In this document: piece by piece, positions 1 through 64,000 of the stretch | Numbering within the stretch: position 1 is the first letter of the stretch | Layout: every line of letters starts with the position of its first letter | Origin: an uncultured Erysipelotrichaceae bacterium | Lineage (GTDB): Bacteria; Bacillota_I; Bacilli_A; Erysipelotrichales; Erysipelotrichaceae | Assembly (NCBI GenBank): GCA_964613305.1 | Contig: CAZTII010000001.1 | Location: forward strand, 11,990-75,989 | Direction: 5' to 3' | Length of the DNA: 64,000 nt | The notes under the pieces: generated by a model | Told to the model about the DNA's origin: nothing | The model's input: only the letters and a program-made list of their open reading frames with translations | The model's database searches: none | Program-made: the position numbers and the translations under genes

Positions 1-1053
1 CGCATTGGTTAAATCACGTTGACTATAACTCATACCATTTACAGAAATGCTGTTTTCTTCACTTTGACTAGCCATTACGATACCACCTGGGCACATGCAG
101 AAAGTATACACTCCACGTCCATTTTTTGCAGTTTGTGCTAGACGATATTCGGCAGGTGGAAGTTGTGAAGCGAACTCTTTGTGTTGGGTTGTATTGACCC
201 ATGATTGTAAGTGTTCAATGCGTGCTCCAATCGCAAAGTCTTTTGGTTCCATTGTTAGTTGTTGGTTATATAATATGTGGTATGTATCACTTGCGCTATG
301 ACCAAGACATAATAGAACGCAGTCAGAATGAATTTCTTTATCATTGGCAATAATACCAATACAACGATTGTTGTTGATGAGTAGTGATTGCATTTTCGTA
401 TTAAATTGGAAAGAGCCACCTAAACGAATTATTTTTAGACGAATATTTTTAACGATTTCACGTAAAGCATCCGTTCCTACATGAGGATAGCTCTCATATC
501 GTATAGATGGATTAGCTCCAGCTTCAACTAATTCATCGATAATGACGTGGATGCGGTCATCTTTTATGCGAGTTGTAAGCTTCCCATCAGAAAAAGTGCC
601 TGCACCTCCTTCGCCATACAATACATTGGATTCTTTGTTTAGTTTACCGTATTGTAAAAACTGTTCAACGTCTTCAATACGATCTTCCATACTACTTCCA
701 CGTTCAATAATAATTGGTTTTAAACCAGCTTTTGCCATTGCTAGGGCGGCAAACATACCGGAAGGACCAAAGCCAACAACTAGTGGTTGAGTTGTAGGAT
801 TATTAACGATAATGTCTTCAACCTTTTTTTCTTCGTATAAACTTACATCTTTTAATTTAAGGTATTTATTTTCATTTAGTACGGTAACCGCAACACTATA
901 CACATAAAATGGTGTAGATTCACGGGCATCTAATGATTTTTTTACAATAGACCAAGAGTTAATATAAGAAGGTTTTGCTTGTATTTTTTTTGCGATAATT
1001 GCGGTATTTAATTCAACATCGATGGTGCAATGAATATTTTTTATTAGTATCAT
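1..1053 (-). CDS. FAD-dependent oxidoreductase (COG2509-like NAD(FAD)-utilizing dehydrogenase); C-terminal part lies beyond the window edge
   Basis: My own minus-strand translation from ATG 1053-1051 (SD GGGAGA upstream) gives MILIKNIHCTIDVELNTA.... It carries the dinucleotide-binding motif VVGFGPSGMFAA plus GEGGAGTFSDGKL and FCMCPGG, and stays open to position 1. It is absent from the ORF track because it is truncated. Confidence 0.8.
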   Translation of the reverse strand, partial: MILIKNIHCTIDVELNTAIIAKKIQAKPSYINSWSIVKKSLDARESTPFYVYSVAVTVLNENKYLKLKDVSLYEEKKVEDIIVNNPTTQPLVVGFGPSGMFAALAMAKAGLKPIIIERGSSMEDRIEDVEQFLQYGKLNKESNVLYGEGGAGTFSDGKLTTRIKDDRIHVIIDELVEAGANPSIRYESYPHVGTDALREIVKNIRLKIIRLGGSFQFNTKMQSLLINNNRCIGIIANDKEIHSDCVLLCLGHSASDTYHILYNQQLTMEPKDFAIGARIEHLQSWVNTTQHKEFASQLPPAEYRLAQTAKNGRGVYTFCMCPGGIVMASQSEENSISVNGMSYSQRDLTNA

Positions 1054-1361
1054 AGGTATCTCCCTCTAGTAAGATTATACAGTATAACATCATTTTCATG
1101 TATTAATTTATTTAAATTAAAAAAATGTTGTTATTTTATAAAAGGACAAGTAAAATGTGTTGTTAAGATGATTTTTAATTCACTTTTAAATTAAATTTAA
1201 ATATCAAATAAAGGTTAAAAAATAAATCAAAAAAATATATCATAATATTGTTTAAAAATGTATAATGTAATAAGGTAGTAACATTTATTAATTTAGTGTA
1301 AACTTCATAAAGGAGGTGGTACTATGGTAAATGGATTATTGAAACAGAATATATCGCAGCA

Positions 1362-3413
1362 TTGTTAATTGCAGTAATTTACGTGTACACTTATTTAGAC
1401 CGCAAAGTATCTTTACCTCGTAATATACAGTTTAGAAGAGTTGTTTTAATTGCTTTTTTAAATGTTTTATCAAGTATTTTAAGCGTATATTTTATTGTCC
1501 ATGCGAAAGAATTTCCACTTTTCCTTAATCATATTGTCCAAATAGTATTTTTTACCTTTACGAGTGTATCAGCGATGGGTATATTTTGTTACACCGTTAT
1601 TATCATTTATGATAATTTAAATCGACAGCCAGAAAGAGATATTGTACTAAAAGCGTATTATATTATCACGTTTGTCTTTGTTGTGTTAGTTTTTCTAAAC
1701 CCTTGGCTTAAAACTTTTTATTATTTTGATAACGACTATAATTATATCCGTGGTGATTATTCGTATATGTCATATTTCTTATATTTAGTATATATTGGCT
1801 TATTATCGGCTGTATATATGTATTTAAAAGATGCGATCGATAGTACCTTTAAACGGATGGCTCTTATTGGCATACCAACATCCTTTTTTCTTGTTTTAAT
1901 GCAATATTTAAATCCTGACGCTATATATTTTGGTACTGCAGTTGCTTTTGCGTTATTGATTGTTTTTATCACCCTTCAACAAAGTCAAATGAATGTTGAT
2001 ATATTAACTGGTGTTGGAAAACGCGCTGTTTTTACATATACTGTGCAACAATTGGTATTACAAAAAATATCATTTAGAATTATTATTATCGGTGTTGATG
2101 AAGTAAAAACGGTTAATTCGCGTTATGGATCGAATGTTGGTGATCGACTTTTTAAAAAAATTACATCGAGTTTACTTGAATTATTGAAAACATCGATGGT
2201 TTATCGAATTCGTAGTACTAGTTTTGCTTTAATTGTTTTAGAAGAAGATGAAGAAAAGTATCGTGAATTTCTTGAAAAAATAATTACTTTATTTACTAAT
2301 GATTGGGATTTAGTGGAATATCAAATTTCAATGTCTTTTAAAATCGTTGATTTATTTCATGAAAGTGGAAAAGAAACATTTTCTGAATTAATGGATAATT
2401 TTGAAAATATGGTTGAATTGTCTAAGATGCTTAAAGGTGAAAATTACATCCAATTTAATGATAGTATGAAAGAAGCGAGTAAAAGAAAAGAATTTATTGT
2501 TGAGTTGGTGCGATTTTCTATTCGCGCTAAGCGCTTTAAAATTGTGTTTCAACCGATTTATAATTGCAATGCAAATGATTTTTTAGGATGTGAAGTATTA
2601 TTACGTTTAAATGATTATAGTGGGAAAGCTATTTCTCCTTCAGAGTTTATTGAAGTTGCGGAACAATATAATTTAATATCGGATGTTGGTTGGATTGTAA
2701 TTGAAAAAGTTTGTCAATTTTTAGTGAAAAATCAAACATTTGATAAATATATTACGATTAATATAGCTCCTCAACATTTTTTAAAAAATGATTTTTTACA
2801 TCGTTTTTTTGAAATGTTAGATACGTATCAAATTAATTATCATCAGATTAAATTAGAGATTACGGAACGTTTCTTATTGTGGGATTTTGATTTAACGATG
2901 AGTTATTTAAGAGCATTAAATCGTCGTGGTATTGGTGTTTTATTAGATGATTTTGGTTCTGGGTATTCTAATATGTTTATGATTAATAAGTTTTGTTTGG
3001 AATGTATTAAATTTGATGGCTCTTTAATTACTGATGTTGTAAGTAGTGAAAAAACTCAAATAATATTAAAAGCTTTTATTGATGGAATTCGTCAATCAGG
3101 TTCTAAGGTTTTAATTGAAGGTGTTGAAACAGAAGAACAAGCACAGTTATTGAAAAGCATGGGTGTTGATTATATTCAAGGATACTATTATGCAAGACCT
3201 TTAAAAGAAGATGATTTGTTGAAATTCTTAAAAAAACTAGCGTTAGCTAGTTTTTATCATTATTTGCTTTCTTTTCTAAAGCACATAAACCAATCAAGGC
3301 AATATGTGTTTTCGTCTTGTGTTTGCATTCTTTCTTTTGCTACACCACATGAACCAGCTGTTGGAACGATTACATCTTGTCCTTCGCGCCAGTCAGCAGG
3401 AGTTGCACAATGA
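1362..3413 (+). CDS. Membrane protein with degenerate GGDEF domain and intact EAL domain (c-di-GMP phosphodiesterase type); both ends of the reading frame look anomalous
   Basis: Six or so N-terminal TM helices. The GGDEF-like domain has RSTSF where GGDEF is expected. EAL motifs are present: CEVLLRL, EITERF, DDFGSGYSN, EGVETEEQ, QGYYYARP. It is a paralog of 46085..48067. A strong SD+ATG at 1311-1326 is out of frame, and the 3' tail reads through a terminator hairpin (see findings). Confidence 0.75.
   Translation: MLIAVIYVYTYLDRKVSLPRNIQFRRVVLIAFLNVLSSILSVYFIVHAKEFPLFLNHIVQIVFFTFTSVSAMGIFCYTVIIIYDNLNRQPERDIVLKAYYIITFVFVVLVFLNPWLKTFYYFDNDYNYIRGDYSYMSYFLYLVYIGLLSAVYMYLKDAIDSTFKRMALIGIPTSFFLVLMQYLNPDAIYFGTAVAFALLIVFITLQQSQMNVDILTGVGKRAVFTYTVQQLVLQKISFRIIIIGVDEVKTVNSRYGSNVGDRLFKKITSSLLELLKTSMVYRIRSTSFALIVLEEDEEKYREFLEKIITLFTNDWDLVEYQISMSFKIVDLFHESGKETFSELMDNFENMVELSKMLKGENYIQFNDSMKEASKRKEFIVELVRFSIRAKRFKIVFQPIYNCNANDFLGCEVLLRLNDYSGKAISPSEFIEVAEQYNLISDVGWIVIEKVCQFLVKNQTFDKYITINIAPQHFLKNDFLHRFFEMLDTYQINYHQIKLEITERFLLWDFDLTMSYLRALNRRGIGVLLDDFGSGYSNMFMINKFCLECIKFDGSLITDVVSSEKTQIILKAFIDGIRQSGSKVLIEGVETEEQAQLLKSMGVDYIQGYYYARPLKEDDLLKFLKKLALASFYHYLLSFLKHINQSRQYVFSSCVCILSFATPHEPAVGTITSCPSRQSAGVAQ
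3230..3255. terminator. Bidirectional rho-independent terminator between convergent genes
   Basis: A7 run, stem AAACTAGC (3234-3241), loop GTTA, stem GCTAGTTT (3246-3253), then a T run. A and T runs on the two sides fit termination on both strands. Confidence 0.7.
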
Positions 3414-3931
3414 TCTTTATCAGCTTTTTGTAAAGCGATGATAATACGTTTGATTTCATCAAAGTTTCTTCCAGTTGATAATGGGTAGTATAGAATTGTA
3501 CGTACGATTCCTTCAGGGTCAATTACAAATACCGCACGAACTGCTTGCGTTGTTGATTGACTTGGTTGAATCATTCCATATTGTTTTGAAACATCCATCG
3601 TAATGTCTTCGATTAATGGGAAAGTAATTTCAATATTCTTTTTACCATTCCATTCTAATTCATGGATTTTTCTTAACCATGCGATATGAGCATAAAGTGA
3701 ATCAACAGATAGTCCTACTAGTTCAGTATTTAATGCTTTAAATTCATCAATCATTGAGCCGAAAGTCATAAATTCAGTTGTACAAACAGGTGTGAAATCT
3801 GCAGGGTGTGAGAAGAAGATTACCCATTTGCCAGCGTAATCAGCTGGGAAGTTGATAGTTCCTTGTGTTGTCTTTGCAGTGAAGCTTGGGGCTAAATCGC
3901 CAATTAACGGCATTTTGTTTACATTTTCCAT
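3260..3931 (-). CDS. Peroxiredoxin (1-Cys/Prx6-like thiol peroxidase)
   Basis: Motif FFSHPADFTPVCTTEF. The start is placed at MENVNKMPLIGD (ATG 3931) behind GAAAGGAA rather than at the track start 3982. Confidence 0.85.
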   Translation of the reverse strand: MENVNKMPLIGDLAPSFTAKTTQGTINFPADYAGKWVIFFSHPADFTPVCTTEFMTFGSMIDEFKALNTELVGLSVDSLYAHIAWLRKIHELEWNGKKNIEITFPLIEDITMDVSKQYGMIQPSQSTTQAVRAVFVIDPEGIVRTILYYPLSTGRNFDEIKRIIIALQKADKDHCATPADWREGQDVIVPTAGSCGVAKERMQTQDENTYCLDWFMCFRKESK

Positions 3932-4073
3932 AGTGTGTAAGTTCCTTTCTTGAATTACTAACTTAATGATAATCATTTTCAATAAAAAAGACAGTAACTA
4001 AGTCACATACAGTTAAAGTGTTTTAAAAAATACTATTTATGGTATAGTAATAGCATAGATGGAGGTGTTTATA

Positions 4074-5594
4074 TTGCAGTGGCTTAAAAATAGTGGCCTT
4101 GAACAAATTATTATTGATTCAATTAAGTCGGTTTTGCCGGTTTATATAATCATTACATTACTGTCGATAGCGTTTATACCGTTATCAAGTCATGTGTATT
4201 TTACATTGCACATTGGAACGTTATTTGTTGTTGCCGGACTAGTCTTTTTTTCTTTAGGAACGGATAGCGCGATGACACCAATCGGTGAAGGTATTGGTAG
4301 TTTGATTGCTCATAGCGATAAAAAATGGTTTATTGTTCTAGTATCGCTTATCATTGGTTTTTCTTGTGCACTAGCAGAACCAAATATTATTTTATTGACG
4401 AAACAGTTTCCTAGTTTGGATAGTAAAATGTTAGTGTTTTTAATTTCAAGTGCAGTTGGTATCTTTGTGATGATTGCGGTTGTAAGAATTTATTTAAAGA
4501 TTAAACTACGTACGATATTTTTGGTTTGTTACACAATGATTATGGTGCTTGCTTTATTAGTAGAACCGCACTTTTTATCGGCAGCTCTAGATTCTGGAGG
4601 AGTTATTACAGGTCCAGTGGTCGTTCCGTTTTTAATGGCAATTGGCGTTGGTTTGTCAAAAAATCGTAGCGATGATGATGCTGAAGATGATGTATTTGGT
4701 TTTGTTGGTTTAAGTGCGTTAGGACCAATGTTATCGGTATTGATTGTTGGTGTAATTGCAAAACCTAAACAAGCACCGATTGACATGTTTACACTTCAAC
4801 ATGGTGATAATACAAAACAATTATTTTCTTTCTTTTATCAGGCAATACCGCAGTACGGTAAAGAAATTGCGAGTGCTTTGTTGCCGTTGTGTATTTTCTT
4901 TGCTTTGTTTCAATGCAGTAAACAGCGTTTTGATAAGGAGAGAATGATGCAAGTGTGGGTTGGTTTATTGTATACTTGGATTGGTTTAGTTCTTTTTCTA
5001 TGTGGTGTGTATGTAGGGTATATGCCAGTTGGTCATCAAGTTGGAATGCAGATTGGGTTAAGCAATCACGCATGGTTAATGATTCCAATCGGGATGCTGC
5101 TTGCTTATTTTATTGTTCTTGCCGAACCGGGTGTATATGTGCTAAACAAACAAGTATCGACAGTAACTGCTGATGCGATTCCAAAATCGGTATTGTCACT
5201 TTGTTTGTCGCTAGGGATAAGCATATCCATTGGATTGGCTTTATTGCGTATTATGTTTGATATTCCTTTATTAGTAATTATATTGCCGATTTTAATTGTT
5301 TCATTGATACTCAGTTTTTTTGTTCCACCACTGTTTACAGCGATTGCTTTTGATTCTGGAGGTGTTGCTTCAGGACCGATGAGTGCAGCATTCTTAATGC
5401 CATTAGCGATGGGTTTTTGTAGCTCGTTTAATAAAGACATCGCTACCTTTGCATTTGGATTAGTTGCCTTAGTTGCGATAGCACCTCTTGCAACCATTCA
5501 AGTTGTCGGCTTTATTGTTTCTATGAAGCAAAAGAAAATACATGAAAGTAAAAAAGTAGAGGAGGAAATAATATACTGTGGTCACTCTGAATAA
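4074..5594 (+). CDS. Polytopic membrane protein with two internal repeats, DUF1538-like
   Basis: The repeated motif DSGGVITGPVVVPFLMAIGVG / DSGGVASGPMSAAFLMPLAMG occurs once in each half, with many TM helices. An in-frame TTG at 4074 sits 6 nt after GGAGGTG; the track start is ATG 4059. The family name is from memory. Confidence 0.7.
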   Translation: MQWLKNSGLEQIIIDSIKSVLPVYIIITLLSIAFIPLSSHVYFTLHIGTLFVVAGLVFFSLGTDSAMTPIGEGIGSLIAHSDKKWFIVLVSLIIGFSCALAEPNIILLTKQFPSLDSKMLVFLISSAVGIFVMIAVVRIYLKIKLRTIFLVCYTMIMVLALLVEPHFLSAALDSGGVITGPVVVPFLMAIGVGLSKNRSDDDAEDDVFGFVGLSALGPMLSVLIVGVIAKPKQAPIDMFTLQHGDNTKQLFSFFYQAIPQYGKEIASALLPLCIFFALFQCSKQRFDKERMMQVWVGLLYTWIGLVLFLCGVYVGYMPVGHQVGMQIGLSNHAWLMIPIGMLLAYFIVLAEPGVYVLNKQVSTVTADAIPKSVLSLCLSLGISISIGLALLRIMFDIPLLVIILPILIVSLILSFFVPPLFTAIAFDSGGVASGPMSAAFLMPLAMGFCSSFNKDIATFAFGLVALVAIAPLATIQVVGFIVSMKQKKIHESKKVEEEIIYCGHSE

Positions 5595-6261
5595 TGAAAT
5601 GTTATATTTAATTACTATTTGTAATCGTGATTGTATGGAGAAGGCGATTAATTGTTTTAAAGAAGAAGAAATTCCAGTTGTATTTGCGAATTTATGTAGC
5701 GGTACTGCTAGTAGTCGTTTATTGAACGTTTTAGGGCTACAATCGAAGCCGAAAGTAATGATGGCGTGTGTTGTATCAAAAGAGAATGAAAACATTGCGC
5801 TTAGACGTTTAAATCGTGATTTAAACTTAAGTAGTGATAATACTGGTATTGCTTTTAGTATTAATGTTGCTAGTTTTGCCGGTGCTTCGGTATTGAAATA
5901 TGTTTCTTCAACTAAAAAAGAAGAGAAAGGAATAGTACAGATGAATAAAAATGAATACACGATGGTTGTTTCGATTGTTGACAAGGGTCATACGAGCAAT
6001 GTTATTAACATAGCGAAAGAAGTAGGATACAGCTCAGGTACAATCGTTCATGGAAAAGCAATAGAGACCAAGACGAATATGAAAGCTTTTGGAATTAGTG
6101 TAAGCGACGAAAAAGAAATAGTATATTTTGTTATTAAAAAAGAAGATCAAGAACAGTTTTTGAATAAAATTATGGAAAAATGTAGCTTTCACTCTAATGA
6201 CCATGCCATATCTTTTACGATACCAATTGAGTCAGTAGTTGGTCTTAAAGAGTTATTTTAG
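5578..6261 (+). CDS. Tandem P-II-like signal transduction protein (two P-II-type domains)
   Basis: Two similar halves of about 105 aa (LYLITICNRD...EEEIPVV..., YTMVVSIVDKGH...AKEVGYSSGTIVHGKA). GTG start behind GAGGAGGAAA. It overlaps the upstream membrane gene by 17 nt. Confidence 0.6.
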   Translation: MVTLNNEMLYLITICNRDCMEKAINCFKEEEIPVVFANLCSGTASSRLLNVLGLQSKPKVMMACVVSKENENIALRRLNRDLNLSSDNTGIAFSINVASFAGASVLKYVSSTKKEEKGIVQMNKNEYTMVVSIVDKGHTSNVINIAKEVGYSSGTIVHGKAIETKTNMKAFGISVSDEKEIVYFVIKKEDQEQFLNKIMEKCSFHSNDHAISFTIPIESVVGLKELF

Positions 6262-6316
6262 TTGCAAGGATGCCTAATTCTATGGTAAATTAGCAATAGA
6301 AATTAGGAGAAAACGT

Positions 6317-6835
6317 ATGTTTAAGGATCTAAAGGCACAAATTGAACACATAAAAAGTAGTGATCCAGCCGCAAGAAGTACTTTTGAGATACTTTTATTG
6401 TATCCGAGTGTTCATGCGATTGCTTGGTATCGAGTTGCTCACTTATTTTATAACTTTCGGTTATTTACAATTGCACGTATATTATCGCAATTAGCTCGTT
6501 TTTTTACGGGAATTGAAATACATCCGGGAGCGACAATTGGTATTGGTTTGTTTATTGATCATGGGATGGGGGTTGTTATTGGCGAAACAGCTGTCATTGG
6601 TGATTACGTTCAACTCTTTCATGGGACGACTCTTGGCGGTAGAGAGAACGTAAAAGGAAAACGCCATCCAACGTTACATGATCATGTTGTTGTTGGTGCT
6701 GGCGCTAAAGTGTTAGGAAATATTACGCTTGGTTCGTATAGCAAAGTAGGGTCAAATGCAGTTGTGTTAGTTGATGTTCCAGCTTATGCAACAGCGGTAG
6801 GAATTCCTGCTAGAATTATTACTAAGGTTGATTAA
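6317..6835 (+). CDS. cysE: Serine O-acetyltransferase
   Basis: N-terminal SATase helix region ([27 protein letters not shown]) followed by hexapeptide repeats ([30 protein letters not shown]). Confidence 0.9.
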
Positions 6836-7752
6836 TCAAATAAGTCTGTCGATAAATATCGTTCACCTGTATCAGGTAGTATCACAACGATATTTTTATT
6901 TTGGTTTTCTTTTAATGCGGCTATTTTAATTGCTCCGCACAATGCAGCTCCACTAGAAATACCACATAAAACACCTTCAGTTTTAGCTAGTAAGCGCGTA
7001 TATTGTTTCGCTTCGTTCGTGCTTATACATAAGATGTTATCGATATAATGTTGGTCTAAGATGCTTGGACAAAAACCAGCACCGATTCCTTGGATACCAT
7101 GACTTCCTTTTTCTTGTTTTGTTAAAAAAGGTGACTCAAGCGGTTCAACACCAATAATCTTAATTGTTGGAAAGTGTTGCTTTAATGTTTTTGCGCAGCC
7201 AGTAATTGTTCCACCAGTTCCAATTCCAGCAACAAAGAAATCAAGAGTACTAAAATCAGCAATAATTTCTTGAGAAGTTGTCTTAACATGGGCTTGGGTA
7301 TTAGCGTTGTTGTCAAATTGTGATGGGATATAAGAGTTTGATATTGCTTTTTGTAATTCTTTAGCAGTATCGATTGCTCCTTGCATTGCTTGTTTTCCAT
7401 CAGATAATACGACTTTAGCGCCGTAAGCTTTCATCAATTTTTGTCGTTCAATCGACATCGTATCTGGCATAACGATAATGCATGGTAAATCCATAACAGC
7501 ACAAGCCATGGCTAGTCCAATACCAGTGTTACCGCTAGTTGGTTCGATAATTGTCGTTGAATCATTAATGGTATTATTGTTGATGGCATCTTGTAACATA
7601 GAAAGAGCTACACGATCTTTAATGCTTCCACCGGGGTTAAATGATTCAACTTTTATAAATATGTTAGCGTGTAACTGAAGTTTCTTTTTAAGGCGATGAC
7701 ACGCTACAATTGGCGTGTTAGCAATAGTATCTATAATTGAATTGTAAATCAT
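6832..7752 (-). CDS. cysK: Cysteine synthase A (O-acetylserine sulfhydrylase)
   Basis: PLP-enzyme motifs: [29 protein letters not shown]. Convergent with cysE, with a 4-nt overlap. Confidence 0.9.
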
Positions 7753-8022
7753 AACATTCCTCTTTTCTGTTGTTTAATTATGACTAGATTTTCCCTTAGA
7801 TAAAACAAAGGGCTTTATAGCTTGTTTGATAATATACATTATTGATACTAATACATTATATACCAACATTGAAATGAATGACGAGAGAAATTATATGTTG
7901 GTGTACTAGTTAAAAAGATTATCAAATAATTTTATAGTTTTCGTTTATACAATTGTATGCTATTCTTAGGTTTTTTTTGCTACTGAACTATGATACAATA
8001 CTTATGAATATGGAGGTTTTAT

Positions 8023-8913
8023 ATGAAAGGAATTATACTTGCCGGTGGTAGTGGAACGAGATTGTATCCTCTTACGAAGGTTACATCAAAACAATTACTG
8101 CCAATTTATGATAAGCCAATGATTTATTATCCGCTTAGTACATTGATGCTTGCGGGCATTCGTGAAATATTAATTATTTCTACGCCGCATGATTTACCTA
8201 ATTTTGAGCGTTTATTAGGTGATGGTTCACAATTTGGAATTACACTTAGCTATAAAGTTCAAGAGATTCCTAATGGCTTAGCACAAGCATTTGTTCTTGG
8301 TGAAGAATTTATTGGAAATGATGATGTTTGTATGGTGTTAGGTGATAATATTTTTTATGGAAATAATTTCTCGCAAATGTTAAAGAAAGCAGTTGCTAAT
8401 AAAGGAAGAGCAACTATTTTTGGTCAATATGTTCATGATCCAGAACGTTTTGGTGTAGCGGAATTTGATGATACTGGAAAAGTTTTAACGTTGGAGGAGA
8501 AACCAACAAATCCGAAGAGTAATTATGCGGTTGTAGGATTGTATTTTTATGATAATAGGGTCATCGAATATGCTAAAAATCTGAAACCATCTTCTCGAGG
8601 AGAATATGAAATTACCGATTTAAATAAAATATATTTAGAAAATGAACAATTGGATTGTATAATGTTTGGCCGTGGTTTTGCCTGGCTTGATACAGGAACG
8701 ATAGAATCACTTGCTCAAGCATCAAATTATGTTAAAACAATTGAAGATGTACAAGGGATAAAAATATCAGTTCCAGAGGAAATTGCATATTATAATCACT
8801 GGATTAATGAAGAAGAACTATTAGCTGCCGCTAATAATTACGGAAAAAGTAATTATGGTGAACATTTAAGAATGGTAGCTAAGGGTACTTATCATACATC
8901 ATATAGTAAGTAG
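8023..8913 (+). CDS. rfbA: Glucose-1-phosphate thymidylyltransferase
   Basis: [39 protein letters not shown] is the classic RmlA N-terminus. Confidence 0.92.
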
Positions 8914-8914
8914 T

Positions 8915-9817
8915 ATGAAAGGTATACTATTTCTAGGGTGTGGCTATTTAGGATTTAATTGGAGTGAGGGCTTAAAATCATCGTTTCCGGTAAAAGTATG
9001 GGGATTACCTAGTCCATATAGTAAAAAATCAACATGTTTTACAGAAATAGATTGTTTTGATGTTCGTCAATGGGAAATGATGGATATAGAAGACTATGTT
9101 GTCATTGACACGATTACTCTTCTTGGTAATAATGCTACATCGAATAATGAAGAGAATACTCTTGATACAATTAATCAGAAATATATTGAACTTTTTAAGC
9201 AGTTTAAGAAAAGTAACATCAAACAGTATTTCTTCGTTTCAAGCGGAGGAACGTTGTATGGTGATAGTGAGAGTGCGTTTAATGAAGAAAGTGTTACTAA
9301 GCCAAAGACTTTATATGCTAAAAGCAAAGAACTTTTAGAAAAAACGTTAATGTCTTCAGGACTTAATTATTGTATTATGCGTCTTAGTAATCCTTATGGT
9401 GGATATCAAGTGACGGATAAAAAACAAGGTGTTATCCCGATTCTTATTGAAAAAGCGTTGAATAATGAGCACTTTCAAATGTGGGGACGATGTGATACTG
9501 TTCGAGATTATATTTATATTACAGATACTATTGAAATTATTAAACGATTAATTCAATTGAATACCCAAAATATAGTTGTAAATGTAGGGTCAGGACTTGG
9601 AGTTAGCTTAGAAGAAGTAATTCATCTTGTAGAACGTCATTGTCACTGTGATGTGATAATTGATATGGTAGAAAGTGATGTAGAAATCATCCAAAAGGTA
9701 GTATTGGATGTTTCTAAACTCACTTCGATTATTAAATTTTCGTGTTTAATAACAATTGATGAAGGAATAAAAAAAGAAGTGAATCGTATTATGGAGGAAA
9801 GAAAATGCATATATTAG
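8915..9817 (+). CDS. Extended SDR (NAD-dependent epimerase/reductase family), candidate dTDP-4-keto-6-deoxyhexose reductase
   Basis: GCGYLG nucleotide-binding loop, SSGGTLYG, catalytic YAKSK, RLSNPYG. Located between rmlA and rmlB. The substrate assignment is inference only. Confidence 0.65.
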   Translation: MKGILFLGCGYLGFNWSEGLKSSFPVKVWGLPSPYSKKSTCFTEIDCFDVRQWEMMDIEDYVVIDTITLLGNNATSNNEENTLDTINQKYIELFKQFKKSNIKQYFFVSSGGTLYGDSESAFNEESVTKPKTLYAKSKELLEKTLMSSGLNYCIMRLSNPYGGYQVTDKKQGVIPILIEKALNNEHFQMWGRCDTVRDYIYITDTIEIIKRLIQLNTQNIVVNVGSGLGVSLEEVIHLVERHCHCDVIIDMVESDVEIIQKVVLDVSKLTSIIKFSCLITIDEGIKKEVNRIMEERKCIY

Positions 9818-10824
9818 TTACTGGTGGTGCTGGTTTTATTGGTAGTAATTTTATTTATCGAATGTTAAAAGATCATCCTGAAGATACGATTGTATGTTTG
9901 GATGCATTAACGTATGCTGGAAACCTAGAAACGTTAGAGGAAGCATTAAAAAATCCAACATTACGCTTTGTTAAGGGTGATATAGCGGATCGTCCTTTTG
10001 TTTATGACTTGTTTGAAAAAGAAAAATTCGATGTTGTAGTAAATTTTGCGGCTGAAAGTCATGTTGATCGTAGTATTGAAGAACCAGAAATTTTCTTAAT
10101 TACTAACATTTTAGGAACACAAGTATTATTGGATGCAAGTATGAAATTTGGCGTAAAACGATTCCATCAAGTATCTACTGATGAAGTGTACGGTGATTTA
10201 CCACTTGATCGACCTGATTTATTTTTTACAGAAGAAACACCAATTCATACATCAAGTCCATACTCAAGTAGCAAGGCATCGGCTGATTTGTTAGTGTTAG
10301 CCTATTATCGTACATATGGCTTACCAGTAACAATCAGTCGTTGCTCTAATAATTATGGACCGTATCATTTTCCGGAAAAATTAATTCCGTTAATGATTTC
10401 TCGGGCATTAGCAAATGAAAGCTTACCGGTATATGGAAAAGGTGAAAATGTGCGTGATTGGCTTCATGTTGATGATCATTGCCATGCGATTGACTTGATT
10501 ATCCGTAATGGTAGAGTTGGTGAAGTGTATAATATTGGTGGTCATAATGAACGAACAAACTTAAAAGTTGTTAAGACAATATTGCATCAATTGGATAAAC
10601 CAGAATCATTAATTACATATGTTACTGATCGTAAAGGTCATGATTTGCGTTATGCGATTGATCCAACGAAGATGGAAACTGAATTAGGGTGGAAAGCAAC
10701 ATATACTTTTGATACTGGAATTAAACAAACGATTCAATGGTATCTTGATAATGAACAATGGTGGAAAAACATCATTAATGGTGACTATAAAAACTATTAT
10801 AAGAAAATGTATGAGGAGCGTTAG
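9805..10824 (+). CDS. rfbB: dTDP-glucose 4,6-dehydratase
   Basis: ILVTGGAGFIGSNF, STDEVYGDL, YSSSKASADLLV, CSNNYGPYHFPEKLIP. Confidence 0.92.
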   Translation: MHILVTGGAGFIGSNFIYRMLKDHPEDTIVCLDALTYAGNLETLEEALKNPTLRFVKGDIADRPFVYDLFEKEKFDVVVNFAAESHVDRSIEEPEIFLITNILGTQVLLDASMKFGVKRFHQVSTDEVYGDLPLDRPDLFFTEETPIHTSSPYSSSKASADLLVLAYYRTYGLPVTISRCSNNYGPYHFPEKLIPLMISRALANESLPVYGKGENVRDWLHVDDHCHAIDLIIRNGRVGEVYNIGGHNERTNLKVVKTILHQLDKPESLITYVTDRKGHDLRYAIDPTKMETELGWKATYTFDTGIKQTIQWYLDNEQWWKNIINGDYKNYYKKMYEER

Positions 10825-10826
10825 AA

Positions 10827-11987
10827 ATGGTTGATGTGATTGTAGTAGGAGCTGGTTTTGCTGGAGCAGTAATGGCGGAGCGTTTTGCTTCTTTAGGGAA
10901 AAAAGTATTAGTGTTAGAAAAACGAAATCATATTGCAGGGAACATGTATGATTATATTGATGAGAATAATGTGAATCGTCATGAGTACGGACCACACTTG
11001 TTTCATACAAATAGCAAAAAAGTTGTTGATTATTTATCTAATTTTACAACTTGGTACCCCTATGAACATCGTGTTTTAGGCATGGTGAATGGTAAAGAAG
11101 TACCTATTCCATTTAATTTAGATAGTATTAAAGCTTGTTTTGGTACAGAAGAGGCAGAACATTTAATTTCTGTTTTAGTGTCAACGTATGGCATGGATAG
11201 TAAAGTTCCTATTTTAAAACTAAAGGAAAATAATGATGAAGCAATTAAGAAGTTAGCTGATTTTATATATGAACATGTATTTCAATACTATACGATGAAA
11301 CAATGGGGTTTAGCACCTGAGGAAATTGATCCAGCTGTAACAGGGCGAGTTCCGGTATTGGTAGGAAAAGATGATCGTTATTTTACCGATACGTATCAAC
11401 AAATGCCGAAAAAAGGGTATCATGCATTGTTTGAAAAGATGTTTTCTTCGCCATTGATTGAAGTTTGTTTAAATACCGATGCGAAAAGTAGAATTAAATT
11501 AGATTTTGATAATGGAAAAACATATGTTGATGGAAGCGAATTTCATGGTAAAATTATCTATACTGGCGCAGTGGATGAGTTGTGCGATTATAACTTGGGA
11601 GAATTACCTTATAGAAGTTTATCGTTTGATGTTCAATCACATGTAGGAAATTATCAAACTGTAGGTACAGTTAATTATCCTACACCAGCAAGTGAGCATG
11701 CGTTTACACGTATAACGGAATATAAATGGATGATGGAAACTGTTCCAACTGAAAAAACGACAATTGCTGTTGAATATCCGCTTCCTTATGATCGTGAAGC
11801 AAGTGAAGGAAATATCCCTTATTATCCAATTTTTACCGTTGATAATCAGGCGAAGTATGATGAATATTGCCAACAATTAAAGAAATTTGATAACATCGTA
11901 TTATTAGGCCGATTGGCTGAGTATAAGTATTACAACATGGATGCGATTGTTCTTCGTGCACTAGAGGTTTTTGAACAAATTAAATAG
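10827..11987 (+). CDS. glf: UDP-galactopyranose mutase family flavoenzyme (Glf; possibly an NDP-6-deoxyhexopyranose mutase)
   Basis: VIVVGAGFAGAVMAERF, GPHLFHTNSKKVVDYLSNFTTW, YKYYNMD at the C-terminus. Confidence 0.85.
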   Translation: MVDVIVVGAGFAGAVMAERFASLGKKVLVLEKRNHIAGNMYDYIDENNVNRHEYGPHLFHTNSKKVVDYLSNFTTWYPYEHRVLGMVNGKEVPIPFNLDSIKACFGTEEAEHLISVLVSTYGMDSKVPILKLKENNDEAIKKLADFIYEHVFQYYTMKQWGLAPEEIDPAVTGRVPVLVGKDDRYFTDTYQQMPKKGYHALFEKMFSSPLIEVCLNTDAKSRIKLDFDNGKTYVDGSEFHGKIIYTGAVDELCDYNLGELPYRSLSFDVQSHVGNYQTVGTVNYPTPASEHAFTRITEYKWMMETVPTEKTTIAVEYPLPYDREASEGNIPYYPIFTVDNQAKYDEYCQQLKKFDNIVLLGRLAEYKYYNMDAIVLRALEVFEQIK

Positions 11988-12013
11988 TTGGCATTATTAA
12001 TGATGGAGAGAAT

Positions 12014-13465
12014 ATGGATAAGAAAATACTAAGAAATTATTTTTATAATATTTTATATCAAGTATTTATGGTAATTACACCGTTAATAATGACTCCTTAT
12101 ACAACACGTGTATTAGGTGGTTTGGCGTTAGGTACAAACGATTGGACAGCAGGAAATGTTCAATGGTTTGTACTTTTCGGCATTTTAGGAGTAGGGATTT
12201 ATGGTAATAAAAAGATTGCTGAAGTACGTGATAATAAGGAAATAATGTCGCGGACATTCTTTGAAATTTTTATTATGCAATTTGCAAGTATGTGTATATC
12301 TGGTTTGGTTTATTTGTTGTATTTACAAACAGTACAACCATCGGTTTATATTTATGCTTTGTATCAAGGCATATCATTGATTTCAGTTTCGCTTGATATT
12401 ACATGGTTTTTTTATGGCGTTGAAGATTTCAAAAGTGCTTCTATTCGAAACATGATTGTAAAAACAATTGGTATTATTTTAATCTTTACGTACATAAAAT
12501 CGCCAAGTGATTTAGGATTATTTATTTTAATTAATGCGATTTCTGGAGTTTTAGGTCAAGGGTTGATGTGGATTCAACTAAGACAGTATATTCACTTTGA
12601 AAAAATAACGATTAAAGGTGTACTTCAACATATTCGTCCTAATATTATGTTGTTTATTCCACAAATTGCAACAAGTATTTACACTATTTTGGATGTTAGT
12701 ATGTTAGGCTACATTTATGAAAATAGAGCGCATGTATCGTATTATCAAAATGCGCAACGATTTATAAAGATGTTTTTATTCTTTATAACTTCCATTGGAT
12801 CTGTGACGTTACCAAGAATTGCGAATATCCATGCAGGTGGGGAAGATAGTAAAGAAAAAATTGAACAATACTTACAAACTACCTTAAAAATGGCGCTTTA
12901 TTTAGCGATTCCTTTAATGTTTGGTATCGTTGCTTTAGTGCCTTCTTTTATCGGTTGGTTTATGAATGAAGAGTATCAAATAGTAAGTACATTGATTATG
13001 TTAGCGACACCATCCATTCTGTTTATTAGTTTAAGTAATGTGTATGGGACGCAGTACTTACTACCAACGAACATGACTAAACAATATACTACTTCAGTGA
13101 TTGTTGGTGCTCTTACTAATTTGGTGTTAAATTCGCTACTAATGCCTTTGTATGGAGCATATGCAGCGATTATTAACTCGGTTATCGCTGAATTTATGGT
13201 TACTTTTGTTCAATGGCTAAGTATTCGTAAACTAATTAATTTATCTGTTTCGAGTAAAAGTGTTCGTAAAATGGTTATATCTAGTGCATTGATGCTTATA
13301 TGTGTGCGCTTTGTTTGTAGTTTATTACATCCAAGATTTATTAACAACTTACTTGAAATAAGTGTAGGAGTTATTGTTTATGTTGTATGTTTAACTGTAC
13401 TTAAAGATGAATTTCATATGGAAATTATTCAAAAAATAGTAAAGTTGAGGAAAGAAAATGGCTAA
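12014..13465 (+). CDS. MOP-family polysaccharide flippase (Wzx-like)
   Basis: 483 aa with about 12-14 TM helices and the typical polysaccharide-biosynthesis-protein layout, inside a glycan locus. Confidence 0.75.
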   Translation: MDKKILRNYFYNILYQVFMVITPLIMTPYTTRVLGGLALGTNDWTAGNVQWFVLFGILGVGIYGNKKIAEVRDNKEIMSRTFFEIFIMQFASMCISGLVYLLYLQTVQPSVYIYALYQGISLISVSLDITWFFYGVEDFKSASIRNMIVKTIGIILIFTYIKSPSDLGLFILINAISGVLGQGLMWIQLRQYIHFEKITIKGVLQHIRPNIMLFIPQIATSIYTILDVSMLGYIYENRAHVSYYQNAQRFIKMFLFFITSIGSVTLPRIANIHAGGEDSKEKIEQYLQTTLKMALYLAIPLMFGIVALVPSFIGWFMNEEYQIVSTLIMLATPSILFISLSNVYGTQYLLPTNMTKQYTTSVIVGALTNLVLNSLLMPLYGAYAAIINSVIAEFMVTFVQWLSIRKLINLSVSSKSVRKMVISSALMLICVRFVCSLLHPRFINNLLEISVGVIVYVVCLTVLKDEFHMEIIQKIVKLRKENG

Positions 13466-14429
13466 AATTAGTGTTATCGTTCCTGTATATAAGGTAGAAG
13501 ATTATTTAGAAAAATGCATTGATTCCATTGTTAAACAAACTTTTTATGATCTTGAAATTATATTAGTAAATGATGGTTCTCCAGATAATAGTTTAGCTAT
13601 TTGTCGCCAATATGAAGCAATTGATCATCGCATTGTTATAGTAAATAAAGAAAATGGTGGTTTAAGTGACGCACGTAACGCCGGACTTGCGGTGGCGAGC
13701 AGCGATGTTGTTTATTTTTTAGATGGTGATGACAGTATCGATTTACAATGCTTAGAAAAAGCGTATCGTTCGATGGTTGAAAACGATAGTGATATGGTTA
13801 TTTTTGATGTGTATCAACATAGTTTAGTGAATAAAACGATTGAGGTTATTACTAGTTGTCCTACGATTATGAAACCTACATCATGTATAGAAACACCTTC
13901 TATGTTAGTAGAAACATTAAATTGTGCTTGGAATAAGTTATATAAAAAGAAGTTATTTACTGATAATAACATCGAATATCCGTTTGCATGTTACTATGAA
14001 GATTTAGGTACGACGTATCGTTTAATGCTAAGTTGCAATAAAATTTCTTTTGTTCATGAACCTTTATATCATTACTTAAAGGATCGCCCTGGAAACATTA
14101 CGCAATCGTTTAATGAAAAAAGTATTGATGTGTTAAAGATGATTCAGTTAAATATTGATTTTTTAAATGAAAAAAATTTAATGTCCTATTTTAAAGAAGA
14201 ATTAACTTTTTTAGCAAGTGTTAACATTCATGAAACACTGAAAAAAACAAGTTGGGCTACATATGATAGTAATATTAAGCAATTTATTGATAGTTGTTTT
14301 AAATTTCTTGATACTAATTTTCCTAATCGCCGACGCTGTAAATATAAAATATTACGAGAAAAGAATGATTGGATTTATAGTAGGAAATGGATATTAAAAC
14401 TTTATTTATGGTGGAGGAGTAAAAGATGA
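13458..14429 (+). CDS. Family 2 glycosyltransferase
   Basis: ISVIVPVYKVEDYLEKCIDS, NDGSPD, GGLSDARNAGL, DGDD. Confidence 0.85.
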   Translation: MAKISVIVPVYKVEDYLEKCIDSIVKQTFYDLEIILVNDGSPDNSLAICRQYEAIDHRIVIVNKENGGLSDARNAGLAVASSDVVYFLDGDDSIDLQCLEKAYRSMVENDSDMVIFDVYQHSLVNKTIEVITSCPTIMKPTSCIETPSMLVETLNCAWNKLYKKKLFTDNNIEYPFACYYEDLGTTYRLMLSCNKISFVHEPLYHYLKDRPGNITQSFNEKSIDVLKMIQLNIDFLNEKNLMSYFKEELTFLASVNIHETLKKTSWATYDSNIKQFIDSCFKFLDTNFPNRRRCKYKILREKNDWIYSRKWILKLYLWWRSKR

Positions 14430-15460
14430 AAAAAATAACCGTTATTGTTCCAATTTATAATGTAGAAAAATACATAAGAACGTGTTTTGATTCATTGTTG
14501 AAACAAACGATGAAAGATTTTGTTGTATTAGCAATTAATGATGGTTCGCCTTATCACGAACAGGTAATTATTGATGAATATTGTCAACAATATCCTATCT
14601 TGTTTAAGGGAATTCAAAAAGAGAATGGAGGATATGGTTCTGTGTTACAACTAGCGATTGAGCAGTTAGAGACAGAATATTTCTTGATTTGTGATCCTGA
14701 TGATTTTTTAGCAGATGATGCTTTAGAACATCTTTTAACACTTGCGGAAGTATCTAATGCGGATATAACAATTGGAGCTAAAAACTTTATTTATAATGAT
14801 GATCCAATTGGTGACTATGATGCATCATACAATAAAGGGTACACAACATTAAAAACGAATACAGTGTACAATAAAGATAATTCAGCATTTAATGATTTGT
14901 TTTTTGTTGATCCCTCGCCTCATAGTAAATTATATCGTCGTAGTTTAGCAAAAAATATAAAGTTTCCAACGAAAGTTGGGTATACGGATAATTTATTGTT
15001 TTACATCAGTTTATTAAACGCGAATAAAGTTCTTTACACTGATAAAACATGTGCTTATTATTTAGTTGATCGTATAGGAAATACGATGACAGATGTTCGT
15101 ACGGCGGCGTTTTTAGGTCAAATTAAAGTGTTTAAAACAATCGTTGATCAAGCATCTTCTTTGAAACCAACAAGCATGTTTTATTATCGAATGTTTGAAA
15201 GTTTTAACTTTTTATTAGAACAATCTCGACGTTTAAAAGGTAACAAAGAAGAATATAAACAATCGCTTACAGAACTATATACATTTGTGGAGTGTTTAAT
15301 TCCGTTTAATAAGGAGATTATTCCGTTCATTGATAAGTATAGTAAAGCAAAGTTTATCGCAAAATGGCGTTATAAACAGTTGTTAAATGAGAAATCAAGT
15401 AAAAAAGCATATGATAAAATAATGTCACTCATGGTCAGTGAATTTGTAGAAAAGGAATAA
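14426..15460 (+). CDS. Family 2 glycosyltransferase
   Basis: ITVIVPIYNVEKYIRTCFDSLLKQT, NDGSP, DPDD. 4-nt overlap with the upstream gene. Confidence 0.85.
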   Translation: MKKITVIVPIYNVEKYIRTCFDSLLKQTMKDFVVLAINDGSPYHEQVIIDEYCQQYPILFKGIQKENGGYGSVLQLAIEQLETEYFLICDPDDFLADDALEHLLTLAEVSNADITIGAKNFIYNDDPIGDYDASYNKGYTTLKTNTVYNKDNSAFNDLFFVDPSPHSKLYRRSLAKNIKFPTKVGYTDNLLFYISLLNANKVLYTDKTCAYYLVDRIGNTMTDVRTAAFLGQIKVFKTIVDQASSLKPTSMFYYRMFESFNFLLEQSRRLKGNKEEYKQSLTELYTFVECLIPFNKEIIPFIDKYSKAKFIAKWRYKQLLNEKSSKKAYDKIMSLMVSEFVEKE

Positions 15461-15461
15461 T

Positions 15462-16406
15462 ATGAAAGTATCTTGTATTGTTCCAGTATATAATGTTGAG
15501 ACATATTTACCTCAATGTTTAGAATGTTTACAAAATCAAACATTAAAAGAGTTAGAAGTTATCATTGTAAATGATGGTTCTACTGATTCATGTGGCGATA
15601 TAGCGAAGAAATATGTTGCCAATAACATTAATTGGAAATATATTGAAAAAGTAAATGGTGGATTAAGTGATGCTCGAAATGCCGGATTACCGCATGTAAC
15701 TGGTGAGTACTTAGCTTTTCTTGATAGTGACGATTTTGTGGATGTAGATTATTATGAATCAATGGTATTAGCGATGGAAGATGATGTTGACATGGTTGTA
15801 AGTGATATACATTACTTTTCTGACGATAAAAAAGTTGATTGGATTATGTCAGGATTAAGTGATTGGCCAACCGATACAATATCGAAAAAAGGATTGTTAT
15901 CACCGATGTTTGCGTGGAATAAATTAGTTCGTACTTCCTTTTTTCTTGACTGCAATGTTCGCTATCCACTTAAAACATGGTATGAAGATTTACCGGTATC
16001 AACGGTATTATTTGCAAAATCAAAAAAAATTAATCATGTTTCTAACGTTGTTCATTATCGTCAACGTAGCGGTTCTATTATGTCAGAGACGAAAAATCGT
16101 CGTATATTTGAAATTTTTAATGTTTTAAAATTAGTTCGTGATAAATTTTTAGAATTAAACATAATGGATGATTTTTACGAAGAAATTGAATATTTACACA
16201 TTGAACATTGTCGTTTATATGGAATGTTTCGTTTTATTCGCTCTGATTATCGTAAGGAAGCCACAGAAATGGCAATTTCCTTAATGCAAAATGTATTTCC
16301 TAACTGGAGAAATAATAAATATATTAAAAATCTTCCAATGAAAAGACAATTATTTTTAAAATACTATTGTAGGAACACAGCGTGGTTATTTAAATGGATA
16401 ATCTGA
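15462..16406 (+). CDS. Family 2 glycosyltransferase
   Basis: VSCIVPVYNVETYLPQCLECLQNQT, NDGSTD, GGLSDARNAGL, DSDD. Confidence 0.85.
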   Translation: MKVSCIVPVYNVETYLPQCLECLQNQTLKELEVIIVNDGSTDSCGDIAKKYVANNINWKYIEKVNGGLSDARNAGLPHVTGEYLAFLDSDDFVDVDYYESMVLAMEDDVDMVVSDIHYFSDDKKVDWIMSGLSDWPTDTISKKGLLSPMFAWNKLVRTSFFLDCNVRYPLKTWYEDLPVSTVLFAKSKKINHVSNVVHYRQRSGSIMSETKNRRIFEIFNVLKLVRDKFLELNIMDDFYEEIEYLHIEHCRLYGMFRFIRSDYRKEATEMAISLMQNVFPNWRNNKYIKNLPMKRQLFLKYYCRNTAWLFKWII

Positions 16407-16418
16407 AAGGGGAACTCA

Positions 16419-17957
16419 ATGAGAACTCGATACTCTTTTTATAACTTTCTAGTAAGCTTATTAACAAGTGTTCTTTTACCTATCTTTGGAATGGTTAAAT
16501 TGCGATTGTTTGTGGATTGCTATGGAAGTGATGTTAATGGTTTACAATTGACAATGATGCAAGTAATTAATTTTTTAAATATTTGTGCTTTAGCTTATTC
16601 GCTAGCATTCAGACAATTATTGTATAAACCGTTGGGTGAAGGGGATATTGAGCGTGTTAAAGAAATTTATGCGGGCGCAGTAAAAGTATTTAAATTTACC
16701 GGTTTTGCGGTTATTGGCTTAGGAATGGTTATCGCTGCTTTATTTCCTTTTTTCTCGGAAAGTCCATTAAATGCCGTTCAAACATCGCTTGTCTTTTTTA
16801 TGTTATTACTACCACAAGGATTAGCTTACTTTTTTATGGGGCCAAACTTTGTTATCATAGCTGACCAAAAAGAATATAAAATCAATGTTTGGATACAGAC
16901 AATTGCTATTCTTCGTATGATTCTAATGATATTATGTATCTTAAACAAGATGAGCTTCTTTGTAGTTGTATTGATTGAGGGTGCCAATGTTGTTATATCA
17001 TGTACGGTTGAACGATATATCTCGTTAAAATCGTATCCATGGTTGAAAGAAGAACCGGTTAATAAATCAGATACATCGTTTAGTATGAGCGCAAAATATA
17101 CCATAATTCAACGATTATCTAATTTAGCAACAAATAATACCGACAACATTGTTATTTCTATTTTTATGGGATATCAAATGACAAGTGTATATGGTGCGTA
17201 TAGTTATTTGATGGAAAGTGTTTCAAGAATTATTAATAGTGCTATCACTGCTCCAATTAATAGTTTTGGTAATTTGTTTAATGATTCTAATGCAGATTCT
17301 TATTCTGTATTTACCGAATTTTTTAATTTTGCGACATATATTGCAAGTATCATTTCCATCTGTATATTTTCAGTGATGAATCAAGTAGTTATTTACGTTA
17401 TGAACAAGCCTGAAGAATTTAATGTTTCACTTTGGGTTACTTTCTTATTTGCAATTAATGTCTTTTATTTAACAATGCGAGAGCCAATTATTATTTCCAG
17501 GGATGCGAATGGTTACTTTAAAGATGCAAAAACAAATGCTTGGATAGCAGCTATCGTCAAGGTTATTGCTAGTGTTGTTTTTATTCGATTTTGGGGAATT
17601 GCAGGTGTTTTATTAGCGACATTAATAACAAACTGGGTTGTTGACTTTTTATATAATCCACCATTAGTTTATCGTAAAGTTTTTCATCTTAACCCACTAC
17701 GTTACTATAAAATGGTTGTGGTTCGTATGCTTATTGCCTTTATAGTTGGTGTATTTAGTTTTGGTTTATGGACTAAACTTCAATTTTTAGCAACTACAGG
17801 AATCGTTAATTTCTTGTTGGCGTGCATTATATTGGGTGTTTTTGTATTCGTTACCATAACTATTATTTATGCAGTAAGTTTTTCATCGTTTAGAAAATTA
17901 TTTACGCGGTTAAAATCAATCTTATTGAAAAGGAAAGCTCTAGCACAAACAGTATAA
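16419..17957 (+). CDS. Second MOP-family (flippase-like) polytopic membrane protein
   Basis: 512 aa and multi-TM throughout. It is the last gene of the glycan locus. Confidence 0.6.
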   Translation: MRTRYSFYNFLVSLLTSVLLPIFGMVKLRLFVDCYGSDVNGLQLTMMQVINFLNICALAYSLAFRQLLYKPLGEGDIERVKEIYAGAVKVFKFTGFAVIGLGMVIAALFPFFSESPLNAVQTSLVFFMLLLPQGLAYFFMGPNFVIIADQKEYKINVWIQTIAILRMILMILCILNKMSFFVVVLIEGANVVISCTVERYISLKSYPWLKEEPVNKSDTSFSMSAKYTIIQRLSNLATNNTDNIVISIFMGYQMTSVYGAYSYLMESVSRIINSAITAPINSFGNLFNDSNADSYSVFTEFFNFATYIASIISICIFSVMNQVVIYVMNKPEEFNVSLWVTFLFAINVFYLTMREPIIISRDANGYFKDAKTNAWIAAIVKVIASVVFIRFWGIAGVLLATLITNWVVDFLYNPPLVYRKVFHLNPLRYYKMVVVRMLIAFIVGVFSFGLWTKLQFLATTGIVNFLLACIILGVFVFVTITIIYAVSFSSFRKLFTRLKSILLKRKALAQTV

Positions 17958-17980
17958 TGAATCATAATTTTAAAAAAAAG

Positions 17981-18853
17981 CTACTGCTTAATTGGCATTG
18001 TAGCTTTTATGCTATTGACTATTTCATTAACAAAAGCGTTGGGTGTAGCGTGTCCATCATTTGGATATAAATACAACTCAATGTTTTTTTCATTAAATCG
18101 TCTTAAATGGTCATATACATTTTGTGCTTGTTGGTAGGGGAATATTTCATCTAATTCACCTTGCCCCATAACAATTTTTGTTCTAATGAGTCTTTCTTTG
18201 TATTTGAAGGGATTTTCTTCAATCATGTTCATAATTTGTTTTTCAAAGAAATGGTCTTCAGTAATTGATTTTGAATTCTCATAACTTGTATTTAATAAAT
18301 AGCTCGATTCTAAAATCGTCCAATCGCAAGGTGCATTAATCGTCGTGATAATTTTAATTGGATACTTACCATTAGTCACATATTTAAAGGATAACATTCC
18401 GCCCATAGAGTATCCGATTAAAGCGACATTCTTGACATCGATTAATTCATTAAAGGATGCGTATTCAATCAGCGTATCAATTGTAGTTACATCTGTTACA
18501 ATATCGCAAAAGAGTTCTTTTCCTTCGCGCAGACCATGTCCTTTTAAGTCAGGAGCAATAACGAAGTAGCCTAAGCTTGAAAGCTTTGTTAAAAAATAAT
18601 GCATACTTTCTTTTGAACCAGTTGCTCCATGAAGGGCTATTACTAGAGGTTTCTTTTTATTGTCAATTTTTTTAGCTTCAAGAATAGGAATATCTTCAAC
18701 TTTTTTAGCAGTTAGAGATACATCCATATTATTCGCTTGTTGTATAAGCATTGATGAGTCTAATTCCATATCGGTGGTAGTTAGTTTAGTTTGCTTTTGT
18801 GTTGTGCAGCTAAATAATAACAGAGTTAACAGTATTAATAGTAGTTTTCTCAT
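17981..18853 (-). CDS. Secreted lipoprotein alpha/beta hydrolase (serine esterase/peptidase fold)
   Basis: Start at MRKLLLILLTLLLFSC (lipobox LFSC) behind AAAGGAGAAAT. Nucleophile elbow GYSMGG; HG oxyanion region LHGATGSKE. Confidence 0.75.
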   Translation of the reverse strand: MRKLLLILLTLLLFSCTTQKQTKLTTTDMELDSSMLIQQANNMDVSLTAKKVEDIPILEAKKIDNKKKPLVIALHGATGSKESMHYFLTKLSSLGYFVIAPDLKGHGLREGKELFCDIVTDVTTIDTLIEYASFNELIDVKNVALIGYSMGGMLSFKYVTNGKYPIKIITTINAPCDWTILESSYLLNTSYENSKSITEDHFFEKQIMNMIEENPFKYKERLIRTKIVMGQGELDEIFPYQQAQNVYDHLRRFNEKNIELYLYPNDGHATPNAFVNEIVNSIKATMPIKQ

Positions 18854-19728
18854 ATTTCTCCTTTCGTAGCGAGTGATAAGCATAAAGTGATTTCATTAAT
18901 TAACTCCTGTTGAAAGACGTGATTTTTAAGCCATACAACATAGGTATCAACTAAGATATGGTGATCACTGATGGAAATTTCACGAATAGGGTAGTGATTT
19001 TTTAAATGTGTAAGTGACGATTTTGTTACAAAGGTAATTGCGTCATGATGTTGAATTCCATATAGTAACGTTGTAAGATCAGCTATATCTAGTGGCACAT
19101 TTAAATGGATTGAGCGTAATTGTTCAAAATGTTGCAATTTTTTAATAAAACTTTCTTTATTGTTTAAAAACAAAGGATATTGTAAACATTGTTTAAGCGT
19201 TAACTTTTCGGGTATTGATGATGTCGTGGCTACAATTGGGACAAGTTCAGTTGATGCGAATAATTGATAATCAACATCGTTCTTGTTAAAATCATCATCG
19301 ATAATAGCGAAATCGATATCACCATTTTGTAAACTATGAATTATTGATGAGCTTGATGTAACATTGATTTGTAGTTGCATCTTCTTTTTATCATGCAATA
19401 AATGTAAGAAAGAAATAGCGTTTTCGGATAATTCAGAAGTGATACCAAAACGAATGTTATGTTCATTACTATTAAGGTCTTTTAATTTATTTTTAAGATA
19501 AGCTTCATTTTCAATTAAAGTTTGAAAAGCTTCTTGCAATAACAAGCCTTCTTTCGTCAGTGAATTTTTTTTGCCTTCAATGATGAATAATTTTACACCA
19601 TAGTTTTCCTCTAACATTTGAATATGTTTTGATACGGCAGGCTGCGTAATTGATAGCTTCATTGATGCTTTTGTGTAGTTTAATTCTTGGGCTACCATCA
19701 GAAAAGTATTTACTTTATAATCTAACAT
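18850..19728 (-). CDS. LysR-family transcriptional regulator
   Basis: N-terminal wHTH: FLMVAQELNYTKASMKLSITQPAVSKHIQMLEENYG. Its TGA stop overlaps the ATG of the downstream hydrolase (ATGA). Confidence 0.85.
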   Translation of the reverse strand: MLDYKVNTFLMVAQELNYTKASMKLSITQPAVSKHIQMLEENYGVKLFIIEGKKNSLTKEGLLLQEAFQTLIENEAYLKNKLKDLNSNEHNIRFGITSELSENAISFLHLLHDKKKMQLQINVTSSSSIIHSLQNGDIDFAIIDDDFNKNDVDYQLFASTELVPIVATTSSIPEKLTLKQCLQYPLFLNNKESFIKKLQHFEQLRSIHLNVPLDIADLTTLLYGIQHHDAITFVTKSSLTHLKNHYPIREISISDHHILVDTYVVWLKNHVFQQELINEITLCLSLATKGEI

Positions 19729-19787
19729 GTTATTTCCTCACGTATTAATAATACCGCAAAAACATTGAAAATGATATGTAAAGTTGG

Positions 19788-19816
19788 TTGACAAAGCCAC
19801 TTTGAAAAGTTATGAT
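19788..19816 (+). promoter_or_regulatory. Sigma-A type promoter of the M-box/mgtA transcript
   Basis: TTGACA (19788-19793), 17-nt spacer, TATGAT (19811-19816). Confidence 0.7.
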
Positions 19817-19821
19817 GGTAA

Positions 19822-20013
19822 AGAAGATGGTAGGTGAGGCTACTATAAGGATATGGGTTGCTGCCGCAAAATAGTGGAGACACTATGCGCTGGTATGAAT
19901 AGTCTACATTGTACGAAGGTGTAGAATAAAGCAATTTCACCGCCTTATAGAGCTAAAGCTCAAACGTCGTGTAGTTGGACTAGTTGAACTTGCCATTTTA
20001 GCAAGTTTTTTTT
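19822..20013 (+). promoter_or_regulatory. M-box (ykoK-type) Mg2+ riboswitch with intrinsic terminator
   Basis: GGTAGGTGAGGCT, TTGCTGCCGCAAAATAGTGGAGACAC and GAGCTAAAGCTCAAACG match the conserved M-box blocks of B. subtilis ykoK. Terminator GAACTTGC/GCAAGTT plus T8 at 19986-20013. Directly upstream of mgtA. Confidence 0.85.
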
Positions 20014-20116
20014 GATGGGAGGGATTGTTTTGGATAGTATACCGCAACAGAAATACAATAAATAAAGTAAAGATACTTTTTTGTGTGTCTTTACTATAAT
20101 GAAGGAGGTAGAGACG

Positions 20117-22804
20117 ATGAAAAAGAGAAATAATTTTCACCACGTTTATGAACATTCTGATTTAATTTCTATGGCTGAATTTGCTCAGATGGATATGAAT
20201 TTAGTGTATGAGTTTACCCACTCAAAATCTACAGGTTTAAGTAGCGAACAAGTAGAAATAAACTTAGAACAGTTTGGCTCAAATGAAATTACGGAAATGA
20301 AAGAAGATTCTGTCTTTGTTCAGTTTTTAAAAACATTTTTGGACCCATTTTCAATTATTTTAATTTTATTAGCAATTGTATCATATATAACAGATGTTAT
20401 ATTAGTAAGTGGAGAAGATAAAAATCCTATTACTGTTTTTGTTATTTTAATTTTAGTGTTTATAAGTAGTTCCATACGATTTGTACAAGAAAGAAAAAGT
20501 TCTTTAGCTATGACTCAACTTCTTGATCAAGTGGCACTTACCATCGGTGTTTTACGTGATGGTAATGAGATTGAAGTGTCTTTTGATGAAGTAGTTGTTG
20601 GTGACATTATTGTTCTTTCAGCAGGGGATATGCTTCCTGCCGATTGTCGAGTGATTAGTGCAAAGGATTTGTTTGTGTCTCAATCATCATTGACTGGAGA
20701 AAGTGATTCTATTGAAAAAATGGAAAAAATTAGTTCCAGAAAAAAAGATAGTATTATGGATTATGAAAATCTTGTATTTATGGGTAGTGATGTTGTTAGT
20801 GGTGCTGCCTTAGCAATCGTATTAAAAGTTGGTAACCATACAACATTAGGAGAAGTTGCATCAAAATTAACTGAGAAACCAAGTGCTACAAGCTTTGATC
20901 GTAGTGTTAATTCGATTTCAACGCTATTAATTCGTTTTATGTTAGTGATGGTTCCAGTTGTATTTTTTATTAATGGCTTTAGTAAAAAGAATTGGTTGGA
21001 TGCATTTTTGTTTTCGGTGAGTATTGCGGTTGGATTAACACCAGAAATGTTACCAATGATTGTAACGAGTTGTTTAGCTAAAGGTGCTATTGCGATGTCT
21101 AATAAAAAGACGGTTATTAAACAACTTCAGGCAATTCAAAATTTTGGAGCGATGGATATTTTATGTACTGATAAAACAGGAACACTAACACGTGATGAAG
21201 TAATTTTGGAGCATCATTTGAATTTAGACGATGTAGAAGATGATAAGGTGTTATCGTTTGGTTATTTAAATTCATTTCATCAAACAGGTCTTAAAAATTT
21301 AATGGACAAATCGATTATTAAACGTTGTGAATCGATTGTATTTAACGATGAACCGATGAAAAATAATATTATTTCATACAATAAGGTAGATGAAATTCCT
21401 TTTGATTTTGGTAGAAAAAGAATGAGTGTTGTTGTTGAAAACAAGGATAACAATTATTTGATTTGTAAAGGTGCAGTCGAGGAAATGTTATCGCTTTGCA
21501 TTAGTAAAGAAAAAGATAATGTTGTCTCTGAGTTGACTAGTGATGATATCGCATTAGTGAGTAAGCAAGTGGAAGCTTGGAATTTAGAAGGTTTTCGTGT
21601 TATTGCGGTAGCATATAAAAAATGCAAGAAAAATCAACGTATTTTTTCATTAGATGATGAAAAAGACTTAGTATTATTAGGCTATCTTACTTTCTTAGAC
21701 CCACCGAAGGAAAGCGCTGAAGAAGCTATCCGTGCCCTTCATAAACAAGGAATTGATGTTAAGGTATTAACTGGTGATAATGACGCTGTAACACGTGCTA
21801 TATGCGCTAAAGTTGGTATTGCCACGGAACCAATTTGTTTAGGTGTTGATGTTGAAAAGATGACCGATGAAGAATTGTATCAAGTTGCCTTTAAAACACC
21901 AATTTTCGCGAAATTATCGCCGGCTCAAAAAGCACGTATTATTCGTATTTTAAAAGATAGTAATCACACTGTTGGTTATATGGGTGATGGTATTAATGAT
22001 GCCTTAGCACTAAAAGAATCAGATATTGGTATTAGTGTTGATACGGCAGTTGATATTTCTAAAGAAGCAGCGGATATGATTTTATTAGAAAAAGATTTAA
22101 TGGTATTAAAAGATGGAATTATTGAAGGTAGAATAACATGTGTTAACATGATTAAATACTTAAAAATGACCATTAGTAGTAATTTTGGTAACATGTTTAG
22201 TGTTGTTGTAGCTAGTTTATTTTTACCATTTTTACCAATGATTCCAGTACAGCTTATCGTGTTAAATGTTACGTATGATTTAAGTTGTACGGCTATTCCT
22301 TGGGATTTAGTTGATGAGGAATTAATTGACCATCCAACTAAATGGGATAGTGATAGCATAAAGAAGTTCATGGTTTCTATTGGACCGATATCAAGTATTT
22401 TTGATTGTTTAATGTTTGCGATTTTGTACTTTATTTTAATTCCTAAATTGTGTGGTGGAAGTTATTCGACATTATCACCTGCAGCACAACTACAATTTAG
22501 TTCACTATTTCAAACAGGATGGTTTATTGCTTCCATGTGGACTCAATCGTTGGTCATTCACTTTATTCGTACCCAACACATTCCTTTTGTTCAATCAAGA
22601 CCAGCAAAAGTGTTATTTTTTGCCAGTATTTTAAGTATTATTTTTGTTACTAGCTTACCATATACACCTTTAGCGACGTCACTTCATCTTCAACCACTAC
22701 CATTGGAATATTTCTTTTACTTAATTGCTGTTGTAAGTGGTTATATGATGACAATGTTGGTTGCAAAAAAACAATTTATGAAGAAAAATGGTATTTGGAT
22801 TTAA
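20117..22804 (+). CDS. mgtA: Mg2+-importing P-type ATPase
   Basis: TGES, DKTGTLT, TGDN and GDGINDALAL are all present. Start at MKKRNNF (ATG 20117) behind GAAGGAGGT; the track start 20081 is less likely. Confidence 0.88.
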   Translation: MKKRNNFHHVYEHSDLISMAEFAQMDMNLVYEFTHSKSTGLSSEQVEINLEQFGSNEITEMKEDSVFVQFLKTFLDPFSIILILLAIVSYITDVILVSGEDKNPITVFVILILVFISSSIRFVQERKSSLAMTQLLDQVALTIGVLRDGNEIEVSFDEVVVGDIIVLSAGDMLPADCRVISAKDLFVSQSSLTGESDSIEKMEKISSRKKDSIMDYENLVFMGSDVVSGAALAIVLKVGNHTTLGEVASKLTEKPSATSFDRSVNSISTLLIRFMLVMVPVVFFINGFSKKNWLDAFLFSVSIAVGLTPEMLPMIVTSCLAKGAIAMSNKKTVIKQLQAIQNFGAMDILCTDKTGTLTRDEVILEHHLNLDDVEDDKVLSFGYLNSFHQTGLKNLMDKSIIKRCESIVFNDEPMKNNIISYNKVDEIPFDFGRKRMSVVVENKDNNYLICKGAVEEMLSLCISKEKDNVVSELTSDDIALVSKQVEAWNLEGFRVIAVAYKKCKKNQRIFSLDDEKDLVLLGYLTFLDPPKESAEEAIRALHKQGIDVKVLTGDNDAVTRAICAKVGIATEPICLGVDVEKMTDEELYQVAFKTPIFAKLSPAQKARIIRILKDSNHTVGYMGDGINDALALKESDIGISVDTAVDISKEAADMILLEKDLMVLKDGIIEGRITCVNMIKYLKMTISSNFGNMFSVVVASLFLPFLPMIPVQLIVLNVTYDLSCTAIPWDLVDEELIDHPTKWDSDSIKKFMVSIGPISSIFDCLMFAILYFILIPKLCGGSYSTLSPAAQLQFSSLFQTGWFIASMWTQSLVIHFIRTQHIPFVQSRPAKVLFFASILSIIFVTSLPYTPLATSLHLQPLPLEYFFYLIAVVSGYMMTMLVAKKQFMKKNGIWI

Positions 22805-22829
22805 AGCGTTGTATTTTAACGCTTTTTTT
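22803..22829 (+). terminator. Rho-independent terminator of mgtA
   Basis: AAAGCGTT / AACGCTTT stem followed by a T run. Confidence 0.75.
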
Positions 22830-22901
22830 ATTTGTTTTTATAATAATAAACAAATTATTTGAAGTGTGATATAAATAAATGTAATATAGGGGGCTTTAAT
22901 T

Positions 22902-24263
22902 ATGGACAATAACAATACAAAAAAATTCAATAAAGTAAAAATTCATCATATTAAAATAATTTTTACCGTATTAAGTATTGTTTCAAGTGGATTACTTGCG
23001 ATGATAGTATATAGTATATCAACGATTAATAAAATTGAAGAACAACTTATCGATGTTCAACGCGATTATGACGTTGTTATTCAATCAGCCGCAAATTTAA
23101 TGCAAGGTTCTGATTTCTTAACGGCTCAAGTGTGGCGTTTTGTTGCGACTGGGCAGCGAGAATACATGGATAGTTATTGGTATGAAGTAAATGTCGTTAA
23201 AAGTAGAGATGCTTCACTTGATACATTGACGCAAGGGAAACACTTATCGGAACTAGTAGAACAATTAACGATTGCGAAAGCTGAATCAGATGCATTGGTT
23301 GGGTTAGAACTTTGGGGCATGCGCATGATTTGTGATGCAAATGGAATGCCAGTTTCAGAAATGCCAAAAGAAGTAGCTGAATACATTGTTCCTGAAATTG
23401 ATAAACAATTACCGAATGATTTAAAGAAAGTATTGGCAATAAAGTGGTTGTTCGGTGAAAAATATAAAGAAAGCAAAGGAAGAATTATTGATGCAGTTAA
23501 ACAGTGTCGTTTAATTGAACAAAACATATTCAATGATACGATGACGTTGATGAAGAAAAGGATTGATACATATTCTAACATTATTCGTTTTTCATCAATT
23601 TCCTTATTTGTCTTGCTAGTGTCTTCTGTAATATTTTATTTTAATATGATTATTAAGAAAGTTAGAAAATTACGTTCTGATTTTTTACATGGGCATCGAA
23701 TTCATCTTGGTAATGAAAGTGATGATGTATCTGAAAGCTTAAGTTTCTATTACGAGTTATTAGAACAGATTTATTTAAGGGATGAACAAATAAGTAATTT
23801 AGCGCGTTTGGATGAATTAACGAAGTTACCAAGTAAACCAATGGCGAATGAGTTAATGGCAGAAGCGATGAATAATTATGTGAATACGCTTGGTTTAATT
23901 TTAATTGAAATTGAAAATTTTGAAAAATTTAATTTTGAACACGGTGTTAGTATTGGTGATCGATTGTTGATTGAAGTTGGTAAACGGTTTTCACAAACGG
24001 TTACTGAAGGTGAGGGATTTGTAGCGCGAGTTGGCGATAAAAAATTCTTAGCGGTTGTTTATAATGTTGATGAAAAGAAATTAAATAAATTTAGAGAACT
24101 ACTTATTTCTAAAATTAATAGTATTACTAGTGAATCGATTGGATTAAGAGGAAGTGATTTAAAAATTGAACTTAATTCGGGGTTAACGTATTGGACACGC
24201 TCAGGATATTCTAACGTAACGGATTTAGTTCGTGAACTTGATCGTTCTTTGTATAAAGGTTAA
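22902..24263 (+). CDS. Membrane sensor protein with degenerate GGDEF domain
   Basis: Two TM segments flank an extracytoplasmic region of about 190 aa. The C-terminal GGDEF fold (IENFEKFNFEHGVSIGDRLL) has GDKKF where GGDEF is expected. Confidence 0.75.
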   Translation: MDNNNTKKFNKVKIHHIKIIFTVLSIVSSGLLAMIVYSISTINKIEEQLIDVQRDYDVVIQSAANLMQGSDFLTAQVWRFVATGQREYMDSYWYEVNVVKSRDASLDTLTQGKHLSELVEQLTIAKAESDALVGLELWGMRMICDANGMPVSEMPKEVAEYIVPEIDKQLPNDLKKVLAIKWLFGEKYKESKGRIIDAVKQCRLIEQNIFNDTMTLMKKRIDTYSNIIRFSSISLFVLLVSSVIFYFNMIIKKVRKLRSDFLHGHRIHLGNESDDVSESLSFYYELLEQIYLRDEQISNLARLDELTKLPSKPMANELMAEAMNNYVNTLGLILIEIENFEKFNFEHGVSIGDRLLIEVGKRFSQTVTEGEGFVARVGDKKFLAVVYNVDEKKLNKFRELLISKINSITSESIGLRGSDLKIELNSGLTYWTRSGYSNVTDLVRELDRSLYKG

Positions 24264-24278
24264 GTAGTGGAGAGAAGT

Positions 24279-26543
24279 ATGACTGAAGATAATAACAAAA
24301 AAGAATTGTCTATTTTAAAAAGTAAAGTATTTTTACGGGTTTTATTTAGTATCATTATTGTTTGTATTGCGGCAGTAGCTTCTGTGTTTTACCATTCATC
24401 GAAAAAAATACAAACAATTGATATTGATGTTGCGAAAGCTAGATCTTTGGTAATGATTGAACGAAATGCGATGTTAATTGATTTAAAATTAATTGAGACG
24501 AAAAGAAAACATACGTTGTTGTTGGAAAGTTATCAACGTGATGTTGATAGCTATCAGCGCCAGTTAACAAACTTTATGAATGAAAATAATCCGGTATTTG
24601 TTAATTTATTGGATAATGATGGTGTTCCCTTTTTATATCAAGGAGAAGAAAGTTTATTACGCTATTATCGTCCTCAATTGGATAGGCAATCTCATGTGTC
24701 ATCTCCTTATTATGGATATGGTGGAACTAAGCAAATAACCTTTGAAGAACCTTTACTAAAAGGCAATGAACATGTTGGTGTGATGTGTATTAGTTATCCT
24801 ATAAAAGCGTATTTTGAGTTGTATGGGAATGAATTTTTAGATAGTAATCATTATTCTTGCATCATTGATCGAAGTGGCATCATTGTATATGCTTCTAAGA
24901 AATTGGAAAAAGAACGTCGATTTAATAATTTATTTGATTCTCTTCATAAAGATGGTGTTAGTGATGATAGTATGGCAGTGATTGAGACTGTACTGGACAA
25001 TCATGCGAAAGAATCACTTATCTTACCTTATGGTGATGGTAAAGCGTTTTATGGTATTATTCCATTAGAAGGGCATGAGGGATGGTATACGGTTAGTATT
25101 TTGCCACAATCCATCCTTATTCAAGAAGAAGCTTTGAAAAATAGTGGAATGAGTATTTTATTTTTTATGTTAGTCGTACTTATTATCTCGTTTGCTGGTT
25201 ATTTTTTCATTAATAATAAGGTAGAAACGAAGGAAACAAAGAAACGATTGTCGTTAGATACTTTAACAGGTTTATATAATTTTGTTGGTTTTAAAGAAGC
25301 AGCACAATACGCATTAACACTGCGACCAAAACAAAAATTTGCGCTTGTTTTTTGTGATATAAAACAATTTAAAATGATTAATGATTCGTATGGATATCAT
25401 GTAGGAGATGCTTTATTACGCTATATCGGTGTTATTTTGGATTCTGATTATGATACTGTTGTGGCTGGTAGAATTAGTAATGATAATTACATTGTTCTAA
25501 TTCAATATGAATTACAAGAAGATTTAAGTAATTATCATGTTCGAATTCAACAAGCATTATCATCAACGACGAGCGTAGTGCCAGAAAATGTGCTTCTTGT
25601 CTTATTTAGTGGATTTTATATTATACCAAAAACGTGGTATGTGGAAAACATATCTGTTCAAAGTATGATGGATAGAGCGAAAATAGCTCACAAAGAGTCA
25701 AAAAAGAGTAATAATCAATCGATGCAGATTTATTCGGATGCCATGTTGTCATCACAAGTTGTTGAATATGAATTAGAAAAAAGAATGAATATAGCATTAG
25801 AAAATAGTGAATTTCTTGTTTATTTACAGCCTAAAGTGCGATTATCTGATAAAAAAGTTGTGTCATGTGAAGCGTTAGTTCGTTGGGCACATCCAGAAAA
25901 AGGCTTAATTATGCCCAATGAATTTATTCCATTGTTTGAAAAGAATGGTTTTATTCGTCAATTGGATACGTACATGTTAGAGAAATCGTGTATCTTATTG
26001 AGTAAATGGGTTAAAATATATGAGGAAGTACCACAAATTGCTGTAAATGTTTCTAAAGCACTTTTAAATGATGATGTGTTTTTATTTAAATTTACGGATA
26101 TTATTGAAAAATACGATATACCTTTAAAATTGATTGAATTAGAATTTACGGAAAGTTTAGCAATTAATAGTCCTGACCGTTTACGTGAAGTCGTTGATTA
26201 TTTTAGAAATAAAGGGTTTTGTTGTGCTATTGATGATTTTGGTTCTGGTTATTCTTCACTTAATCTATTGCGTTCCATCGATTTGGATACACTTAAATTA
26301 GATCGTCTTTTCTTTAATCGTACGGGCACAAGTGATCGTGAAAAAACGATTGTCCGCAACATTGTCAATATGGCACATGAATTAAAGATGGTTACTGTTG
26401 CGGAAGGTGTAGAACACACGGAAACAGTTTCTTTCTTAGAAGATATCGGATGTGAATATGTTCAAGGTTTTGTTTATGCTAAACCGATGACAATTGAACA
26501 ATTTGAATCAACATATTTATCTAAAAAAAGCACTCAGAGTTGA
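24279..26543 (+). CDS. Cache-type sensor / degenerate GGDEF / EAL protein (c-di-GMP phosphodiesterase type)
   Basis: Extracytoplasmic Cache-like region (SSPYYGYGGTKQITFEEPL). The GGDEF domain has SNDNY at the signature. The EAL domain is intact (CEALVRW, EFTES, DDFGSGYSS, EGVEHTE, QGFVYAKP). ATG 24279 behind GGAGAGAAG. Confidence 0.8.
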   Translation: MTEDNNKKELSILKSKVFLRVLFSIIIVCIAAVASVFYHSSKKIQTIDIDVAKARSLVMIERNAMLIDLKLIETKRKHTLLLESYQRDVDSYQRQLTNFMNENNPVFVNLLDNDGVPFLYQGEESLLRYYRPQLDRQSHVSSPYYGYGGTKQITFEEPLLKGNEHVGVMCISYPIKAYFELYGNEFLDSNHYSCIIDRSGIIVYASKKLEKERRFNNLFDSLHKDGVSDDSMAVIETVLDNHAKESLILPYGDGKAFYGIIPLEGHEGWYTVSILPQSILIQEEALKNSGMSILFFMLVVLIISFAGYFFINNKVETKETKKRLSLDTLTGLYNFVGFKEAAQYALTLRPKQKFALVFCDIKQFKMINDSYGYHVGDALLRYIGVILDSDYDTVVAGRISNDNYIVLIQYELQEDLSNYHVRIQQALSSTTSVVPENVLLVLFSGFYIIPKTWYVENISVQSMMDRAKIAHKESKKSNNQSMQIYSDAMLSSQVVEYELEKRMNIALENSEFLVYLQPKVRLSDKKVVSCEALVRWAHPEKGLIMPNEFIPLFEKNGFIRQLDTYMLEKSCILLSKWVKIYEEVPQIAVNVSKALLNDDVFLFKFTDIIEKYDIPLKLIELEFTESLAINSPDRLREVVDYFRNKGFCCAIDDFGSGYSSLNLLRSIDLDTLKLDRLFFNRTGTSDREKTIVRNIVNMAHELKMVTVAEGVEHTETVSFLEDIGCEYVQGFVYAKPMTIEQFESTYLSKKSTQS

Positions 26544-26550
26544 GTGCTTT
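26527..26550. terminator. Bidirectional terminator shared by convergent genes
   Basis: AAAGCACTCA GAGT TGAGTGCTTT, a perfect 10-bp stem flanked by A and T runs. It overlaps both stop codons. Confidence 0.75.
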
Positions 26551-26872
26551 ATGCTTTTTTGACAAATTCAGATTTAATACTTACTTTTCCCATTCCTTCA
26601 ATACGACAATCAATGTTGTGAATTCCATCATCGATTAATTTAATGTTTTTAACTTTTGTTCCTTGTTTTATACCAGTTCTTGATCCTTTTACTTTTAAAT
26701 CTTTCATGACAATAATATCATCACCATCATTTAAGTCTTGCCCATGCATATCTTGTACAACATATTTAATTGTATTGTCTGCGGGATTCCATGTTTTCCA
26801 ACAGTCATAACAAACTTGATTAACGCCATCAAAATAGGTGTTGTTACTATTACAATCTAAACAAATTATCAT
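26549..26872 (-). CDS. phnA: PhnA/YjdM zinc-ribbon protein
   Basis: N-terminal CxxC...CxxC zinc ribbon, plus a C-terminal block DGDDIIVMKDLKVKGSRTGIKQGTKVKNIKL...IDCRIEG typical of PhnA. Confidence 0.8.
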   Translation of the reverse strand: MIICLDCNSNNTYFDGVNQVCYDCWKTWNPADNTIKYVVQDMHGQDLNDGDDIIVMKDLKVKGSRTGIKQGTKVKNIKLIDDGIHNIDCRIEGMGKVSIKSEFVKKA

Positions 26873-26941
26873 ATATTTACCTCAACTTTCGCTTATAGTA
26901 TAGCACATTTTTTCTATTTTTTCATTTTTTTTAAAATAATA

Positions 26942-26970
26942 TTGACAATTGGTTGAATCAATACTAAACT
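26942..26970 (+). promoter_or_regulatory. Sigma-A type promoter of the T-box leader
   Basis: TTGACA (26942-26947), 17-nt spacer, TAAACT (26965-26970). Confidence 0.65.
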
Positions 26971-26984
26971 TTAATAAACTAAAG

Positions 26985-27237
26985 ATTGAGAGATAAAACA
27001 AATTAGTCGCTTAAAGAGAGTTGGGGTAGGTGGAAGCCCAATAGAGATGACGGTTTGACAAGTGGACTCATGAGGGCAGGGTGAAAAAGTAATTGAGTAG
27101 CCTATGACGTATGGTGGCGTTAACATCAGAAAATGTGATGGCATTTTTGATTGAGTGGGTAATGAAAATTACCAATAAAGGTGGTACCGCAGGTGAATAT
27201 ACACTTGTCCTTTTGGGGGATGAGTGTTTTTTTATTC
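26985..27237 (+). promoter_or_regulatory. T-box riboswitch leader (probable AUG/Met specifier) with terminator
   Basis: AG bulge AGAGAG (27015-27020). Distal hairpin TTGGG-GTAGGTGGAAG-CCCAA. GAGTAG and the F-box-like GGCGTTA. T-box core AAAGGTGGTACCGCAG (27177-27192). Terminator ACACTTGTCC/GGATGAGTGT plus T7 (27201-27237). Confidence 0.85.
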
Positions 27238-27268
27238 CTTAATCAAAAACCATAGAAAGAGGAGAGTT

Positions 27269-28234
27269 ATGAAAAGACTATTAATCGGGTTATGCGCAGT
27301 TTTAATGCTAAGTGGTTGTGGAAGTAAGGAGAGTAGTGTGGCAAAGATTGGTGTTATCCAATTAGTTGAGCACACGTCATTAAATGAGATTTACGATAGT
27401 TTTTCAAAAGAGTTAGTTGCTTTAGGATATGAAGATGGAAAAAATGTAGTAGTTGATTTTAAAAATTGCCAAGGTGAATTATCAAATTTACCATCAATCG
27501 TTCAAAACTTTGAAGCGGATAAAAAAGATGTCGTTGTGGCTATTACAACTCCAGTTGCTCAAGGGGCAATGGCATTAGCTAAAAATACACCAGTTGTATT
27601 TTCTGCTGTAACTGATCCTGTTGCGGCGAAGATTGTTACTGATTTATCGGTTACAGATAAAAATATTACAGGAACTAGTGATGCGGTTTCTGTTGAACAA
27701 ATTATTGAACTAGCAATGACTCTAGTTCCAAGTGCTAAAAAAGTTGGATTTATTTATAATCCGTCAGAAGCAAATTCAGTATCTAACTATGAAAAATTAC
27801 TTGTTGTTGCTAAAGATAAACAACTTGAAGTGGAAGCAGTATCCATCGCTTCATCAACAGAACTACAAACTGCGGCAAGTGTATTGTGTACAAAAGTCGA
27901 TATGATTTTTGTTTCTAATGATAATACTGTTGCGGAAGGTATGCCAATTTTAGCAAAAGTTGCCAATGAGGCAAAAATTCCAGTATTTACTGGTGCTGAT
28001 TCTATGGTTAAAGATGGTGGTTTAGCGACAGTAGGTATCGATTATTCTGAATTAGGTAAGAAGACAGCACAAATGGTTGTTGAAATATTAAAAGGTAAAA
28101 AAGTTAGTGAACTACCAGTTGTTGTATTTAAGGATAATTTATTTATTACCATTAATGAAACTACAGCTGCAGCAATTGGTTTAGCAATTCCAGAAGAAGT
28201 TTTAAAAAATCCTAAGTGTATTTTGGTGAAATAG
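27269..28234 (+). CDS. ABC transporter substrate-binding lipoprotein (ABC_sub_bind / COG2984-type)
   Basis: MKRLLIGLCAVLMLSGCGS lipobox, behind GAAAGAGGAGAG. IGVIQLVEHTSLNE and the overall layout fit the uncharacterised PF04392-type binding proteins (family from memory). Confidence 0.75.
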   Translation: MKRLLIGLCAVLMLSGCGSKESSVAKIGVIQLVEHTSLNEIYDSFSKELVALGYEDGKNVVVDFKNCQGELSNLPSIVQNFEADKKDVVVAITTPVAQGAMALAKNTPVVFSAVTDPVAAKIVTDLSVTDKNITGTSDAVSVEQIIELAMTLVPSAKKVGFIYNPSEANSVSNYEKLLVVAKDKQLEVEAVSIASSTELQTAASVLCTKVDMIFVSNDNTVAEGMPILAKVANEAKIPVFTGADSMVKDGGLATVGIDYSELGKKTAQMVVEILKGKKVSELPVVVFKDNLFITINETTAAAIGLAIPEEVLKNPKCILVK

Positions 28235-29119
28235 ATGAGTTTAAGTGTACTAGTTGGAGCTTGTGAATTAGGATGTATATTTGGCTTAGCATCCCTAGGA
28301 CTAACCATTTCGTTACGCATTTTAAATTTACCTGATCTAACGGTAGATGGAAGCTTTGTAACAGGAATGGCGTGTAGTGCAGTGGCTGTCATGTTTGGAC
28401 AGCCACTGTTAGGCGTTTTATTGGCGCTAATCGGCGGTGGGCTTGCTGGCCTTATGACCGGAGTTCTTCATACAAAGTTTAATATTCAAGCAATATTGGC
28501 GGGAATATTGACGATGACTGCATCGTATTCTATCAACTTAAAAATTATGAATAACCAACCAAGTTTATTTTTCTACAACGATAAAACAATATTTTCAGAT
28601 ATTGGTAGTTTAATGGTAGGTGGAGTTGATGTATCAAAACTCATTGTTTTATTAATTATTTGTTTGATTGTTATTGTATTTTATCGAATTTTCTTTAAAA
28701 CTACGGTTGGTTTAGCATTACGTGCAACAGGCGATAATGAAGAGATGGTACGCAGTTCTTCTATTAATACCGATCAAATGAAAATATTAGGATTTGTTAT
28801 AACCAATAGTGTAGTAGCATTATCTGGTGCTATTTATGCTCAATACAATCAAGCGGCTTCGCATGGTGCAGGAGCAGGTATCTTAGTATTATGTTGTGCT
28901 AGTATTATTATTGGAGAAACAATCTTCTTTAAGAAAGGTTTAAATCAATTGTTTGTAGCGGTATTGTTAGGTTCAATTGTGTATCGATTAATGATTACTT
29001 TTGCCTTCTATGTAGGGTTGCCTGCAAGCGATTTAAAATTATTTTCAGCGATTATTGTTATAACAGCCCTTGCTTTGCCTGAAATTAAGAAAAGAGGGAA
29101 AAAACGTGCTAGAGCTTAG
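28235..29119 (+). CDS. ABC transporter permease
   Basis: 294 aa with about 8 TM helices, directly abutting the binding-protein gene. Confidence 0.8.
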   Translation: MSLSVLVGACELGCIFGLASLGLTISLRILNLPDLTVDGSFVTGMACSAVAVMFGQPLLGVLLALIGGGLAGLMTGVLHTKFNIQAILAGILTMTASYSINLKIMNNQPSLFFYNDKTIFSDIGSLMVGGVDVSKLIVLLIICLIVIVFYRIFFKTTVGLALRATGDNEEMVRSSSINTDQMKILGFVITNSVVALSGAIYAQYNQAASHGAGAGILVLCCASIIIGETIFFKKGLNQLFVAVLLGSIVYRLMITFAFYVGLPASDLKLFSAIIVITALALPEIKKRGKKRARA

Positions 29120-29897
29120 AAATTGTACAGTTGTATTTAATGAAAATACGATTGATGAAACAAAAGCATTGGATAACATTAGTTTAGTGTGTGATGAAGG
29201 AGATTTTATTACCATTATCGGATCGAATGGTGCAGGAAAATCAACATTATTAAATGTTATTAATGGTACAGTAGCCCTTAAAAGTGGCCAAGTTTTTAAT
29301 GATGGTGAAGATATAACGGATTATCCTGATTTTAAAAGAGCGAACAAAATTGGTTGTTTATCACAAAATCCATTAAAAGGAACAGCTCCTCATATGACTA
29401 TTGAAGAAAACTGTTTGTTGGCTTATGGTCGTGGAGTAAAACGTCGTTTTAAATTTAAAATAAGCAACGAAGAAAAACAATTGTTTAAAGATGCGTGTGC
29501 TTCTCTTGAATTAGGATTAGAAAATCGTATGGAGGCTGAAGTTGGCGTTTTAAGTGGTGGACAGCGCCAAGCGCTTACTTTATTGATGGCAACGCTTGTT
29601 CCACCAAAATGTTTATTGTTGGATGAACATACAGCGGCCTTAGATCCAAAGATTGCGAAACATATGATGGAGTTAACCGATAAAATCGTTAAAAAGCACA
29701 ATATTACAACGTTGATGATTACGCATAATATTGACCAAGCGCTTCAATATGGCAATAAGACATTGATTATGAAGGGTGGTACAATCTTGGATGTTCTTGA
29801 AGGAGAACGTCGTAAAAACACGACAAAAGAGGATATTATGAAGGTGTATGAACGCTTACATGATACATTAGCGGATAGTTTTATTCTGGCCGATTAA
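29106..29897 (+). CDS. ABC transporter ATP-binding protein
   Basis: Walker A GSNGAGKST, signature LSGGQRQ, Walker B LLLDEHTAALD. GTG 29106 behind AGAGGGAAAAAA is preferred over the track start 29070. Confidence 0.85.
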   Translation: MLELRNCTVVFNENTIDETKALDNISLVCDEGDFITIIGSNGAGKSTLLNVINGTVALKSGQVFNDGEDITDYPDFKRANKIGCLSQNPLKGTAPHMTIEENCLLAYGRGVKRRFKFKISNEEKQLFKDACASLELGLENRMEAEVGVLSGGQRQALTLLMATLVPPKCLLLDEHTAALDPKIAKHMMELTDKIVKKHNITTLMITHNIDQALQYGNKTLIMKGGTILDVLEGERRKNTTKEDIMKVYERLHDTLADSFILAD

Positions 29898-29900
29898 TTA

Positions 29901-29929
29901 TTGACAACATTTCATAATTCATGTATTCT
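29901..29929 (+). promoter_or_regulatory. Candidate sigma-A promoter of argS
   Basis: TTGACA (29901-29906), 17-nt spacer, TATTCT (29924-29929). Confidence 0.5.
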
Positions 29930-29946
29930 TTATTCAGTAATTAAGG

Positions 29947-29979
29947 AAATTGTCTTGATACGTTAAGACGATTTTTTTT
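29947..29979 (+). terminator. Terminator-like hairpin inside the argS leader (or terminator of the ABC operon)
   Basis: AAATTGTCTT (29947-29956) pairs with AAGACGATTT (29965-29974) with one G-U pair and an 8-nt loop, followed by T5. It ends 1 nt before the argS SD. Confidence 0.45.
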
Positions 29980-29992
29980 GGAGAGGTATAAA

Positions 29993-31630
29993 ATGAATAA
30001 ATTAGAACAAAACTTGATTAATTTAATTAAAGAAGCAGTAACTTCTTGTTTTCAACTTGATGATGTAATGGTAATCGTGGAAATGCCGAAAGAGAAGAGT
30101 CATGGTGATTATTCTACAAATGTGGCTATGCGATTAGCGAAACAGTTGAAAAAAGCGCCACTGATGATTGCGAGTGAATTAGTGGTTTATTTATCAAAAC
30201 ATACGGAAATGATTGAAAAAGTAGAAGTTGCAAATCCAGGTTTTATTAATTTTACGTTAAAAAAAGTTGTTATTATGGATGTGATTAATACCATTCTTCG
30301 TGAAGGTGATAATTATGGTGCAAACAATGTAGGTCAATCAGAAAAAATATTAGTGGAGTACGTTAGTGCCAATCCAACCGGTAATCTTCATTTAGGTCAT
30401 GCACGTGGTGCAGCATGGGGGGATTGTATTACAAGGTGCTTAAATAAGAGTGGATATGATTGCTTACGTGAATATTATATAAATGATGCTGGAGCACAAA
30501 TGAATAATTTGGCTAAATCAGTATATAGCCGTTATGCTAGTTATTTTAATGTTGACGTAGCGATGCCTGAAGATGGATATTATGGAGACGATGTTAAAGA
30601 AATTGGTATTGAACTAGCAAAAGAATTAGGTGACTGCTGGTTACATCAAGAAGAAGGTCGTTTAGCATTTTTTAGAGAAGCTGGTAAAATAAAAGAATTA
30701 GAAAAAATTAAAAAAGATTTAAATTTTTATCGTTGTAGTTTTGATTCATGGATTTCGGAAGAACAATTATATAAAGATGGAAAAGTAGAACAATGTATTG
30801 AGACAATGAAGCAAAAAGGTGTAACTTATGAAAAAGAAGATGCCTTATGGTTTAAGTCTACTTTATGGAACGATGATAAAGATCGTGTTCTAATTAAATC
30901 GGATGGGTCTTATACATATCTTGTTCCAGATATTGCAAATCATATTAGTAAAGTAGAACGCGGTTATGAAAAATTAGTTAATTTATGGGGTGCTGATCAC
31001 CATGGATACATTCCACGTATGAAAGCGGCGATGGAAGCATTGGGTTATCCTTCAGATTGCCTAGAAGTGGATATCATTCAAATGGTTCGACTAGTTGAAG
31101 ATGGCAATGAAGTTAAAATGAGTAAGCGTACGGGCAATGCGATTACCATTCGTGAGTTATGTGACGATATTGGTGTTGATGCGGCAAGATATTTCTTTGT
31201 AAGTCGTGCGGTGGATACTCATTTAGATTTTGATTTAGGATTAGCGAGAAAACGTAGTAATGAAAATCCAGTATTTTATGCTCAATACGCTCATGCACGT
31301 CTTTGTTCAATCTTACGAAATGCACCAACTTTCAAACCTCAAGAAAGTTATGGGTTACTCGTTCACGATAAAGAAATTGAATTATGTCAACTTTTAAATG
31401 AATTTGTTGGCGTTGTTGCGGATGCGGCCAAAACACGTTCACCTCATAAAATATGTAACTACATTCAAAAATGTGCAGGTGCTTTCCATAGTTTTTATGG
31501 TGCTTGTAAAATTATTGATGAAACCAACGTTGAACTTACTAATGAACGTTTAGGACTTGTTGTAGCAACGAAAATTACATTAAGAAATGCATTTGATTTA
31601 ATTGGAATTGAAGCTGTAGAAAGTATGTAA
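29993..31630 (+). CDS. argS: Arginyl-tRNA synthetase
   Basis: HIGH-type motif ANPTGNLHLGHARG, the KMSKRTGN loop, and a C-terminal DALR-type anticodon-binding domain. ATG 29993 behind GGAGAGG. Confidence 0.92.
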   Translation: MNKLEQNLINLIKEAVTSCFQLDDVMVIVEMPKEKSHGDYSTNVAMRLAKQLKKAPLMIASELVVYLSKHTEMIEKVEVANPGFINFTLKKVVIMDVINTILREGDNYGANNVGQSEKILVEYVSANPTGNLHLGHARGAAWGDCITRCLNKSGYDCLREYYINDAGAQMNNLAKSVYSRYASYFNVDVAMPEDGYYGDDVKEIGIELAKELGDCWLHQEEGRLAFFREAGKIKELEKIKKDLNFYRCSFDSWISEEQLYKDGKVEQCIETMKQKGVTYEKEDALWFKSTLWNDDKDRVLIKSDGSYTYLVPDIANHISKVERGYEKLVNLWGADHHGYIPRMKAAMEALGYPSDCLEVDIIQMVRLVEDGNEVKMSKRTGNAITIRELCDDIGVDAARYFFVSRAVDTHLDFDLGLARKRSNENPVFYAQYAHARLCSILRNAPTFKPQESYGLLVHDKEIELCQLLNEFVGVVADAAKTRSPHKICNYIQKCAGAFHSFYGACKIIDETNVELTNERLGLVVATKITLRNAFDLIGIEAVESM

Positions 31631-31657
31631 AAATGTGATAACTCACATTTTTATTTT
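31630..31657 (+). terminator. Rho-independent terminator of argS
   Basis: AAAATGTGA TAAC TCACATTTT followed by a T-rich tail. Confidence 0.75.
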
Positions 31658-31730
31658 GACAAAAATATTGTATTGTCTATGTAGTTGTCATTTAAAAGGA
31701 TTATAATAAGTCTATGAAAAGGAGATTTTT

Positions 31731-32132
31731 ATGAATAAATTTCAAGCATGGTTAAATAATGTAATGCGTGGTCGCTATGGTAATGACTCATTGAATCAAG
31801 CGATTAGTATAGTGGCGATTGTATTATGGATTATTAATTTTATTGTTAAAAATAATATTTTACAAACTGTTGTATTAGTTTTAATGATTTTAACAATTGT
31901 GCGTTCGTTTTCTAAAAAATGGGCGAAAAGAAATGCGGAAAATCAAAAGTATTTAAATGCAACTATGCCAATTCGTCGTTATTTTAAAGTGGTTAAACGT
32001 AATTTTGATGATAAAGGTTATAAATATTTTCTTTGCCCAACGTGTAAAACAATGGTAAGAATACCAAGAGGAAGAGGTAAAGTAGAAATCAAATGTCCAA
32101 ATTGCCAACGTAAATTTGACCGTAAAAGCTAA
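31731..32132 (+). CDS. Small membrane protein with C-terminal zinc ribbon
   Basis: Two TM helices, then CPTCKTMVRIPRGRGKVEIKCPNCQRKF (CxxC-N15-CxxC). Confidence 0.6.
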   Translation: MNKFQAWLNNVMRGRYGNDSLNQAISIVAIVLWIINFIVKNNILQTVVLVLMILTIVRSFSKKWAKRNAENQKYLNATMPIRRYFKVVKRNFDDKGYKYFLCPTCKTMVRIPRGRGKVEIKCPNCQRKFDRKS

Positions 32133-32134
32133 TA

Positions 32135-32158
32135 AAAATGTCGACTAGTCGACATTTT
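32135..32158. terminator. Bidirectional terminator (palindrome)
   Basis: AAAATGTCGAC TA GTCGACATTTT is a perfect palindrome between convergent genes. Confidence 0.7.
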
Positions 32159-33320
32159 ATTTTACAACGATAACGCGGAATACACCTTGAATTGCTTCTA
32201 CTTTAGAAATGATTTCATCATTTGTATGATTTTCTAAGTCCATTAATGTATACGCTACTTGATTTCGTGAATTGTTAATTAAATTTGCGATATTAATAGA
32301 TGAAGCAGCTAATGTTTGCGTGATTTGACCAATCATATTTGGTATATTTTGGTGCAAAATAGCAATACGAGATGCACTACTACATACTCCCATAGAACAA
32401 TTAGGGTAATTGACAGAGTTGCGAATATTTCCATTTTCTAAGTAATCCATAATTTGATCAACTGCCATTTCGGCACAATTATCTTCTGATTCGGCAGTAC
32501 TAGCACCTAAATGAGGAATACAGATGGTATTTTTCATTTTAACGGATGTTGGATTTGGAAAGTCAGTAACGTATCGTGCGACTTTACCTTCTTCAAGAGC
32601 AACACTTAAATCATTTTCATTGACTAAGATATCTCTTGAGAAGTTTAATAAAATGGTTCCTTGTTTCATTTTACTAATGGTAGATGCATTAATCATTCCT
32701 TTAGTTTCAGGAGTAAGTGGCATATGTAGAGTAATAAAATCACAGTTTGATAATATTTCATTAATATCGGTAATGTGAATTACTTTTCTTGATAATGACC
32801 AGGCTGAATTAACAGAAATAAATGGATCATAACCATATACTTTTAAACCTAGTGTCGAACATGCATTCGCAACTTTTGTACCAATTGCTCCTAGTCCAAT
32901 AACACCGATGCTTTTTCCAGCAATTTCGTGTCCTGCAAAAGCTTTTTTCGCTTTTTCAACGGTTTTAGCAATTTCTGGGTCATCTTGATGGTCATTAACC
33001 CATTGATTACCACCAATAATATCTCTGCTTACAAGAAGTAGTGAAGCGATAACAAGTTCTTTTACTGCATTTGCATTTGCCCCAGGAGTGTTGAAAACAA
33101 CAATTCCTGAAGATGCAGCTACATCAAGAGGAATATTGTTTACACCGGCACCAGCACGAGCGATACAATGTAGATTTTTACTAAAGGTCATGTCATGCAT
33201 TGATGAACTTCTTACTAAAATACCGTTAGCTTCTTCAATGGTTGGGGTAATTTGGTAGTCATCACTAAAGCGATTTAAACCACATTTAGCGATGGCATCT
33301 AAACAAGCAATTTTTTTCAT
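32157..33320 (-). CDS. serA: D-3-phosphoglycerate dehydrogenase with C-terminal ACT domain
   Basis: 2-hydroxyacid dehydrogenase NAD motif GVIGLGAIGTKVA, catalytic HLGAST, and an ACT-like tail. Upstream neighbour is serC. Confidence 0.88.
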   Translation of the reverse strand: MKKIACLDAIAKCGLNRFSDDYQITPTIEEANGILVRSSSMHDMTFSKNLHCIARAGAGVNNIPLDVAASSGIVVFNTPGANANAVKELVIASLLLVSRDIIGGNQWVNDHQDDPEIAKTVEKAKKAFAGHEIAGKSIGVIGLGAIGTKVANACSTLGLKVYGYDPFISVNSAWSLSRKVIHITDINEILSNCDFITLHMPLTPETKGMINASTISKMKQGTILLNFSRDILVNENDLSVALEEGKVARYVTDFPNPTSVKMKNTICIPHLGASTAESEDNCAEMAVDQIMDYLENGNIRNSVNYPNCSMGVCSSASRIAILHQNIPNMIGQITQTLAASSINIANLINNSRNQVAYTLMDLENHTNDEIISKVEAIQGVFRVIVVK

Positions 33321-33323
33321 TTT

Positions 33324-34409
33324 TTATTCTCCGTGATTTTTTTCGAATTCTTTCATAAATTCTACAAGTTGTACTATGCCTTCTCTTGGCATTGCATTGT
33401 AAATACTAGCACGCATTCCGCCTACAGCACGATGGCCTTTTAAGTTTTCAAAGCCTGCTTTTTTCGCTTCTTTTACAAATAAATTATCTAATTCTTCATT
33501 GCCAGTAACAAATGTTACGTTCATGACAGAACGATCTTTTTTGTTGACACTGTTTTTAAATAATTTGCTGTTATCAATGAAATCGTAAAGAAGCTGTGCT
33601 TTTTCTTCGTTACGTTGTTTCATTGCTTCTAATCCACCTTGTTTTTTAAGCCATTTAAACATTTTTCCACACATGTAAATAGCGTATGTATTTGGTGTAT
33701 TGTACATTGATTCGTTATCGGCATATGTTTTGTATTTTAACATTGTTGGTGTTTTGGCAAGTGTTTCTTCACTGATTAAATCATTTCTAATAATAACAAT
33801 AGCCATTCCTGCAGGACCTACATTTTTTTGTACTCCCGCATAGATTAAACCGTATTTTGATACATCGATTGGTTCTGATAAGAAGCAACTTGACATATCT
33901 GATACAAGAGGTTTTCCTTTCGTGTTTGGTAATTCTTTAAACTTAGTTCCATAGATTGTGTTATTTTCACAAATATGAACATAATCACTATCTTCACGAA
34001 TATCTAAGTTACTGCAATCTGGAATGGTTTGGAAGTTGTCATTTTTTCCTGAAGCTACCGCAATAGCATCTCCAAAAATCTTTCCTTCTTCATACGCTTT
34101 TTTAGAAAACATTCCTGTTACAATATAATCGGCTTTTCCATTTTTCATTAAATTCATCGGTACCATTGCAAATTGCATAGAAGCACCACCTTGAATAAAT
34201 AAAACGGAATAATTTTCCGGAATGTTCAATAAGTCGATACAATCGTTGACGGTCTCTTTATAAATGTCTAAGTAAGCGTTGGAGCGGTGTGACATCTCCA
34301 TTACCGACATGCCCGAGCCACGATAGTTAAGCATTTCTTCTTGTGCTTCTAATAAAATATCTTCGGGTAATACTGCTGGACCTGCTGAGAAATTAAAACA
34401 TCTTTTCAT
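33324..34409 (-). CDS. serC: Phosphoserine aminotransferase
   Basis: FNFSAGPAVLPEDIL, GGASMQF, YAGVQKNVGPAG. ATG 34409 behind GGAGGAAAT. Confidence 0.9.
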   Translation of the reverse strand: MKRCFNFSAGPAVLPEDILLEAQEEMLNYRGSGMSVMEMSHRSNAYLDIYKETVNDCIDLLNIPENYSVLFIQGGASMQFAMVPMNLMKNGKADYIVTGMFSKKAYEEGKIFGDAIAVASGKNDNFQTIPDCSNLDIREDSDYVHICENNTIYGTKFKELPNTKGKPLVSDMSSCFLSEPIDVSKYGLIYAGVQKNVGPAGMAIVIIRNDLISEETLAKTPTMLKYKTYADNESMYNTPNTYAIYMCGKMFKWLKKQGGLEAMKQRNEEKAQLLYDFIDNSKLFKNSVNKKDRSVMNVTFVTGNEELDNLFVKEAKKAGFENLKGHRAVGGMRASIYNAMPREGIVQLVEFMKEFEKNHGE

Positions 34410-34559
34410 ACATATTTCCTCCATGCACTATATTATATCTAAAAGAAGTTAAAAATGATACATAAAAATTAAAAAAATGAAAAATTTGTAAAAATTAATG
34501 AAAGAAAACTAAATAATTTTCATAGCATATAAAAAAAGTAAGAGAAACATTACTTTCTC

Positions 34560-34979
34560 TTACTCAATTTCGATTGTTGTAGCTTTTTCAATCAGTTGTT
34601 TTGATTTGTTTGGAACGATGATTTTAAGTTCACCGTTTTCGAATTTTGCTTTAATATCTTCTACTGTAACACCTTCACCAACGTAGTAACTTCTAGAGCA
34701 TTGTCCACTAAATCTTTCTTGGCGAATAATTGTACCGTTATCGTCTTTTTCTTCTTTTGATGTTGTTCTAGAAGCGGAAATTTTTAGTGTTCCTTGTTCT
34801 AAATCAATTTTAATGTCTTCTTTCTTAAAACCTGGTAATTCGATGTCTAATAAGAAATTACCATCAAGTTCTTTAATGTCAGTTTTCATCAGATTGTGGT
34901 TGGTTGGTGTCGAGTCGAAGAATGCATCATTAAGCATTTCGTCAAACAAGTTGTAGCGTCTTGGTAAAATTCTTAGCAT
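34560..34979 (-). CDS. Hsp20/alpha-crystallin small heat-shock protein
   Basis: TDIKELDGNFLLDIELPGFKKEDIKIDLEQGTLKISA...ENGELKIIVPK is the alpha-crystallin domain. A terminator hairpin GTAAGAGAAA/TTTCTCTTAC plus T7 lies downstream. Confidence 0.88.
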   Translation of the reverse strand: MLRILPRRYNLFDEMLNDAFFDSTPTNHNLMKTDIKELDGNFLLDIELPGFKKEDIKIDLEQGTLKISASRTTSKEEKDDNGTIIRQERFSGQCSRSYYVGEGVTVEDIKAKFENGELKIIVPNKSKQLIEKATTIEIE

Positions 34980-35036
34980 AATATCGCCTCTTTCTATATG
35001 GGAAGCCTTAGCTTCATTTATAGTATATCACATCTT

Positions 35037-35063
35037 TTAGCACTGTCAAGCATAGAGTGCTAA
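35037..35063. promoter_or_regulatory. CIRCE operator (HrcA binding site)
   Basis: TTAGCACTG-TCAAGCATA-GAGTGCTAA compared with consensus TTAGCACTC-N9-GAGTGCTAA: one mismatch and an exact 9-nt spacer. It lies 58 nt upstream of the hsp20 start. Confidence 0.85.
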
Positions 35064-35187
35064 AAATAATTTTAAAATTTTTAAAAAGTTTGAAAGATTT
35101 GTTGAACAAAAAACGTATTATTAGTGAAAGGGGTAGTGGTAGAAAATAAAAAAACGATGTACAATAACAATATGTGAAGGGTGTTAA

Positions 35188-35673
35188 GTGATGAAAACAG
35201 AACAACAAGTTGAATTAGCTATTGATAAATATGCAAGTGAAATTCGTAAAATATGTTTTATTCATTGTAAAAATGAAGCGGATGTCGATGATATAAGTCA
35301 GAGTATTTTTATAAAGTATTATGAGTCTGATGAAGAGTTTAGTTCTGAAGAACATGAAAAAGCGTGGATTATTCGCGTAACAATCAATGCTTGTCATGAT
35401 ATTTTTAGAACGTGGTTTCGAAAAAATGCGGTGTTAACGGATGATTTTAGTACTTTTTCTATCGATCCTAAACAAGAAGATGGAAGAATTCTAGAAATGG
35501 TTCGTAAGTTAAAACCAAATTGGCGTGATGCGATTTATTTATTTTATTATCAAGAATATTCAACGAAAGAAATTGCGAAAATATTAAATAGTAATGAAAA
35601 CACGGTTTCTACTTGGTTAAAAAGAGGAAAGGAAGCATTGAAAGACATGTTAGGGGGTGACTACTTTGAATAA
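35188..35673 (+). CDS. ECF-type sigma-70 family RNA polymerase sigma factor
   Basis: Region 2 (DVDDISQSIFIKYY...AWIIRVTINACHDIFR) and region 4 HTH (YYQEYSTKEIAKILNSNENTVSTWLKRGKEAL). Confidence 0.85.
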   Translation: MMKTEQQVELAIDKYASEIRKICFIHCKNEADVDDISQSIFIKYYESDEEFSSEEHEKAWIIRVTINACHDIFRTWFRKNAVLTDDFSTFSIDPKQEDGRILEMVRKLKPNWRDAIYLFYYQEYSTKEIAKILNSNENTVSTWLKRGKEALKDMLGGDYFE

Positions 35674-36358
35674 ACCATTAAGAGCATTGGATAAGGTTGT
35701 TGTAAGTGATGAGAAAAAACGACAGTTATTAAATTCAGTATTAACAAAAAAAGAAAAAAAGAAAGTATTTTCAATGAAGATGGTAGCACCACTAGTATTA
35801 GCGAGTTTATTGTTGATGATGTTTCCAATGAATAAACAAATGGATAATACTATTGTTAGTCATGTTGCCTTGGATCTTAATCCGAGTATCGTGTTGGATT
35901 TAAATGCGGAAGATAAGGTTGTAGGTATTGTTGCGGTAAATGATGATGCCAAAGACATTGTAAATAACGTTACTGTCAATGGACTACCAGTAGAAGAAGC
36001 GATGGAAGTAATCTTTACTAATGAAATATATAAAAAGTATTTAAATGATGGATTTTTATCAGTAAGTGTATATAGTGAACAAGAAGATAAATCGATGAGA
36101 TTAAAGGATAAATTAGAAAAATCACTTAAAAATCGATTTAGTGATGAATGTCAAATTCAGCATGTTGATGAAAAGACATGGAATAGTGCCAAAGAAATGA
36201 ATGTTGGTGTTGGCAAGTATGTTGCGATTCAAGAAATTTTAGTGAATAACACAACATATTCTATGGACGAATTAAAAGATATGTCGATGAGAGATTTAAA
36301 AAATATAACAGATGGAACGTTTTCTGGAAAAGGAAAATATCAAAATAAAAGAAAGTAG
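35657..36358 (+). CDS. Putative anti-sigma factor (single-pass membrane protein)
   Basis: Overlaps the sigma gene. Short cytoplasmic N-terminus, one TM segment (MVAPLVLASLLLMMFP), then an extracytoplasmic domain. TTG 35666 behind GGGGGTGA is an alternative start. Confidence 0.6.
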   Translation: MTTLNKPLRALDKVVVSDEKKRQLLNSVLTKKEKKKVFSMKMVAPLVLASLLLMMFPMNKQMDNTIVSHVALDLNPSIVLDLNAEDKVVGIVAVNDDAKDIVNNVTVNGLPVEEAMEVIFTNEIYKKYLNDGFLSVSVYSEQEDKSMRLKDKLEKSLKNRFSDECQIQHVDEKTWNSAKEMNVGVGKYVAIQEILVNNTTYSMDELKDMSMRDLKNITDGTFSGKGKYQNKRK

Positions 36359-36364
36359 GATACT

Positions 36365-36988
36365 ATGAAAAAAATAGGAATTATGATTATATTGGGTTGT
36401 GCATTAGTAGGATGTACACAACAGCCAAAAGAAGTAGCAACAGCAACAACACAACCAGTAGTAACAGCACAGCCAACAGCAACACCAGAAGTAATCGTTG
36501 AAAAACAACACACAGAGTTTGCGAAAGAAACGATTGATGATAAACAACTTGTATTGTCAATTGATGGATATGGTTCTAAAGCAGCTTTAAATGATAAAGA
36601 ATTAACATTAATTGATATGTTGCATTACGCTGTTGCTGATGAGTATGCAGCACATGGTGAATATGAAGCAATTATGGAAAAATATGGAGTAGTTAAACCT
36701 TACAGCAACATTAGTAAAAGTGAAGTACAACATCTTTCTTTGTTGAAATCATTGTTTGATGCGTATGGACTTGATTTTTTAGAAGATGAATCAAAAGAAC
36801 ACGTTGTAGTTCCTAGTTCACTAGAAGAAGCTGCTAAAATTGGTGTTCAAGCAGAAATTGATAATATTGCGATGTATGAGAAATTCTTAGAACAAGATAT
36901 TCCTGATTCTGCTAGAGAAGTATTTACAGCATTAAGAGATGCGTCAAAAAGTCATTTATTAGCGTTTCAAAAACAAATTAAGTCATAA
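36365..36988 (+). CDS. Lipoprotein with ferritin-like DUF2202-type domain
   Basis: Lipobox LVGCTQ and a T/P/Q-rich linker. The block HYAVADEYAAHGEYEAIMEKYG...SEVQHLSLL resembles the DUF2202 ferritin-like fold (from memory). Confidence 0.6.
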   Translation: MKKIGIMIILGCALVGCTQQPKEVATATTQPVVTAQPTATPEVIVEKQHTEFAKETIDDKQLVLSIDGYGSKAALNDKELTLIDMLHYAVADEYAAHGEYEAIMEKYGVVKPYSNISKSEVQHLSLLKSLFDAYGLDFLEDESKEHVVVPSSLEEAAKIGVQAEIDNIAMYEKFLEQDIPDSAREVFTALRDASKSHLLAFQKQIKS

Positions 36989-36992
36989 TAAT

Positions 36993-37030
36993 AAAACCAT
37001 AGAGTAGCGAATGCTATTTTATGGTTTTTT
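36993..37030 (+). terminator. Rho-independent terminator of the ECF module
   Basis: AAAACCATA...TATGGTTTT with an inner TAGC/GCTA pairing, then T6. Confidence 0.75.
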
Positions 37031-37040
37031 AGTATTATAT

Positions 37041-37069
37041 AAAAAAAAAGGAATTTTTTAGAATTCCTT
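37041..37069 (-). terminator. Rho-independent terminator of asnA
   Basis: Minus strand: AAGGAAT...ATTCCTT followed by T9. Confidence 0.7.
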
Positions 37070-37070
37070 C

Positions 37071-38078
37071 TTATAAGATATGAATATTATGTTTTTCGCA
37101 CTCTTCAAGCATTTCTTTTGGCCAAATGCTTGCTTGAACTTCACCTACATGGGCTTTATTGAGTAGTAACATGCATAAGCGTGATTGGCCAATACCGCCA
37201 CCAATAGTATATGGTAATTCTTTGTTGATGACCATTTGATGGTATGGTAGTTGTAAACGATGTTCTAAGTTTGCTTTTTTACATTGGCTAATGATAGATT
37301 CTTCATCAACACGAATACCCATGCTTGATATTTCTAAAGCACAATCGAGTAAATCGTACCAAAACATGATGTCGCCGTTGAGTTGCCAATCATCATAGTC
37401 TGGTGATCGTCCATCATGTGATTTACCACTGTTTAGCTTTTCACCTATTTTCATAATAAAGACGCAACCTAATTCTTTTGTAATTAAGTTTTCGCGTTCT
37501 TTGGAACTTTTATCTGGCCAACGATCTTCTAATTGTTGGGTTGTTACAAAATGGATTTGATCTGGTAATGTATTTACCGCTTGTGGGTATTTATACCATA
37601 CTTCATGTTCCATGTGCTTAATGACTTTAAAAATATCGTTGACAGTATCGATAAGTACTTGTTCACAACGTTCTTCTTTTGAAATTATTTTTTCCCAATC
37701 CCATTGGTCAACATAACAAGAATGAATGTTATCGATTTCTTCGTCGCGACGAATCGCATTCATGTTCGTATATAATCCTTCATGGAGTTTAAAATCATAT
37801 TTTTTTAATGCTAAACGTTTCCATTTTGCTAAAGATTGAACTACTTCAATTTCTTCATTTGGTATTTCTGGCATATCGAAGGATACTGGACGTTCAACAC
37901 CACTTAAATTGTCATTTAAACCAGAACTTTTTTCTACAAAAAGAGGTGCTGAAATTCTTGATAGGCCAAGGGTAAATCCAAGCTCCTTTTGAAATTTATC
38001 ACGAATATATTTTATTGCATCTTGTGTTTCTCTAACCGTTAAAACAGGGTTATAGTCTTTTGGGACAAATAGTTTCAT
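37071..38078 (-). CDS. asnA: Aspartate-ammonia ligase (asparagine synthetase A)
   Basis: 335 aa. [12 protein letters not shown], class-II synthetase-like core, [14 protein letters not shown] near the C-terminus. Confidence 0.88.
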
Positions 38079-38178
38079 AAGTTACCTCCAACTTTTGAAT
38101 TGTATAATAAAATAGCCGTTTGAGCAAGCTTTAAGTGGAAGTTTAAAAAAATATGATACAATAATCACGAGGTGGAAT

Positions 38179-39483
38179 ATGAAAATTGGTGTAATTTCCT
38201 TAGGGTGTTGTAAGAATTTAGTTGATACAGAAAATTTATTAGGAATGTTAGAATTTTCTAATGTAAGTATTGTATCTAAGCCAAGTCAAGCAGATGCGAT
38301 TATTATTAATACGTGTGGATTTATTGAAATGGCCAAAACAGAAGCGATTGATACTATTTTAGAAATGGCTGACTATAAAAATAAAAAGTGTAAAAAATTG
38401 ATTGTAATGGGATGTTTAGCGCAACGCTATCAACAATCATTAATAGAAGAGCTTCCAGAAGTAGATCGTTTTATTCGTATTGATGAGTATAGTATGTTGG
38501 ATACTATTTTATCGGAAGTATTAGAAATAAAAATCACTGGTAAATACAATTGTGTTCCACGAAAATTATCAGGAAAACCATGGATGGCTTATTTAAAGAT
38601 TGCGGATGGATGTGATAATCGATGTGCATTTTGTGCCATTCCATTAATTAGAGGACCTTATCGCTCATTTAAAATGGAAGAGTTACTCTCTGAAGCAAAA
38701 CGATTAGTTTCCATAGGTGTTAAAGAGATTAATTTAATTGCTCAAGATACAACTCGTTATGGTCTTGATTTAGAAAGAAAAAGGTTATTAATTCCTTTAC
38801 TACAACAATTAAATGCGATAGAAGAAGTTCGTTGGATTCGTTTATTATATATGTATCCAGATGAAATCGATGAGGAATTAATTAAGGCGATGTCATCGCT
38901 AGATAAAGTATTACCATACTTTGATATACCAGTACAACATGGGTCTAATCGTATGCTCAAAGTAATGAATCGAAGAGGTACGATAGAGGAAATATTAGAT
39001 GTTATTGATATTATTAAAAAATATTATCCTAATCCCATACTACGTTCTACATTGATTGTTGGTTTTCCTAGTGAAACAGAAGAAGATTTCAATCAATTAT
39101 TGACAATGGTAAACCATGTTAAGTGGGACCATTTAGGTGCTTTTACGTATTCTAGGGAAGAAGATACATCATCGTATTTAATGGAAGATGATGTGACTGA
39201 AGACGTTAAAAATGAACGTCTACAACGTGTTTTATCACTTCAAAATCAAATTCGTGAAGAAAAGATGAAACAATTTATTAATCAAGAATTTGATGTTATT
39301 GTAGAATCACAAAATGGTCTTACAGGAATGTATCAAGGTCGTAGTTTTTATCATGCTCCTGATGGTATTGATGGTGGAGTTTATTTTAAAAGTGAGTCAT
39401 TACTATCGTTAGGTGATATTGTAAGTGTTTCTATTGAAAAAGTTGTACAAGAAAAAATGTTTGGAAAGATTATTAAAAAATAG
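38179..39483 (+). CDS. rimO: Ribosomal protein S12 methylthiotransferase
   Basis: ISLGCCKNLVDTE N-terminus, radical-SAM CDNRCAFCAIP, C-terminal TRAM domain. Confidence 0.85.
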   Translation: MKIGVISLGCCKNLVDTENLLGMLEFSNVSIVSKPSQADAIIINTCGFIEMAKTEAIDTILEMADYKNKKCKKLIVMGCLAQRYQQSLIEELPEVDRFIRIDEYSMLDTILSEVLEIKITGKYNCVPRKLSGKPWMAYLKIADGCDNRCAFCAIPLIRGPYRSFKMEELLSEAKRLVSIGVKEINLIAQDTTRYGLDLERKRLLIPLLQQLNAIEEVRWIRLLYMYPDEIDEELIKAMSSLDKVLPYFDIPVQHGSNRMLKVMNRRGTIEEILDVIDIIKKYYPNPILRSTLIVGFPSETEEDFNQLLTMVNHVKWDHLGAFTYSREEDTSSYLMEDDVTEDVKNERLQRVLSLQNQIREEKMKQFINQEFDVIVESQNGLTGMYQGRSFYHAPDGIDGGVYFKSESLLSLGDIVSVSIEKVVQEKMFGKIIKK

Positions 39484-39554
39484 TAAGCGGTACCATTTTT
39501 ATTGAACAATTGGATTATTTTAGTATAATTAGAGTATCAAGAAAGGGATATGTG

Positions 39555-40454
39555 ATGAAAACAGTAATAGGAATCGATTTAGGTGGTACTCAAGTTAGAG
39601 TGGCCAAAATTAGTGAAGATGGCACAATTATTCAAGAATTAAAAGGGGAATCATATGGAATGGAAGGACCTGAGAAGGTTGTTCCTAATATAATCGCTAT
39701 GATTAAACAAATTGATAATTATAGTCAATGTAGCGGTATTGGTATTGGTGTACCAGGACCGGTAGACACAGTGAATAAAGTAATGAAATTATCATCGAAT
39801 TTAAAAGGATTTACTAATTATCCAATTGGAAAAGAGTTAGAAGAAGCAACTGGCTTACCGACATATTTAGATAATGATGCCAATTGTGCCGGTCTTGCGG
39901 AAGCACTATTAGGTGCTGGTAAAGGACTTCCAATTGTGTATTATGTTACTATCTCAACGGGAATTGGTGGGGCATTGGTCGTAAATGGTCAACTTATTTC
40001 AGGAAAAAGTGGCTATGCTGGTGAAGTGGGAAATCTTATCGTTGACCGTACAAAAGAACCATACAATAACTTAAATGGTGGTGCGGTTGAAAATGAAAGC
40101 AGTGGTCGTAATTTAGTTCGTAAAGGAAAAATGATTTTTGGTGATCATATTGAAAGTGCTAAAGATATTTTTGATTTAGCAGTCGCAAAAGATGAAAAAG
40201 CAATCGCACTTGTCGATGAAATGACAACTAATATTGCTATTATGTTTAGTCATATCGCTCATATTACGGATCCGCATGTGTTTGTTATTGGTGGAGGCGT
40301 AATGAAATCAAAAGCGGTTTGGCTTGATGATATGATTGAAAAATTTAAAGGATTTGTTCATCCAGGAATGCGTGATGTTATCTTTACACAAGCGCAGTTA
40401 TCAGAGCCAGGAATTATTGGCGCAGCGATGTTACCTATATCAATGGGAAAATAG
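39555..40454 (+). CDS. ROK-family sugar kinase (glucokinase-like)
   Basis: IGIDLGGTQVRVA, DNDANCAGLAE, GIGGALVVNG. ATG 39555 behind GAAAGGGA. Confidence 0.82.
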   Translation: MKTVIGIDLGGTQVRVAKISEDGTIIQELKGESYGMEGPEKVVPNIIAMIKQIDNYSQCSGIGIGVPGPVDTVNKVMKLSSNLKGFTNYPIGKELEEATGLPTYLDNDANCAGLAEALLGAGKGLPIVYYVTISTGIGGALVVNGQLISGKSGYAGEVGNLIVDRTKEPYNNLNGGAVENESSGRNLVRKGKMIFGDHIESAKDIFDLAVAKDEKAIALVDEMTTNIAIMFSHIAHITDPHVFVIGGGVMKSKAVWLDDMIEKFKGFVHPGMRDVIFTQAQLSEPGIIGAAMLPISMGK

Positions 40455-40477
40455 AAAGTTGAAAAACTTTCTTTTTA
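40453..40477 (+). terminator. Rho-independent terminator of the ROK kinase gene
   Basis: AGAAAGTT GAAA AACTTTCT followed by TTTT. Confidence 0.75.
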
Positions 40478-40492
40478 TGTGATGAAATCACA
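40478..40492. promoter_or_regulatory. Perfect palindrome, candidate operator of the fdx-copZA operon
   Basis: TGTGAT-GAA-ATCACA lies 21 nt upstream of a TATAAT (40514-40519). It matches neither the CopY box (TACAnnTGTA) nor the GC-rich CsoR type. Confidence 0.35.
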
Positions 40493-40539
40493 GAAGTAAC
40501 GTATGTTGAACCATATAATATATTATGGGAGGATTTGGA

Positions 40540-40728
40540 ATGGCAAGAAAAGCAGAAGTAGAAAAGAAAGTATGTGTAGCATGTGGAGAATGTTTTATAA
40601 CATGTCCAAAGAAAGTAATTAACATCCAAGATGGATGTTTTGCGCAAATTGATAGAGACAAATGTGTTGGTTGTGGTATATGTGAGAAAGTGTGTCCAGC
40701 TGGTGCGATTACAATGGTGGTGGTATAA
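40540..40728 (+). CDS. 2x[4Fe-4S] ferredoxin
   Basis: CVACGECFITCP and CVGCGICEKVCP. ATG 40540 behind GGGAGGA. Confidence 0.85.
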   Translation: MARKAEVEKKVCVACGECFITCPKKVINIQDGCFAQIDRDKCVGCGICEKVCPAGAITMVVV

Positions 40729-41306
40729 TGAAAAAGAATAAACAATGGAAAGATTATTTATGGATTGTAAGTAGTATATATTTGATTTTAGGGCTATTTA
40801 ATATTTTATTCGCATGGTTAGGATTGTTTTGTTTTTTTATTCCTTTATTAGTATCAATTTTTGGTAAAGGAAAAGCGTACTGTAATAGTTATTGTGGTCG
40901 TGGTCAATTGATGAAAAAAATAGGGAAAGATTTAAAATGGTCTAGAAATAAACGTTTACCAGAAATCATTAGAACACGTTGGTTTCGATTGGCGTTTTTA
41001 ACGTTTTTTATGATAATGTTTGGTTTAATGATTTTCTCGACAGTGAAAGTATTTCAAGGTTCTTCACTAAAACAAGTAGTTACTTTATTATGGTCATTTA
41101 AAGTTCCTTGGCATTTCGCTTATCATAATAATAGTCAACCTTGGATTGCTCAATTTGCCTTTGGTTTTTATAGTGTTATGTTAACATCGAGTGTATTAGG
41201 TTTAATCACCACTATTTTCTATCAACCACGCTCATGGTGTGTTTATTGTCCAATGGGGACAATGACCCAATTATTAAGTGAAGCAAGAGTAAAAATTAAA
41301 GAATAA
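40728..41306 (+). CDS. Cys-motif polytopic membrane protein (NapH/NosR-like 4Fe-4S binding family)
   Basis: Four or so TM helices with YCNSYCGRGQL and SWCVYCPMGT motifs. Its start overlaps the ferredoxin stop (TAATG). Confidence 0.6.
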   Translation: MKKNKQWKDYLWIVSSIYLILGLFNILFAWLGLFCFFIPLLVSIFGKGKAYCNSYCGRGQLMKKIGKDLKWSRNKRLPEIIRTRWFRLAFLTFFMIMFGLMIFSTVKVFQGSSLKQVVTLLWSFKVPWHFAYHNNSQPWIAQFAFGFYSVMLTSSVLGLITTIFYQPRSWCVYCPMGTMTQLLSEARVKIKE

Positions 41307-41318
41307 AGAGGAAAGTTT

Positions 41319-41528
41319 ATGGAAAAAATTAGAGTGAAAGCAACAGGAATGAGTTGTTCTCATTGTGAAAATCGCGTTAAAAAGAGTTTGCTACAATTGG
41401 ATGGTGTGGTTCAATGTAGTGTGAATGCCAAAACAGGAATGGTTGAATGTGATGTAGAAAATAATAAAGTTACATTGAAACAAGTTGAAGAGGGCATTGA
41501 AGATTGTGGATTTGAGGTTGTTCGATGA
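41319..41528 (+). CDS. copZ: Copper chaperone (HMA domain)
   Basis: [13 protein letters not shown], the MxCxxC motif in a 69-aa ferredoxin-like fold. Confidence 0.88.
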
Positions 41529-43726
41529 AAAAAGAAGTGCTTAAAATTAAAGGGATGACATGTGCAGCGTGTTCCTCTTCTTTAACAAAAGCACTTTGTA
41601 AGATAGATGGGGTACAAGCGGAAGTTTATCTTGCGAGCGAAAAGGCATCTGTACAATTTGACGAGGAAAAAGCATCACTTGATGATATTAAAAAAGTTGT
41701 AGAAAAAGTAGGGTTTTTTGTGGTAGATGAAACAGAAGATGAAAAACAACTTCATGAACATTTGATACGACAACAAAAAAAGAAAAGTTTGTGGACAATG
41801 ATCATTACAATACCATTGTTTATTATTGCGATGGCACCAATGATTAAAGGAGTGCCATTTCCGTCGTTTCTTATGCCAAATGAAAACCCTATACGGTATT
41901 CTTTAGTTCAGTTATTGTTAACGATACCAGTAATGATTATTGGTCGTGACTTTTATACAAAAGGCTTTGCTAATTTATGGCGTAAATCACCGAACATGGA
42001 TAGTTTAGTTGCATTAGGAACAAGTGCTGCATTTTTAGTGAGCGTCTATCATACATATTTAATTATTGTAGGTGATGGTAGTTATGTTCATCATTTGTAT
42101 TATGAAAGTACCGCAGTTATTATTACTTTAATCTTGTATGGCAAAACATTGGAATTAAATAGTCGAAATAAAACAAATCAAGCTATTATGAAGTTGATGA
42201 ATTTATCGGCGAAAACGGCTAGAATTCTTCGAAATGGTGAAGAAGTAGAAGTACTAGTTGAAGAATTACTTGTTGGTGATACTATTGTTGTTCGACCAGG
42301 AGAAATAATCCCGGTGGATGGTGTTATTATACAAGGAACAACGAGTGTGGATGAAAGTATGTTAACGGGTGAAAGTCTTCCTGTTGATAGAACAAAAGGT
42401 GATGCTGTAATTGGAGCTACTGTAAACTGTAATGGTTTTGTACAAATATCAGCGAGTAAAGTTGGGAAAGATACGATGTTATCTAAAATTATTGAAATGG
42501 TATCAGAAGCCCAAAATTCAAAAGCGCCTATTGCTAAGTTAGCTGATGAAGTAGCTTCAGTATTTGTACCAATTGTGATAGTTATTGCTTTAGTAGCGTT
42601 TTTAGGATGGATGATTGTCGGTAAAAATTTTGAATTTTCACTTAAAATATTAATTTCAGTATTAGTTATTGCTTGTCCATGTGCTTTAGGTTTAGCGACA
42701 CCGACAGCGTTAATCGTTGGAACCGGTCAAGCTGCATTAAAAGGAATCTTATTTCGTAATGCAGAAGCATTAGAAACATTAGGTAAAATCACAACGGTTG
42801 TTTTTGATAAAACTGGTACAGTTACCGAAGGAAAGCCAAAAGTAACAGATGTTTTAATAGTAGATAATGAAATTGATGAAAATATACTTTGGACATATAT
42901 CACTTCTTTAGAAAATTATAGTGAACATCCTTTATCTAAAGCAATTATTGAAGAAGGAAAGAGACGTAATGTTGAAATAAGACAAGTTGATGATTTTAAA
43001 TCAATAACAGGATTTGGTATTTCTGGAATTATAGATGGCAATATTTTAAAAATTGGTAATCAACGATTTACTGAAAGTGATATTGATGCCAGTGATTTAT
43101 CGAATCAAGGAAAAACAGCGTTGTATGTTAGTGTTAATGATAAGGTTGTAGCTTTACTTGGTGTTGCTGATACGATAAAAAGTGATAGTAAAGAGGTAAT
43201 GAAGCAATTACATCAAATGGGAATTAAAACTATCTTATTGACTGGAGATCAACAGAGGACAGCACGAGCGATTGCGAATCAGATACATATTGATGAAGTA
43301 ATCTCGGAAGTGATGCCGAATGAAAAAGCGGATGTTATTAAACGGCTTGTTGAAAGTGGTGAAAAGGTTGCGATGGTTGGTGATGGTATTAATGATGCGA
43401 TTGCCCTTGTTAGTGCTAGTGTTGGCGTTGCAATGGGAAGTGGAAGTGATATAGCGATTGAAAGTGCTGATGTTGTGTTAATGAATCAATCGCTACAAAC
43501 ATTCATCACGGCACTTCATTGGAGTGTTGCTACACTTCGATGTATAAAACAAAATCTATTTTGGGCATTTTTCTATAATATCCTTGGAATTCCAGTTGCT
43601 TGTGGTATTTTATATATTTTTAATGGACCATTATTGAATCCAATGTTAGCGGCACTTGCGATGAGTTTTTCTAGCGTTACCGTTGTAGGAAATGCATTAC
43701 GTTTAAACACAATTAAGGTAAAGTAA
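41525..43726 (+). CDS. copA: Copper-translocating P1B-type ATPase
   Basis: N-terminal [20 protein letters not shown] ([11 protein letters not shown]), [30 protein letters not shown] overlap with copZ. Confidence 0.92.
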
Positions 43727-43752
43727 GATATCTGTAATGGATATCTCTTTTT
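43726..43752 (+). terminator. Rho-independent terminator of copA
   Basis: AGATATC TGTAATG GATATCT, then CTTTTT. Confidence 0.7.
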
Positions 43753-43853
43753 AAAAAGTGGACGAGGTGTATTTAATAATAATTCGATTCTAATATCAAT
43801 TGTAATATTGTATAATAATATTGTTGTCATTTAAATAGAAGGTAGGTAATGTT

Positions 43854-45020
43854 ATGCAATCTTTTACGTTTTATAATCCAACAAAAATATATTTTGGTGA
43901 AAATCAACTAGAAAGTCTTGTTGAAGAATTAAAACAAGTTGGGCCTGTTGTTTGTTTAACATATGGTACAGGTAGTATTAAAAAGAGTGGATTGTATGAT
44001 AAAATACGCATACTTTTAGAAAATGAAAAAAAGACAATTGTTGAACTTTCTAATATAACCCCCAATCCTCGTCATACCAAAGTTGAAGAAGGAATCGCTT
44101 TATGTCGTAAACACAATGTCGATTTTTTGTTGGCAGTTGGTGGCGGAAGCGTTGTTGATTGTACAAAATTAATTAGTGCTGGAATGTTTGTTGAAGGCGA
44201 TTTTTGGCACCGTCTTGTCATCAAGAAGGAATCCATTGAAAAAGCTCTTCCAATTGGCGTTGTATTGACGATGGCTGCCACTGGCAGTGAAATGAACAAT
44301 TGTGGTGTTATTAGCAATTTAGACCAAAAATTAAAACGATCTTATTCTCATGATTTATTATTTCCTAAATTTTCTATTTTAGATCCAACAATTACGTACA
44401 CATTGCCAAAAAAACAAATGATTAACGGAGCGATTGATACGTTGTCCCATATTTTTGAATCATATTTTTCTAATCCCAATGAATCAAATGTGAGTGATGA
44501 TATTGCGGAAGCTTTAATGAAAAATGTTATGCACAACATTACTATCGCTCTTGAAAATCCATATGATTATAACGCGAGAAGTAATTTGATGTGGGATAGC
44601 ACATTAGCGCTAAATGGATTGATTGAAGTGAGTAAAGATGGTGATTGGATGGGACATCAGTTACAACATGTCTTATCAGCATATTATGATATTGCTCATG
44701 GTGAAGGACTTGCGATAGTTCATCCTGAATATTTAAAGAAAGTATGTGTAAAATATCCTGAAAAGTTCGTTCGCTTTGCATGCAATGTTTTCAACGTATC
44801 AAAAGAAAATAAAAGAGATGCAGAAATTGCTTTAGAAGGTATTGATTTGTTACAACAGTTTTTCAAGAAAATTGGTGCTAAAACTACACTTAAAGAAGTA
44901 GGGATTGACAGCACGCTAATACCTGAAATGAGTAAAACTGTTCGTCGATTAACGACTAGTTATGGAGTTTTGACAGTTGAAGAAATTGAAGAAATTTATC
45001 ATTCTTGTCAGCCGTTATAA
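43854..45020 (+). CDS. Iron-containing (group III) alcohol dehydrogenase, YqhD/butanol dehydrogenase-like
   Basis: GGGSVVDCTK, ATGSEMN, and His-rich metal sites (HIFESY, HGEGLAIVHP). Confidence 0.85.
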   Translation: MQSFTFYNPTKIYFGENQLESLVEELKQVGPVVCLTYGTGSIKKSGLYDKIRILLENEKKTIVELSNITPNPRHTKVEEGIALCRKHNVDFLLAVGGGSVVDCTKLISAGMFVEGDFWHRLVIKKESIEKALPIGVVLTMAATGSEMNNCGVISNLDQKLKRSYSHDLLFPKFSILDPTITYTLPKKQMINGAIDTLSHIFESYFSNPNESNVSDDIAEALMKNVMHNITIALENPYDYNARSNLMWDSTLALNGLIEVSKDGDWMGHQLQHVLSAYYDIAHGEGLAIVHPEYLKKVCVKYPEKFVRFACNVFNVSKENKRDAEIALEGIDLLQQFFKKIGAKTTLKEVGIDSTLIPEMSKTVRRLTTSYGVLTVEEIEEIYHSCQPL

Positions 45021-45037
45021 AGAGAGGAAATAGTACA

Positions 45038-45916
45038 ATGAAGAAATTAACACGATTTCAATGGGAATGGTTTTTTAATAAGGATGTTTTAGTAGAAGGA
45101 TATTTAAATTATGATACTTCTAAAAATTATAAGGTGAAGAAAAAACATGACGTTATTAGTGCTGTGATTAACGATAACATTGATTATCATACGACGATTA
45201 CAATGAAGAATAATACAATTGATGAATGTTCGTGCACTTGTGAAGAATTTGAAAATTATGGTGAATGTAGCCATATGGTAGAATTATGTTGTGCTTACTG
45301 TGACATGGAGAAAAATGTTGCTAAAATAGGTTGTGGTTCCTTAAAATATAATATTGATAATATAAACGAAGATGATTTAAGAGGTTATGTCTATGAATAT
45401 GCTGTTTTTAATCCAAAGTTTGCAGAAGATTTTAATTGGACCTTTTTCTCACATTTTGATGAAGAATTTGTTTCAAGTTATTTTTTAGAGGTTTCTTCAC
45501 TAATTAATGATTATTTAATGTTAATTTCAGAAAATGATGAAGATGACTTCTCAGAATTAGAAGAAATATTTCTTGTTCGATTTCAAGAATTTTTCGAAAG
45601 TAGAATTCAAATTCTTATGTTTCATGAGCGATACATGGAAGCGTGGATTATTGCCATTTTCATTATGAACTGCTTTGATGAGGGTGAGAATTTCTTACAT
45701 ACTACTGCATTTAAACAAGTGACTTATATCTGCACATATGTATGGAATGGAGTTCTTGGTATGGTCAAAGATGAAACTCTTAAAAAAATGCTTTTGAATA
45801 AATTACATGAAGAATTTAATGAATTGAAACACGAAGAAATAAGAGAAATTATTGAACAATTAATAGAAACACAAAATGAGGAACCAATCATTAGAGAAAG
45901 TATTATTATGAATTAA
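45038..45916 (+). CDS. SWIM zinc-finger protein of unknown function
   Basis: CSCTCEEFENYGECSHMVELC matches the SWIM signature CxC-Xn-CxH. The rest is acidic and helical. ATG 45038 behind GAGAGGAAA. Confidence 0.65.
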   Translation: MKKLTRFQWEWFFNKDVLVEGYLNYDTSKNYKVKKKHDVISAVINDNIDYHTTITMKNNTIDECSCTCEEFENYGECSHMVELCCAYCDMEKNVAKIGCGSLKYNIDNINEDDLRGYVYEYAVFNPKFAEDFNWTFFSHFDEEFVSSYFLEVSSLINDYLMLISENDEDDFSELEEIFLVRFQEFFESRIQILMFHERYMEAWIIAIFIMNCFDEGENFLHTTAFKQVTYICTYVWNGVLGMVKDETLKKMLLNKLHEEFNELKHEEIREIIEQLIETQNEEPIIRESIIMN

Positions 45917-45923
45917 AACATAA

Positions 45924-45957
45924 AAAAGCCCTGAAATCAGGGCTTGTGTTTTTTTTA
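45924..45957 (+). terminator. Rho-independent terminator
   Basis: AGCCCTGA AA TCAGGGCT followed by TGTGTTTTTTTT. Confidence 0.8.
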
Positions 45958-45959
45958 CA

Positions 45960-46037
45960 TGGGGCGATCGACGGGACTTGAACCCGCGAGTGCTGGAGCC
46001 ACAATCCAGTGTGTTGACCAACTTCACCACGACCGCC
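45960..46037 (-). tRNA. tRNA-His (GTG anticodon), CCA encoded, with G-1
   Basis: Minus strand: G-GCGGTCG...CTGGA-TTGTGGC-TCCAG...GCGGG-TTCAAGT-CCCGT-CGATCGC-C-CCA. The cloverleaf folds by hand, and the extra 5' G plus C73 are His hallmarks. Confidence 0.9.
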
Positions 46038-46047
46038 ATGCCAAAAT

Positions 46048-46076
46048 ATTATATCTTATTAGTGTGTTGTTGTAAA
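46048..46076 (-). promoter_or_regulatory. Sigma-A promoter of tRNA-His
   Basis: Minus strand: TTTACA (46076-46071), 17-nt spacer, TATAAT (46053-46048), 10 nt before the tRNA 5' end. Confidence 0.7.
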
Positions 46077-46084
46077 GTCTTTTT

Positions 46085-48067
46085 TTAAAAATTACAATTT
46101 AGCCGTATTGCTGATAATAATTTTTTGGCGCGACGATTGAAGTCATCGATATTTTCTATCATATTGTATATAAAATCACTTTCTTGAAGGGGTTTAGTAA
46201 ATAAATAACCTTGAATACTATCGATACCAATGTTTTTAAGTTGATTATATTGTTGGTATGTTTCTACTCCTTCGATGAGTACGTAACTTTTTGTTTTATT
46301 AACTCCTTCTACAAAGGCGCATAAGATATCAAATGCAACGGAATTTTTATTTAAGTTGTTAATGAGTGACTTATCAAATTTAATGCACTCGAAAGAGAAT
46401 TGGCTAATGGAGAATAAGTTAGAGTATCCTGTTCCAAAATCATCTAAATAGATTCCAACCCCTAGTTGTTTAAAATCGTTTAATATTTTAAATGTATCAC
46501 TATTTTCGGCAAGGAGTGTACGTTCCGTTATTTCCAATTTAAGTTGATGAGGCTTAATATTATATTTTTCAAGTATATTTTTAACTATAGTAAAGAAGGA
46601 GGGTTCAACGAATTGGATGGCAGAAATATTAATGGAAATATAGAAAGGATAAGATGGATGAAGTTGAAGAAAGTGACATACTTTTTCTATGACGAGTGTG
46701 CCTATTTCCGAAATAAAGCCGCTTTCCTCAGCGATTTGAATAAATTCTTCTGGAGAAATGTAATTATTATCTTGGTCAAGTAAGCGTAATAATGCTTCTG
46801 CACCTACATAAGATTGACTTTTAAGTTCGAAAATAGGTTGATAAACAATAGTAAACAAATCATTTCTAATGGCTGATCGTAATAATTCAATGATATATTC
46901 ACGACGTTCACAATGGGCGATAAAATCACTTGAAAAAGAAATATGAAGTGGTTTTGATTGTTTTTTTATGGCGTCTAATAAATAGTCAAATTTTAAAATT
47001 ACATCTGACATCTCGGTTTTACATTCTTGTGATGATAATAGAGCTGTACTAATACTACAAGAAAATGTTGTTTCATTGATAGTAATCGGAGAATTAAATT
47101 TAGTGGTGATGTTGTGAAGAATGTCATTGTATTTGTCGTTACTCATTGGTGGTAATATAATGGCGTAGTCAGCTCCTAATAGACGAAAGGGTGTACTGCT
47201 GTATGGTAAAGTGAGTAAAAAATCGCCAATATAGCGTAAAACGACATCACCAAATAAATAACCGAATCGAACATTGATTCGCTTGAAGTTTTTTACGCTA
47301 ATTATAATGAGAATGAATTGTTTGTTATTTAAAAGTTTGTTGTTTACTGTTTGAAGTAAGGCTGTACGATTGTGAAACCCAGTGAGTGAATCAACATTAA
47401 TTTGTGTTTGTTGGGCACAAATTAAAACAATTAATAAACTGTTAGAAACAGTAAGAGCAGAAAATATTCCATTAGGGAAAATTGTTTGCAAAGTAATAAC
47501 AGAAATGGCAGCTAATGCTCCTGTGAATAGAGAACGCTTAATAGTTTTATCAATGCGACCAGTTTCTTTTTTCATAGTAAAAATAATAATGAAAGCATAT
47601 ATGACTAAAAGAAGGAATTCAGATTGATATAGTGGTCCTTTAATCAATTGTTTATTATTATCAATGTAAAAGAAGAAATGAGTAAATTGATTCATAAAAA
47701 TAGATATAATCGCCATCGTTAAGCTGATATAAAGTGCTGTTACCGCCTTTTCTAGTTTATTCATTCGATTTGCTTTTTCAAAGGCAATAATTACCATATG
47801 ACGATATATATACATGCCTGCAATTAACATGGTAACTGATTTTAATTCTTGTAGTCGACATATACCCCAAGTGGTTATTATATCGGGATACACTAAGAAA
47901 AAGCTGGCAATATTACTAATGACAACGGCGACAATAGAAAAGATGATACATGATGTAAACGATTGATTGATAGAGGTTTCTTTATCACCGTCAAAATGAG
48001 AATTAAGAGCGATAATAACGGTAATTAAGGTTGCTATTAATTCAGGAATTAGACTTAAATTATTCAT
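46085..48067 (-). CDS. Membrane protein with degenerate GGDEF domain and intact EAL domain (paralog of 1362..3413)
   Basis: N-terminal multi-TM domain. GGDEF fold with LGADY at the signature. EAL motifs GAEALLRL, EITERT, DDFGTGYSN, EGVETYQQ, QGYLFTKP. Confidence 0.82.
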   Translation of the reverse strand: MNNLSLIPELIATLITVIIALNSHFDGDKETSINQSFTSCIIFSIVAVVISNIASFFLVYPDIITTWGICRLQELKSVTMLIAGMYIYRHMVIIAFEKANRMNKLEKAVTALYISLTMAIISIFMNQFTHFFFYIDNNKQLIKGPLYQSEFLLLVIYAFIIIFTMKKETGRIDKTIKRSLFTGALAAISVITLQTIFPNGIFSALTVSNSLLIVLICAQQTQINVDSLTGFHNRTALLQTVNNKLLNNKQFILIIISVKNFKRINVRFGYLFGDVVLRYIGDFLLTLPYSSTPFRLLGADYAIILPPMSNDKYNDILHNITTKFNSPITINETTFSCSISTALLSSQECKTEMSDVILKFDYLLDAIKKQSKPLHISFSSDFIAHCERREYIIELLRSAIRNDLFTIVYQPIFELKSQSYVGAEALLRLLDQDNNYISPEEFIQIAEESGFISEIGTLVIEKVCHFLQLHPSYPFYISINISAIQFVEPSFFTIVKNILEKYNIKPHQLKLEITERTLLAENSDTFKILNDFKQLGVGIYLDDFGTGYSNLFSISQFSFECIKFDKSLINNLNKNSVAFDILCAFVEGVNKTKSYVLIEGVETYQQYNQLKNIGIDSIQGYLFTKPLQESDFIYNMIENIDDFNRRAKKLLSAIRLNCNF

Positions 48068-48286
48068 ACAGTCTCCTTTAAAAAGCGGTTTAATTAAAAA
48101 ATGATAGTTTTATGTGTGTAATAATAATGTATTTTTATTATACAATATCTATTACAGCAATTCAAATTAAAGTAGAAGTATTAAAAATAATGAATAATGT
48201 AATTCTGTAAATAACATTACATTAGTGATGAAAGAAAAGGAATGTTATTTTTCTTTGAAAATGAGTATATTTTCAAAGGTAATGCT

Positions 48287-48318
48287 TTGACTTTCATAAT
48301 AATTATTAATACTATAAT
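48287..48318 (+). promoter_or_regulatory. Candidate promoter of the transporter/amidohydrolase cluster
   Basis: TTGACT (48287-48292), 17-nt spacer, TACTAT (48310-48315), overlapping TATAAT (48313-48318). Confidence 0.5.
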
Positions 48319-48339
48319 ATGAGAAAGGATGGGGAAAAT

Positions 48340-49550
48340 ATGGGAGAATTAATTGTATCACAAATGTTTCTTTTAGCAGTATGTTTAGTTATTTTGACAG
48401 TAGGGGAAATGGTTTCAACAAAGACTAAGGCAGTTATTCCTTCAGTGTTTGTTAGTGCGGTACTATTTTTGATTGGTTATTGGACGATATTACCAAAGGA
48501 CATTATTGCTCGTGCTGGTATTTTGCCAGGAACAGCGACCATGTTAATGGGATTATTAATTACTAATTTAGGAACGTTATTATCTATTAAAGAGTTAGGA
48601 AAGCAATGGCGTGTTATTGTAATTGCTTTAGGTGGAATCATAGGTATTTGTTCATTTTTAATGACAATTGGTGTGATGATTTTTGGTTGGAATGAAATGG
48701 TTACAGTTACGCCACCGTTAGTTGGTGGTTTAGTTTCAGCTGTTATTATGAGTGAAGGTGCTACTGCGATTGGTAAGCCAGAACTAGCTGTTTTAGCTAT
48801 TTTGATTTTCGTAATGCAAGGTTTTGCTGGTTATCCACTAACAGCTATTATGCTTAAAAAAGAAGGTAGAAAGTATTATCTTTATACCGTGAAGGGAAAT
48901 ATGTTAGTGAATCAGCTGATTCTGATGAAAGTGATGAAGACATGTTTAAAAAGAAAATGTTTAAGAACTTTCCAGATAAATATAACACGGATTCATTTAA
49001 ATTTTTACGTATTGCCGCTACTGCAGCATTAGCTTTTTTCTTTTCAAATGTATTTAAAAAATTTGGTATGAATGTTAATGCATTTGTCTTATGTTTATTG
49101 TTTGGTATTGGTGCTGGTCATTTTGGTTTTTTGGAAAAAAATGCGTTACAAAAAGCAAATGGCTTTGGACTTGCTATTATGGCGTTAATGTTATTTATAT
49201 TTGATACACTTCAAAAAGCAACTCCAGAAATGGTTCTAAAATTAATGTATCCAGTTGTAGGAACAATTGTTATTGGTGTTACGGGAATGTATGTTATTTC
49301 TTATATTATTGGTAAAATGTTAAAAGTGTCAAAAGAAATGTCGTTTGCAGTATCACTTACAGCACTTTATGGGTTTCCAGCTAACTTCGTATTAACGATG
49401 GAAATTGTCAATGCATTAACTGATGATGAGAAAGAAAAGAAAATATTAACACAACATATGTTGCCACCAATGTTAGTGGCAGGATTTATCACTGTTACAA
49501 TCGTATCAGTATTATTAGCAGGTGTCATGGTTGGTTGGTTAAGACCATAG
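48340..49550 (+). pseudogene. Polytopic membrane transporter split by a single frameshift near 48871-48875
   Basis: ORFs 48319..49032 and 48942..49550 are two halves of one membrane protein. Frame 0 opens at 48870, and shifting -1 after ...LKKEGRK gives a continuous VLSLYREGKYVSESADSDESDEDMFKKKMF linker. The family is not recognised. Confidence 0.6.
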
Positions 49551-49562
49551 AAAGGGAGTAGT

Positions 49563-50744
49563 ATGATTAATAGAGTTAAAGAAGAAGCGTCAAAAATTGA
49601 ACAATACATTGTAGATATGCGTCGAGAGTTTCATCAACATCCTGAATTATCGTTTAAGGAGTTTGAAACGACAAAAAGAATTGCTAAACAATTGGATTTA
49701 ATGTCAATACCATATACTTTATGCAATCCAACGGGATTGTATGCTGATATTGTTGGTAGTAAACCAGGTAAGATGGTTGCTCTTAGAGCCGATATTGATG
49801 CTCTTCCAGTTTTAGAATTAAACGATGTATCGTATAAATCAGTGAATGAAGGATGTAGTCATGCTTGTGGTCATGACACGCACATTGCAATATTATTAGG
49901 TGCTGCAAAAATATTAAGTACAATGAAATCTGAATTATGTGGAACAGTTCGTCTATTGTTTCAGCCGGCAGAAGAATTAGGTGCTGGGGCTAAGATGATG
50001 ATTGAACAAGGTGCTCTTGAAGGAGTAAGTAACGTGTTTGGTGGTCATATATGGAGTATGGGCGATGCAGGTAAAATTTCGATTGAAGAAGGCGCTCGTT
50101 TTGCGGCATGTGATAGTTTCTTTATCACCTTTGAAGGATTAGCTGGACATGGTGCAGTACCTCAAGCAACAGTGGACGCAACAGTTATGGCTGCTTCTTT
50201 TGTGATGAATGTACAAACAATTGTTTCTCGTGCAATTGATCCTTTGCATAGTGCAGTTGTTACAATTGGGAAAATGGAAAGTGGAACCCGTTTTAATGTA
50301 ATTAGCGGTGAAGCGAAGTTAGATGGTACCGTTAGAACATTGGACGGCGCTGATCGTCGTAAAATTGAAGAAACATTGCGTCATTATGCTGATATGACTG
50401 CTAAGATGTACGGTGGTAAAGTGAAAGAATTTACCTTTAATCACTTAACGGATATCGTATACAATGAATCTAAATCAGCTAAAAGGGCTAGAACTCTAGT
50501 TGCTGAAGCATTTGGAGAAGATAGTCTATACGCTGAACCACCTACTACTGGTGGAGAAGATTTTGGTGCATTTAGTGACATTATTGATGGTGCATTTGCG
50601 ATATTTGGTGCAGGCAACAAAGAAAAAGATGCATGTTGGTCTCATCATCATGGTCGTTTTAACGTTGATGAAGATGTTTTAGTAAATGCTTCTCAATTGT
50701 ATGCTCTATACGCTTTAGATTATTTGGGTGAAAACAATGATTAA
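49563..50744 (+). CDS. M20-family amidohydrolase (N-acyl-L-amino acid amidohydrolase / hippurate hydrolase type)
   Basis: HQHPELSFKEFETT, ALRADIDALPV, HACGHDTH, LLFQPAEE, GGEDF. Confidence 0.85.
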   Translation: MINRVKEEASKIEQYIVDMRREFHQHPELSFKEFETTKRIAKQLDLMSIPYTLCNPTGLYADIVGSKPGKMVALRADIDALPVLELNDVSYKSVNEGCSHACGHDTHIAILLGAAKILSTMKSELCGTVRLLFQPAEELGAGAKMMIEQGALEGVSNVFGGHIWSMGDAGKISIEEGARFAACDSFFITFEGLAGHGAVPQATVDATVMAASFVMNVQTIVSRAIDPLHSAVVTIGKMESGTRFNVISGEAKLDGTVRTLDGADRRKIEETLRHYADMTAKMYGGKVKEFTFNHLTDIVYNESKSAKRARTLVAEAFGEDSLYAEPPTTGGEDFGAFSDIIDGAFAIFGAGNKEKDACWSHHHGRFNVDEDVLVNASQLYALYALDYLGENND

Positions 50745-51912
50745 TGAAAGAATTAAATTGCGTGTTAATGAACTTGAAGAACAATTGATAAAGCTTCGCC
50801 GTAAACTTCACATGTATCCGGAAATGGCAATGCAAGAAGTGATGACGACTAATATTATTGCGGAAGAACTTGACCGTTTAAACATACCATATATACGCAC
50901 TAATCCAACGGGAATCATTGCGACGATTACTTCTAAAAAACCTGGAAAAACAATCGCATTACGTGCTGATATTGATGCATTGCCAGTAACTGAACTTAAT
51001 GATGTTGATTATAAATCAGTTCATGAGGGGTATTGCCACGCTTGTGGTCATGATTGTCACGCTGCGACATTATTAATTGCGGCAGAAGTTTTAAATGAGT
51101 TAAAAGAGGAAATCAGTGGAACAATTCGTTTGATTTTTCAGCCAGCTGAAGAAATTGTTTCTGGTGCTAAAATGATGATTGCTCAAGGGGCAATGGATGG
51201 TGTTGATTATGTTTTTGGTACTCATGTATGGTCACAAATGCCTTCTGGCACAATTTCTTGTGAGCCAGGAGCTCGCTTTGCGGCTGGAGATCATTTTAAA
51301 TTAACATTTAATGGTAAGGCAGGACATGGAGCTTTGCCACATGAAACAGTTGATGCGACAATAATGGCATGTACGATGGTGATGAATGCTCAAACTATCG
51401 TTTCTCGTAGTATTGATCCGCTTCATTCAGCTGTTGTAACGATTGGTGAAGTTAAATCAGGAACACGTTTTAATGTTATTTCTGGAGAAGCAACATTATC
51501 TGGTACAGTTCGTACTTTTGATGAAAATGATCGACAATTAATTTATAAAAAGATTGGTGATATGGCAAATGATATCGCTACTATGTATGGTGGTAGTGTA
51601 GCTGAATACAATTATGTTTTTGGCTCAGACATTGTTATTAATGACGTTAAAGCTGCTAGTAACGTAAAACGATTGGTTTGTGATTTGTTTTCTGAAGAGG
51701 CTTATCATATTGAACCGCCTACATGCGGAGGAGAAGATTTTGGAGCGTACAGTAAACTTGTTCCAGGTACTTTTGCGATGATAGGGGTCGGTAATAAAGA
51801 AAAAGATTCATGTTGGTCTCATCATCATGGACGCTTTAATGTTGATGAGGAGGCGTTAAAAAACGCTTCTATCCTATATGCTGCAGTTGCGATAGATTAT
51901 TTGAATAATTAA
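50737..51912 (+). CDS. M20-family amidohydrolase, tandem paralog
   Basis: Alignable end to end with the preceding gene (HMYPEMAMQE, ALRADIDALPV, HACGHDCH, LIFQPAEE, GGEDF). The start is set at MINERIK by analogy with MINRVK of the paralog. Confidence 0.85.
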   Translation: MINERIKLRVNELEEQLIKLRRKLHMYPEMAMQEVMTTNIIAEELDRLNIPYIRTNPTGIIATITSKKPGKTIALRADIDALPVTELNDVDYKSVHEGYCHACGHDCHAATLLIAAEVLNELKEEISGTIRLIFQPAEEIVSGAKMMIAQGAMDGVDYVFGTHVWSQMPSGTISCEPGARFAAGDHFKLTFNGKAGHGALPHETVDATIMACTMVMNAQTIVSRSIDPLHSAVVTIGEVKSGTRFNVISGEATLSGTVRTFDENDRQLIYKKIGDMANDIATMYGGSVAEYNYVFGSDIVINDVKAASNVKRLVCDLFSEEAYHIEPPTCGGEDFGAYSKLVPGTFAMIGVGNKEKDSCWSHHHGRFNVDEEALKNASILYAAVAIDYLNN

Positions 51913-51915
51913 CAT

Positions 51916-51939
51916 AAAACCCAGTTTAAACTGGGTTTT
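51916..51939 (+). terminator. Rho-independent terminator
   Basis: AAAACCCAG TTTAAA CTGGGTTTT. Confidence 0.75.
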
Positions 51940-51952
51940 ATGTTGTTTAAAT

Positions 51953-51988
51953 AAAAAAACTTTCGATATATTAGTATTTATCGAAAGT
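51953..51988 (-). terminator. Rho-independent terminator of the ATP-grasp/esterase pair
   Basis: Minus strand: ACTTTCGATA...TATCGAAAGT followed by T7. Confidence 0.7.
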
Positions 51989-52017
51989 TAGTGAATGTCA
52001 TGTAAGCATTATTGGTT

Positions 52018-52770
52018 TTATAAAATATGCTTTAAATAGTAAGGTAATTGAACTCTCCACCAAGGCCAATCATGGTCTACATCGTATCCCCAATAATCAA
52101 ACCAAGCAGGAATTTTTTTATAATTCAATAAGTTTTCCATTTGATGAGTATCTTCAATCATTGGTTCTTCCCAAGCACCTTGACCTACACAAAATACAAT
52201 TTTCTTTTGTCGATATTGTTCAAGGTATGGATGATCCCAAGGCATTTCATTTAAATATCTAAATACTGAATTGTTGTAAATAAGATCATCACTATAATCT
52301 TGGAATGCAAATTTTGTGTTGTATAAACCACTTAGGGCAATCATTCCATCAAATAAATCTGGACGTCTAAAGAAAATATTACAAGTATGAGTTGCCCCCA
52401 TACTACATCCGGTAATGAATGTGCCACGATATTGTTGGTTGTTACTACTGTAGTTGTGATGTTTAATTTGAGGCATGATTTCTTTTGTTACATAGTTGAA
52501 CCACGCTTCATGTGCTTCAATACGTTCTCTATTTGGTCTTGATGTATTGGACCAACTTTCTTTATCAATCGTATCGATGCAGTAAAATTGAATTCTACCT
52601 TCATCGATTAATGATTGACATGCTTCTACCATTTTAAAATTTTCAAAATCGTAAAATCTTCCATCTTGTGCTGGAATAACTAAGCATGCAGCCCCACTAT
52701 GGCCAAATACTTTCATCTCCATGTCACGATTTAAATAATAACTATATTCTTTAAAGTATTCTATTTTCAT
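52018..52770 (-). CDS. Esterase-family alpha/beta hydrolase (PF00756-like putative esterase)
   Basis: Nucleophile elbow GCSMGATH, with conserved FGHSG and IDT.DKESW blocks. ATG 52770 overlaps the ATP-grasp stop by 1 nt (TAATG). The track start TTG 52782 is an alternative. Confidence 0.7.
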   Translation of the reverse strand: MKIEYFKEYSYYLNRDMEMKVFGHSGAACLVIPAQDGRFYDFENFKMVEACQSLIDEGRIQFYCIDTIDKESWSNTSRPNRERIEAHEAWFNYVTKEIMPQIKHHNYSSNNQQYRGTFITGCSMGATHTCNIFFRRPDLFDGMIALSGLYNTKFAFQDYSDDLIYNNSVFRYLNEMPWDHPYLEQYRQKKIVFCVGQGAWEEPMIEDTHQMENLLNYKKIPAWFDYWGYDVDHDWPWWRVQLPYYLKHIL

Positions 52771-53954
52771 TATTCTAAGCAAGTCCTAATAAACTCTTGC
52801 GCCTCCATTTCGTTGTTAAAGCGAGCCATAATCATTTGATTTCCCATTGCTTCAGCGAATATTTCCGGCATTCTTTCTACCATACAAATATTATGTCGAT
52901 ATCGTCCGATAACTTCCTCGTCTGATAAACGATGCGGTACACCATCACGTCTAGCAACATACACACAGACATATGGTCGATGAGTAGGATCAAAATTTCC
53001 TTTGTTATAAGTAATCATATCAGCCCATATTTGATAAACACTAATGTTATTGGCGAAGTTCATCATATCAGGAGTGTAACCTCCTGGAGGTCTCATATTC
53101 ACTTCTAAGCCAATAATATCACCTTTTTTACCTAACCCTTTTTTAGCTTCTAATAATCTAAAATATTCACAATGGAAAAATCTACTTTTTACATTAAAGG
53201 CTTTAATAACATTTCTTCCTATTGTTTTAACATCTTCAGGAATATCTTTTACAGAATAGTAATATACTTCTTTCTTTTCATTGACGATGTCCATGATTGA
53301 ATCAGGGAAAATATGGTGTGTTTCAAAGACAATATTACCTTCATTGTCACAAATTCCATCATAGGAAATAATCGTTCCATTAATGTATTCTTCCATGATG
53401 TATTGAACAGTTGGATAAAAGTAGAAAAATTGATTTAAATCATCTTCATTGCTTAAACGATATGTAGCACTTGCACCAACACCATTGTCAGGTTTCACAA
53501 TAACTGGATAACCTACTTCATCAATAAAGTCTTTTGCGGCTTCAATGGTAGAAACTAGGTGATAACGAGCTGTCTTTACGTTTGCTTTTTCATAAAATTC
53601 TTTCATTTTTGATTTAAATTTAATATTACTAATTTCATCATTTTTCATGCCAGTTGTAATATTAAAGTCTGTTCTTAATTGAGCGTCTTGAATTAACCAA
53701 TATTCATTGTTAGATTCTAACCAATCAATTTTACCGTATTTGGCAGAGAACGTTGCGACTGCTTTAAACACTTGTTGATAATCTTCTAAGCTTGATACTT
53801 GATAATAATCAACAAGAGAGTTTCGACAGTTATCACTAAGGGCGTAATAGTTATCTTCACCGATACCTAAAGTAGTAACACCATTGTTTTTTAATGCTTG
53901 GCAAAACAAATAATATTGTTTTGGGAAGTTTGGTGAAATAAAGACAAAGTTCAT
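52770..53954 (-). CDS. ATP-grasp domain protein (carboxylate-amine ligase type) of unknown substrate
   Basis: GYPVIVKPDNGVGASATYRL, IMEEYINGTIISYDG, GLEVNMRPPGG, which together form the ATP-grasp core. Confidence 0.7.
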   Translation of the reverse strand: MNFVFISPNFPKQYYLFCQALKNNGVTTLGIGEDNYYALSDNCRNSLVDYYQVSSLEDYQQVFKAVATFSAKYGKIDWLESNNEYWLIQDAQLRTDFNITTGMKNDEISNIKFKSKMKEFYEKANVKTARYHLVSTIEAAKDFIDEVGYPVIVKPDNGVGASATYRLSNEDDLNQFFYFYPTVQYIMEEYINGTIISYDGICDNEGNIVFETHHIFPDSIMDIVNEKKEVYYYSVKDIPEDVKTIGRNVIKAFNVKSRFFHCEYFRLLEAKKGLGKKGDIIGLEVNMRPPGGYTPDMMNFANNISVYQIWADMITYNKGNFDPTHRPYVCVYVARRDGVPHRLSDEEVIGRYRHNICMVERMPEIFAEAMGNQMIMARFNNEMEAQEFIRTCLE

Positions 53955-54067
53955 ATAAATACCTCTCTGATTTTACGTTATTTTACCATAACTTCACAAA
54001 AAATCCTATATATTGATTGTAATTACATTAATTATTTTGTAAACTAAAAAAATACGAGGAGAGTACA

Positions 54068-54349
54068 ATGAAAAATTTAGATGAATTAAGGGTAATGATT
54101 GATGATATTGATACTAAAATGGTTGAGTTGTTTGAAGCGCGCATGATGGTTTCTAAAGAAATAGCGAACTATAAATTTCAACATGGGTTAGATATTTTAG
54201 ATGCGAGTAGAGAACAATTGGTAATTGATAAAAATATTAAAAAAGTTAAAAATGATGAGTTTATTGATGTATATCGTGACTATTTGATTATGTTAATGAA
54301 ATTATCGCGTCAAATTCAAGCAAAAGAACTTGAAAAAAAGTCATCTTAA
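54068..54349 (+). CDS. Chorismate mutase (AroQ class, monofunctional)
   Basis: 93 aa. LDELRVMIDDIDTKMVELFEARMMVSKEIANYK is the typical AroQ helix 1. Confidence 0.82.
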   Translation: MKNLDELRVMIDDIDTKMVELFEARMMVSKEIANYKFQHGLDILDASREQLVIDKNIKKVKNDEFIDVYRDYLIMLMKLSRQIQAKELEKKSS

Positions 54350-54364
54350 TGTAAGGTGAAACTG

Positions 54365-54392
54365 TTGCAAAATCACATGATGGTGGTATAAT
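54365..54392 (+). promoter_or_regulatory. Sigma-A promoter with extended -10 for the MacAB-like operon
   Basis: TTGCAA (54365-54370), 16-nt spacer ending in TGG, then TATAAT (54387-54392). Confidence 0.65.
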
Positions 54393-54432
54393 GGTTTTGT
54401 ATTAATTGTTTAATACAAGAAAGGGTAACTAA

Positions 54433-55356
54433 ATGAAGAAAAAAATAATTATAGGTGTCGTTATTTTAGCGATTGTTGGTGTAGGATACGGATATTTTAA
54501 AAGTAAAGCGGTAAAACCTGAAACTCCTGATAACGGACAGGCCAGCACTAGTGAAATTAAAATGGGTCATCAAGGAATGCCAGATGATCCAGTTCAAACA
54601 GATTTAGTCGTTACCGATAAAGGAATTGTGTATTCTGGAAAAGTAGTTCCAAGCCAGATTTATTATTATTCAAAAGATCCAAGTCGTGAGTTTAATGAAG
54701 TATATGTTAAAGAAGGGGACATTGTTGAAGAGAAAACAACGTTGTTTGATTATAAAGTAGATCCGACTATTGACGCACAAATTAAGGTTTCGGAAAAGAG
54801 TTTTACTAATTTACAACAACAATTATATGATTATTATACGCGTATTGATAACTTTAAGAAGGATTTGGCTGGTGCAAATCAGGATGATAAAGTGTATATT
54901 AATTATTTAAATGTTGAAATTAATAATACTGAAGGGTTAATTGCGCAAAATAAACTTGAATGGTTAAGTACGGAAGAAAAGATTAGAAAGTTGACAAAGC
55001 AAAAGACAGAAAATGGTGTGAAGTCTGATATTGGTGGGCTAGTATATAAAATAAATGAAAGTACAGCGATTGATCCATCGAACAAAACAGGTGCAGCGTA
55101 TATTGTGTTGTATGCTCAACAGAAAAAAGTTCGCATTAGCGTGTCAGAATTTGAATATCAACTTGTAAAACCTGGTCAAAAAGTAACTGTGAAGAGTGAT
55201 AGTTTAAAGAAAGAGTTTGATTGTGAGATTTTAACTGTTGACACGATGCCAAATAATTTAGAATCAGATGATACTTCTTATTACCATGTTGATATTGCCA
55301 TTCCTGATGAAATTCCTTATGGATATAGTGTTGTTGTAACGGTAGCGAAGCAATGA
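54433..55356 (+). CDS. HlyD/MacA-like membrane-fusion (periplasmic adaptor) protein
   Basis: N-terminal TM anchor, coiled-coil middle, and beta-barrel C-terminus. Followed by MacB-type ATPase and FtsX permease genes with 4-nt overlaps. Confidence 0.75.
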   Translation: MKKKIIIGVVILAIVGVGYGYFKSKAVKPETPDNGQASTSEIKMGHQGMPDDPVQTDLVVTDKGIVYSGKVVPSQIYYYSKDPSREFNEVYVKEGDIVEEKTTLFDYKVDPTIDAQIKVSEKSFTNLQQQLYDYYTRIDNFKKDLAGANQDDKVYINYLNVEINNTEGLIAQNKLEWLSTEEKIRKLTKQKTENGVKSDIGGLVYKINESTAIDPSNKTGAAYIVLYAQQKKVRISVSEFEYQLVKPGQKVTVKSDSLKKEFDCEILTVDTMPNNLESDDTSYYHVDIAIPDEIPYGYSVVVTVAKQ

Positions 55357-56042
55357 GTACCAAAGTAATTGAATGCGTTGATATTCGGAAAATATACAAT
55401 CCTGGGGAGAATGAAGTTCATGCCTTAGCTGGAGTTTCATTTTCCATTGAAAAGGGCGAATATGTATCTATTATGGGAACAAGTGGTAGTGGTAAAAGTA
55501 CACTTTTAAATATTTTAGGATTGTTGGATAATCCAACAAGTGGAAAGTATTATTTAAATGGAAAAGATGTAACAACTGTATCTGAGCAAGAATTGACATC
55601 ATTACGATTAAATACGTTTGGATTTATTTTTCAATCATTTAATTTATTAAATAATATTACTTGTCAAAAAAATGTTGAATTACCGATGTTATATGCTGGA
55701 GTTAGTAGTAATGAGCGAAAAGAGCGTGCTAAAGAAATGATGGGAAAAATGCTGATTGGTAATCAATCACATAAGAAACCGATGACTTTATCTGGTGGAC
55801 AACGTCAACGTGTAGCGATAGCACGAGCACTAGTCAATAATCCTGATGTTATTTTTGCGGATGAGCCAACCGGTGCTTTGGATTCAATGACAACTAAGAG
55901 CATTTTAGCATTGTTAAATGAATTAAATGAACAAGGAAATACAATTGTTATAGTTACTCATGATCCTAACGTTGCTCTATCAGCTAAACGTACCATTAAG
56001 ATTAAAGATGGATTAATTGAAAGTGATGTGATGAATCGATGA
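55353..56042 (+). CDS. MacB/LolD-type ABC ATP-binding protein
   Basis: GTSGSGKST, LSGGQRQRVAIARAL, IFADEPTGALD. Confidence 0.88.
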   Translation: MSTKVIECVDIRKIYNPGENEVHALAGVSFSIEKGEYVSIMGTSGSGKSTLLNILGLLDNPTSGKYYLNGKDVTTVSEQELTSLRLNTFGFIFQSFNLLNNITCQKNVELPMLYAGVSSNERKERAKEMMGKMLIGNQSHKKPMTLSGGQRQRVAIARALVNNPDVIFADEPTGALDSMTTKSILALLNELNEQGNTIVIVTHDPNVALSAKRTIKIKDGLIESDVMNR

Positions 56043-57265
56043 TACTAGAATATATTAAGTTATCACTAAATGAACTTTTTAACAACAAACTACGATCATT
56101 TCTCTCACTGATTGGTATCGTTATTGGTGTTGCGGTAGTATTTATTATTTTTTCTATCAGTGATATTGCAAATGTGGCGATTACAAATCAGATTACTGGT
56201 AATAATGGAGCAATAAACATTAATTATGTAAAAGATAGAAAAAATGCAGAAGAAATTTTAAGTCAATCGTTTGGATCCAATTTTGGAATGTCTAGTTCAA
56301 AAACATTTTATTATAGCTTAGCGGATTTGGATGTACTAAGGAAGGTCGAGGGTGTTAGTGATGCTATGGCCAATTATACAGCACAGGCCCAAGGCGTACT
56401 TGACCGTAAGAAATTTTCCGTTACCGTTAAAAAAAATACTGACAATTTTATTGATTTCTTTGGTCATAAAGTGTTAAATGGAAAATTATTTTCTGAATAT
56501 AACAGCAAAGAAAGAGTTAACTTAGCAATTGTATCAGAAAAGTTTGTTGAAAATACTTTAAAAATTAAAAATGAAGAAGCAATTGGTAAAACAATTAACA
56601 TTAAAAATAGAGTATTTACTATTGTAGGTGTTATTGATTCGCCAATGAAAGCAAATGCAAGTTTTGTATTATTACCAACAGAAGCATATGAATTGATGTT
56701 TAGTGATTCAACAATTGGTTTTTTATCGGTTAAAATAGCACCAGGATCTGATTTAAAAAAGACATCAACGAATGCTGTTATTGAGTTAAATAAAGCACAT
56801 AATTATATCGATACTAAAAATGGTTATGTGTTAGAAGATTTAAGTTTTATCACCAATCAAATTAAACAGATGACTGGAATACTATCGATTGTTATGGGTA
56901 TTATTGCCTCTATTTCACTTCTTGTAGCTGGTATTGGTGTAATGAATATTATGCTTGTAAGTGTTGTGGAAAGAACAAAAGAGATAGGTGTAAAACGAGC
57001 GATAGGAGCTAGTAAGGGAGCTATTCAATTTCAGTTTATGATTGAATCGTGTTTATTAACACTGTTGGGCGGTGTATTTGGCGTAGTCATCGGTATGGGT
57101 GTTATTCAGTTAGCATTAATCTTATTAAAGATGCAGTTACCAATCAATATAGGATATGTAGTATTTTCGTTAGTATTCTCTTTATCTCTTGGATTATTAT
57201 TTGGCTATTTACCATCCAAACGAGCAGCAAATTTAAATATTATCGAAGCAATACAAAGTGAATAA
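56039..57265 (+). CDS. FtsX/MacB-type ABC permease
   Basis: TM1, a large extracytoplasmic domain, then three C-terminal TM helices with VERTKEIGVKRAIGASK. Confidence 0.85.
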   Translation: MILEYIKLSLNELFNNKLRSFLSLIGIVIGVAVVFIIFSISDIANVAITNQITGNNGAININYVKDRKNAEEILSQSFGSNFGMSSSKTFYYSLADLDVLRKVEGVSDAMANYTAQAQGVLDRKKFSVTVKKNTDNFIDFFGHKVLNGKLFSEYNSKERVNLAIVSEKFVENTLKIKNEEAIGKTINIKNRVFTIVGVIDSPMKANASFVLLPTEAYELMFSDSTIGFLSVKIAPGSDLKKTSTNAVIELNKAHNYIDTKNGYVLEDLSFITNQIKQMTGILSIVMGIIASISLLVAGIGVMNIMLVSVVERTKEIGVKRAIGASKGAIQFQFMIESCLLTLLGGVFGVVIGMGVIQLALILLKMQLPINIGYVVFSLVFSLSLGLLFGYLPSKRAANLNIIEAIQSE

Positions 57266-57267
57266 TT

Positions 57268-57298
57268 AAAAAAAGGATGCGAAATTTTGCATCCTTTC
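57268..57298. terminator. Bidirectional terminator
   Basis: AAAGGATGC GAAATTTT GCATCCTTT flanked by A and T runs, between convergent genes. Confidence 0.75.
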
Positions 57299-57818
57299 AA
57301 TTTAGAGCAAGTGTACCTATCGTATCGGGAGTAGTACTTGATTTAAATGATAAAACTGTAACTTTACTTTCAAGTACGTTATACGTATAGCCTTTACCAA
57401 CTTTACAGCTATTGTTATCATTAACCCCGTTATCGCATAATGTGATAGTGTAATCTGAAAGTCCTCCTTGAGCATTTGTTACATAATTTATAATGACGTT
57501 ATTTAATAAATCACCTATTTTATAATCCATCGTTTTATCAATGGTATTAAATTCTTTTATAAATTTGTCAGATTCTCCACTATCTAAGGAAGCTTGTGCA
57601 CTACTATATAGTAAATTTATGTTATCACCAACCATATCAAGTTTATCGAGGGTAATATCTGTAACCATTCTGATTTGTTTAAGATTTCTAAGAGCTACAG
57701 TTTCTTTCGCTTTAGCGGTGTAGCCAATAATACTTGGAACTATGATTAGGGCTAGCACAGCTAAAATAGAAATGACGATGATTAATTCTACTAAGGTAAA
57801 TCCTAATTTTTTTCTCAT
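57297..57818 (-). CDS. Type IV pilin / ComGC-like pseudopilin (prepilin N-terminal methylation domain)
   Basis: MRKKLG|FTLVELIIVISILAVLALIIVPS is a class III signal peptide with the E+5 residue. A C-terminal Cys pair (LCDNGVNDNNSC) resembles the pilin D-region. Confidence 0.82.
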   Translation of the reverse strand: MRKKLGFTLVELIIVISILAVLALIIVPSIIGYTAKAKETVALRNLKQIRMVTDITLDKLDMVGDNINLLYSSAQASLDSGESDKFIKEFNTIDKTMDYKIGDLLNNVIINYVTNAQGGLSDYTITLCDNGVNDNNSCKVGKGYTYNVLESKVTVLSFKSSTTPDTIGTLALN

Positions 57819-57838
57819 AGTTTCCTCCGTATTTGCAC

Positions 57839-59212
57839 CTATATGTGCAATAAGAAATGAGCAATATTGAAGTAGACGATAAGGGAAATAGCATCTACAA
57901 TTGTTGTGATAAATGGTGCTGACATTACTGCAGGGTCAAAACCAATTTTCTTAGAGATAAGTGGTAAAGTACCTCCTACAAGTTTTGCAACGATGACAGT
58001 AATTAACAATGTTAAGTTTACAGTTAATGAAACGATAAGCGATACTTTATCAAAGAAGAGTAATTTGAAGAAGTTGGCAATAGCAAGCGTAATACCGCAT
58101 ACAATGGCAACTTGGAATTCTTTGAAAATAACTTTAAAGATATCACTATATTCAATCTCTCCTAATGATAACCCACGAATTAGTGTAACAGAGGCTTGTG
58201 AGCCACTATTTCCACCAGTATCCATCAACATTGGAATATAAGCTACAAGCACTACTTGCGTTGCGAGAGCATTTTCAAATTTAGATATAATTAAACCAGT
58301 AAAGGTAGCTGAAACCATTAAAAATAGTAACCATGGAATTCTGGCTTTCCAAATTTCAAAAACATTCATTTTAAGATATTCTTTGTCACTTGAAATAACA
58401 GCTCCCATTTTTTCAATGTCTTCAGCGTGTTCTTCTTTTATGACTTCAATAGCGTCATCTACAGTGATGATACCGACTAGGCGACTTTCTAAATCGACTA
58501 CTGGTAGTGCCATAAAACCGTATTTACTAAATACTTCTGCGACTATTTCTTGATCATCGGTAGTTTGGACAGAGATAACATTCTCTTCCATGATATCTTC
58601 TATTTTATCCTTATAATCAGCTAATAACAAGTCCTTGACAGAACAAAGACCAATTAATTTTCTTTTTTCATCGATAACATAACAAGTATATACGGTTTCT
58701 TTGTGTAGTCCAATGCGTCTAATTCGTTTAAAGGCATCCTCAACTGTCATATTCTTTTTGAAATCAATATATTCAATTGTCATAATGCTTCCAGCACTGT
58801 TCTCAGGGTAATTTAAGAGCTGATTAATAATAACTCTTGTTTCAGCACTGACATTTTTAAGAATGCGTTTTACGACGAATGCTGGCATTTCTTCAATGAT
58901 ATCAACAGTGTCATCTAAATATAAATCATTGATAACATCACGTAACTCAGTATCGTTAAAACCATTAATTAAACTCTCTTGCATTTCAAAACTCATTTCA
59001 ACAAAGGTATCTGATGCCATATCTTTAGGAAGGATTCTAAACAGAAACATCAATTCTTCGTGATTAATAGATTTATTATCCCATAATTCTTCAAATGCTT
59101 CAGCGATATCTGTCGCATTTTTATTTGCTAAACAATCATGTAATTCTTTTCTTTTTTTATTTTTTAAATAGGTACATATTAACTCTTCAAGTTGATGTAG
59201 TTCTTCAGCCAT
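57839..59212 (-). CDS. mgtE: Magnesium transporter MgtE
   Basis: N-domain, tandem CBS domains, and a C-terminal 5-TM domain with PMLMDTGGNSGSQ. ATG 59212 behind GGAGGTTAACC. Confidence 0.9.
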   Translation of the reverse strand: MAEELHQLEELICTYLKNKKRKELHDCLANKNATDIAEAFEELWDNKSINHEELMFLFRILPKDMASDTFVEMSFEMQESLINGFNDTELRDVINDLYLDDTVDIIEEMPAFVVKRILKNVSAETRVIINQLLNYPENSAGSIMTIEYIDFKKNMTVEDAFKRIRRIGLHKETVYTCYVIDEKRKLIGLCSVKDLLLADYKDKIEDIMEENVISVQTTDDQEIVAEVFSKYGFMALPVVDLESRLVGIITVDDAIEVIKEEHAEDIEKMGAVISSDKEYLKMNVFEIWKARIPWLLFLMVSATFTGLIISKFENALATQVVLVAYIPMLMDTGGNSGSQASVTLIRGLSLGEIEYSDIFKVIFKEFQVAIVCGITLAIANFFKLLFFDKVSLIVSLTVNLTLLITVIVAKLVGGTLPLISKKIGFDPAVMSAPFITTIVDAISLIVYFNIAHFLLHI

Positions 59213-59248
59213 GGTTAACCTCCTATAATGTGAATTCCTCACTTTTAA

Positions 59249-59257
59249 ATTATACCA
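59249..59257 (-). promoter_or_regulatory. Extended -10 promoter element of mgtE
   Basis: Minus strand TGGTATAAT, about 36 nt upstream of the mgtE ATG. There is no good -35. Confidence 0.45.
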
Positions 59258-59430
59258 TAAATATTTTTTTAAAAATAGGTCTATTATTATCTATACAATG
59301 AGGTATTATATAGATGTAAAAAGAAACATACGAGGTGATTCAAATGAAAAAGGTGTTACTAGAATATCTACACTAGTCTATATGGAAGGGCAGAATTTCA
59401 TATAGACGGCAAAAAAAATAATATGAAAGT

Positions 59431-59472
59431 GAAAGTCTGCATGAGGGCATACCAATGGACAATGAAAGTATA
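59431..59472 (+). repeat. Motif copy 1 (GAAAG-N5-ATG...ATACCAATGGACAATGAAAGTATA)
   Basis: GAAAGTCTGCATGAGGGCATACCAATGGACAATGAAAGTATA. The last 24 nt are identical to copy 2. Confidence 0.8.
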
Positions 59473-59538
59473 GGGATTCAATAAACTAATCATTAAAGCA
59501 AATGATAAATGCAATGACGATTGATTAGTTAAAGTGAC

Positions 59539-59555
59539 GTATGTTGAGAAATATA
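59539..59555 (+). repeat. 17-nt box, copy 1
   Basis: GTATGTTGAGAAATATA is identical to 59727-59743. It is itself related to the GTATGTTTAGGATATA core of the main motif. Confidence 0.75.
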
Positions 59556-59598
59556 TAGTGTTAAATGGTAGTCATAAGAATGTCGAATATAGTGAATG

Positions 59599-59640
59599 GA
59601 AAGGTATGTTTAGGATATACCAATGGACAATGAAAGTATA
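59599..59640 (+). repeat. Motif copy 2
   Basis: GAAAGGTATGTTTAGGATATACCAATGGACAATGAAAGTATA. Confidence 0.85.
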
Positions 59641-59726
59641 ATATATCAATAAAAGCTAATCATTTAGGCAAATAACAACAAAATAAGTATTATAAATGTG
59701 ATTAGTTTGATAGTTATTATGGTAGT

Positions 59727-59743
59727 GTATGTTGAGAAATATA
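59727..59743 (+). repeat. 17-nt box, copy 2
   Basis: GTATGTTGAGAAATATA. Confidence 0.75.
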
Positions 59744-59790
59744 CGACGTTGATTATAAGGTTTGAGTTTTAATCAATAAATAATTGAATG

Positions 59791-59817
59791 GAAAGGTATG
59801 TTTAGGATATACCAATG
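59791..59817 (+). repeat. Motif copy 3 (5' part only)
   Basis: GAAAGGTATGTTTAGGATATACCAATG is identical to copy 2 over 27 nt (plus the shared upstream GAATG), then diverges. Confidence 0.85.
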
Positions 59818-59876
59818 AATAGTTTATAAAGCAGTGATGTTTAAAGGTCAGTGAAGTAAATCAAAACTAAGTAGCA

Positions 59877-59903
59877 GAAAGGCATGTTAAGGATACACCA
59901 ATA
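59877..59903 (+). repeat. Motif copy 4 (diverged, 5' part only)
   Basis: GAAAGGCATGTTAAGGATACACCAATA has 4 substitutions relative to copy 3. Confidence 0.7.
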
Positions 59904-60133
59904 GATGGTACATGAAGTATTAGTTGTTAACTATAATTAATAGTATACATGGTTAATAAATAATTTAATGGTATAAAGTAGCTATACTAGTGTAGATTGA
60001 GTATTAATCGAATAATGAATGTATTGAATTATGTAAGTATCGAAATAAGTAGTTATCTTAACAAAAGTATCAAGTTATTTAATAATTGATTAAAAAAGTG
60101 TTAAAACAACACAAAAGAAGCTGGCTTACTAAG

Positions 60134-60209
60134 AAAATTTAAAAAAGGCCTCTAACATATCATCGATTCACAATAGCTAAGTGAAGATGGTGATATGGAA
60201 GAGGTCTTT
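60134..60209 (-). terminator. Long imperfect hairpin plus U-run, terminator of the degenerate ATPase gene
   Basis: Minus strand: AAAGACCTCT...(inner CATATCA/TGATATG pairing)...AGAGGCCTTTTTT. The plus-strand reading is also hairpin + TTTT. Confidence 0.6.
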
Positions 60210-60210
60210 T

Positions 60211-62451
60211 CTATGACTGTTGAATGTATGAAATAGAGCATCCTAAACTTTCAAATAAGTTTTTAATTTTGTTTATTTCATAGATCGATGATGTTTCTAC
60301 AAGTATTGTCGTATCATCAATAAATGATACATGAAATCCATCGATTGATATGGTTTTATTTAATCTATCTTTTAGATGAATCGTATAAAAATAGCGCTTA
60401 GTATTAATATTTTTTAAAGGTAATACTGACTTCCATAATAAAAGATATGATAATAATGAAATAGACATGATGAGTAGTGGCGAAAAGTTAATAAAAGGAA
60501 GAATAGAAATAATGATTAAGCATACTTGAGTGTATAATGTTCTTTTTTTTATTTGTATCATTTCTTGTTGAAATTGTTCTGTTAATGAAAAACATGAAGT
60601 TAGAAATGAAATGTCATTGTTTAAAACAAATAGTGGTGCTTTTTTTGGTAAAAATGATGGTCCACAATTTAAAACTATCGTATGTTGATTATCAATGAAA
60701 CCTTGGTTGATAAATAACATTTTTTTATGATTGTTTTCACAATATTCAATCATTTTAATTTCTTTGGTTAATGTCATATCGAATTCAATAAAGTCCATGT
60801 TACATGGTTTTAAGTAACGCTTTGCTTTTTCATCGTTATTTACTAGACAAGCACATATTTCTTTTTGATGCTTTTTTAGCGTTGATATCGTTGCTTTTAC
60901 GGTAGGTAAGATAGTTTCTTCGATAGCTATAATCCCTAAAACCTCCATGTTATTTAACACTAAGCGACACATTTTTCCTTCTGAATGATATGATGATATT
61001 GTATTTTGAACAGTATATGGCAGAGTATTATTATCAATATCGTCGCTATTAACTATCGTGGATGATTGAAAATAAGTTGCTTCTTTTTTAAATAAGTTTT
61101 TAAAGCTATCATTATTGACTTGTTGAAAAGCGGTTTCTTTTAAATATTGCATTACCGCAAGAGATGTAGGAGTTTTGGATTTACTTTCTAGGGTGTGCAA
61201 CAAGACAGAAAATTCGTTTAAATCCATCTGACTTGAAATCATTACATCGCTAACACGCGGTGTTTTATCGCATAAAACGTTGTCTTTATAAAAGGCAAAG
61301 ATATCTGTATCTTTAAGTTGTAATACTTGATTAAAACTATCAAAGAATATCATTTGTTGATTAGCTCGATGGGATAAGAAGGTACTAATTAGTTCTTTAG
61401 CGAAAAGGTAGAGATCACCAACATAAGCGACTAGAAAGCTAATGATGGTAATCGCGGCGCTTGATATATTTTTTGTTACTATATAATTTAGTAGTCCAAT
61501 AAAAATGGAAGAAACGCCATATAATAATGGAATTCTATTTAATAAAGTTTCCTCGGTAGTTACTGTTGTTGATAAAAAAGTTGAGTCGATATGCTGTTGT
61601 AATTGATGATAGAATGACTCATCATATTTTTTATCAACTCTAATTTCAATTGGTGCGTGTAAATTAGTGGAAAGAGCGAATACTTGGCTGTTTACAGATG
61701 CCTGTTGTGGATATTTATTTCCAAGTAAGAACAATGTATCGATAAAAGTAAATCCTTTTGTAATTGTTCCATCTAGTGGAATTATACAGTTTTTATCGAT
61801 TAAAATGATATCGCCGACATTAATTGTTGAAATATCGACGTCAATAGAAGTGTGGTTTTTAACTAATTTACATTTTTTTGGTTGTTTTAAATTATACCGA
61901 TAGTGTATTAACGATATTTTCTGTTTGAATAATGTGAATATATAGCTTTTACATGTACTTAAATGGATAATAATAATTGGATGAAAAAATAAATGATGTT
62001 GATTAATATTGATTGCTAAACTTAGGAAAATACTTATAAATAGTAGTGTTTCACTAGTGAATTTTTTAAATTGCAGTTGGTCAATAAGAATATCTTTCAT
62101 AAAATAGATATTGGTAAAGAATAGTAAGAGTTGTATTAAGTTTACTATTAGTGTAGGTAATTGTAAAAATGAGATGCTTGTAATGGTAATCAATGACATT
62201 AAACCGATTAATAACTGTCGTTTTAGTGATAATGATTGTTTATTTGAGTTGAAATTAAAACATTTATACGATGATACTAAAATGGTTAGTGATGATAGTG
62301 ATAAAACACGTTCATCAAATTCAACTAGAAATGTAAAAGTGCATTGTTGGTACTCACAACGTAGAACACCAGGGATAGAATGTATGGTTGCAAGCAGTTT
62401 TTCAGCATTTATCGGATTTAAAGGATGATTACAAGGAAATTTATAACGCAT
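60211..62451 (-). CDS. CopA-like P1B-ATPase homolog lacking all catalytic motifs (predicted pseudo-ATPase membrane protein)
   Basis: Intact 746-aa ORF behind GGAGTGAT. It aligns by eye to the window's own CopA through the actuator, P and N domains, but TGES, CPC, DKTGT, HP, TGD and GDGxNDxP are all replaced (details in findings). Confidence 0.75.
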   Translation of the reverse strand: MRYKFPCNHPLNPINAEKLLATIHSIPGVLRCEYQQCTFTFLVEFDERVLSLSSLTILVSSYKCFNFNSNKQSLSLKRQLLIGLMSLITITSISFLQLPTLIVNLIQLLLFFTNIYFMKDILIDQLQFKKFTSETLLFISIFLSLAININQHHLFFHPIIIIHLSTCKSYIFTLFKQKISLIHYRYNLKQPKKCKLVKNHTSIDVDISTINVGDIILIDKNCIIPLDGTITKGFTFIDTLFLLGNKYPQQASVNSQVFALSTNLHAPIEIRVDKKYDESFYHQLQQHIDSTFLSTTVTTEETLLNRIPLLYGVSSIFIGLLNYIVTKNISSAAITIISFLVAYVGDLYLFAKELISTFLSHRANQQMIFFDSFNQVLQLKDTDIFAFYKDNVLCDKTPRVSDVMISSQMDLNEFSVLLHTLESKSKTPTSLAVMQYLKETAFQQVNNDSFKNLFKKEATYFQSSTIVNSDDIDNNTLPYTVQNTISSYHSEGKMCRLVLNNMEVLGIIAIEETILPTVKATISTLKKHQKEICACLVNNDEKAKRYLKPCNMDFIEFDMTLTKEIKMIEYCENNHKKMLFINQGFIDNQHTIVLNCGPSFLPKKAPLFVLNNDISFLTSCFSLTEQFQQEMIQIKKRTLYTQVCLIIISILPFINFSPLLIMSISLLSYLLLWKSVLPLKNINTKRYFYTIHLKDRLNKTISIDGFHVSFIDDTTILVETSSIYEINKIKNLFESLGCSISYIQQS

Positions 62452-62566
62452 TTAATCACTCCAATCTAAACGTTTAATCTTAGAATAATCTTAACTTTTG
62501 AAAGTGTCAATCTAAAGACTATGAAAATTGACTAAAAAAGATTAAAATAGATAGTGAGGTGAAACT

Positions 62567-64000
62567 ATGAATACAAAGGAAAAATTAAAAAAATTAAGAA
62601 AATTAATGAGTAATAAAAATATTGACGCTGTCATTATTCCTTCTGCAGATTATCATCAAAGTGAGTATGTCGCTCAGTTTTTTCAATCAAGAGCGTATAT
62701 TTCCGGATTTGATGGTTCTGCCGGAACAGTAGTGATTACTCAAAAGGAAGCCGGCTGTTGGACTGATGGCAGATATTTTGTTCAAGCTGAAAAACAATTA
62801 AAAGGAAGTGGAATTGATTTATATCGAATGGGTGAAGAAAACACATTAACGATTCAAGAATTTATTATAAAATACATTCCTAAAAAGGGTTGTTTTGCTT
62901 TTGATGCACGTGTTATTAGTGGAAAACAATATGATGATTATGTTTCTTGTTGTTCTAAAAAGGAAATATCTATTGTCGATATTGATTTGATGAGTGAACT
63001 ATGGGACGATCGTCCTGCTTTTCCAAATGGTCAATTATTTACTTTAGGAAAAGAGTTTTCTGGTAAAAAAGTTAAAGATAAAATTAAGGATATTGTCGTA
63101 TTGATGAAAGAAAATAGTGCGACTGTGTGTCTTCTTAGCAAGTTAGAAGATATTGCGTGGTTATTAAATGTTCGAGGTCAAGATGTAGAATGTACTCCAG
63201 TATTTTATAGCTATTGCATGATTAAAGATAAAAAAGTACGTTTATACGTTGATGAAACTAAAATTAATACTGAAGTATCAAAATCATTGAAAGAAGATAA
63301 TGTTGAAATAGCACCATATGAGTGTTTTGTGGATGATGTAAAACAATTAACGAAGGAAACAATTTGGATTGATAAAGCAGTGTTAAATGCACAAATAGTT
63401 CGTGCAATCGACGAATCTAATCAAGTAATTGATAAGGACAGTCCATGCATGCTTCCACGTGCCATTAAAAATAAAGTTGAAATTAAGAACATGAAAGAAG
63501 CCCATGTTGTAGATGGTGTGGCATTGACGCGTTTTATTTATTGGTTAAAAACAACGATTGGTAAAGAAGTAATTAATGAATACCAAGCTGGAGAAGTGTT
63601 AGAACAATATCGTCGTCAACAACCTAATTTTATAGAACCTAGTTTTCATACTATTTTTGCGTATGGTAGTAATGCGGCAATGATGCATTATCGTGCGTTA
63701 AAAAATAATAATAGTGAACTCAAAACAGAAGGTTTGGTATTAATTGATTCAGGCGGTCAATACAAAGGTGGAACAACCGATGTTACGCGAACAATTGTAT
63801 GTGGGAAAATTGATGATATGACGAAGAAGTATTATACCCGTACTTTACAAGGTATGATACGCTTATCGAAAGTTAAGTTTTTATATGGGTGTACTGGCCA
63901 AGTTCTCGATGTGTTATCAAGATCACCTCTATGGGATATTGAAATGGATTATAAATGTGGTACCGGGCATGGGGTTGGTTTTTGTTTAAGTGTTCATGAA
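62567..64000 (+). CDS. Xaa-Pro aminopeptidase (M24B, aminopeptidase P family); C-terminus beyond the window edge
   Basis: My own translation from ATG 62567 (SD GTGAGGTGA) gives MNTKEKLKKLRKLMSNKNIDAVIIPSADYHQSEY.... Creatinase-like N-domains are followed by the pita-bread core DSGGQYKGGTTDVTRT and GTGHGVG. The frame is open to 64000. Confidence 0.82.
   Translation, partial: MNTKEKLKKLRKLMSNKNIDAVIIPSADYHQSEYVAQFFQSRAYISGFDGSAGTVVITQKEAGCWTDGRYFVQAEKQLKGSGIDLYRMGEENTLTIQEFIIKYIPKKGCFAFDARVISGKQYDDYVSCCSKKEISIVDIDLMSELWDDRPAFPNGQLFTLGKEFSGKKVKDKIKDIVVLMKENSATVCLLSKLEDIAWLLNVRGQDVECTPVFYSYCMIKDKKVRLYVDETKINTEVSKSLKEDNVEIAPYECFVDDVKQLTKETIWIDKAVLNAQIVRAIDESNQVIDKDSPCMLPRAIKNKVEIKNMKEAHVVDGVALTRFIYWLKTTIGKEVINEYQAGEVLEQYRRQQPNFIEPSFHTIFAYGSNAAMMHYRALKNNNSELKTEGLVLIDSGGQYKGGTTDVTRTIVCGKIDDMTKKYYTRTLQGMIRLSKVKFLYGCTGQVLDVLSRSPLWDIEMDYKCGTGHGVGFCLSVHE

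Follow-up and report, generated by a model that had tools for sequence, protein, structure and literature searches.

Attenuation leaders of the erm, cat and cmlA type combine a strong Shine-Dalgarno (SD) sequence, an ORF of ~8–10 codons, a hairpin, and a second SD-like site whose AUG lies partly in pairing. Among longer small RNAs (sRNAs), RsaC of Staphylococcus aureus is said to be released from the 3′ UTR of mntABC. A study of RsaC ties this long sRNA to the manganese transporter mntABC and attributes its length to a variable number of internal repeats, which lie beside a conserved and structurally independent part (PMC6765141). The locus described below resembles both kinds of system in part. 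We tentatively interpret it as a lineage-restricted, micro-ORF-bearing regulatory RNA gene with a presumed function, which is divergent from mgtE and in which an effector box has been amplified.

The window, that is, the whole 64-kb stretch of DNA that was analyzed, contains a gap of 998 nt between mgtE and a P-type-ATPase-like ORF (59213–60210; Table 1). This gap is the largest between ORFs of at least 120 aa in the window, in agreement with an earlier sequence-only reading that had called the spacer unusually long. Also as stated there, ORFs within 59301–60210 stayed below 60 aa on either strand, and the longest ORFs inside the gap reached 35–38 aa when both strands were considered. The same reading had proposed either a large structured RNA or an sRNA/micro-ORF cluster at this site. 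The second possibility was supported for a conserved, mgtE-proximal part of ~250 nt, and the first was not.

Table 1 Features of the gap between mgtE and the ATPase-like ORF and of its flanks, in window coordinates.
Feature	Position	Strand	Description
mgtE	57839–59212	−	457 aa; MgtE_N, CBS and MgtE domains
Extended −10 TGGTATAAT of mgtE	59249–59257	−	Separated by 36 nt from the mgtE ATG; bounds the element on its proximal side
Conserved block GTATTAT..A..TGTAAA.AGA	59303–59325	unassigned	Identified from alignments
Shine-Dalgarno GAGGTGAT	59332–59339	+	Complementarity of 8 nt to the 16S 3′ end; spacing of 4 nt to the ATG
Micro-ORF 1	59344–59376	+	ATG AAA AAG GTG TTA CTA GAA TAT CTA CAC TAG; MKKVLLEYLH*
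Hairpin H1	59376–59407	+	12-bp stem, 8-nt loop with GCAGA; begins at the last stop-codon base
Motif copy c1 (ancestral position)	59425–59461	+	GAAAGTGAAAGTCTGCATGAGGGCATACCAATGGACA
Tandem unit U1	59444–59611	+	~168 nt
Motif copy c2	59593–59625	+	TGAATGGAAAGGTATGTTTAGGATATACCAATG; similarity to c1 runs on to 59653
Tandem unit U2	59612–59800	+	~188 nt
Motif copy c3	59785–59817	+	Identical to c2 over 33 nt
Motif copy c4	59871–59903	+	73% identical to c2
Degenerate fifth copy	59955–59997	+	AATAAATAATTTAATGGTATAAAGTAGCTATAC...; repeat family D5, from alignment
Bidirectional terminator hairpin	60143–60210	both	Abuts the ATPase stop codon
P-type-ATPase-like ORF	60211–62451	−	746 aa

The ATPase-like ORF lacked the DKTG, CPC, TGE and GDGxND motifs and was the syntenic orthologue of an HMA P1B ATPase, with which it shared 24% identity (70% for mgtE). 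A protein search returned no match below 1e-20 beyond the ORF itself. Judged by its sequence, the ORF is a decayed orthologue, and hence constraint at this locus may be relaxed in this lineage. We rejected the possibility that the gap is the decayed 3′ end of the ATPase gene (HMA domain), because tblastn detected no remnant of the C-terminal domain. A replication origin, which was considered owing to a local excess of G over C, was likewise rejected since GC skew was positive over the whole window without a switch.

The proposed RNA would have a conserved 5′ module at ~59332–59461. In order, this module comprises a strong ribosome-binding site, a micro-ORF of 10 codons, the hairpin H1 and a linker rich in A, followed by a purine-rich box (GAAAG...AGGATA.ACC.ATGGA). 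In related species, the SD is GAAAGGAGGA and stands in another register after an 11-nt indel, with the same ATG. The presence of an SD before an invariant ATG despite this indel indicates that a long SD (8–9 nt) has been maintained. The micro-ORF of the relatives encodes MKKVLLEF*; the differences are a synonymous substitution in a Leu codon and an F/Y exchange. In the window, H1 had a predicted ΔG of −14.4 on the + strand (z = −6.0) versus −9.6 on the − strand. At the same position, L090 and L093, which represent the two related species, possess a hairpin with another stem (40–49% identity) and the same GCAGA loop. Upstream of the module, the extended −10 element TGGTATAAT was invariant in the window, L090 and L093, which supports the earlier point that mgtE has a promoter of its own close to its ATG. 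The block at 59303–59325 may mark where the + strand RNA starts or has its promoter; alternatively, it may be the TTTACA −35 of a second mgtE-sense promoter.

Two related species of gut bacteria with the unit were found (ERR13998771 and related runs, and ERZ4240422), one comprising the loci L090, L091, L092 and L094 and the other L093. In the L090 species, genes for an M20 peptidase, a phosphatase, an M24 peptidase and an HMA-type ATPase of 820 aa are separated by a 490-nt spacer from mgtE, which is followed by an FtsX/ABC/YknX cluster. The L093 mgtE is 91% identical to that of L090 and has a kdp operon upstream in place of the ATPase. The unit thus accompanies mgtE despite a different upstream neighbor, which is the kdp operon in L093 and the ATPase in L090 and the window. 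The nearest mgtE in a species-representative genome collection was 61% identical, and none there had the element. In a collection of 5.8 billion proteins the nearest mgtE sequences reached ~70–74%, and the named ones were mostly labeled Oscillospiraceae. An intermediate mgtE relative, P0038, lay on a contig without the region upstream of mgtE. The candidate regulator is accordingly known from three lineages.

Four-fold degenerate sites of mgtE were 30–36% identical between the window and its relatives and thus saturated (chance level ~33%, a composition-based estimate), and 44% identical between L090 and L093. When the window was compared with the relatives, identity was 88–92% in the micro-ORF block and 80% in the motif block. 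Between L090 and L093, the spacers were 82.5% identical over 418 nt, which equals the nucleotide identity of the mgtE coding sequences, so that the spacer is conserved as strongly as the adjoining coding sequence. Blocks common to the window, L090 and L093 were TGGTATAAT, GTATTAT..TGTAAA.AGA, ATGAAAAAGGTGTTACT.GAAT, GCAGA, and GAAAG.GAAAGTCTGCA...AGG..A.ACC.ATGGACA. In the relatives the unit is ~300 nt long and ends with an intrinsic terminator, at a 12-bp palindromic hairpin. Two more hairpins follow 3′ of the box, one of which shows a compensatory change from C-G to U-A. Compensatory pairs between L090 and L093 also occurred in H1 and in a CUAGAU/AUCUAG hairpin, but covariation has little power here because only three lineages, two of them close, could be compared. 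The distal ~600 nt of the gap had no counterpart in the relatives. Conservation, on which the sequence-only reading had made its proposal depend, was therefore found in two species for the mgtE-proximal ~250 nt and was absent for the distal ~600 nt.

A profile of the module, run over 99 loci and the remainder of the window, gave no further match, and the element was not found in viral, plasmid and phage collections. A metagenome scan with a 21-base micro-ORF pattern yielded four unrelated matches that apparently arose by chance. Among other candidates considered, a 26–35-aa ORF spanning micro-ORF 1 was discarded since it lacked an SD and its frame was not kept. A protein-coding frame running through the box on the mgtE-sense strand was ruled out, as it is interrupted by a 1-nt indel between lineages. 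Base pairing between the box and the terminator in the mgtE leader was also dismissed, as an 8-bp match in L090 was missing in L093 and absent in the window.

The box occurs once in the relatives and four to five times in the window. The copies c2 and c3 form an exact 33-nt direct repeat, a second repeat pair of 42 nt lies at 59444–59485 and 59612–59653, and the repeat units are spaced by 168–192 nt. In 300 dinucleotide shuffles of the gap the longest direct repeat was at most 15 nt, and thus the repeated motif and the two tandem units of ~170–190 nt noticed in the sequence-only reading are well beyond chance. U1 and U2 are ~70% identical, and each bears the motif together with CTAATCA...TGATTAG and GTATGTTGAGAAATATAC hairpins. 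Copy c1, which is 80% identical to the sole copy in L090 and L093, holds an AUG with an SD-like GAGG 5′ of it. More generally, five of the six good copies have AGGA or GAGG 7–8 nt ahead of the AUG. Downstream of the box, the ORFs span 4–9 codons and have just Met-Asp in common. All copies retain the core GAAAG, AGGATA, ACCAAT, which is itself kept across species. The c2 hairpin (GGTATGT/ATATACC) had a ΔG of −7.2 on the + strand (z = −2.5) versus −3.0 on the − strand; significant box hairpins were confined to c2 and c3. TRF detected no regular array across the units.

The repeats are not an assembly artifact of this record. We compared five contigs from independent assemblies of the same species, which stemmed from four sequencing runs (SRR29243454, SRR8925813, SRR8925814 and SRR16308658). 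Together they matched both gap ends, with a single deviating base in one contig (L084, at 59903). This G for A, from another strain, restores CCAATGGA and the ATG, and with them the consensus, in c4. Same-species contigs stopped at 59622 and 59788, exactly in the two 33-nt copies, as is expected where short-k contigs break at a true repeat. The same architecture was recovered in all four runs, including contigs that differed by ~0.2–0.3% from the window.

Two RNA classes that are built on repeated elements were considered and rejected. GGA was not enriched in the gap (10 occurrences versus 12.4 ± 2.4 in shuffles) and neither was AGGA (3 versus 5.0); the GGA count and the restriction of significant hairpins to c2 and c3 argue against a CsrB/RsmZ-type sponge for CsrA. 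A type III toxin-antitoxin system (ToxI-like) does not fit a region without a regular array and without an ORF of at least 60 aa before the terminator.

The complete identity of c2 and c3 within units that are otherwise ~70% alike requires selection or gene conversion, as 33 identical positions at 30% divergence have a chance of 0.7^33, or ~1e-5. Gene conversion is part of an alternative that we judge somewhat unlikely. In that account only the mgtE-proximal ~250 nt are functional, and the distal ~600 nt (c2–c5 and the tail) are neutral DNA that arose by slippage or unequal recombination at a decaying locus, where a recent conversion event made c2 and c3 identical. The missing counterpart of the distal part in the relatives, its local folding at the level of shuffled sequences, the decay of the adjacent ATPase, and the counts of GGA and AGGA are all consistent with such a neutral expansion. 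Against it speak the improbability of the 33-nt identity unless conversion or selection acted, the retention of a core conserved across species in all copies, and the identical architecture in four runs with slightly diverged contigs.

A regulatory RNA gene divergent from mgtE would be read from the + strand, which we regard as about twice as probable as the − strand. The terminal hairpin of L093 has a T-run only on the strand opposite to mgtE. Between L090 and L093, three single-sided substitutions in three helices leave G-U pairing intact on that strand, whereas the opposite strand acquires A-C mismatches. The H1 energies in the window and L093 and the fold of the window region as a whole (z = −6.6 on + versus −2.1 on −) likewise favor the + strand. 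SD and ATG also co-occur on the + strand only. Against this strand, a scan for sigma-A promoters on it in the window, L090 and L093 revealed no convincing consensus, the mgtE strand of L090 has a TTTACA-16-TATATT promoter, and c4 pairs slightly better on the − strand.

No Rfam family was detected by cmscan (E ≤ 10, both strands) in the window segment 58800–60600, where chance snoRNA- and CRISPR-type matches remained far below gathering scores, or at the same threshold in L093 (5250–6010). This result, which covered OLE, GOLLD, HEARO, ROOL and raiA, agrees with the sequence-only reading, which could match the region to no riboswitch or large-RNA consensus. As a positive control, the same search recovered an M-box at window positions 19819–19975 (90 bits), so the absence of an RF00380 match supports the earlier claim that the spacer lacks an M-box. 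A T-box and a tRNA were also found by Rfam elsewhere in the window. In five sister loci (L001, L003, L004, L009 and L086) an M-box precedes mgtE (94–105 bits), and none was found before mgtE in the three lineages that bear the unit (window, L090 and L093).

The distribution of the M-box is consistent with another alternative, in which the region is read on the − strand and serves as a 5′ leader or upstream regulatory region of mgtE in place of the M-box. It would comprise an upstream promoter, CU-rich boxes resembling an anti-SD and, in the relatives, a terminator, with the repeats as amplified operators or other cis-acting sequences. It is exactly the lineages with the element that lack the M-box, the region always lies 5′ of mgtE, and the sense strand of L090 has the promoter mentioned above and folds with z = −5.3. 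Furthermore, in the relatives an intrinsic terminator (GAGGTAACAAG..CTTGTTATCTTTTTT) separates the region from the ATG of mgtE and follows closely on the promoter of this gene. This terminator-like hairpin is deleted in the window. A perfect extended −10 element (TGGTATAAT) is conserved downstream of the region in all three lineages, and the region therefore need not be in the mgtE mRNA. The L093 H1 is weak on the sense strand (ΔG −3.8, z = −1.1) compared with the anti-mgtE strand (−9.8). The A-C mismatches and the one-sided T-run of the distal L093 hairpin also disfavor the sense strand. Finally, the box hairpin does not have the same half-sites in all lineages, which would be unusual for a protein operator. 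On balance, we consider a role as an mgtE-sense region unlikely.

A large structured non-coding RNA of ~0.9 kb, of the OLE, GOLLD, ROOL, HEARO or raiA kind, is largely refuted and extremely improbable. The region is ORF-free and bounded by a terminator, and its + strand as a whole folded better than 20 shuffles (−186 kcal/mol, z = −6.6; − strand −124, z = −2.1). In 150-nt windows, however, only H1 and the terminator were significantly better than shuffles, and between 59400 and 60100 the z-scores were −0.5 to −1.4 on the + strand and ~0 on the − strand. The terminator hairpin itself was strong in both directions, as had been noted from the sequence (ΔG −33.3 kcal/mol and z = −6.5 on +, −25.7 and −5.0 on −), and is flanked by T-runs on both strands. 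The sequence-only reading had further suggested that an 11-nt inverted repeat closes a domain of ~630 nt. This inverted repeat (59366–59380/59983–59997), the 3′ arm of which lies in the fifth box copy, has an exact core of 12 nt. Exact inverted repeats of at least 11 nt occurred in 35% and of at least 12 nt in 10% of the shuffles, so the pair is at chance level and carries no weight. Together with the lack of an Rfam match on either strand and the absence of two thirds of the region from the relatives, repeats that fold no better than shuffles and have no counterpart in relatives leave a large structured RNA unsupported. A dispersed REP/BOX/MITE-like repeat, the REP/MITE form of which the sequence-only reading had named as an outcome that would count against its proposal, or a mobile-element remnant has hardly any probability: the modular, tandem, hairpin-forming units are superficially BOX-like, but no other copy exists in the 64-kb window, in 99 loci beyond the orthologous site, or in plasmid, phage and viral collections, and the relatives have a single orthologous copy at the same position.

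We thus return to the regulatory RNA gene, which would be transcribed from the + strand of the window, divergently from mgtE. As the sole + strand terminator candidate in the gap and 3′ of micro-ORF 1, the hairpin at 60143–60210 is the next terminator for this RNA, and the predicted transcript is therefore ~0.9 kb long. Since the distal part has neither a counterpart in relatives nor local folding beyond that of shuffles, this size results from lineage-specific amplification and not from a large conserved fold. Translation of the micro-ORF would bring a terminating ribosome to H1 and open this hairpin. The box (GAAAG...AGGAUA.ACC.AUGGA), which looks like a start codon preceded by a weak ribosome-binding site, may act as an effector site for a protein, the 30S subunit or another RNA. 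The tandem duplication of the box-bearing segment to 4–5 copies in this species would raise its valency. A link of the unit to Mg2+ homeostasis is suggested because the mgtE genes that it accompanies do not have the usual M-box. A bolder version, which we consider very unlikely, is that a new class of trans-acting, translation-gated RNAs has replaced the M-box in the Mg2+ control of mgtE: once H1 had been opened by Mg2+-sensitive translation of the micro-ORF, the released box would titrate either a factor or the 30S subunit, and the dose would be tuned by the 4–5 copies.

If transcribed, the unit would represent an undescribed RNA family restricted to a rarely sampled uncultured group, and an example of an sRNA that has grown threefold through one amplified functional box. 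Its position beside mgtE genes without the otherwise common M-box makes it a lead for alternative Mg2+-linked regulation.

Comparison with known systems places the unit between several categories. Like BOX, REP and MITE elements, it is modular, hairpin-forming, tandem and intergenic, but it was not dispersed in the sequences searched and its founder copy is orthologous in other species. The M-box (ykoK, RF00380) and the unit are both conserved non-coding elements tied to mgtE, and the unit is present where the M-box is missing. The unit does not match the M-box model. Because it is located 5′ of the promoter of mgtE and is most likely read from the other strand, it is not a cis leader aptamer like the M-box. 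With the erm, cat and cmlA leaders the unit shares a strong SD, a short leader ORF (10 codons), an adjoining hairpin (H1), and a second SD-like site with an AUG. It differs from them in that no regulated gene follows directly downstream on the same strand in the window, in that the second ORF has 4–9 non-conserved codons, and in that the unit ends with a terminator in the relatives. RsaC and the gap unit share no sequence or Rfam similarity, and no Rfam sRNA family matched in the gap. While RsaC reportedly derives from the 3′ UTR of its transporter transcript, the gap unit in its favored orientation runs away from mgtE and opposite to the direction of the ATPase, which argues against such an origin. 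The repeats of RsaC are located 5′, whereas the gap unit has its conserved part 5′ and its repeats 3′. Both are nevertheless long, repeat-bearing and situated beside a metal-transporter gene, and with transcription predicted for the locus described here, RsaC is its closest functional analog without homology.

The leaders of mgtE differ between the window and the two relatives that carry this gene together with the conserved unit (loci L090 and L093). In both relatives, a terminator-like hairpin lies directly downstream of the mgtE promoter TGGTATAAT and is followed by a second TATAAT box, whereas in the window the whole segment comprising these two elements is deleted (site ~59213-59248), and the mgtE leader measures only ~36 nt.

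Within the unit itself, the loop of H1, the hairpin that follows micro-ORF 1, reads (U)GCAGA (59390-59394), and the 5' edge of the box reads UCUGC(A) (59436-59441). Both sequences are invariant in the window, L090 and L093, and their complementarity amounts to 5-6 bp in all three lineages. Motif copies c2-c4 lack this complementarity to the H1 loop. Judged from these sequences, pairing of the loop with the box, or an alternative structure, is possible.

Features of the window and of the relatives' loci L090 and L093.
Feature	Location	Strand	Details
Terminator-like hairpin of mgtE leader	L090 5919-5944; L093 ~5915-5945		GAGGTAACAAG..CTTGTTATC then T6
173-aa ORF	57297-57818	minus	pilin-like N-terminal methylation motif; immediately 3' of mgtE
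Extended -10-like sequence	59969-59977	+	TGGTATAAA; inside degenerate fifth repeat
62-aa ORF	L093 5072-5260	minus strand of locus	same strand as proposed RNA
P-type-ATPase-like ORF	60211-62451	minus	746 aa
M-box riboswitch	19819-19975	+	90 bits
P-type cation ATPase	20081-22804	+	907 aa; Cation_ATPase_N + Cation_ATPase_C domains

Two further elements were observed on the strand of the proposed RNA. TGGTATAAA is a second extended -10-like sequence, from which a separate RNA could be initiated; with the terminator at 60143-60210 as its 3' end, this RNA would be ~230 nt long. In L093, the 62-aa ORF, for which no Pfam match was found, is flanked on one side by kdpA and on the other by the terminator with which the conserved unit ends.

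Strains of the species differ at position 59903, the final base of motif copy c4, which is A in the window and G in contig L084 (SRR16308658); the G allele brings back the consensus CCAATGGA and an ATG in c4. The pilin-like ORF is a strain-variable hotspot: contig L081 has 20 SNPs, eight of them in this ORF, which in that strain was called as two ORFs of 49 and 123 aa.

The syntenic counterpart of the ATPase-like ORF beside the gap is, in the relatives, an orthologous 820-aa HMA (P1B) ATPase, to which its identity is only 24%. The ORF contains none of the DKTG, CPC, TGE and GDGxND motifs, both HMA domains of the orthologue are missing, and, apart from itself, no match below 1e-20 was found among 5.8 billion proteins. 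Its 2.2-kb frame is still unbroken, in DNA of ~27% GC.

Elsewhere in the window, the M-box is located ahead of the P-type cation ATPase gene, and the genome therefore retains M-box use for one putative Mg2+ transporter but not for mgtE.

Follow-up and report, generated by a model that had tools for sequence, protein, structure and literature searches.

The repeated motif in the spacer adjoining mgtE is the conserved core of a family of structured RNAs that has not been described before and occurs in gut and rumen Erysipelotrichaceae. We analyzed a window of 64,000 nucleotides from an uncultured member of this bacterial family and believe, with a probability of roughly 0.6, that the plus strand of the spacer encodes one regulatory RNA of ~0.9 kb, with an amplified core, that works as a translation-coupled switch (Table 1). 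For annotation, this would mean that an apparently "empty" spacer of ~1 kb adjoining mgtE is a gene.

Table 1. Parts of the inferred RNA gene and of the motif copies (positions in the window).
Feature	Positions	Strand	Remarks
Whole inferred RNA gene, ~0.9 kb	59304..60212	+	putative -10 box to terminator hairpin
Putative -10 box TATTAT	59304-59309	+	from alignment with homologs; predicted transcription start about 59316
Small hairpin enclosing part of the ORF1 SD	59323..59341	+	MFE fold
ORF1 Shine-Dalgarno GAGGTG	59332-59337	+	partly within the small hairpin
ORF1, MKKVLLEYLH*	59344..59376	+	conserved micro-ORF
Hairpin P1, GTCTATATGGAA / TTTCATATAGAC	59376..59407	+	begins at the final base of the ORF1 stop codon
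P1 loop GGGCAGAA	59388-59395	+	GCAGA complementary to core 5' arm UCUGC
Core copy 1 (canonical)	59413..59541	+	R1 55.1 bits, E 8e-12
TGAAAGTGAAAGT in core copy 1	59424-59436	+	
Hairpin H1 GTCTGC-ATGAGG-GCATAC, then CCAATGGAC	59435-59452	+	copy 1
Micro-ORF in copy 1	59441-59473	+	MRAYQWTMKV*
Possible mini-ORF2, MDNESIGIQ*	59455-59484	+	copy 1; two hairpins follow
17-mer GTATGTTGAGAAATATA, small hairpin	59539..59555, repeated 59727-59743	+	repeat family D10; unit 2 fold
Core copy 2	59587..59679	+	R1 20.0 bits, E 5e-4; repeat families D1, D2, D5
Copy 2 hairpin GGTATGT-TTAGG-ATATACC	59603-59621	+	fold; different letters, one-base register shift
Micro-ORF in copy 2	59606-59641	+	MFRIYQWTMKV*
Mini-ORF2-like frame, MDNESIIYQ*	59623-59652	+	copy 2
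Core copy 3	59774..59858	+	R1 12.9 bits, E 0.017
Copy 3 hairpin	59795-59813	+	fold; sequence 3' of the hairpin diverged
Micro-ORF in copy 3	59798-59818	+	MFRIYQ*
Core copy 4, degenerate	59865..59947	+	R1 5.7 bits, E 0.65, alone not significant
Copy 4 hairpin	59881-59899	+	two internal mismatches
Micro-ORF in copy 4	59884-59904	+	MLRIHQ*
Long two-part terminator hairpin, AAAAGGCCTCT ... AGAGGTCTTTTCT	60143..60212	+	MFE fold

The motif copies are confined to one locus. Re-translation of the plus strand recovered the four copies and the four micro-ORFs listed in the initial annotation, all in a spacer of ~1 kb without ORFs that lies between mgtE and a gene for a P-type-ATPase homolog, both on the minus strand. 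The 27-mer GAAAGGTATGTTTAGGATATACCAATG occurs exactly twice (0.00 occurrences expected from 100 shuffles), positions 59593-59625 and 59785-59817 are 100% identical over 33 nt, and copy 4 is 73% identical to that stretch. The degenerate pattern GAAAG..GYATG..AGGRYAYACCAAT had four matches on the plus strand, none on the minus strand, and none in a control in which it was read backwards. Across the entire 1,874,685-bp assembly, matches to the motif were found only in the spacer adjoining mgtE. The copies are embedded in larger, diverged tandem units (u1 and u2, 69% identity over 189 nt; u2 and u3, 72% over 95 nt; u3 and u4, 71% over 66 nt) and are therefore not an artefact of assembly. Stretches of 24 and 33 nt are identical between units whose identity elsewhere is 69-72%, which suggests that the core is under constraint or subject to gene conversion.

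Direct repeats in a long AT-rich spacer, next to an mgtE that here has no M-box and bracketed by a 15-nt inverted repeat (59366-59380 and 59983-59997), could conceivably act as DNA, either as regulator sites for mgtE or as what is left of a mobile element. We give this almost no credence. The inverted repeat, also considered as a closing helix, is at chance level when G-U pairs are allowed and is absent in homologs; the genome has a single copy of the element and no transposase close to it, and the element also occurs at loci without mgtE. In addition, it carries strand-specific signals, namely G-U pairs in covarying helices, an ORF with a Shine-Dalgarno sequence (ORF1, below), and the U-tract of a terminator.

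The motif is the core of an RNA family with more than 60 loci in the same bacterial family. A match in the SIG229 metagenome-assembled genome (92% identity to copy 1 over 37 nt) was the single source of the canonical AGAC version of the core. Of 41 relatives of the SIG229 genome, 18 had a blastn match, mostly to the 42-nt core (88-95% identity), and 12 metagenome contigs also contained the core. A covariance model (R1) that was built without the window sequence matched 17 of 150 other genomes of the family, representing 12 of 83 genera and including the genus of the window, and none of 74 genomes of the sister family. Among the genomes searched, the RNA family is limited to the Erysipelotrichaceae, one family of its order. 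Within the window, R1 found all four copies, in order and on the plus strand, with scores declining from copy 1 to copy 4. A strict pattern derived from the window had no match in 400 genomes of the family, viral contigs, and metagenomes; copies 2-4 contain lineage-specific letters. There was no match to Rfam 15 in the window (E up to 1) or in ten homolog loci (E up to 5 or 0.1). Literature searches with the core sequence and with the ORF1 peptide gave no match, and the motif was absent from the 200 searchable supplement files of a survey of structured RNAs in the human microbiome.

Members of the family share an order of parts: promoter, a strong Shine-Dalgarno sequence with ORF1, hairpin P1, the core, covarying hairpins, and a terminator. 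The core itself is nearly invariant and consists of AGAAAGU, hairpin H1 with GAGG in its loop, and ACCAAUGGAC. In the window, alignment to the TGnTATATT promoter region and 5' end of the homologs places the putative promoter, which is weak by consensus, absent from the list of a promoter scan, and assigned by that alignment alone. Both the -10 box and the terminator show conservation when homologs are aligned; homologs end in a long hairpin of the same kind, GGRUUCUUUUU, and the terminator hairpin in the window is probably common to the RNA and the convergent gene for the ATPase homolog. No intrinsic-terminator-like sites were found between the motif copies. The RNA is ~0.4-0.5 kb in homologs versus the ~0.9 kb predicted here.

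The reading of the motif copies as four related, translated micro-ORFs did not survive comparison with homologs. This reading, in which the copies encode peptides of 6-11 residues (MxRx(Y/H)Q...), was suggested by four open frames, each with a purine-rich stretch on its 5' side and GAAAG(G) a few nucleotides before the ATG, and by the likeness of the peptides; an ATG is also found at the equivalent place in 26 of 42 distinct homologous units. However, the other 16 units have lost the ATG, with AAG, CTG, CAG, GAG, or the stop codon TAG in its place, although the neighboring letters are invariant. The homologs thus keep the nucleotide motif and break the frames, the outcome that the initial annotation had named as speaking against peptides. 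Peptide lengths are scattered (8, 12, 13, and 15 residues). The entropy at the three codon positions was 2.64, 1.94, and 1.31, lowest at the third position, which is the reverse of a coding pattern, and the codons GAC, CAA, and TGG have no synonymous variants. The proposed Shine-Dalgarno sequence, GAAAG(G), is very close to the ATG and is actually part of the AGAAAGU box of the family, found in every collected unit with no more than one mismatch. In one member (L027), the A-to-C change that removes the ATG is matched by U to G in the P1 loop and therefore serves RNA pairing. Based on these substitution patterns, we conclude that the ATG and the "SD" are letters conserved at the level of RNA and do not mark a gene, and that the peptide reading of the copies is close to refuted.

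ORF1, located upstream of the core, behaves as a real gene by the same measures. It has a strong Shine-Dalgarno sequence, 8-10 codons, and the consensus MK(K/E)(V/I)LL(E/N)Y, and was found in all of the first 26 homologs and in most of those found later. Codon-position entropy among 40 distinct sequences was 4.87, 1.78, and 7.33, providing a positive control for the analysis of the frame above. Leu5 is present in 40 of 40 sequences and is encoded by six synonymous codons, and Val/Ile4 likewise uses six codons. Judged by these patterns, ORF1 is a conserved micro-ORF under selection at the level of amino acids. It has no run of regulatory codons. In homologs, GTACC(T)...AGGAGGTAC or ATACC...GGTAT pairings surround its Shine-Dalgarno sequence, as judged by eye.

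The core forms a hairpin, an alternative that the initial annotation had also raised and that proved right as to its anatomy. Throughout the family, the motif is a hairpin (H1) with AGG or GAGG in the loop, and 88% of the cells in the alignment are paired. Covariation within H1 is slight, consisting of one A-U exchange (for G-C, in one lineage) and G-U intermediates; copies 2 and 3 rebuild the stem with other letters. The two hairpins on the 3' side of the core have 13 pairs changed on both sides, a number reached in 0 of 500 shuffles.

The loop of P1 pairs with the 5' arm of H1. P1 starts 6-8 nt past codon 8 of ORF1, and per-sequence folds placed a hairpin at this position in every homolog shown, with many different stem sequences. 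When 24 diverse 5' modules were aligned with MAFFT, the 3' arms of P1 fell out of register and RNAalifold consequently gave no pairs; P1 therefore rests on the per-sequence folds and a canonical subset. Pairing between the P1 loop and the core arm was 83.5%, versus 21-41% when the two were slid relative to each other. Five of the seven pairs have changed on both sides, in a test that was anchored on invariant AG/CU dinucleotides, which fixes two of the seven by construction. There were 13 double-change cells, versus 3.2 ± 1.4 in shuffles, and none of 500 shuffles reached this number. In one lineage (L046, L050, L052, and L063), the loop and both arms of H1 have changed together. Judged by this covariation, the loop (UGCAGA) pairs with the 5' arm (UCUGCA). 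The 5' arm also pairs with the 3' arm of H1, so the two pairings are mutually exclusive. A further candidate helix, CAGA/UCUG, that would join the 3' arm to the end of mini-ORF2 (described below), had no covariation and was rejected.

A second, shorter frame may be present in the core. GAGG is followed 8 nt later by ATG in 41 of 41 units, and the frame from this ATG (mini-ORF2) is five codons long in 32 of 44 units. A 4-bp hairpin, UGGA/UCUG, which is 93% paired, would account for this constant length equally well, and the second codon of mini-ORF2, GAC, has no synonymous variant. The terminator is 150-300 nt away from either mini-ORF.

The extra copies in the window are tandem paralogs of the core. 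Copy 1 is canonical, and copies 2-4 are paralogs of the core plus its downstream hairpins in increasing stages of decay. The ACCAATGGACAATGAAAGTATA stretch is retained in copy 2; in copy 3 the frame from the ATG at 59815 is just MNSL*; in copy 4 the conserved ATG has become ATA (59901-59903). We considered and rejected the idea that units 2-4 are decayed versions of whole units with ORF1 and P1, in that local alignment scores equaled the shuffle mean; the duplicated unit is the core and its downstream hairpins only, and copies 2-4 lack a matching P1-like loop. They may be merely decaying duplicates with no role. The 17-mer GTATGTTGAGAAATATA was duplicated along with the rest of the unit and has a stem similar in its letters to the hairpin in copies 2 and 3. 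The number of cores is 1, 3, or 4 depending on the genome, and most members have one. Several members have two ORF1 modules each, and one (L059) has three [ORF1+P1+core] units with a period of 194 nt. One genus has three modules of ORF1 plus core, and the window has one ORF1 with four cores. A relation to the repeats of ToxI-like type III antitoxins was rejected; the units have diverged and measure 86-192 nt, and there is no toxN-like ORF in the spacer.

The core hairpins could serve as a multi-site sponge that offers GAGG or AGGA to an RNA-binding protein or to 30S subunits, with additional copies raising its capacity. The repeated hairpins with AGG in the loop, a module number that differs between genomes, core letters that are nearly invariant, as those of a binding site would be, and an RNA that is free-standing at many loci are all in keeping with a sponge. 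On the other hand, a single core is present in most members, no partner protein is consistently encoded alongside, and the loop-arm covariation speaks for an intramolecular switch instead. The initial annotation likened the hairpins to GGA sponges of the CsrA type, an analogy that fares poorly: CsrA (PF02599) was not found in this genome, which is 95.6% complete, or in four of five other carriers, with positive controls. We also looked for Hfq in the window genome and did not find it. The loops are AUGAGG in copy 1 and UUAGG in copies 2 and 3, where the next A is in the stem; most homologs have one such hairpin. Altogether, we consider a sponge improbable.

The element might also be a cis-acting leader (an attenuator or riboswitch) of the downstream gene. 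Gene contexts vary between loci, and in many the element stands alone. At ten loci the terminator-ended element is directly 5' of a same-strand gene for an M24 (Creatinase_N) peptidase, and elsewhere it precedes genes for GH78, GH1, or amidohydrolase proteins. One genome (G135) has three units, each immediately before a lipoprotein-like gene. There is an M24 gene in the window, at 62567 on the plus strand, and the leader would here have been orphaned by the gene for the ATPase homolog that lies before it, with copies 2-4 as junk. That the element unites a short ORF with alternative pairings and a terminator also fits a leader. The terminator is followed by a same-strand gene at ~70% of loci and not at ~30%; the neighbor is convergent at about 13 of ~45 loci, including the window, with no single regulated target evident. 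The same ATPase homolog is found at eight convergent loci, where conservation of ORF1 and of the core is nevertheless complete. Furthermore, the downstream genes share no common pathway, and both the lack of a run of regulatory codons in ORF1 and the distance from either mini-ORF to the terminator argue against a leader. Based on these observations, we view a cis-acting leader as unlikely.

We favor a translation-coupled switch within a regulatory RNA. Ribosomes finishing ORF1 would melt the base of P1, and this melting would change the equilibrium between the P1-loop pseudoknot and H1. The new equilibrium, in turn, would expose or hide the GAGG of the loop and the invariant AUG 8 nt downstream, which opens a 5-codon mini-ORF in most homologs. 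In this genome there would be extra output modules on one transcript of ~0.9 kb. The effect of ribosomes on the choice between the loop-arm pairing and H1 is what we infer from the arrangement of these parts. A more specific and less likely version is that ORF1 (MKKVLLEY) is a peptide sensor of ribosome arrest or occupancy in a free-standing RNA that is independent of any one downstream gene. Its translation would toggle the loop-arm pseudoknot against H1 and so gate the 5-codon mini-ORF, and the sensing and output modules could be multiplied.

A doubtful call of micro-peptides is thereby replaced with a testable RNA family that has no Rfam model or match in the literature. The combination is rare: an 8-codon ORF selected for its amino acids, a loop-helix pairing that competes with a hairpin containing an SD-like GAGG, a possible 5-codon mini-ORF, and modules whose number varies. 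Should the switch model prove true, this would be a new bacterial readout of translation status by a free-standing RNA, and a compact model for the duplication and decay of regulatory RNA modules.

The element has features in common with several known systems and differs from each. The M-box (ykoK) Mg2+ riboswitch is the usual leader of mgtE in Firmicutes and, like the element, gives a long structured spacer ending beside mgtE. The element, in contrast, is on the strand opposite mgtE, reads away from it, and occurs at loci without mgtE; a search of both strands of 57000-62000 with the M-box model (RF00380) gave no match at E up to 1. Like CsrB/CsrC, RsmX/Y/Z, and CrcZ, it has repeated hairpins with (A/G)GG(A) in the loop and a variable number of repeats. 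Unlike these sponges, it mostly has one core, occurs mainly in carriers in which CsrA was not found among those searched, has no Rfam match, and has a hairpin arm that is engaged in a covarying long-range pairing.

As in the dual-function RNAs RNAIII/hld, SR1/SR1P, SgrS/SgrT, and Pel/sagA, an apparently free-standing, terminator-ended RNA with multiple hairpins carries a small conserved ORF. ORF1 has 8-10 codons, whereas the peptides of those RNAs have 26-43 residues or more, and we found no base-pairing seed or target, and no Hfq. Complements of the invariant stretches of the element, tried as seeds for trans targets, were no more frequent in the genome than expected by chance and did not coincide with start sites, which is a weak test.

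The element also resembles the leader-peptide sensors, including ermC/ermB, cat86/cmlA, ToiL-topAI, MgtL-mgtA, and the trp, leu, and ilvB leaders. In common with these, it has a very short ORF with a Shine-Dalgarno sequence and a conserved peptide, a hairpin at the stop codon, mutually exclusive pairings, a second SD and AUG that could be hidden by the pairings, and an intrinsic terminator. It differs in that no downstream regulated gene is consistently present (the neighbor is convergent at ~30% of loci) and there is no run of regulatory codons. In addition, at 0.4-0.9 kb the element is much longer than these leaders, it contains extra covarying hairpins, and its modules are duplicated in some genomes.

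The repetition of the motif in the ~1-kb ORF-free spacer is genuine, and the four micro-ORFs translate exactly as initially annotated. A 27-mer is present twice exactly (0.00 expected), 59593-59625 and 59785-59817 share an identical 33-nt stretch, and a degenerate pattern spanning all four copies gave four matches on the + strand, with none on the - strand. A search of the remaining genome showed that the motif is confined to this locus (1.87-Mb assembly, 32.8% G+C). The copies are parts of larger tandem units that have diverged to 66-72% identity over 66-189 nt, and are thus old duplications, not an assembly artefact. Runs of 24 and 33 identical nt within units otherwise 69-72% identical point to constraint or gene conversion acting on the core.

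The element recurs in other genomes. Neither the region nor the homologous loci matched a family in Rfam (release 15 for the region, M-box included). A degenerate-motif scan of species-representative genomes gave one meaningful match, locus L008 in the Erysipelotrichaceae MAG SIG229, which matches copy 1 at 92% identity across 37 nt; the base composition of that MAG is quite unlike that of the window genome. Using blastn from L008, we found the ~42-nt core in 18 of 41 genomes related to SIG229 (88-95% identity), and an exact-pattern scan placed it on 12 metagenome contigs. We then used R1, a covariance model of the core module built from 23 homologous modules with the window sequence left out. 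Among 150 other genomes from the family to which the window belongs, 17 gave an R1 match, distributed over 12 of 83 genera (own genus counted); related genomes are not independent samples. None of the 74 sister-family genomes searched gave a match. The core sequence and the ORF1 peptide are absent from the searchable literature.

All features of the family lie on the motif strand in this order: a -10 box of the TGnTATATT type; a strong SD (AAGGAGGT), often within a small hairpin; ORF1, a short frame reading M-K-(K/E/R)-(V/I)-L-L-(E/N)-(Y/F/I) followed by 0-2 more codons and a stop; hairpin P1, which begins 6-8 nt past codon 8 and has many stem sequences and a loop with conserved UGCAGAA; a variable hairpin and an A-rich stretch; the core, AGAAAGU(GAAAG) followed by hairpin H1 (GUCUGC-AUGAGG-GCAGAC) and CCAAUGGAC; an AAYUGAAU box with three or four more hairpins, several with GNRA loops; and a long intrinsic terminator. 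Judged by these sequence features, the window contains every part, and copy 1 is the canonical core.

Features of the element and its neighbourhood in window coordinates (R1 E-values are rough)
Feature	Position	Strand	Description
mgtE	57839-59242	minus	Pfam MgtE_N, CBS, MgtE
-10-like box	59304-59309	+	TATTAT
SD	59332-59337	+	GAGGTG
ORF1	59344-59376	+	MKKVLLEYLH, stop
Hairpin P1	59376-59407	+	loop GGGCAGAA
Core	59424-59460	+	
Core copy 1	59413-59541	+	R1 55.1 bits, E 8e-12
Core copy 2	59587-59679	+	R1 20.0 bits, E 5e-4
Core copy 3	59774-59858	+	R1 12.9 bits, E 0.017
Core copy 4	59865-59947	+	R1 5.7 bits, E 0.65
Mini-ORF2 frame, copy 1	59455-59484	+	MDNESIGIQ, stop
Mini-ORF2 frame, copy 2	59623-59652	+	MDNESIIYQ, stop
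Mini-ORF2 frame, copy 3	59815-59829	+	MNSL, stop
Terminator hairpin	60143-60212	+	
P-type-ATPase homolog	60211-62451	minus	746 residues
M24 gene	62567	+	beyond ATPase homolog

The hairpins after the core covary. Thirteen pairs changed on both sides, a number that none of 500 shuffles reached, and 82.6% of cells were paired, compared to 31-44% with the partner slid. This covariation indicates that the element encodes a structured RNA on the + strand. In the window, a 15-nt inverted repeat (59366-59380/59983-59997, 93% complementary) brackets the whole array, with one half at the end of ORF1 and the other ~600 nt further downstream. With G-U pairs allowed it does not exceed the chance level, and no counterpart was found in the homologs.

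The conserved coding frame is ORF1 and not the frame of the micro-ORFs. Among 40 distinct ORF1 sequences, the summed entropies at codon positions 1, 2 and 3 were 4.87, 1.78 and 7.33; Leu5 is present in all 40, encoded by six different codons, and six codons are likewise in use for Val/Ile4. We conclude from this substitution pattern that ORF1 is a real coding frame. In contrast, the micro-ORF frame gave entropies of 2.64, 1.94 and 1.31, with the third positions least variable, and its GAC, CAA and TGG codons are without any synonymous variant. Of 42 distinct units, just 26 have its ATG, and the other 16 read AAG, CTG, CAG, GAG or the stop TAG; it is GAGG rather than ATGAGG that is invariant at this start. 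The initial annotation had itself named such an outcome as refuting its micro-peptide reading, which we abandon.

The P1 loop is complementary to the 5' arm of H1 (UGCAGA with UCUGCA in the anchored register), and variants of the two match one another: GUAGA-UCUAC, ACAGAA-UUCUGU, ACAGCA-UGCUGU, CCAGA-UCUGG and GGCAGA-UCUGCC. In alignment A2, anchored on two invariant dinucleotides (AG in the P1 loop, CU in the 5' arm) that fix two of the seven pairs, 83.5% of cells were paired, compared to 21-41% when slid, and five of the seven pairs changed on both sides. There were 13 both-side-changed cells, against 3.2 +/- 1.4 in shuffles, and 0 of 500 shuffles reached 13. H1 itself, the 5' arm with the 3' arm, is 88% paired family-wide, and one position is seen as G-C, G-U and A-U. 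One lineage (L046/L050/L052/L063) changed jointly in the loop (C to U), 5' arm (G to A) and 3' arm (C to U). In locus L027 the P1 loop changed from U to G, and the A-to-C change that abolishes the micro-ORF ATG compensates for it.

The alternative initially offered, small protein-titrating hairpins, held in part. The motif is predicted to form H1, and copies 2 and 3 form the hairpin with different letters and a one-base shift (GGUAUGU-UUAGG-AUAUACC) while retaining ACCAAUGG; the hairpin of copy 4 has two stem mismatches. However, CsrA, the partner of CsrB/RsmZ-type GGA sponges, was not found in the window genome or in four of five other carriers. Of the carriers searched, just the genome of L059 has CsrA genes, two in number. 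Hfq was not found in the window genome, and a search for targets by seed complementarity found none.

The number of modules varies. Locus L059, from another genus (G113:C37, 1-700), has three complete units of ORF1, P1 and core with a 194-nt period and then one terminator, and genome G135 has at least three units within 4 kb. Six loci have two ORF1 modules ahead of one core (L022, L026, L028, L035, L036 and L044), each module with its own strong SD, for example MKEVLLNYR, stop, then MKEILLEIH, stop. In the window, the sequence preceding cores 2-4 has no significant similarity to ORF1 and P1, so the duplicated unit is the core with its downstream hairpins. We found no intrinsic-terminator-like sites between the copies, and the simplest reading is therefore that a single ~0.9-kb transcript would span all four.

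A second short frame, mini-ORF2, may start downstream of H1. The GAGG of the H1 loop is 8 nt upstream of an invariant CCAAUGG AUG in 41 of 41 units, and the frame it opens, usually M-D-x-x-x, is exactly 5 codons long in 32 of 44 distinct units; six further units have 6 codons. Window copy 4 has AUA in place of the AUG. A 4-bp hairpin (UGGA/UCUG, 93% paired, some covariation) can equally explain the fixed length, and the GAC codon has no synonymous variant, so that translation of mini-ORF2 is only a possibility.

The neighbours of the element suggest conserved synteny with occasional use as a leader. In 16 loci the left-hand gene is NudC-like (NUDIX) and divergent. To the right, 10 loci have an M24 (Creatinase_N) peptidase gene on the motif strand, and eight loci from different genomes have the convergent ATPase homolog (the window, L025, L026, L028, L034, L036, L037 and L046); elsewhere the gene is GH78, GH1, amidohydrolase or another. 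The ~30% of loci that are convergent argue against a purely cis-acting element. What appears to be the clearest case of 5'-leader use is in G135 (L066/L067/L061, C3, ~91.4-95.1 kb), where at least three short versions, made up of ORF1, P1 and core and lacking the long 3' domain, are each followed after ~70-240 nt by a gene for a lipoprotein-like or secreted protein without a Pfam match. The G135 core has the GGGCATACC variant in common with window copy 1.

On the strand of the divergent NudC-like gene, L018 (= L008 4204-4260) and the aligned region of L020-L031 have a conserved UUUGUUGGG box, then a G+C-rich hairpin and U7 run immediately before the SD and ATG; this terminator-like hairpin falls within the nudC 5' leader and could be a separate attenuator. 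In the window, only ~100 nt separate mgtE from the putative divergent RNA promoter; the true mgtE start is likely ATG 59211-59213, with a GGAGG SD, rather than the ORF-finder GTG. Rfam gave no M-box riboswitch match for mgtE and its upstream region (59243-59330) at E values up to 1, whichever strand was read. Directly downstream of mgtE is a gene for a 173-residue protein with the prepilin N-terminal methylation motif PF07963 (57297-57818, minus); no further pilus genes were seen close by in the stretch examined. The ATPase homolog has only weak E1-E2_ATPase and Hydrolase Pfam matches and seems to use the same terminator hairpin as the RNA.

The loop-arm pairing and H1, as predicted from the alignments, are mutually exclusive, a hallmark of a switch. 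A ribosome finishing ORF1 would unzip the base of P1 and so alter the choice of the H1 5' arm between its two partners, the P1 loop and the H1 3' arm; the partner bound would set the accessibility of the GAGG/AUG module. The geometry and the pairings are established by the alignments; the ribosome effect and the final output we infer, and we give a translation-coupled switch a probability of about 0.4.

Follow-up and report, generated by a model that had tools for sequence, protein, structure and literature searches.

The gene studied here lies on the reverse strand of the window (the whole stretch of 64,000 nucleotides that was analysed) and encodes a homolog of the P1B-type ATPases whose catalytic and metal-binding motifs are replaced (Table 1). 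A genuine CopA paralog is present in the same window, at 41525-43726. The sequence-only reading had called the 746-aa ORF intact and its Shine-Dalgarno sequence good, and both points hold: the frame contains no in-frame stop and GGAG stands 7 nt before the ATG. The other two frames of this strand contain 66 and 76 stops. After mononucleotide shuffling of the gene, 57 stops occur on average, against the zero observed in its frame. Of random point mutations in the gene, 5.8 per cent would create a stop.

Matches to a sigma-70-like promoter are no more numerous in the region than expected by chance, and the one upstream is a candidate. The long hairpin at the other end of the gene is likely a terminator. 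With a promoter-like site, a Shine-Dalgarno sequence, and a terminator hairpin, the gene looks like a transcription unit of its own. A gap of 115 bp separates its ATG from the divergent pepP gene. Rfam found no match in the repeat region downstream of the gene or in the long downstream spacers of related loci, and no PADLOC defence model matched. The gene neighbourhood offers no functional clue.

Table 1. Features of the dead-pump gene and its surroundings (window coordinates; residues refer to the 746-aa protein).
Feature	Coordinates	Strand	Remarks
Dead P1B-ATPase homolog, complete ORF (746 aa + stop)	60211..62451	-	ATG start, intact
Shine-Dalgarno sequence GGAG	62459..62462	-	7 nt upstream of ATG
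Sigma-70-like promoter match, TTGACA-17-TATTCT	62482..62510	-	10/12 consensus match only
Long hairpin	60140..60213	-	begins at stop codon; A-tract and U-tract at base; -25.7 kcal/mol, z=-4.2
pepP, Xaa-Pro aminopeptidase M24	62567..64000	+	divergent, cut by window end; the family's conserved neighbour
N-terminal HMA-like beta-alpha-beta-beta-alpha-beta domain, residues 1-66	62254..62451	-	HPLNPIN (9-15) replaces GMxCxxC
Four N-terminal membrane helices MA, MB, M1, M2, residues 69-187	61891..62247	-	AlphaFold2 model
Actuator (A) domain, residues 188-295	61567..61890	-	PxDG kept (P225, D227, G228); TGES replaced by LGNK (243-246)
M3-M4, residues 299-365	61357..61557	-	CPC metal site replaced by YVG (within AYVGD, 342-346)
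P and N domains, residues 366-612	60616..61356	-	catalytic and nucleotide motifs replaced
M5-M6, residues 615-681	60409..60609	-	YN replaced by YT (LYTQ), MxxSS by MSISLLS
C-terminal alpha+beta domain, beta-loop-beta-beta-alpha-beta, residues 686-746	60214..60396	-	lineage-specific

Fold and lost motifs

The homology to the CopA at 41525-43726, which had been proposed from an alignment by eye, is real: BLASTP aligns 485 aa at 20 per cent identity with E=1e-16. The Pfam E1-E2_ATPase profile matches the window protein at E=4.7e-17 (62.5 bits, exceeding the cutoff of 28.1). TIGR01525 matches with E=2e-32, yet at 112.8 bits, far under its cutoff of 346.25; TIGR01511 (75.8 bits vs 397) and TIGR01494 (34.7 vs 62.3) also fall below theirs. 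The AlphaFold2 model (pLDDT 83.2, pTM 0.76) has the full P1B topology, with eight membrane helices predicted with good confidence and the domains in P1B order (MBD, MA/MB, M1-M2, A, M3-M4, P/N, M5-M6). Its top Foldseek matches are ATP7B (7xuk, E=2e-32), CopA (7r0g, TM 0.75 normalised to 7r0g), ZntA, and CadA. Profiles and fold together confirm P1B ancestry, and the outcome in which profile searches show no relation to P-type ATPases was not seen.

We read the motif replacements from MAFFT alignments against live ATPases. These bear out the exchanges first noticed by eye: LGNK stands at the TGES site, with Gly alone retained; YKDNV (388-392) replaces DKTGT, and Tyr388 aligns with the phosphorylated Asp; SEHP is SKTP (425-428); and GDGINDA, the GDGxND Mg2+ site, is NQGFIDN (582-588). 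The replacement of CPC and the absence of CxxC from the N-terminal HMA-like domain are likewise confirmed, and the GxG glycines of the N-domain nucleotide pocket are absent. The loss of TGD also stands, but VNND is not its aligned replacement; VNND occurs twice (445-448 and 537-540), and TGD aligns with LVN (L536-V537-N538). Judged from these residues, the window protein would have no catalytic activity.

The two ends of the protein are harder to classify. The N-terminal domain is predicted to have the ferredoxin-like fold of HMA domains and aligns to an HMA profile with hhalign E=2.7e-4 (probability 41%), and Pfam reports only HMA_2 there (E=0.0097). The extra C-terminal domain with an alpha/beta look that had been noted from the sequence does exist, at residues 686-746, and is specific to the lineage of the window protein. 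It is possibly a degenerate HMA or ferredoxin-like fold, with helix 1 replaced by a loop; its hhalign match to HMA (E=0.016, probability 2.8%) is below significance. Pfam gave no HMA match and nothing significant for this domain, and the best Foldseek matches (E 0.028, below significance) were generic alpha+beta domains, an HMA domain appearing once, at rank 26.

A family of dead homologs in Erysipelotrichaceae

An exhaustive phmmer search found motif-less homologs of about 700 aa in Erysipelotrichaceae MAGs, 17-24% identical to the window protein. Two of these (P0025 and P0026) were the best two matches, ranking above about 2,600 live ATPases. We label the main group of motif-less homologs DF1; the P0036 lineage is a separate dead lineage. 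Eleven further clusters at 50% identity belong to the dead clade among the best 150 of the ~2,600 matches, which gives at least 13 beside the window protein's own. Relatives form a graded series from 86% down to 39% identity to P0039 and are 706-730 aa long where complete. Full-length P1B architecture with every catalytic and metal motif lost, the mark of the family (DF1 plus the P0036 lineage), is found in the window protein too. PF00403 is matched by DF1 members, and the P0036 lineage is missing M6 altogether.

No close relative of the window protein was found in 15 billion proteins, nor did scans of genome contigs with the dead protein and with PepP find one. A profile search of a 5.8-billion-protein database returned live ATPases only; it missed the dead family because its candidates were chosen by shared words, and the taxonomic breadth of the family is therefore under-sampled. 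The family, which is previously undescribed, has so far been found only in Erysipelotrichaceae, from gut and rumen. The assignment to Erysipelotrichaceae is taken from the names that relatives and their PepP neighbours carry.

A neighbour-joining (NJ) tree of 61 sequences (645 columns) unites the window protein with DF1 and the P0036 lineage in one clade in 100/100 bootstraps and makes the P0036 lineage the sister of the window protein in 92/100; as NJ is a distance method and the branches are long, long-branch attraction could inflate this clade support. Derived residues common to the dead lineages include G[FY], which follows the PxDG strand, and Y[LF][KR] within the N domain. We also considered P0085 (EKTGT/TGNK), P0126, P0087, and P0055 as degenerate intermediates and rejected them as relatives because they fall outside the dead clade, P0085 also sitting in an ArsR/CopZ metal-resistance locus. 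An HMM of 11 DF1 sequences scores the window protein at 175 bits and one of 40 live ATPases at 195. Because this comparison did not discriminate, we decided orthology by synteny and the tree.

The gene stands head-to-head with pepP (M24 aminopeptidase P, ~600 aa) at 14 of the 15 loci with a readable upstream flank (window/L001, L019, L021, L022, L023, L025-L028, and L030-L034), the sole exception being the Solobacterium locus L024, where the adjacency is lost. Between the window and the DF1 locus L019 the whole divergent pepP-EEP-M20-HAD-CBS neighbourhood is the same. The PepP proteins are 42-44% identical, in proportion to the faster-evolving dead gene. By comparison among loci, pepP is the conserved neighbour, and mgtE and the repeat spacer are not conserved. 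No P-type ATPase adjoins pepP at the outgroup loci L004-L018, and therefore the live ancestor was not located.

Selection and the shift of constraint

The relatives of the window protein are under purifying selection. Between L022 and L023 dN/dS is 0.19 (0.06-0.13 in neighbouring genes) and between L020 and L021 it is 0.058, with dS in the DF1 comparison at 0.98, near saturation. Neither value is near 1. All complete copies recovered from the family are intact ORFs of 695-730 aa, positional orthologs included; the sole exception is one MAG where a P0036-type gene is annotated as two pieces of 119 and 502 aa.

Selection on the window gene itself has to be judged from its open frame and three synonymous SNPs because the next closest relative of its lineage is only 24% identical. 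The protein sequence does not differ (100% identity) among 3 independent metagenomes, and the 3 nucleotide differences among them are all synonymous and at third positions (0 nonsynonymous). This has P ~0.009 if the differences are independent, though two lie 3 nt apart and may not be. The composition of the protein is poor in Gly (2.0%) and Ala (2.7%), with Val very low. Its gene is the most drifted in the window, with GC1 of 0.345, a purine fraction of 0.553 at the first codon position, and a GC skew of -0.21 on the coding strand, which indicates weak constraint.

We compared mean pairwise identity per domain between DF1 and live ATPases at equal overall identity (0.40 and 0.42). DF1 is more conserved than the live enzymes in the HMA (.48 vs.34), A (.55 vs.45), and N domains (.49 vs.33) and less conserved in MA-M2 (.19 vs.34), M3-M4 (.38 vs.53), P2 (.36 vs.47), and M5-M6 (.35 vs.52). 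Constraint in the family has moved away from the membrane helices and the phosphorylation site and now lies on the HMA-like, A, and N domains in the cytosol. Such an inverted profile is a simple, transferable signature that could be used to find other pseudo-transporters.

Possible roles of the dead pump

Taken together, these results are best explained by a dead pump. The window protein would be a P1B (CopA-type) fold with an HMA-like domain, eight membrane helices, and A, P, and N domains, in which formation of the aspartyl-phosphate and its dephosphorylation would no longer be possible. ATP binding in the canonical pocket and metal binding at the membrane and N-terminal sites would be lost as well. 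It would be its lineage's ortholog in a family that apparently went through one ancient inactivation, has been under purifying selection since, and usually stays head-to-head with pepP. The membrane helices would serve mainly as an anchor, and the cytosolic headpiece (HMA-like, A, and N), the part of the protein still most constrained, is likely to bind a small ligand or another protein and so to act as a scaffold or regulator.

We give this reading as a whole (full P1B-fold dead pump, single ancient inactivation, selected, acting through its headpiece, non-catalytic) a probability of roughly 0.65. That the family is selected and non-catalytic is very probable. The chances are about even that, at a single remote point in the history of Erysipelotrichaceae, a P-type ATPase chassis became a platform tethered to the membrane and independent of ATP, which binds or signals through its HMA-like, A, and N domains; a headpiece scaffold as the specific mechanism is a tentative suggestion. 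A retained non-enzymatic role in preference to decay, as the sequence-only reading had suggested, is supported by the P1B profiles and fold, the intact positional orthologs, and the dN/dS values of 0.19 and 0.06. Of the roles it had listed (scaffold, sensor, or channel-like), the conservation pattern argues against the channel-like one.

A transporter or channel that works without ATP, its eight-helix domain forming a passive pore, facilitator, or ion sensor and the dead headpiece a gate, is unlikely. All eight helices are predicted with good confidence, M5 of DF1 has a His and a Pro that never vary (YH...LP), and P652 of the window protein is shared by all 11 DF1 sequences aligned with it. 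However, conservation in the family is lowest in the membrane segments (MA-M2 0.19, M5-M6 0.35, M3-M4 0.38, against 0.34-0.53 in live ATPases), and no polar intramembrane residue is common to the three lineages: where DF1 has His, the window protein has Thr and P0036 has Gln. The CPC, YN, and MxxSS ligands are all lost, and M6 is missing from the P0036 lineage.

Quite improbable is a cryptic enzyme, a membrane-bound phosphatase or non-canonical ATPase with migrated or re-invented catalytic residues. Several DF1 members carry D-x-D-G-[VT] at the DKTGT position, a sequence similar to motif I (DxDx[TV]) of the soluble HAD phosphatases, and in the same members the Thr of motif II is still present (LFTDGT); migration of residues is known from pseudoenzymes in general, according to the passage cited (PMC10211241). 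The site nevertheless varies within the family (D or E first, D, N, or K third), and the position of the nucleophile is Tyr in the window protein and Glu in P0036. The GDGxND Mg2+ aspartates are lost in all lineages, as are the TGES Glu, the ATP-pocket His, and GxG. As this position is variable and no Mg2+ site is left, we rejected a HAD-phosphatase-like 'DxDG' as a feature of the whole family.

It is more improbable still that the window protein lost its motifs separately and has no orthology with the other dead proteins. Its low identity to DF1 and P0036 (17-24%), the slightly higher score of the live HMM, and a C-terminal domain found in the window protein alone would fit such convergence, but the neighbourhood shared with the DF1 locus L019, the PepP identity, the place of dead-family members as the best two of ~2,600 matches, the shared derived residues, and the 100/100 monophyly that leaves P0085, P0126, P0087, and P0055 outside all speak for common descent. 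A decaying pseudogene or neutral ORF, that is, a recently inactivated copA duplicate left open by chance, is largely refuted: drift of composition to mutational bias (low Gly, Ala, and Val, weak position-1 purine, a GC skew unlike other genes) and the lack of a close relative in 15 billion proteins would suit it, but the ~20% identity to any live pump makes the divergence ancient and yet 746 codons are open, many species have intact positional orthologs on which purifying selection acts, every population variant is synonymous, and the AlphaFold2 model folds confidently.

The P-type ATPases, which rank with the best-understood enzymes of membranes, have defining motifs that are usually treated as invariant. 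The dead pump shares domain order, fold, and significant sequence homology with the P1B-1 copper ATPases (CopA, ATP7A/B; PDB 7r0g, 3rfu, 7xuk; TIGR01525/TIGR01511), with Foldseek E-values of 2e-32 to 8e-31. Unlike them, it has DKTGT, TGES, TGD, GDGxND, SEHP/GxG, CPC, YN, MxxSS, and CxxC all replaced, the conservation profile of its family is inverted, and the window protein has the extra C-terminal domain. The dead rhomboids iRhom and Derlin are pseudoenzymes of membrane machines. They offer a likeness in that an enzyme fold was kept under selection after catalytic loss and reused for binding or scaffolding, though their fold and biology differ from those of the dead pump.

The eukaryotic TMEM94/ERMA also combines A-, P-, and N-like cytosolic domains with a P-type-like membrane domain. 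In one structural study it lacked TGES and had no detectable ATPase activity or Mg2+ binding and no Post-Albers cycle (PMC12134183); a 2026 paper, in the passage cited, defines it as an ER Mg2+ ATPase (PMC13322241), and its status is contested. TMEM94 has 10 helices, is unrelated to the P1B subgroup, and retains a candidate phosphorylation Asp (D417), whereas the bacterial family has lost the Asp itself in several lineages.

When we searched the literature for P-type ATPases that are dead or pseudoenzymes, we found no bacterial example and no published description of such a bacterial family. If the platform reading is true, this would be the first family of bacterial 'pseudo-pumps' to descend from a P-type ATPase. 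A whole fold kept under selection without its catalytic and metal residues would mean that the scaffold has a second, non-pumping use, and the family would be a natural system for studying the A, N, and HMA functions outside the Post-Albers cycle. Public databases currently list members under the names 'HAD-IC family P-type ATPase' or 'Cu+-exporting ATPase', and such annotations would make the metal-resistance capacity predicted for gut and rumen Erysipelotrichaceae too high.

Homology and missing motifs of the dead pump

The dead pump of the window, a 746-aa homolog of CopA, is a membrane protein with a P1B-ATPase fold that lacks the residues for phosphorylation, dephosphorylation, canonical ATP binding, and metal coordination. 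Its orthologs in Erysipelotrichaceae form a family that shares this motif-less state and is kept by selection. BLASTP aligned it with the genuine CopA of the same window over 485 residues (20% identity, E = 1e-16), and the Pfam model E1-E2_ATPase scored 62.5 bits, above its gathering score of 28.1, bearing out the relationship proposed in the sequence-only reading. The NCBIfam model for heavy-metal P-type ATPases (TIGR01525) gave E = 2e-32 at 112.8 bits, far below its curated 346-bit cutoff. CopA-type P1B-1 ATPases are the nearest family, but the dead pump fails all the motifs tested and the curated score cutoffs for a functional pump. Alignment with live ATPases agreed with every motif loss on the earlier list; ‘VNND’ is present twice, and the copy at residues 537-540 adjoins the TGD position. 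Judging from the sequence, pump activity is probably absent.

The reading frame is intact and preceded by a Shine-Dalgarno sequence, as had been claimed. It contains no stops, against 66 and 76 in the other two same-strand frames and a mean of 57 (minimum 36) in shuffles of the gene. Given its GGAG, a sigma-70-like match, and a hairpin at the stop codon, the gene looks like its own transcription unit.

An AlphaFold2 model made from a 61-sequence alignment (pLDDT 83.2, pTM 0.76) has an N-terminal beta-alpha-beta-beta-alpha-beta domain and eight long helices arranged as in P1B ATPases (four, the A domain, two, the P and N domains, two). Foldseek searches of the PDB matched it to ATP7B (7xuk, E = 2e-32) and Archaeoglobus CopA (7r0g, TM 0.75 normalised to target), with further matches to ZntA, CadA, and KdpB. 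The extra C-terminal domain noticed earlier is also predicted, as beta-loop-beta-beta-alpha-beta. It aligns in register but weakly with the HMA profile (hhalign E = 0.016), has no significant match in Pfam or Foldseek, and was not found in any relative recovered.

Features of the window, the dead-pump protein, and related loci (nucleotide positions unless residues are indicated)
Feature	Position	Strand	Details
M-box (Mg2+) riboswitch	19819-19975	+	90 bits; directly 5' of MgtA-type ATPase gene
MgtA-type magnesium P-type ATPase	20081-22804	+	907 aa; TIGR01524, 1040 bits
T-box leader	26973-27215	+	94 bits, just over gathering score; 5' of ORF 27224-28234
Multi-pass membrane ORF	40692-41306	+	204 aa; Cys motifs including CNSYCGRG, CVYCPMG; 220 bp 5' of copA
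Genuine CopA	41525-43726
tRNA gene	45963-46036	-
Prepilin-signal ORF	57297-57818	-	173 aa; just downstream of mgtE
MgtE	57839-59242
Spacer, mgtE to dead-pump gene	59243-60139		~900 bp
33-nt repeat unit	59593, 59785, 59871		first two identical; third a 73% copy
Dead-pump ORF	60211-62451	-	746 aa; ATG start
GGAG	7 nt 5' of dead-pump ATG
Sigma-70-like consensus match	~30 nt 5' of dead-pump ATG		TTGACA-17-TATTCT; best in region
Long hairpin	begins at dead-pump stop codon		-25.7 kcal/mol, z = -4.2
GMxCxxC	residues 9-15		HPLNPIN
TGES	residues 243-246		LGNK
CPC	within residues 342-346		YVG
DKTGT	residues 388-392		YKDNV; Tyr388 at phospho-Asp position
SEHP	residues 425-428		SKTP
GxG			glycines missing
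TGD	residues 536-538		LVN
GDGINDA	residues 582-588		NQGFIDN
Extra C-terminal domain	residues 686-746
Non-coding stretch	L019 10089-11680
Non-coding stretch	L022 10134-10683
Non-coding stretch	L026 8119-9478
Non-coding stretch	L031 8104-9040
Non-coding stretch	L032 8131-9088

Motif-less relatives in Erysipelotrichaceae

A word-indexed search with the dead pump returned the identical protein and then nothing closer than live ATPases, about 20% identical. We also searched 1.84 billion cluster representatives exhaustively with phmmer, and the window protein alone reached E < 1e-30. The next two hits, P0025 (5.7e-24) and P0026 (6.1e-22), are without any of the motifs and outrank about 2,600 live ATPases. 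Eleven 50%-identity clusters of this kind belong together as a coherent group (DF1) with members of 695-721 aa. These share ‘DQDGxLT’ in place of DKTGT, ‘LEYIAYALESRS..PFAKAITRYLRTRK’ in the SEHP region, ‘LFTDGT’ in place of TGD, ‘AYISG’ in place of GDGxND, and ‘VLACxSL’ in place of CPC. Searching from one DF1 member (P0039) gave relatives graded in identity between 86% and 39%, the complete ones 706-730 aa long and one named from Solobacterium. Another dead lineage, P0036, is named ‘HAD-IC family P-type ATPase [Erysipelotrichaceae bacterium]’ at NCBI. Database names in the family, including this one and ‘Cu+-exporting ATPase’, imply an activity unsupported by the sequences.

In the window, the dead-pump gene and the M24 aminopeptidase P gene (pepP) are divergent, with pepP 115 bp upstream. 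Next after pepP come genes encoding an exo/endonuclease-phosphatase-family (EEP) protein, an M20 peptidase, a HAD hydrolase, and a CBS protein. This block also stands beside DF1 genes in four loci (L019, L022, L023, L025) and is present in eight further metagenome loci (L026-L028, L030-L034); the P0036 lineage (L020, L021) has pepP in common with them. Only a Solobacterium MAG has different upstream neighbours (ApbE and rnf); on its downstream side, the NUDIX and amylase genes typical of DF1 are retained. With that exception, the divergent pepP, raised earlier as a possible constant neighbour, recurs in the DF1 and P0036-lineage loci. PepP is 42-44% identical between the window lineage and the others, and the dead proteins 17-24%, the same proportion as inside DF1 (84, 71, and 62% for PepP against 75, 44, and 30%).

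A neighbour-joining tree (645 well-occupied columns, 61 sequences) united the window protein with DF1 and the P0036 lineage in 100 of 100 bootstraps, 92 of which also joined the window protein to the P0036 lineage, and left other partly degenerate ATPases outside. Grouping in a distance tree is subject to long-branch attraction; synteny supports orthology independently. Both speak against separate, convergent loss of the motifs by the window protein. Rather than a one-off oddity, the dead-pump gene belongs to a lineage-wide family of pseudo-pumps, pseudoenzymes derived from P1B ATPases.

The PepP clusters of these loci are named Erysipelotrichaceae bacterium, and animal gut and rumen are the habitats suggested by the names of samples and contigs. 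The neighbourhood gave no functional clue except a speculative one: the pepP, EEP, M20, HAD hydrolase, and Amidase_3 products belong to families of metal-dependent hydrolases.

Partial motif loss was also seen elsewhere. P0085, an unrelated P1B ATPase (L055 67-5166, Logan SRR22388025), has EKTGT, TGNK, SPC, and GDGITDS, and its neighbours include an ArsR-type regulator, a second P1B ATPase, and a CopZ-like gene. The hit list also held P0126 (EKSGV) and P0087 (DLNGT, CPC kept). Erosion of motifs may be commoner among P1B ATPases than assumed.

Selection and the distribution of constraint

Comparing the dead-pump genes of L022 and L023 within DF1 gave dN 0.186, dS 0.98, and omega 0.19, against 0.06-0.13 for four neighbouring genes; in the P0036 lineage omega was 0.058 (dS 0.021). 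Complete copies were all intact, with one possible exception: a P0036-cluster gene in one Erysipelotrichaceae MAG is annotated as pieces of 119 and 502 aa (‘partial’; MCF0108677.1 and MCF0108678.1) next to its pepP (MCF0108676.1), so that either this lineage carries a frameshift or the assembly is wrong there; ten further members of the cluster are full length. The window lineage is represented by a single, highly drifted sequence, identical as protein in three independent metagenome assemblies. One assembly differs at three nucleotides, all third-position and synonymous. A random change in the gene has a chance of about 21% of being synonymous and of 5.8% of introducing a stop, so three of three has P ~0.009 if the changes are independent, though two sit 3 nt apart. 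The protein is strongly drifted in composition (Gly 2.0%, Ala 2.7%, and Val 4.7%, against 6.7, 8.0, and 10.1% in CopA of the same genome). Among the window's genes, its gene has the second-lowest GC1 and codon-position-1 purine content and the most negative coding-strand GC skew (-0.21). Together, omega, intact copies, synonymous variants, and composition indicate constraint that is real yet weaker than on neighbouring housekeeping genes. A neutral ORF is disfavoured by the frame's integrity, the orthologs, and omega, and with synteny these results favour the retained non-enzymatic role suggested by the sequence-only reading over decay.

We compared per-domain pairwise identity in 31 DF1 sequences with that in 31 live CPC-type ATPases chosen at random. 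Overall values were alike (0.40 and 0.42), with an inverted domain profile. DF1 exceeded the live set in the HMA (0.48 against 0.34), A (0.55 against 0.45), P1 (0.49 against 0.47), and N (0.49 against 0.33) domains and fell below it in MA-M2 (0.19 against 0.34), M3-M4 (0.38 against 0.53), P2 (0.36 against 0.47), and M5-M6 (0.35 against 0.52). The ion path and Mg/phosphate site are freed of constraint in the dead family, and the cytosolic HMA-like, A, and N domains are more tightly held than in working pumps. In the former TGES loop the flanks are conserved (LTGxxxPVEK) and the catalytic Glu-Ser positions are free. P0036-lineage proteins stop after M5, and the alignment revealed no polar intramembrane residue common to the three lineages.

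The conservation profile argues against an ATP-independent pore, which we disfavour. The cytosolic headpiece would instead be the working part, with the helices mainly an anchor and a role that may be scaffolding, regulatory, or ligand-binding. Many DF1 members have D-x-D-G-[VT] at the DKTGT site (‘IMDQDGVLT’ in P0026, ‘VMDQNGTLT’ in P0029), resembling motif I (DxDx[TV]) of soluble HAD phosphatases. We read the likeness as probably coincidental because the position is variable and the Mg-site aspartates are missing; a cryptic phosphatase using this motif is disfavoured on the same grounds.

The nearest documented analogue, a conceptual one, is eukaryotic TMEM94/ERMA, which has a P-type-like fold and, according to one report, neither TGES nor ATPase activity (PMC12134183), though others defend it as a Mg2+ ATPase (PMC13322241). 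Full-text searches of the open literature found no bacterial pseudo- or dead P-type ATPase, nor does a recent review of P-type ATPases (PMC10654040) offer a bacterial precedent. The family would surprise specialists in P-type ATPases and is experimentally tractable.

Other features of the window

Several direct repeats, 168-192 nt apart, occupy the spacer that separates the dead-pump gene from mgtE, in which there is no Rfam match or ORF. All three metagenome contigs with the dead-pump gene stop 423 bp beyond its stop codon (~59788), inside the repeats, which suggests that the region breaks assemblies. Related loci also have unusually long non-coding stretches (0.5-1.6 kb) directly 3' of the gene and before the NUDIX gene, where Rfam scans at gathering thresholds found nothing.

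With the MgtA-type ATPase and CopA, the dead pump makes three P-type ATPase homologs in the window. The 204-aa ORF near copA has no NCBIfam match and might encode a copper-related accessory protein. The 173-aa ORF near mgtE has a prepilin-type N-terminal cleavage/methylation signal (TIGR02532, 26.9 bits against a cutoff of 16.3).
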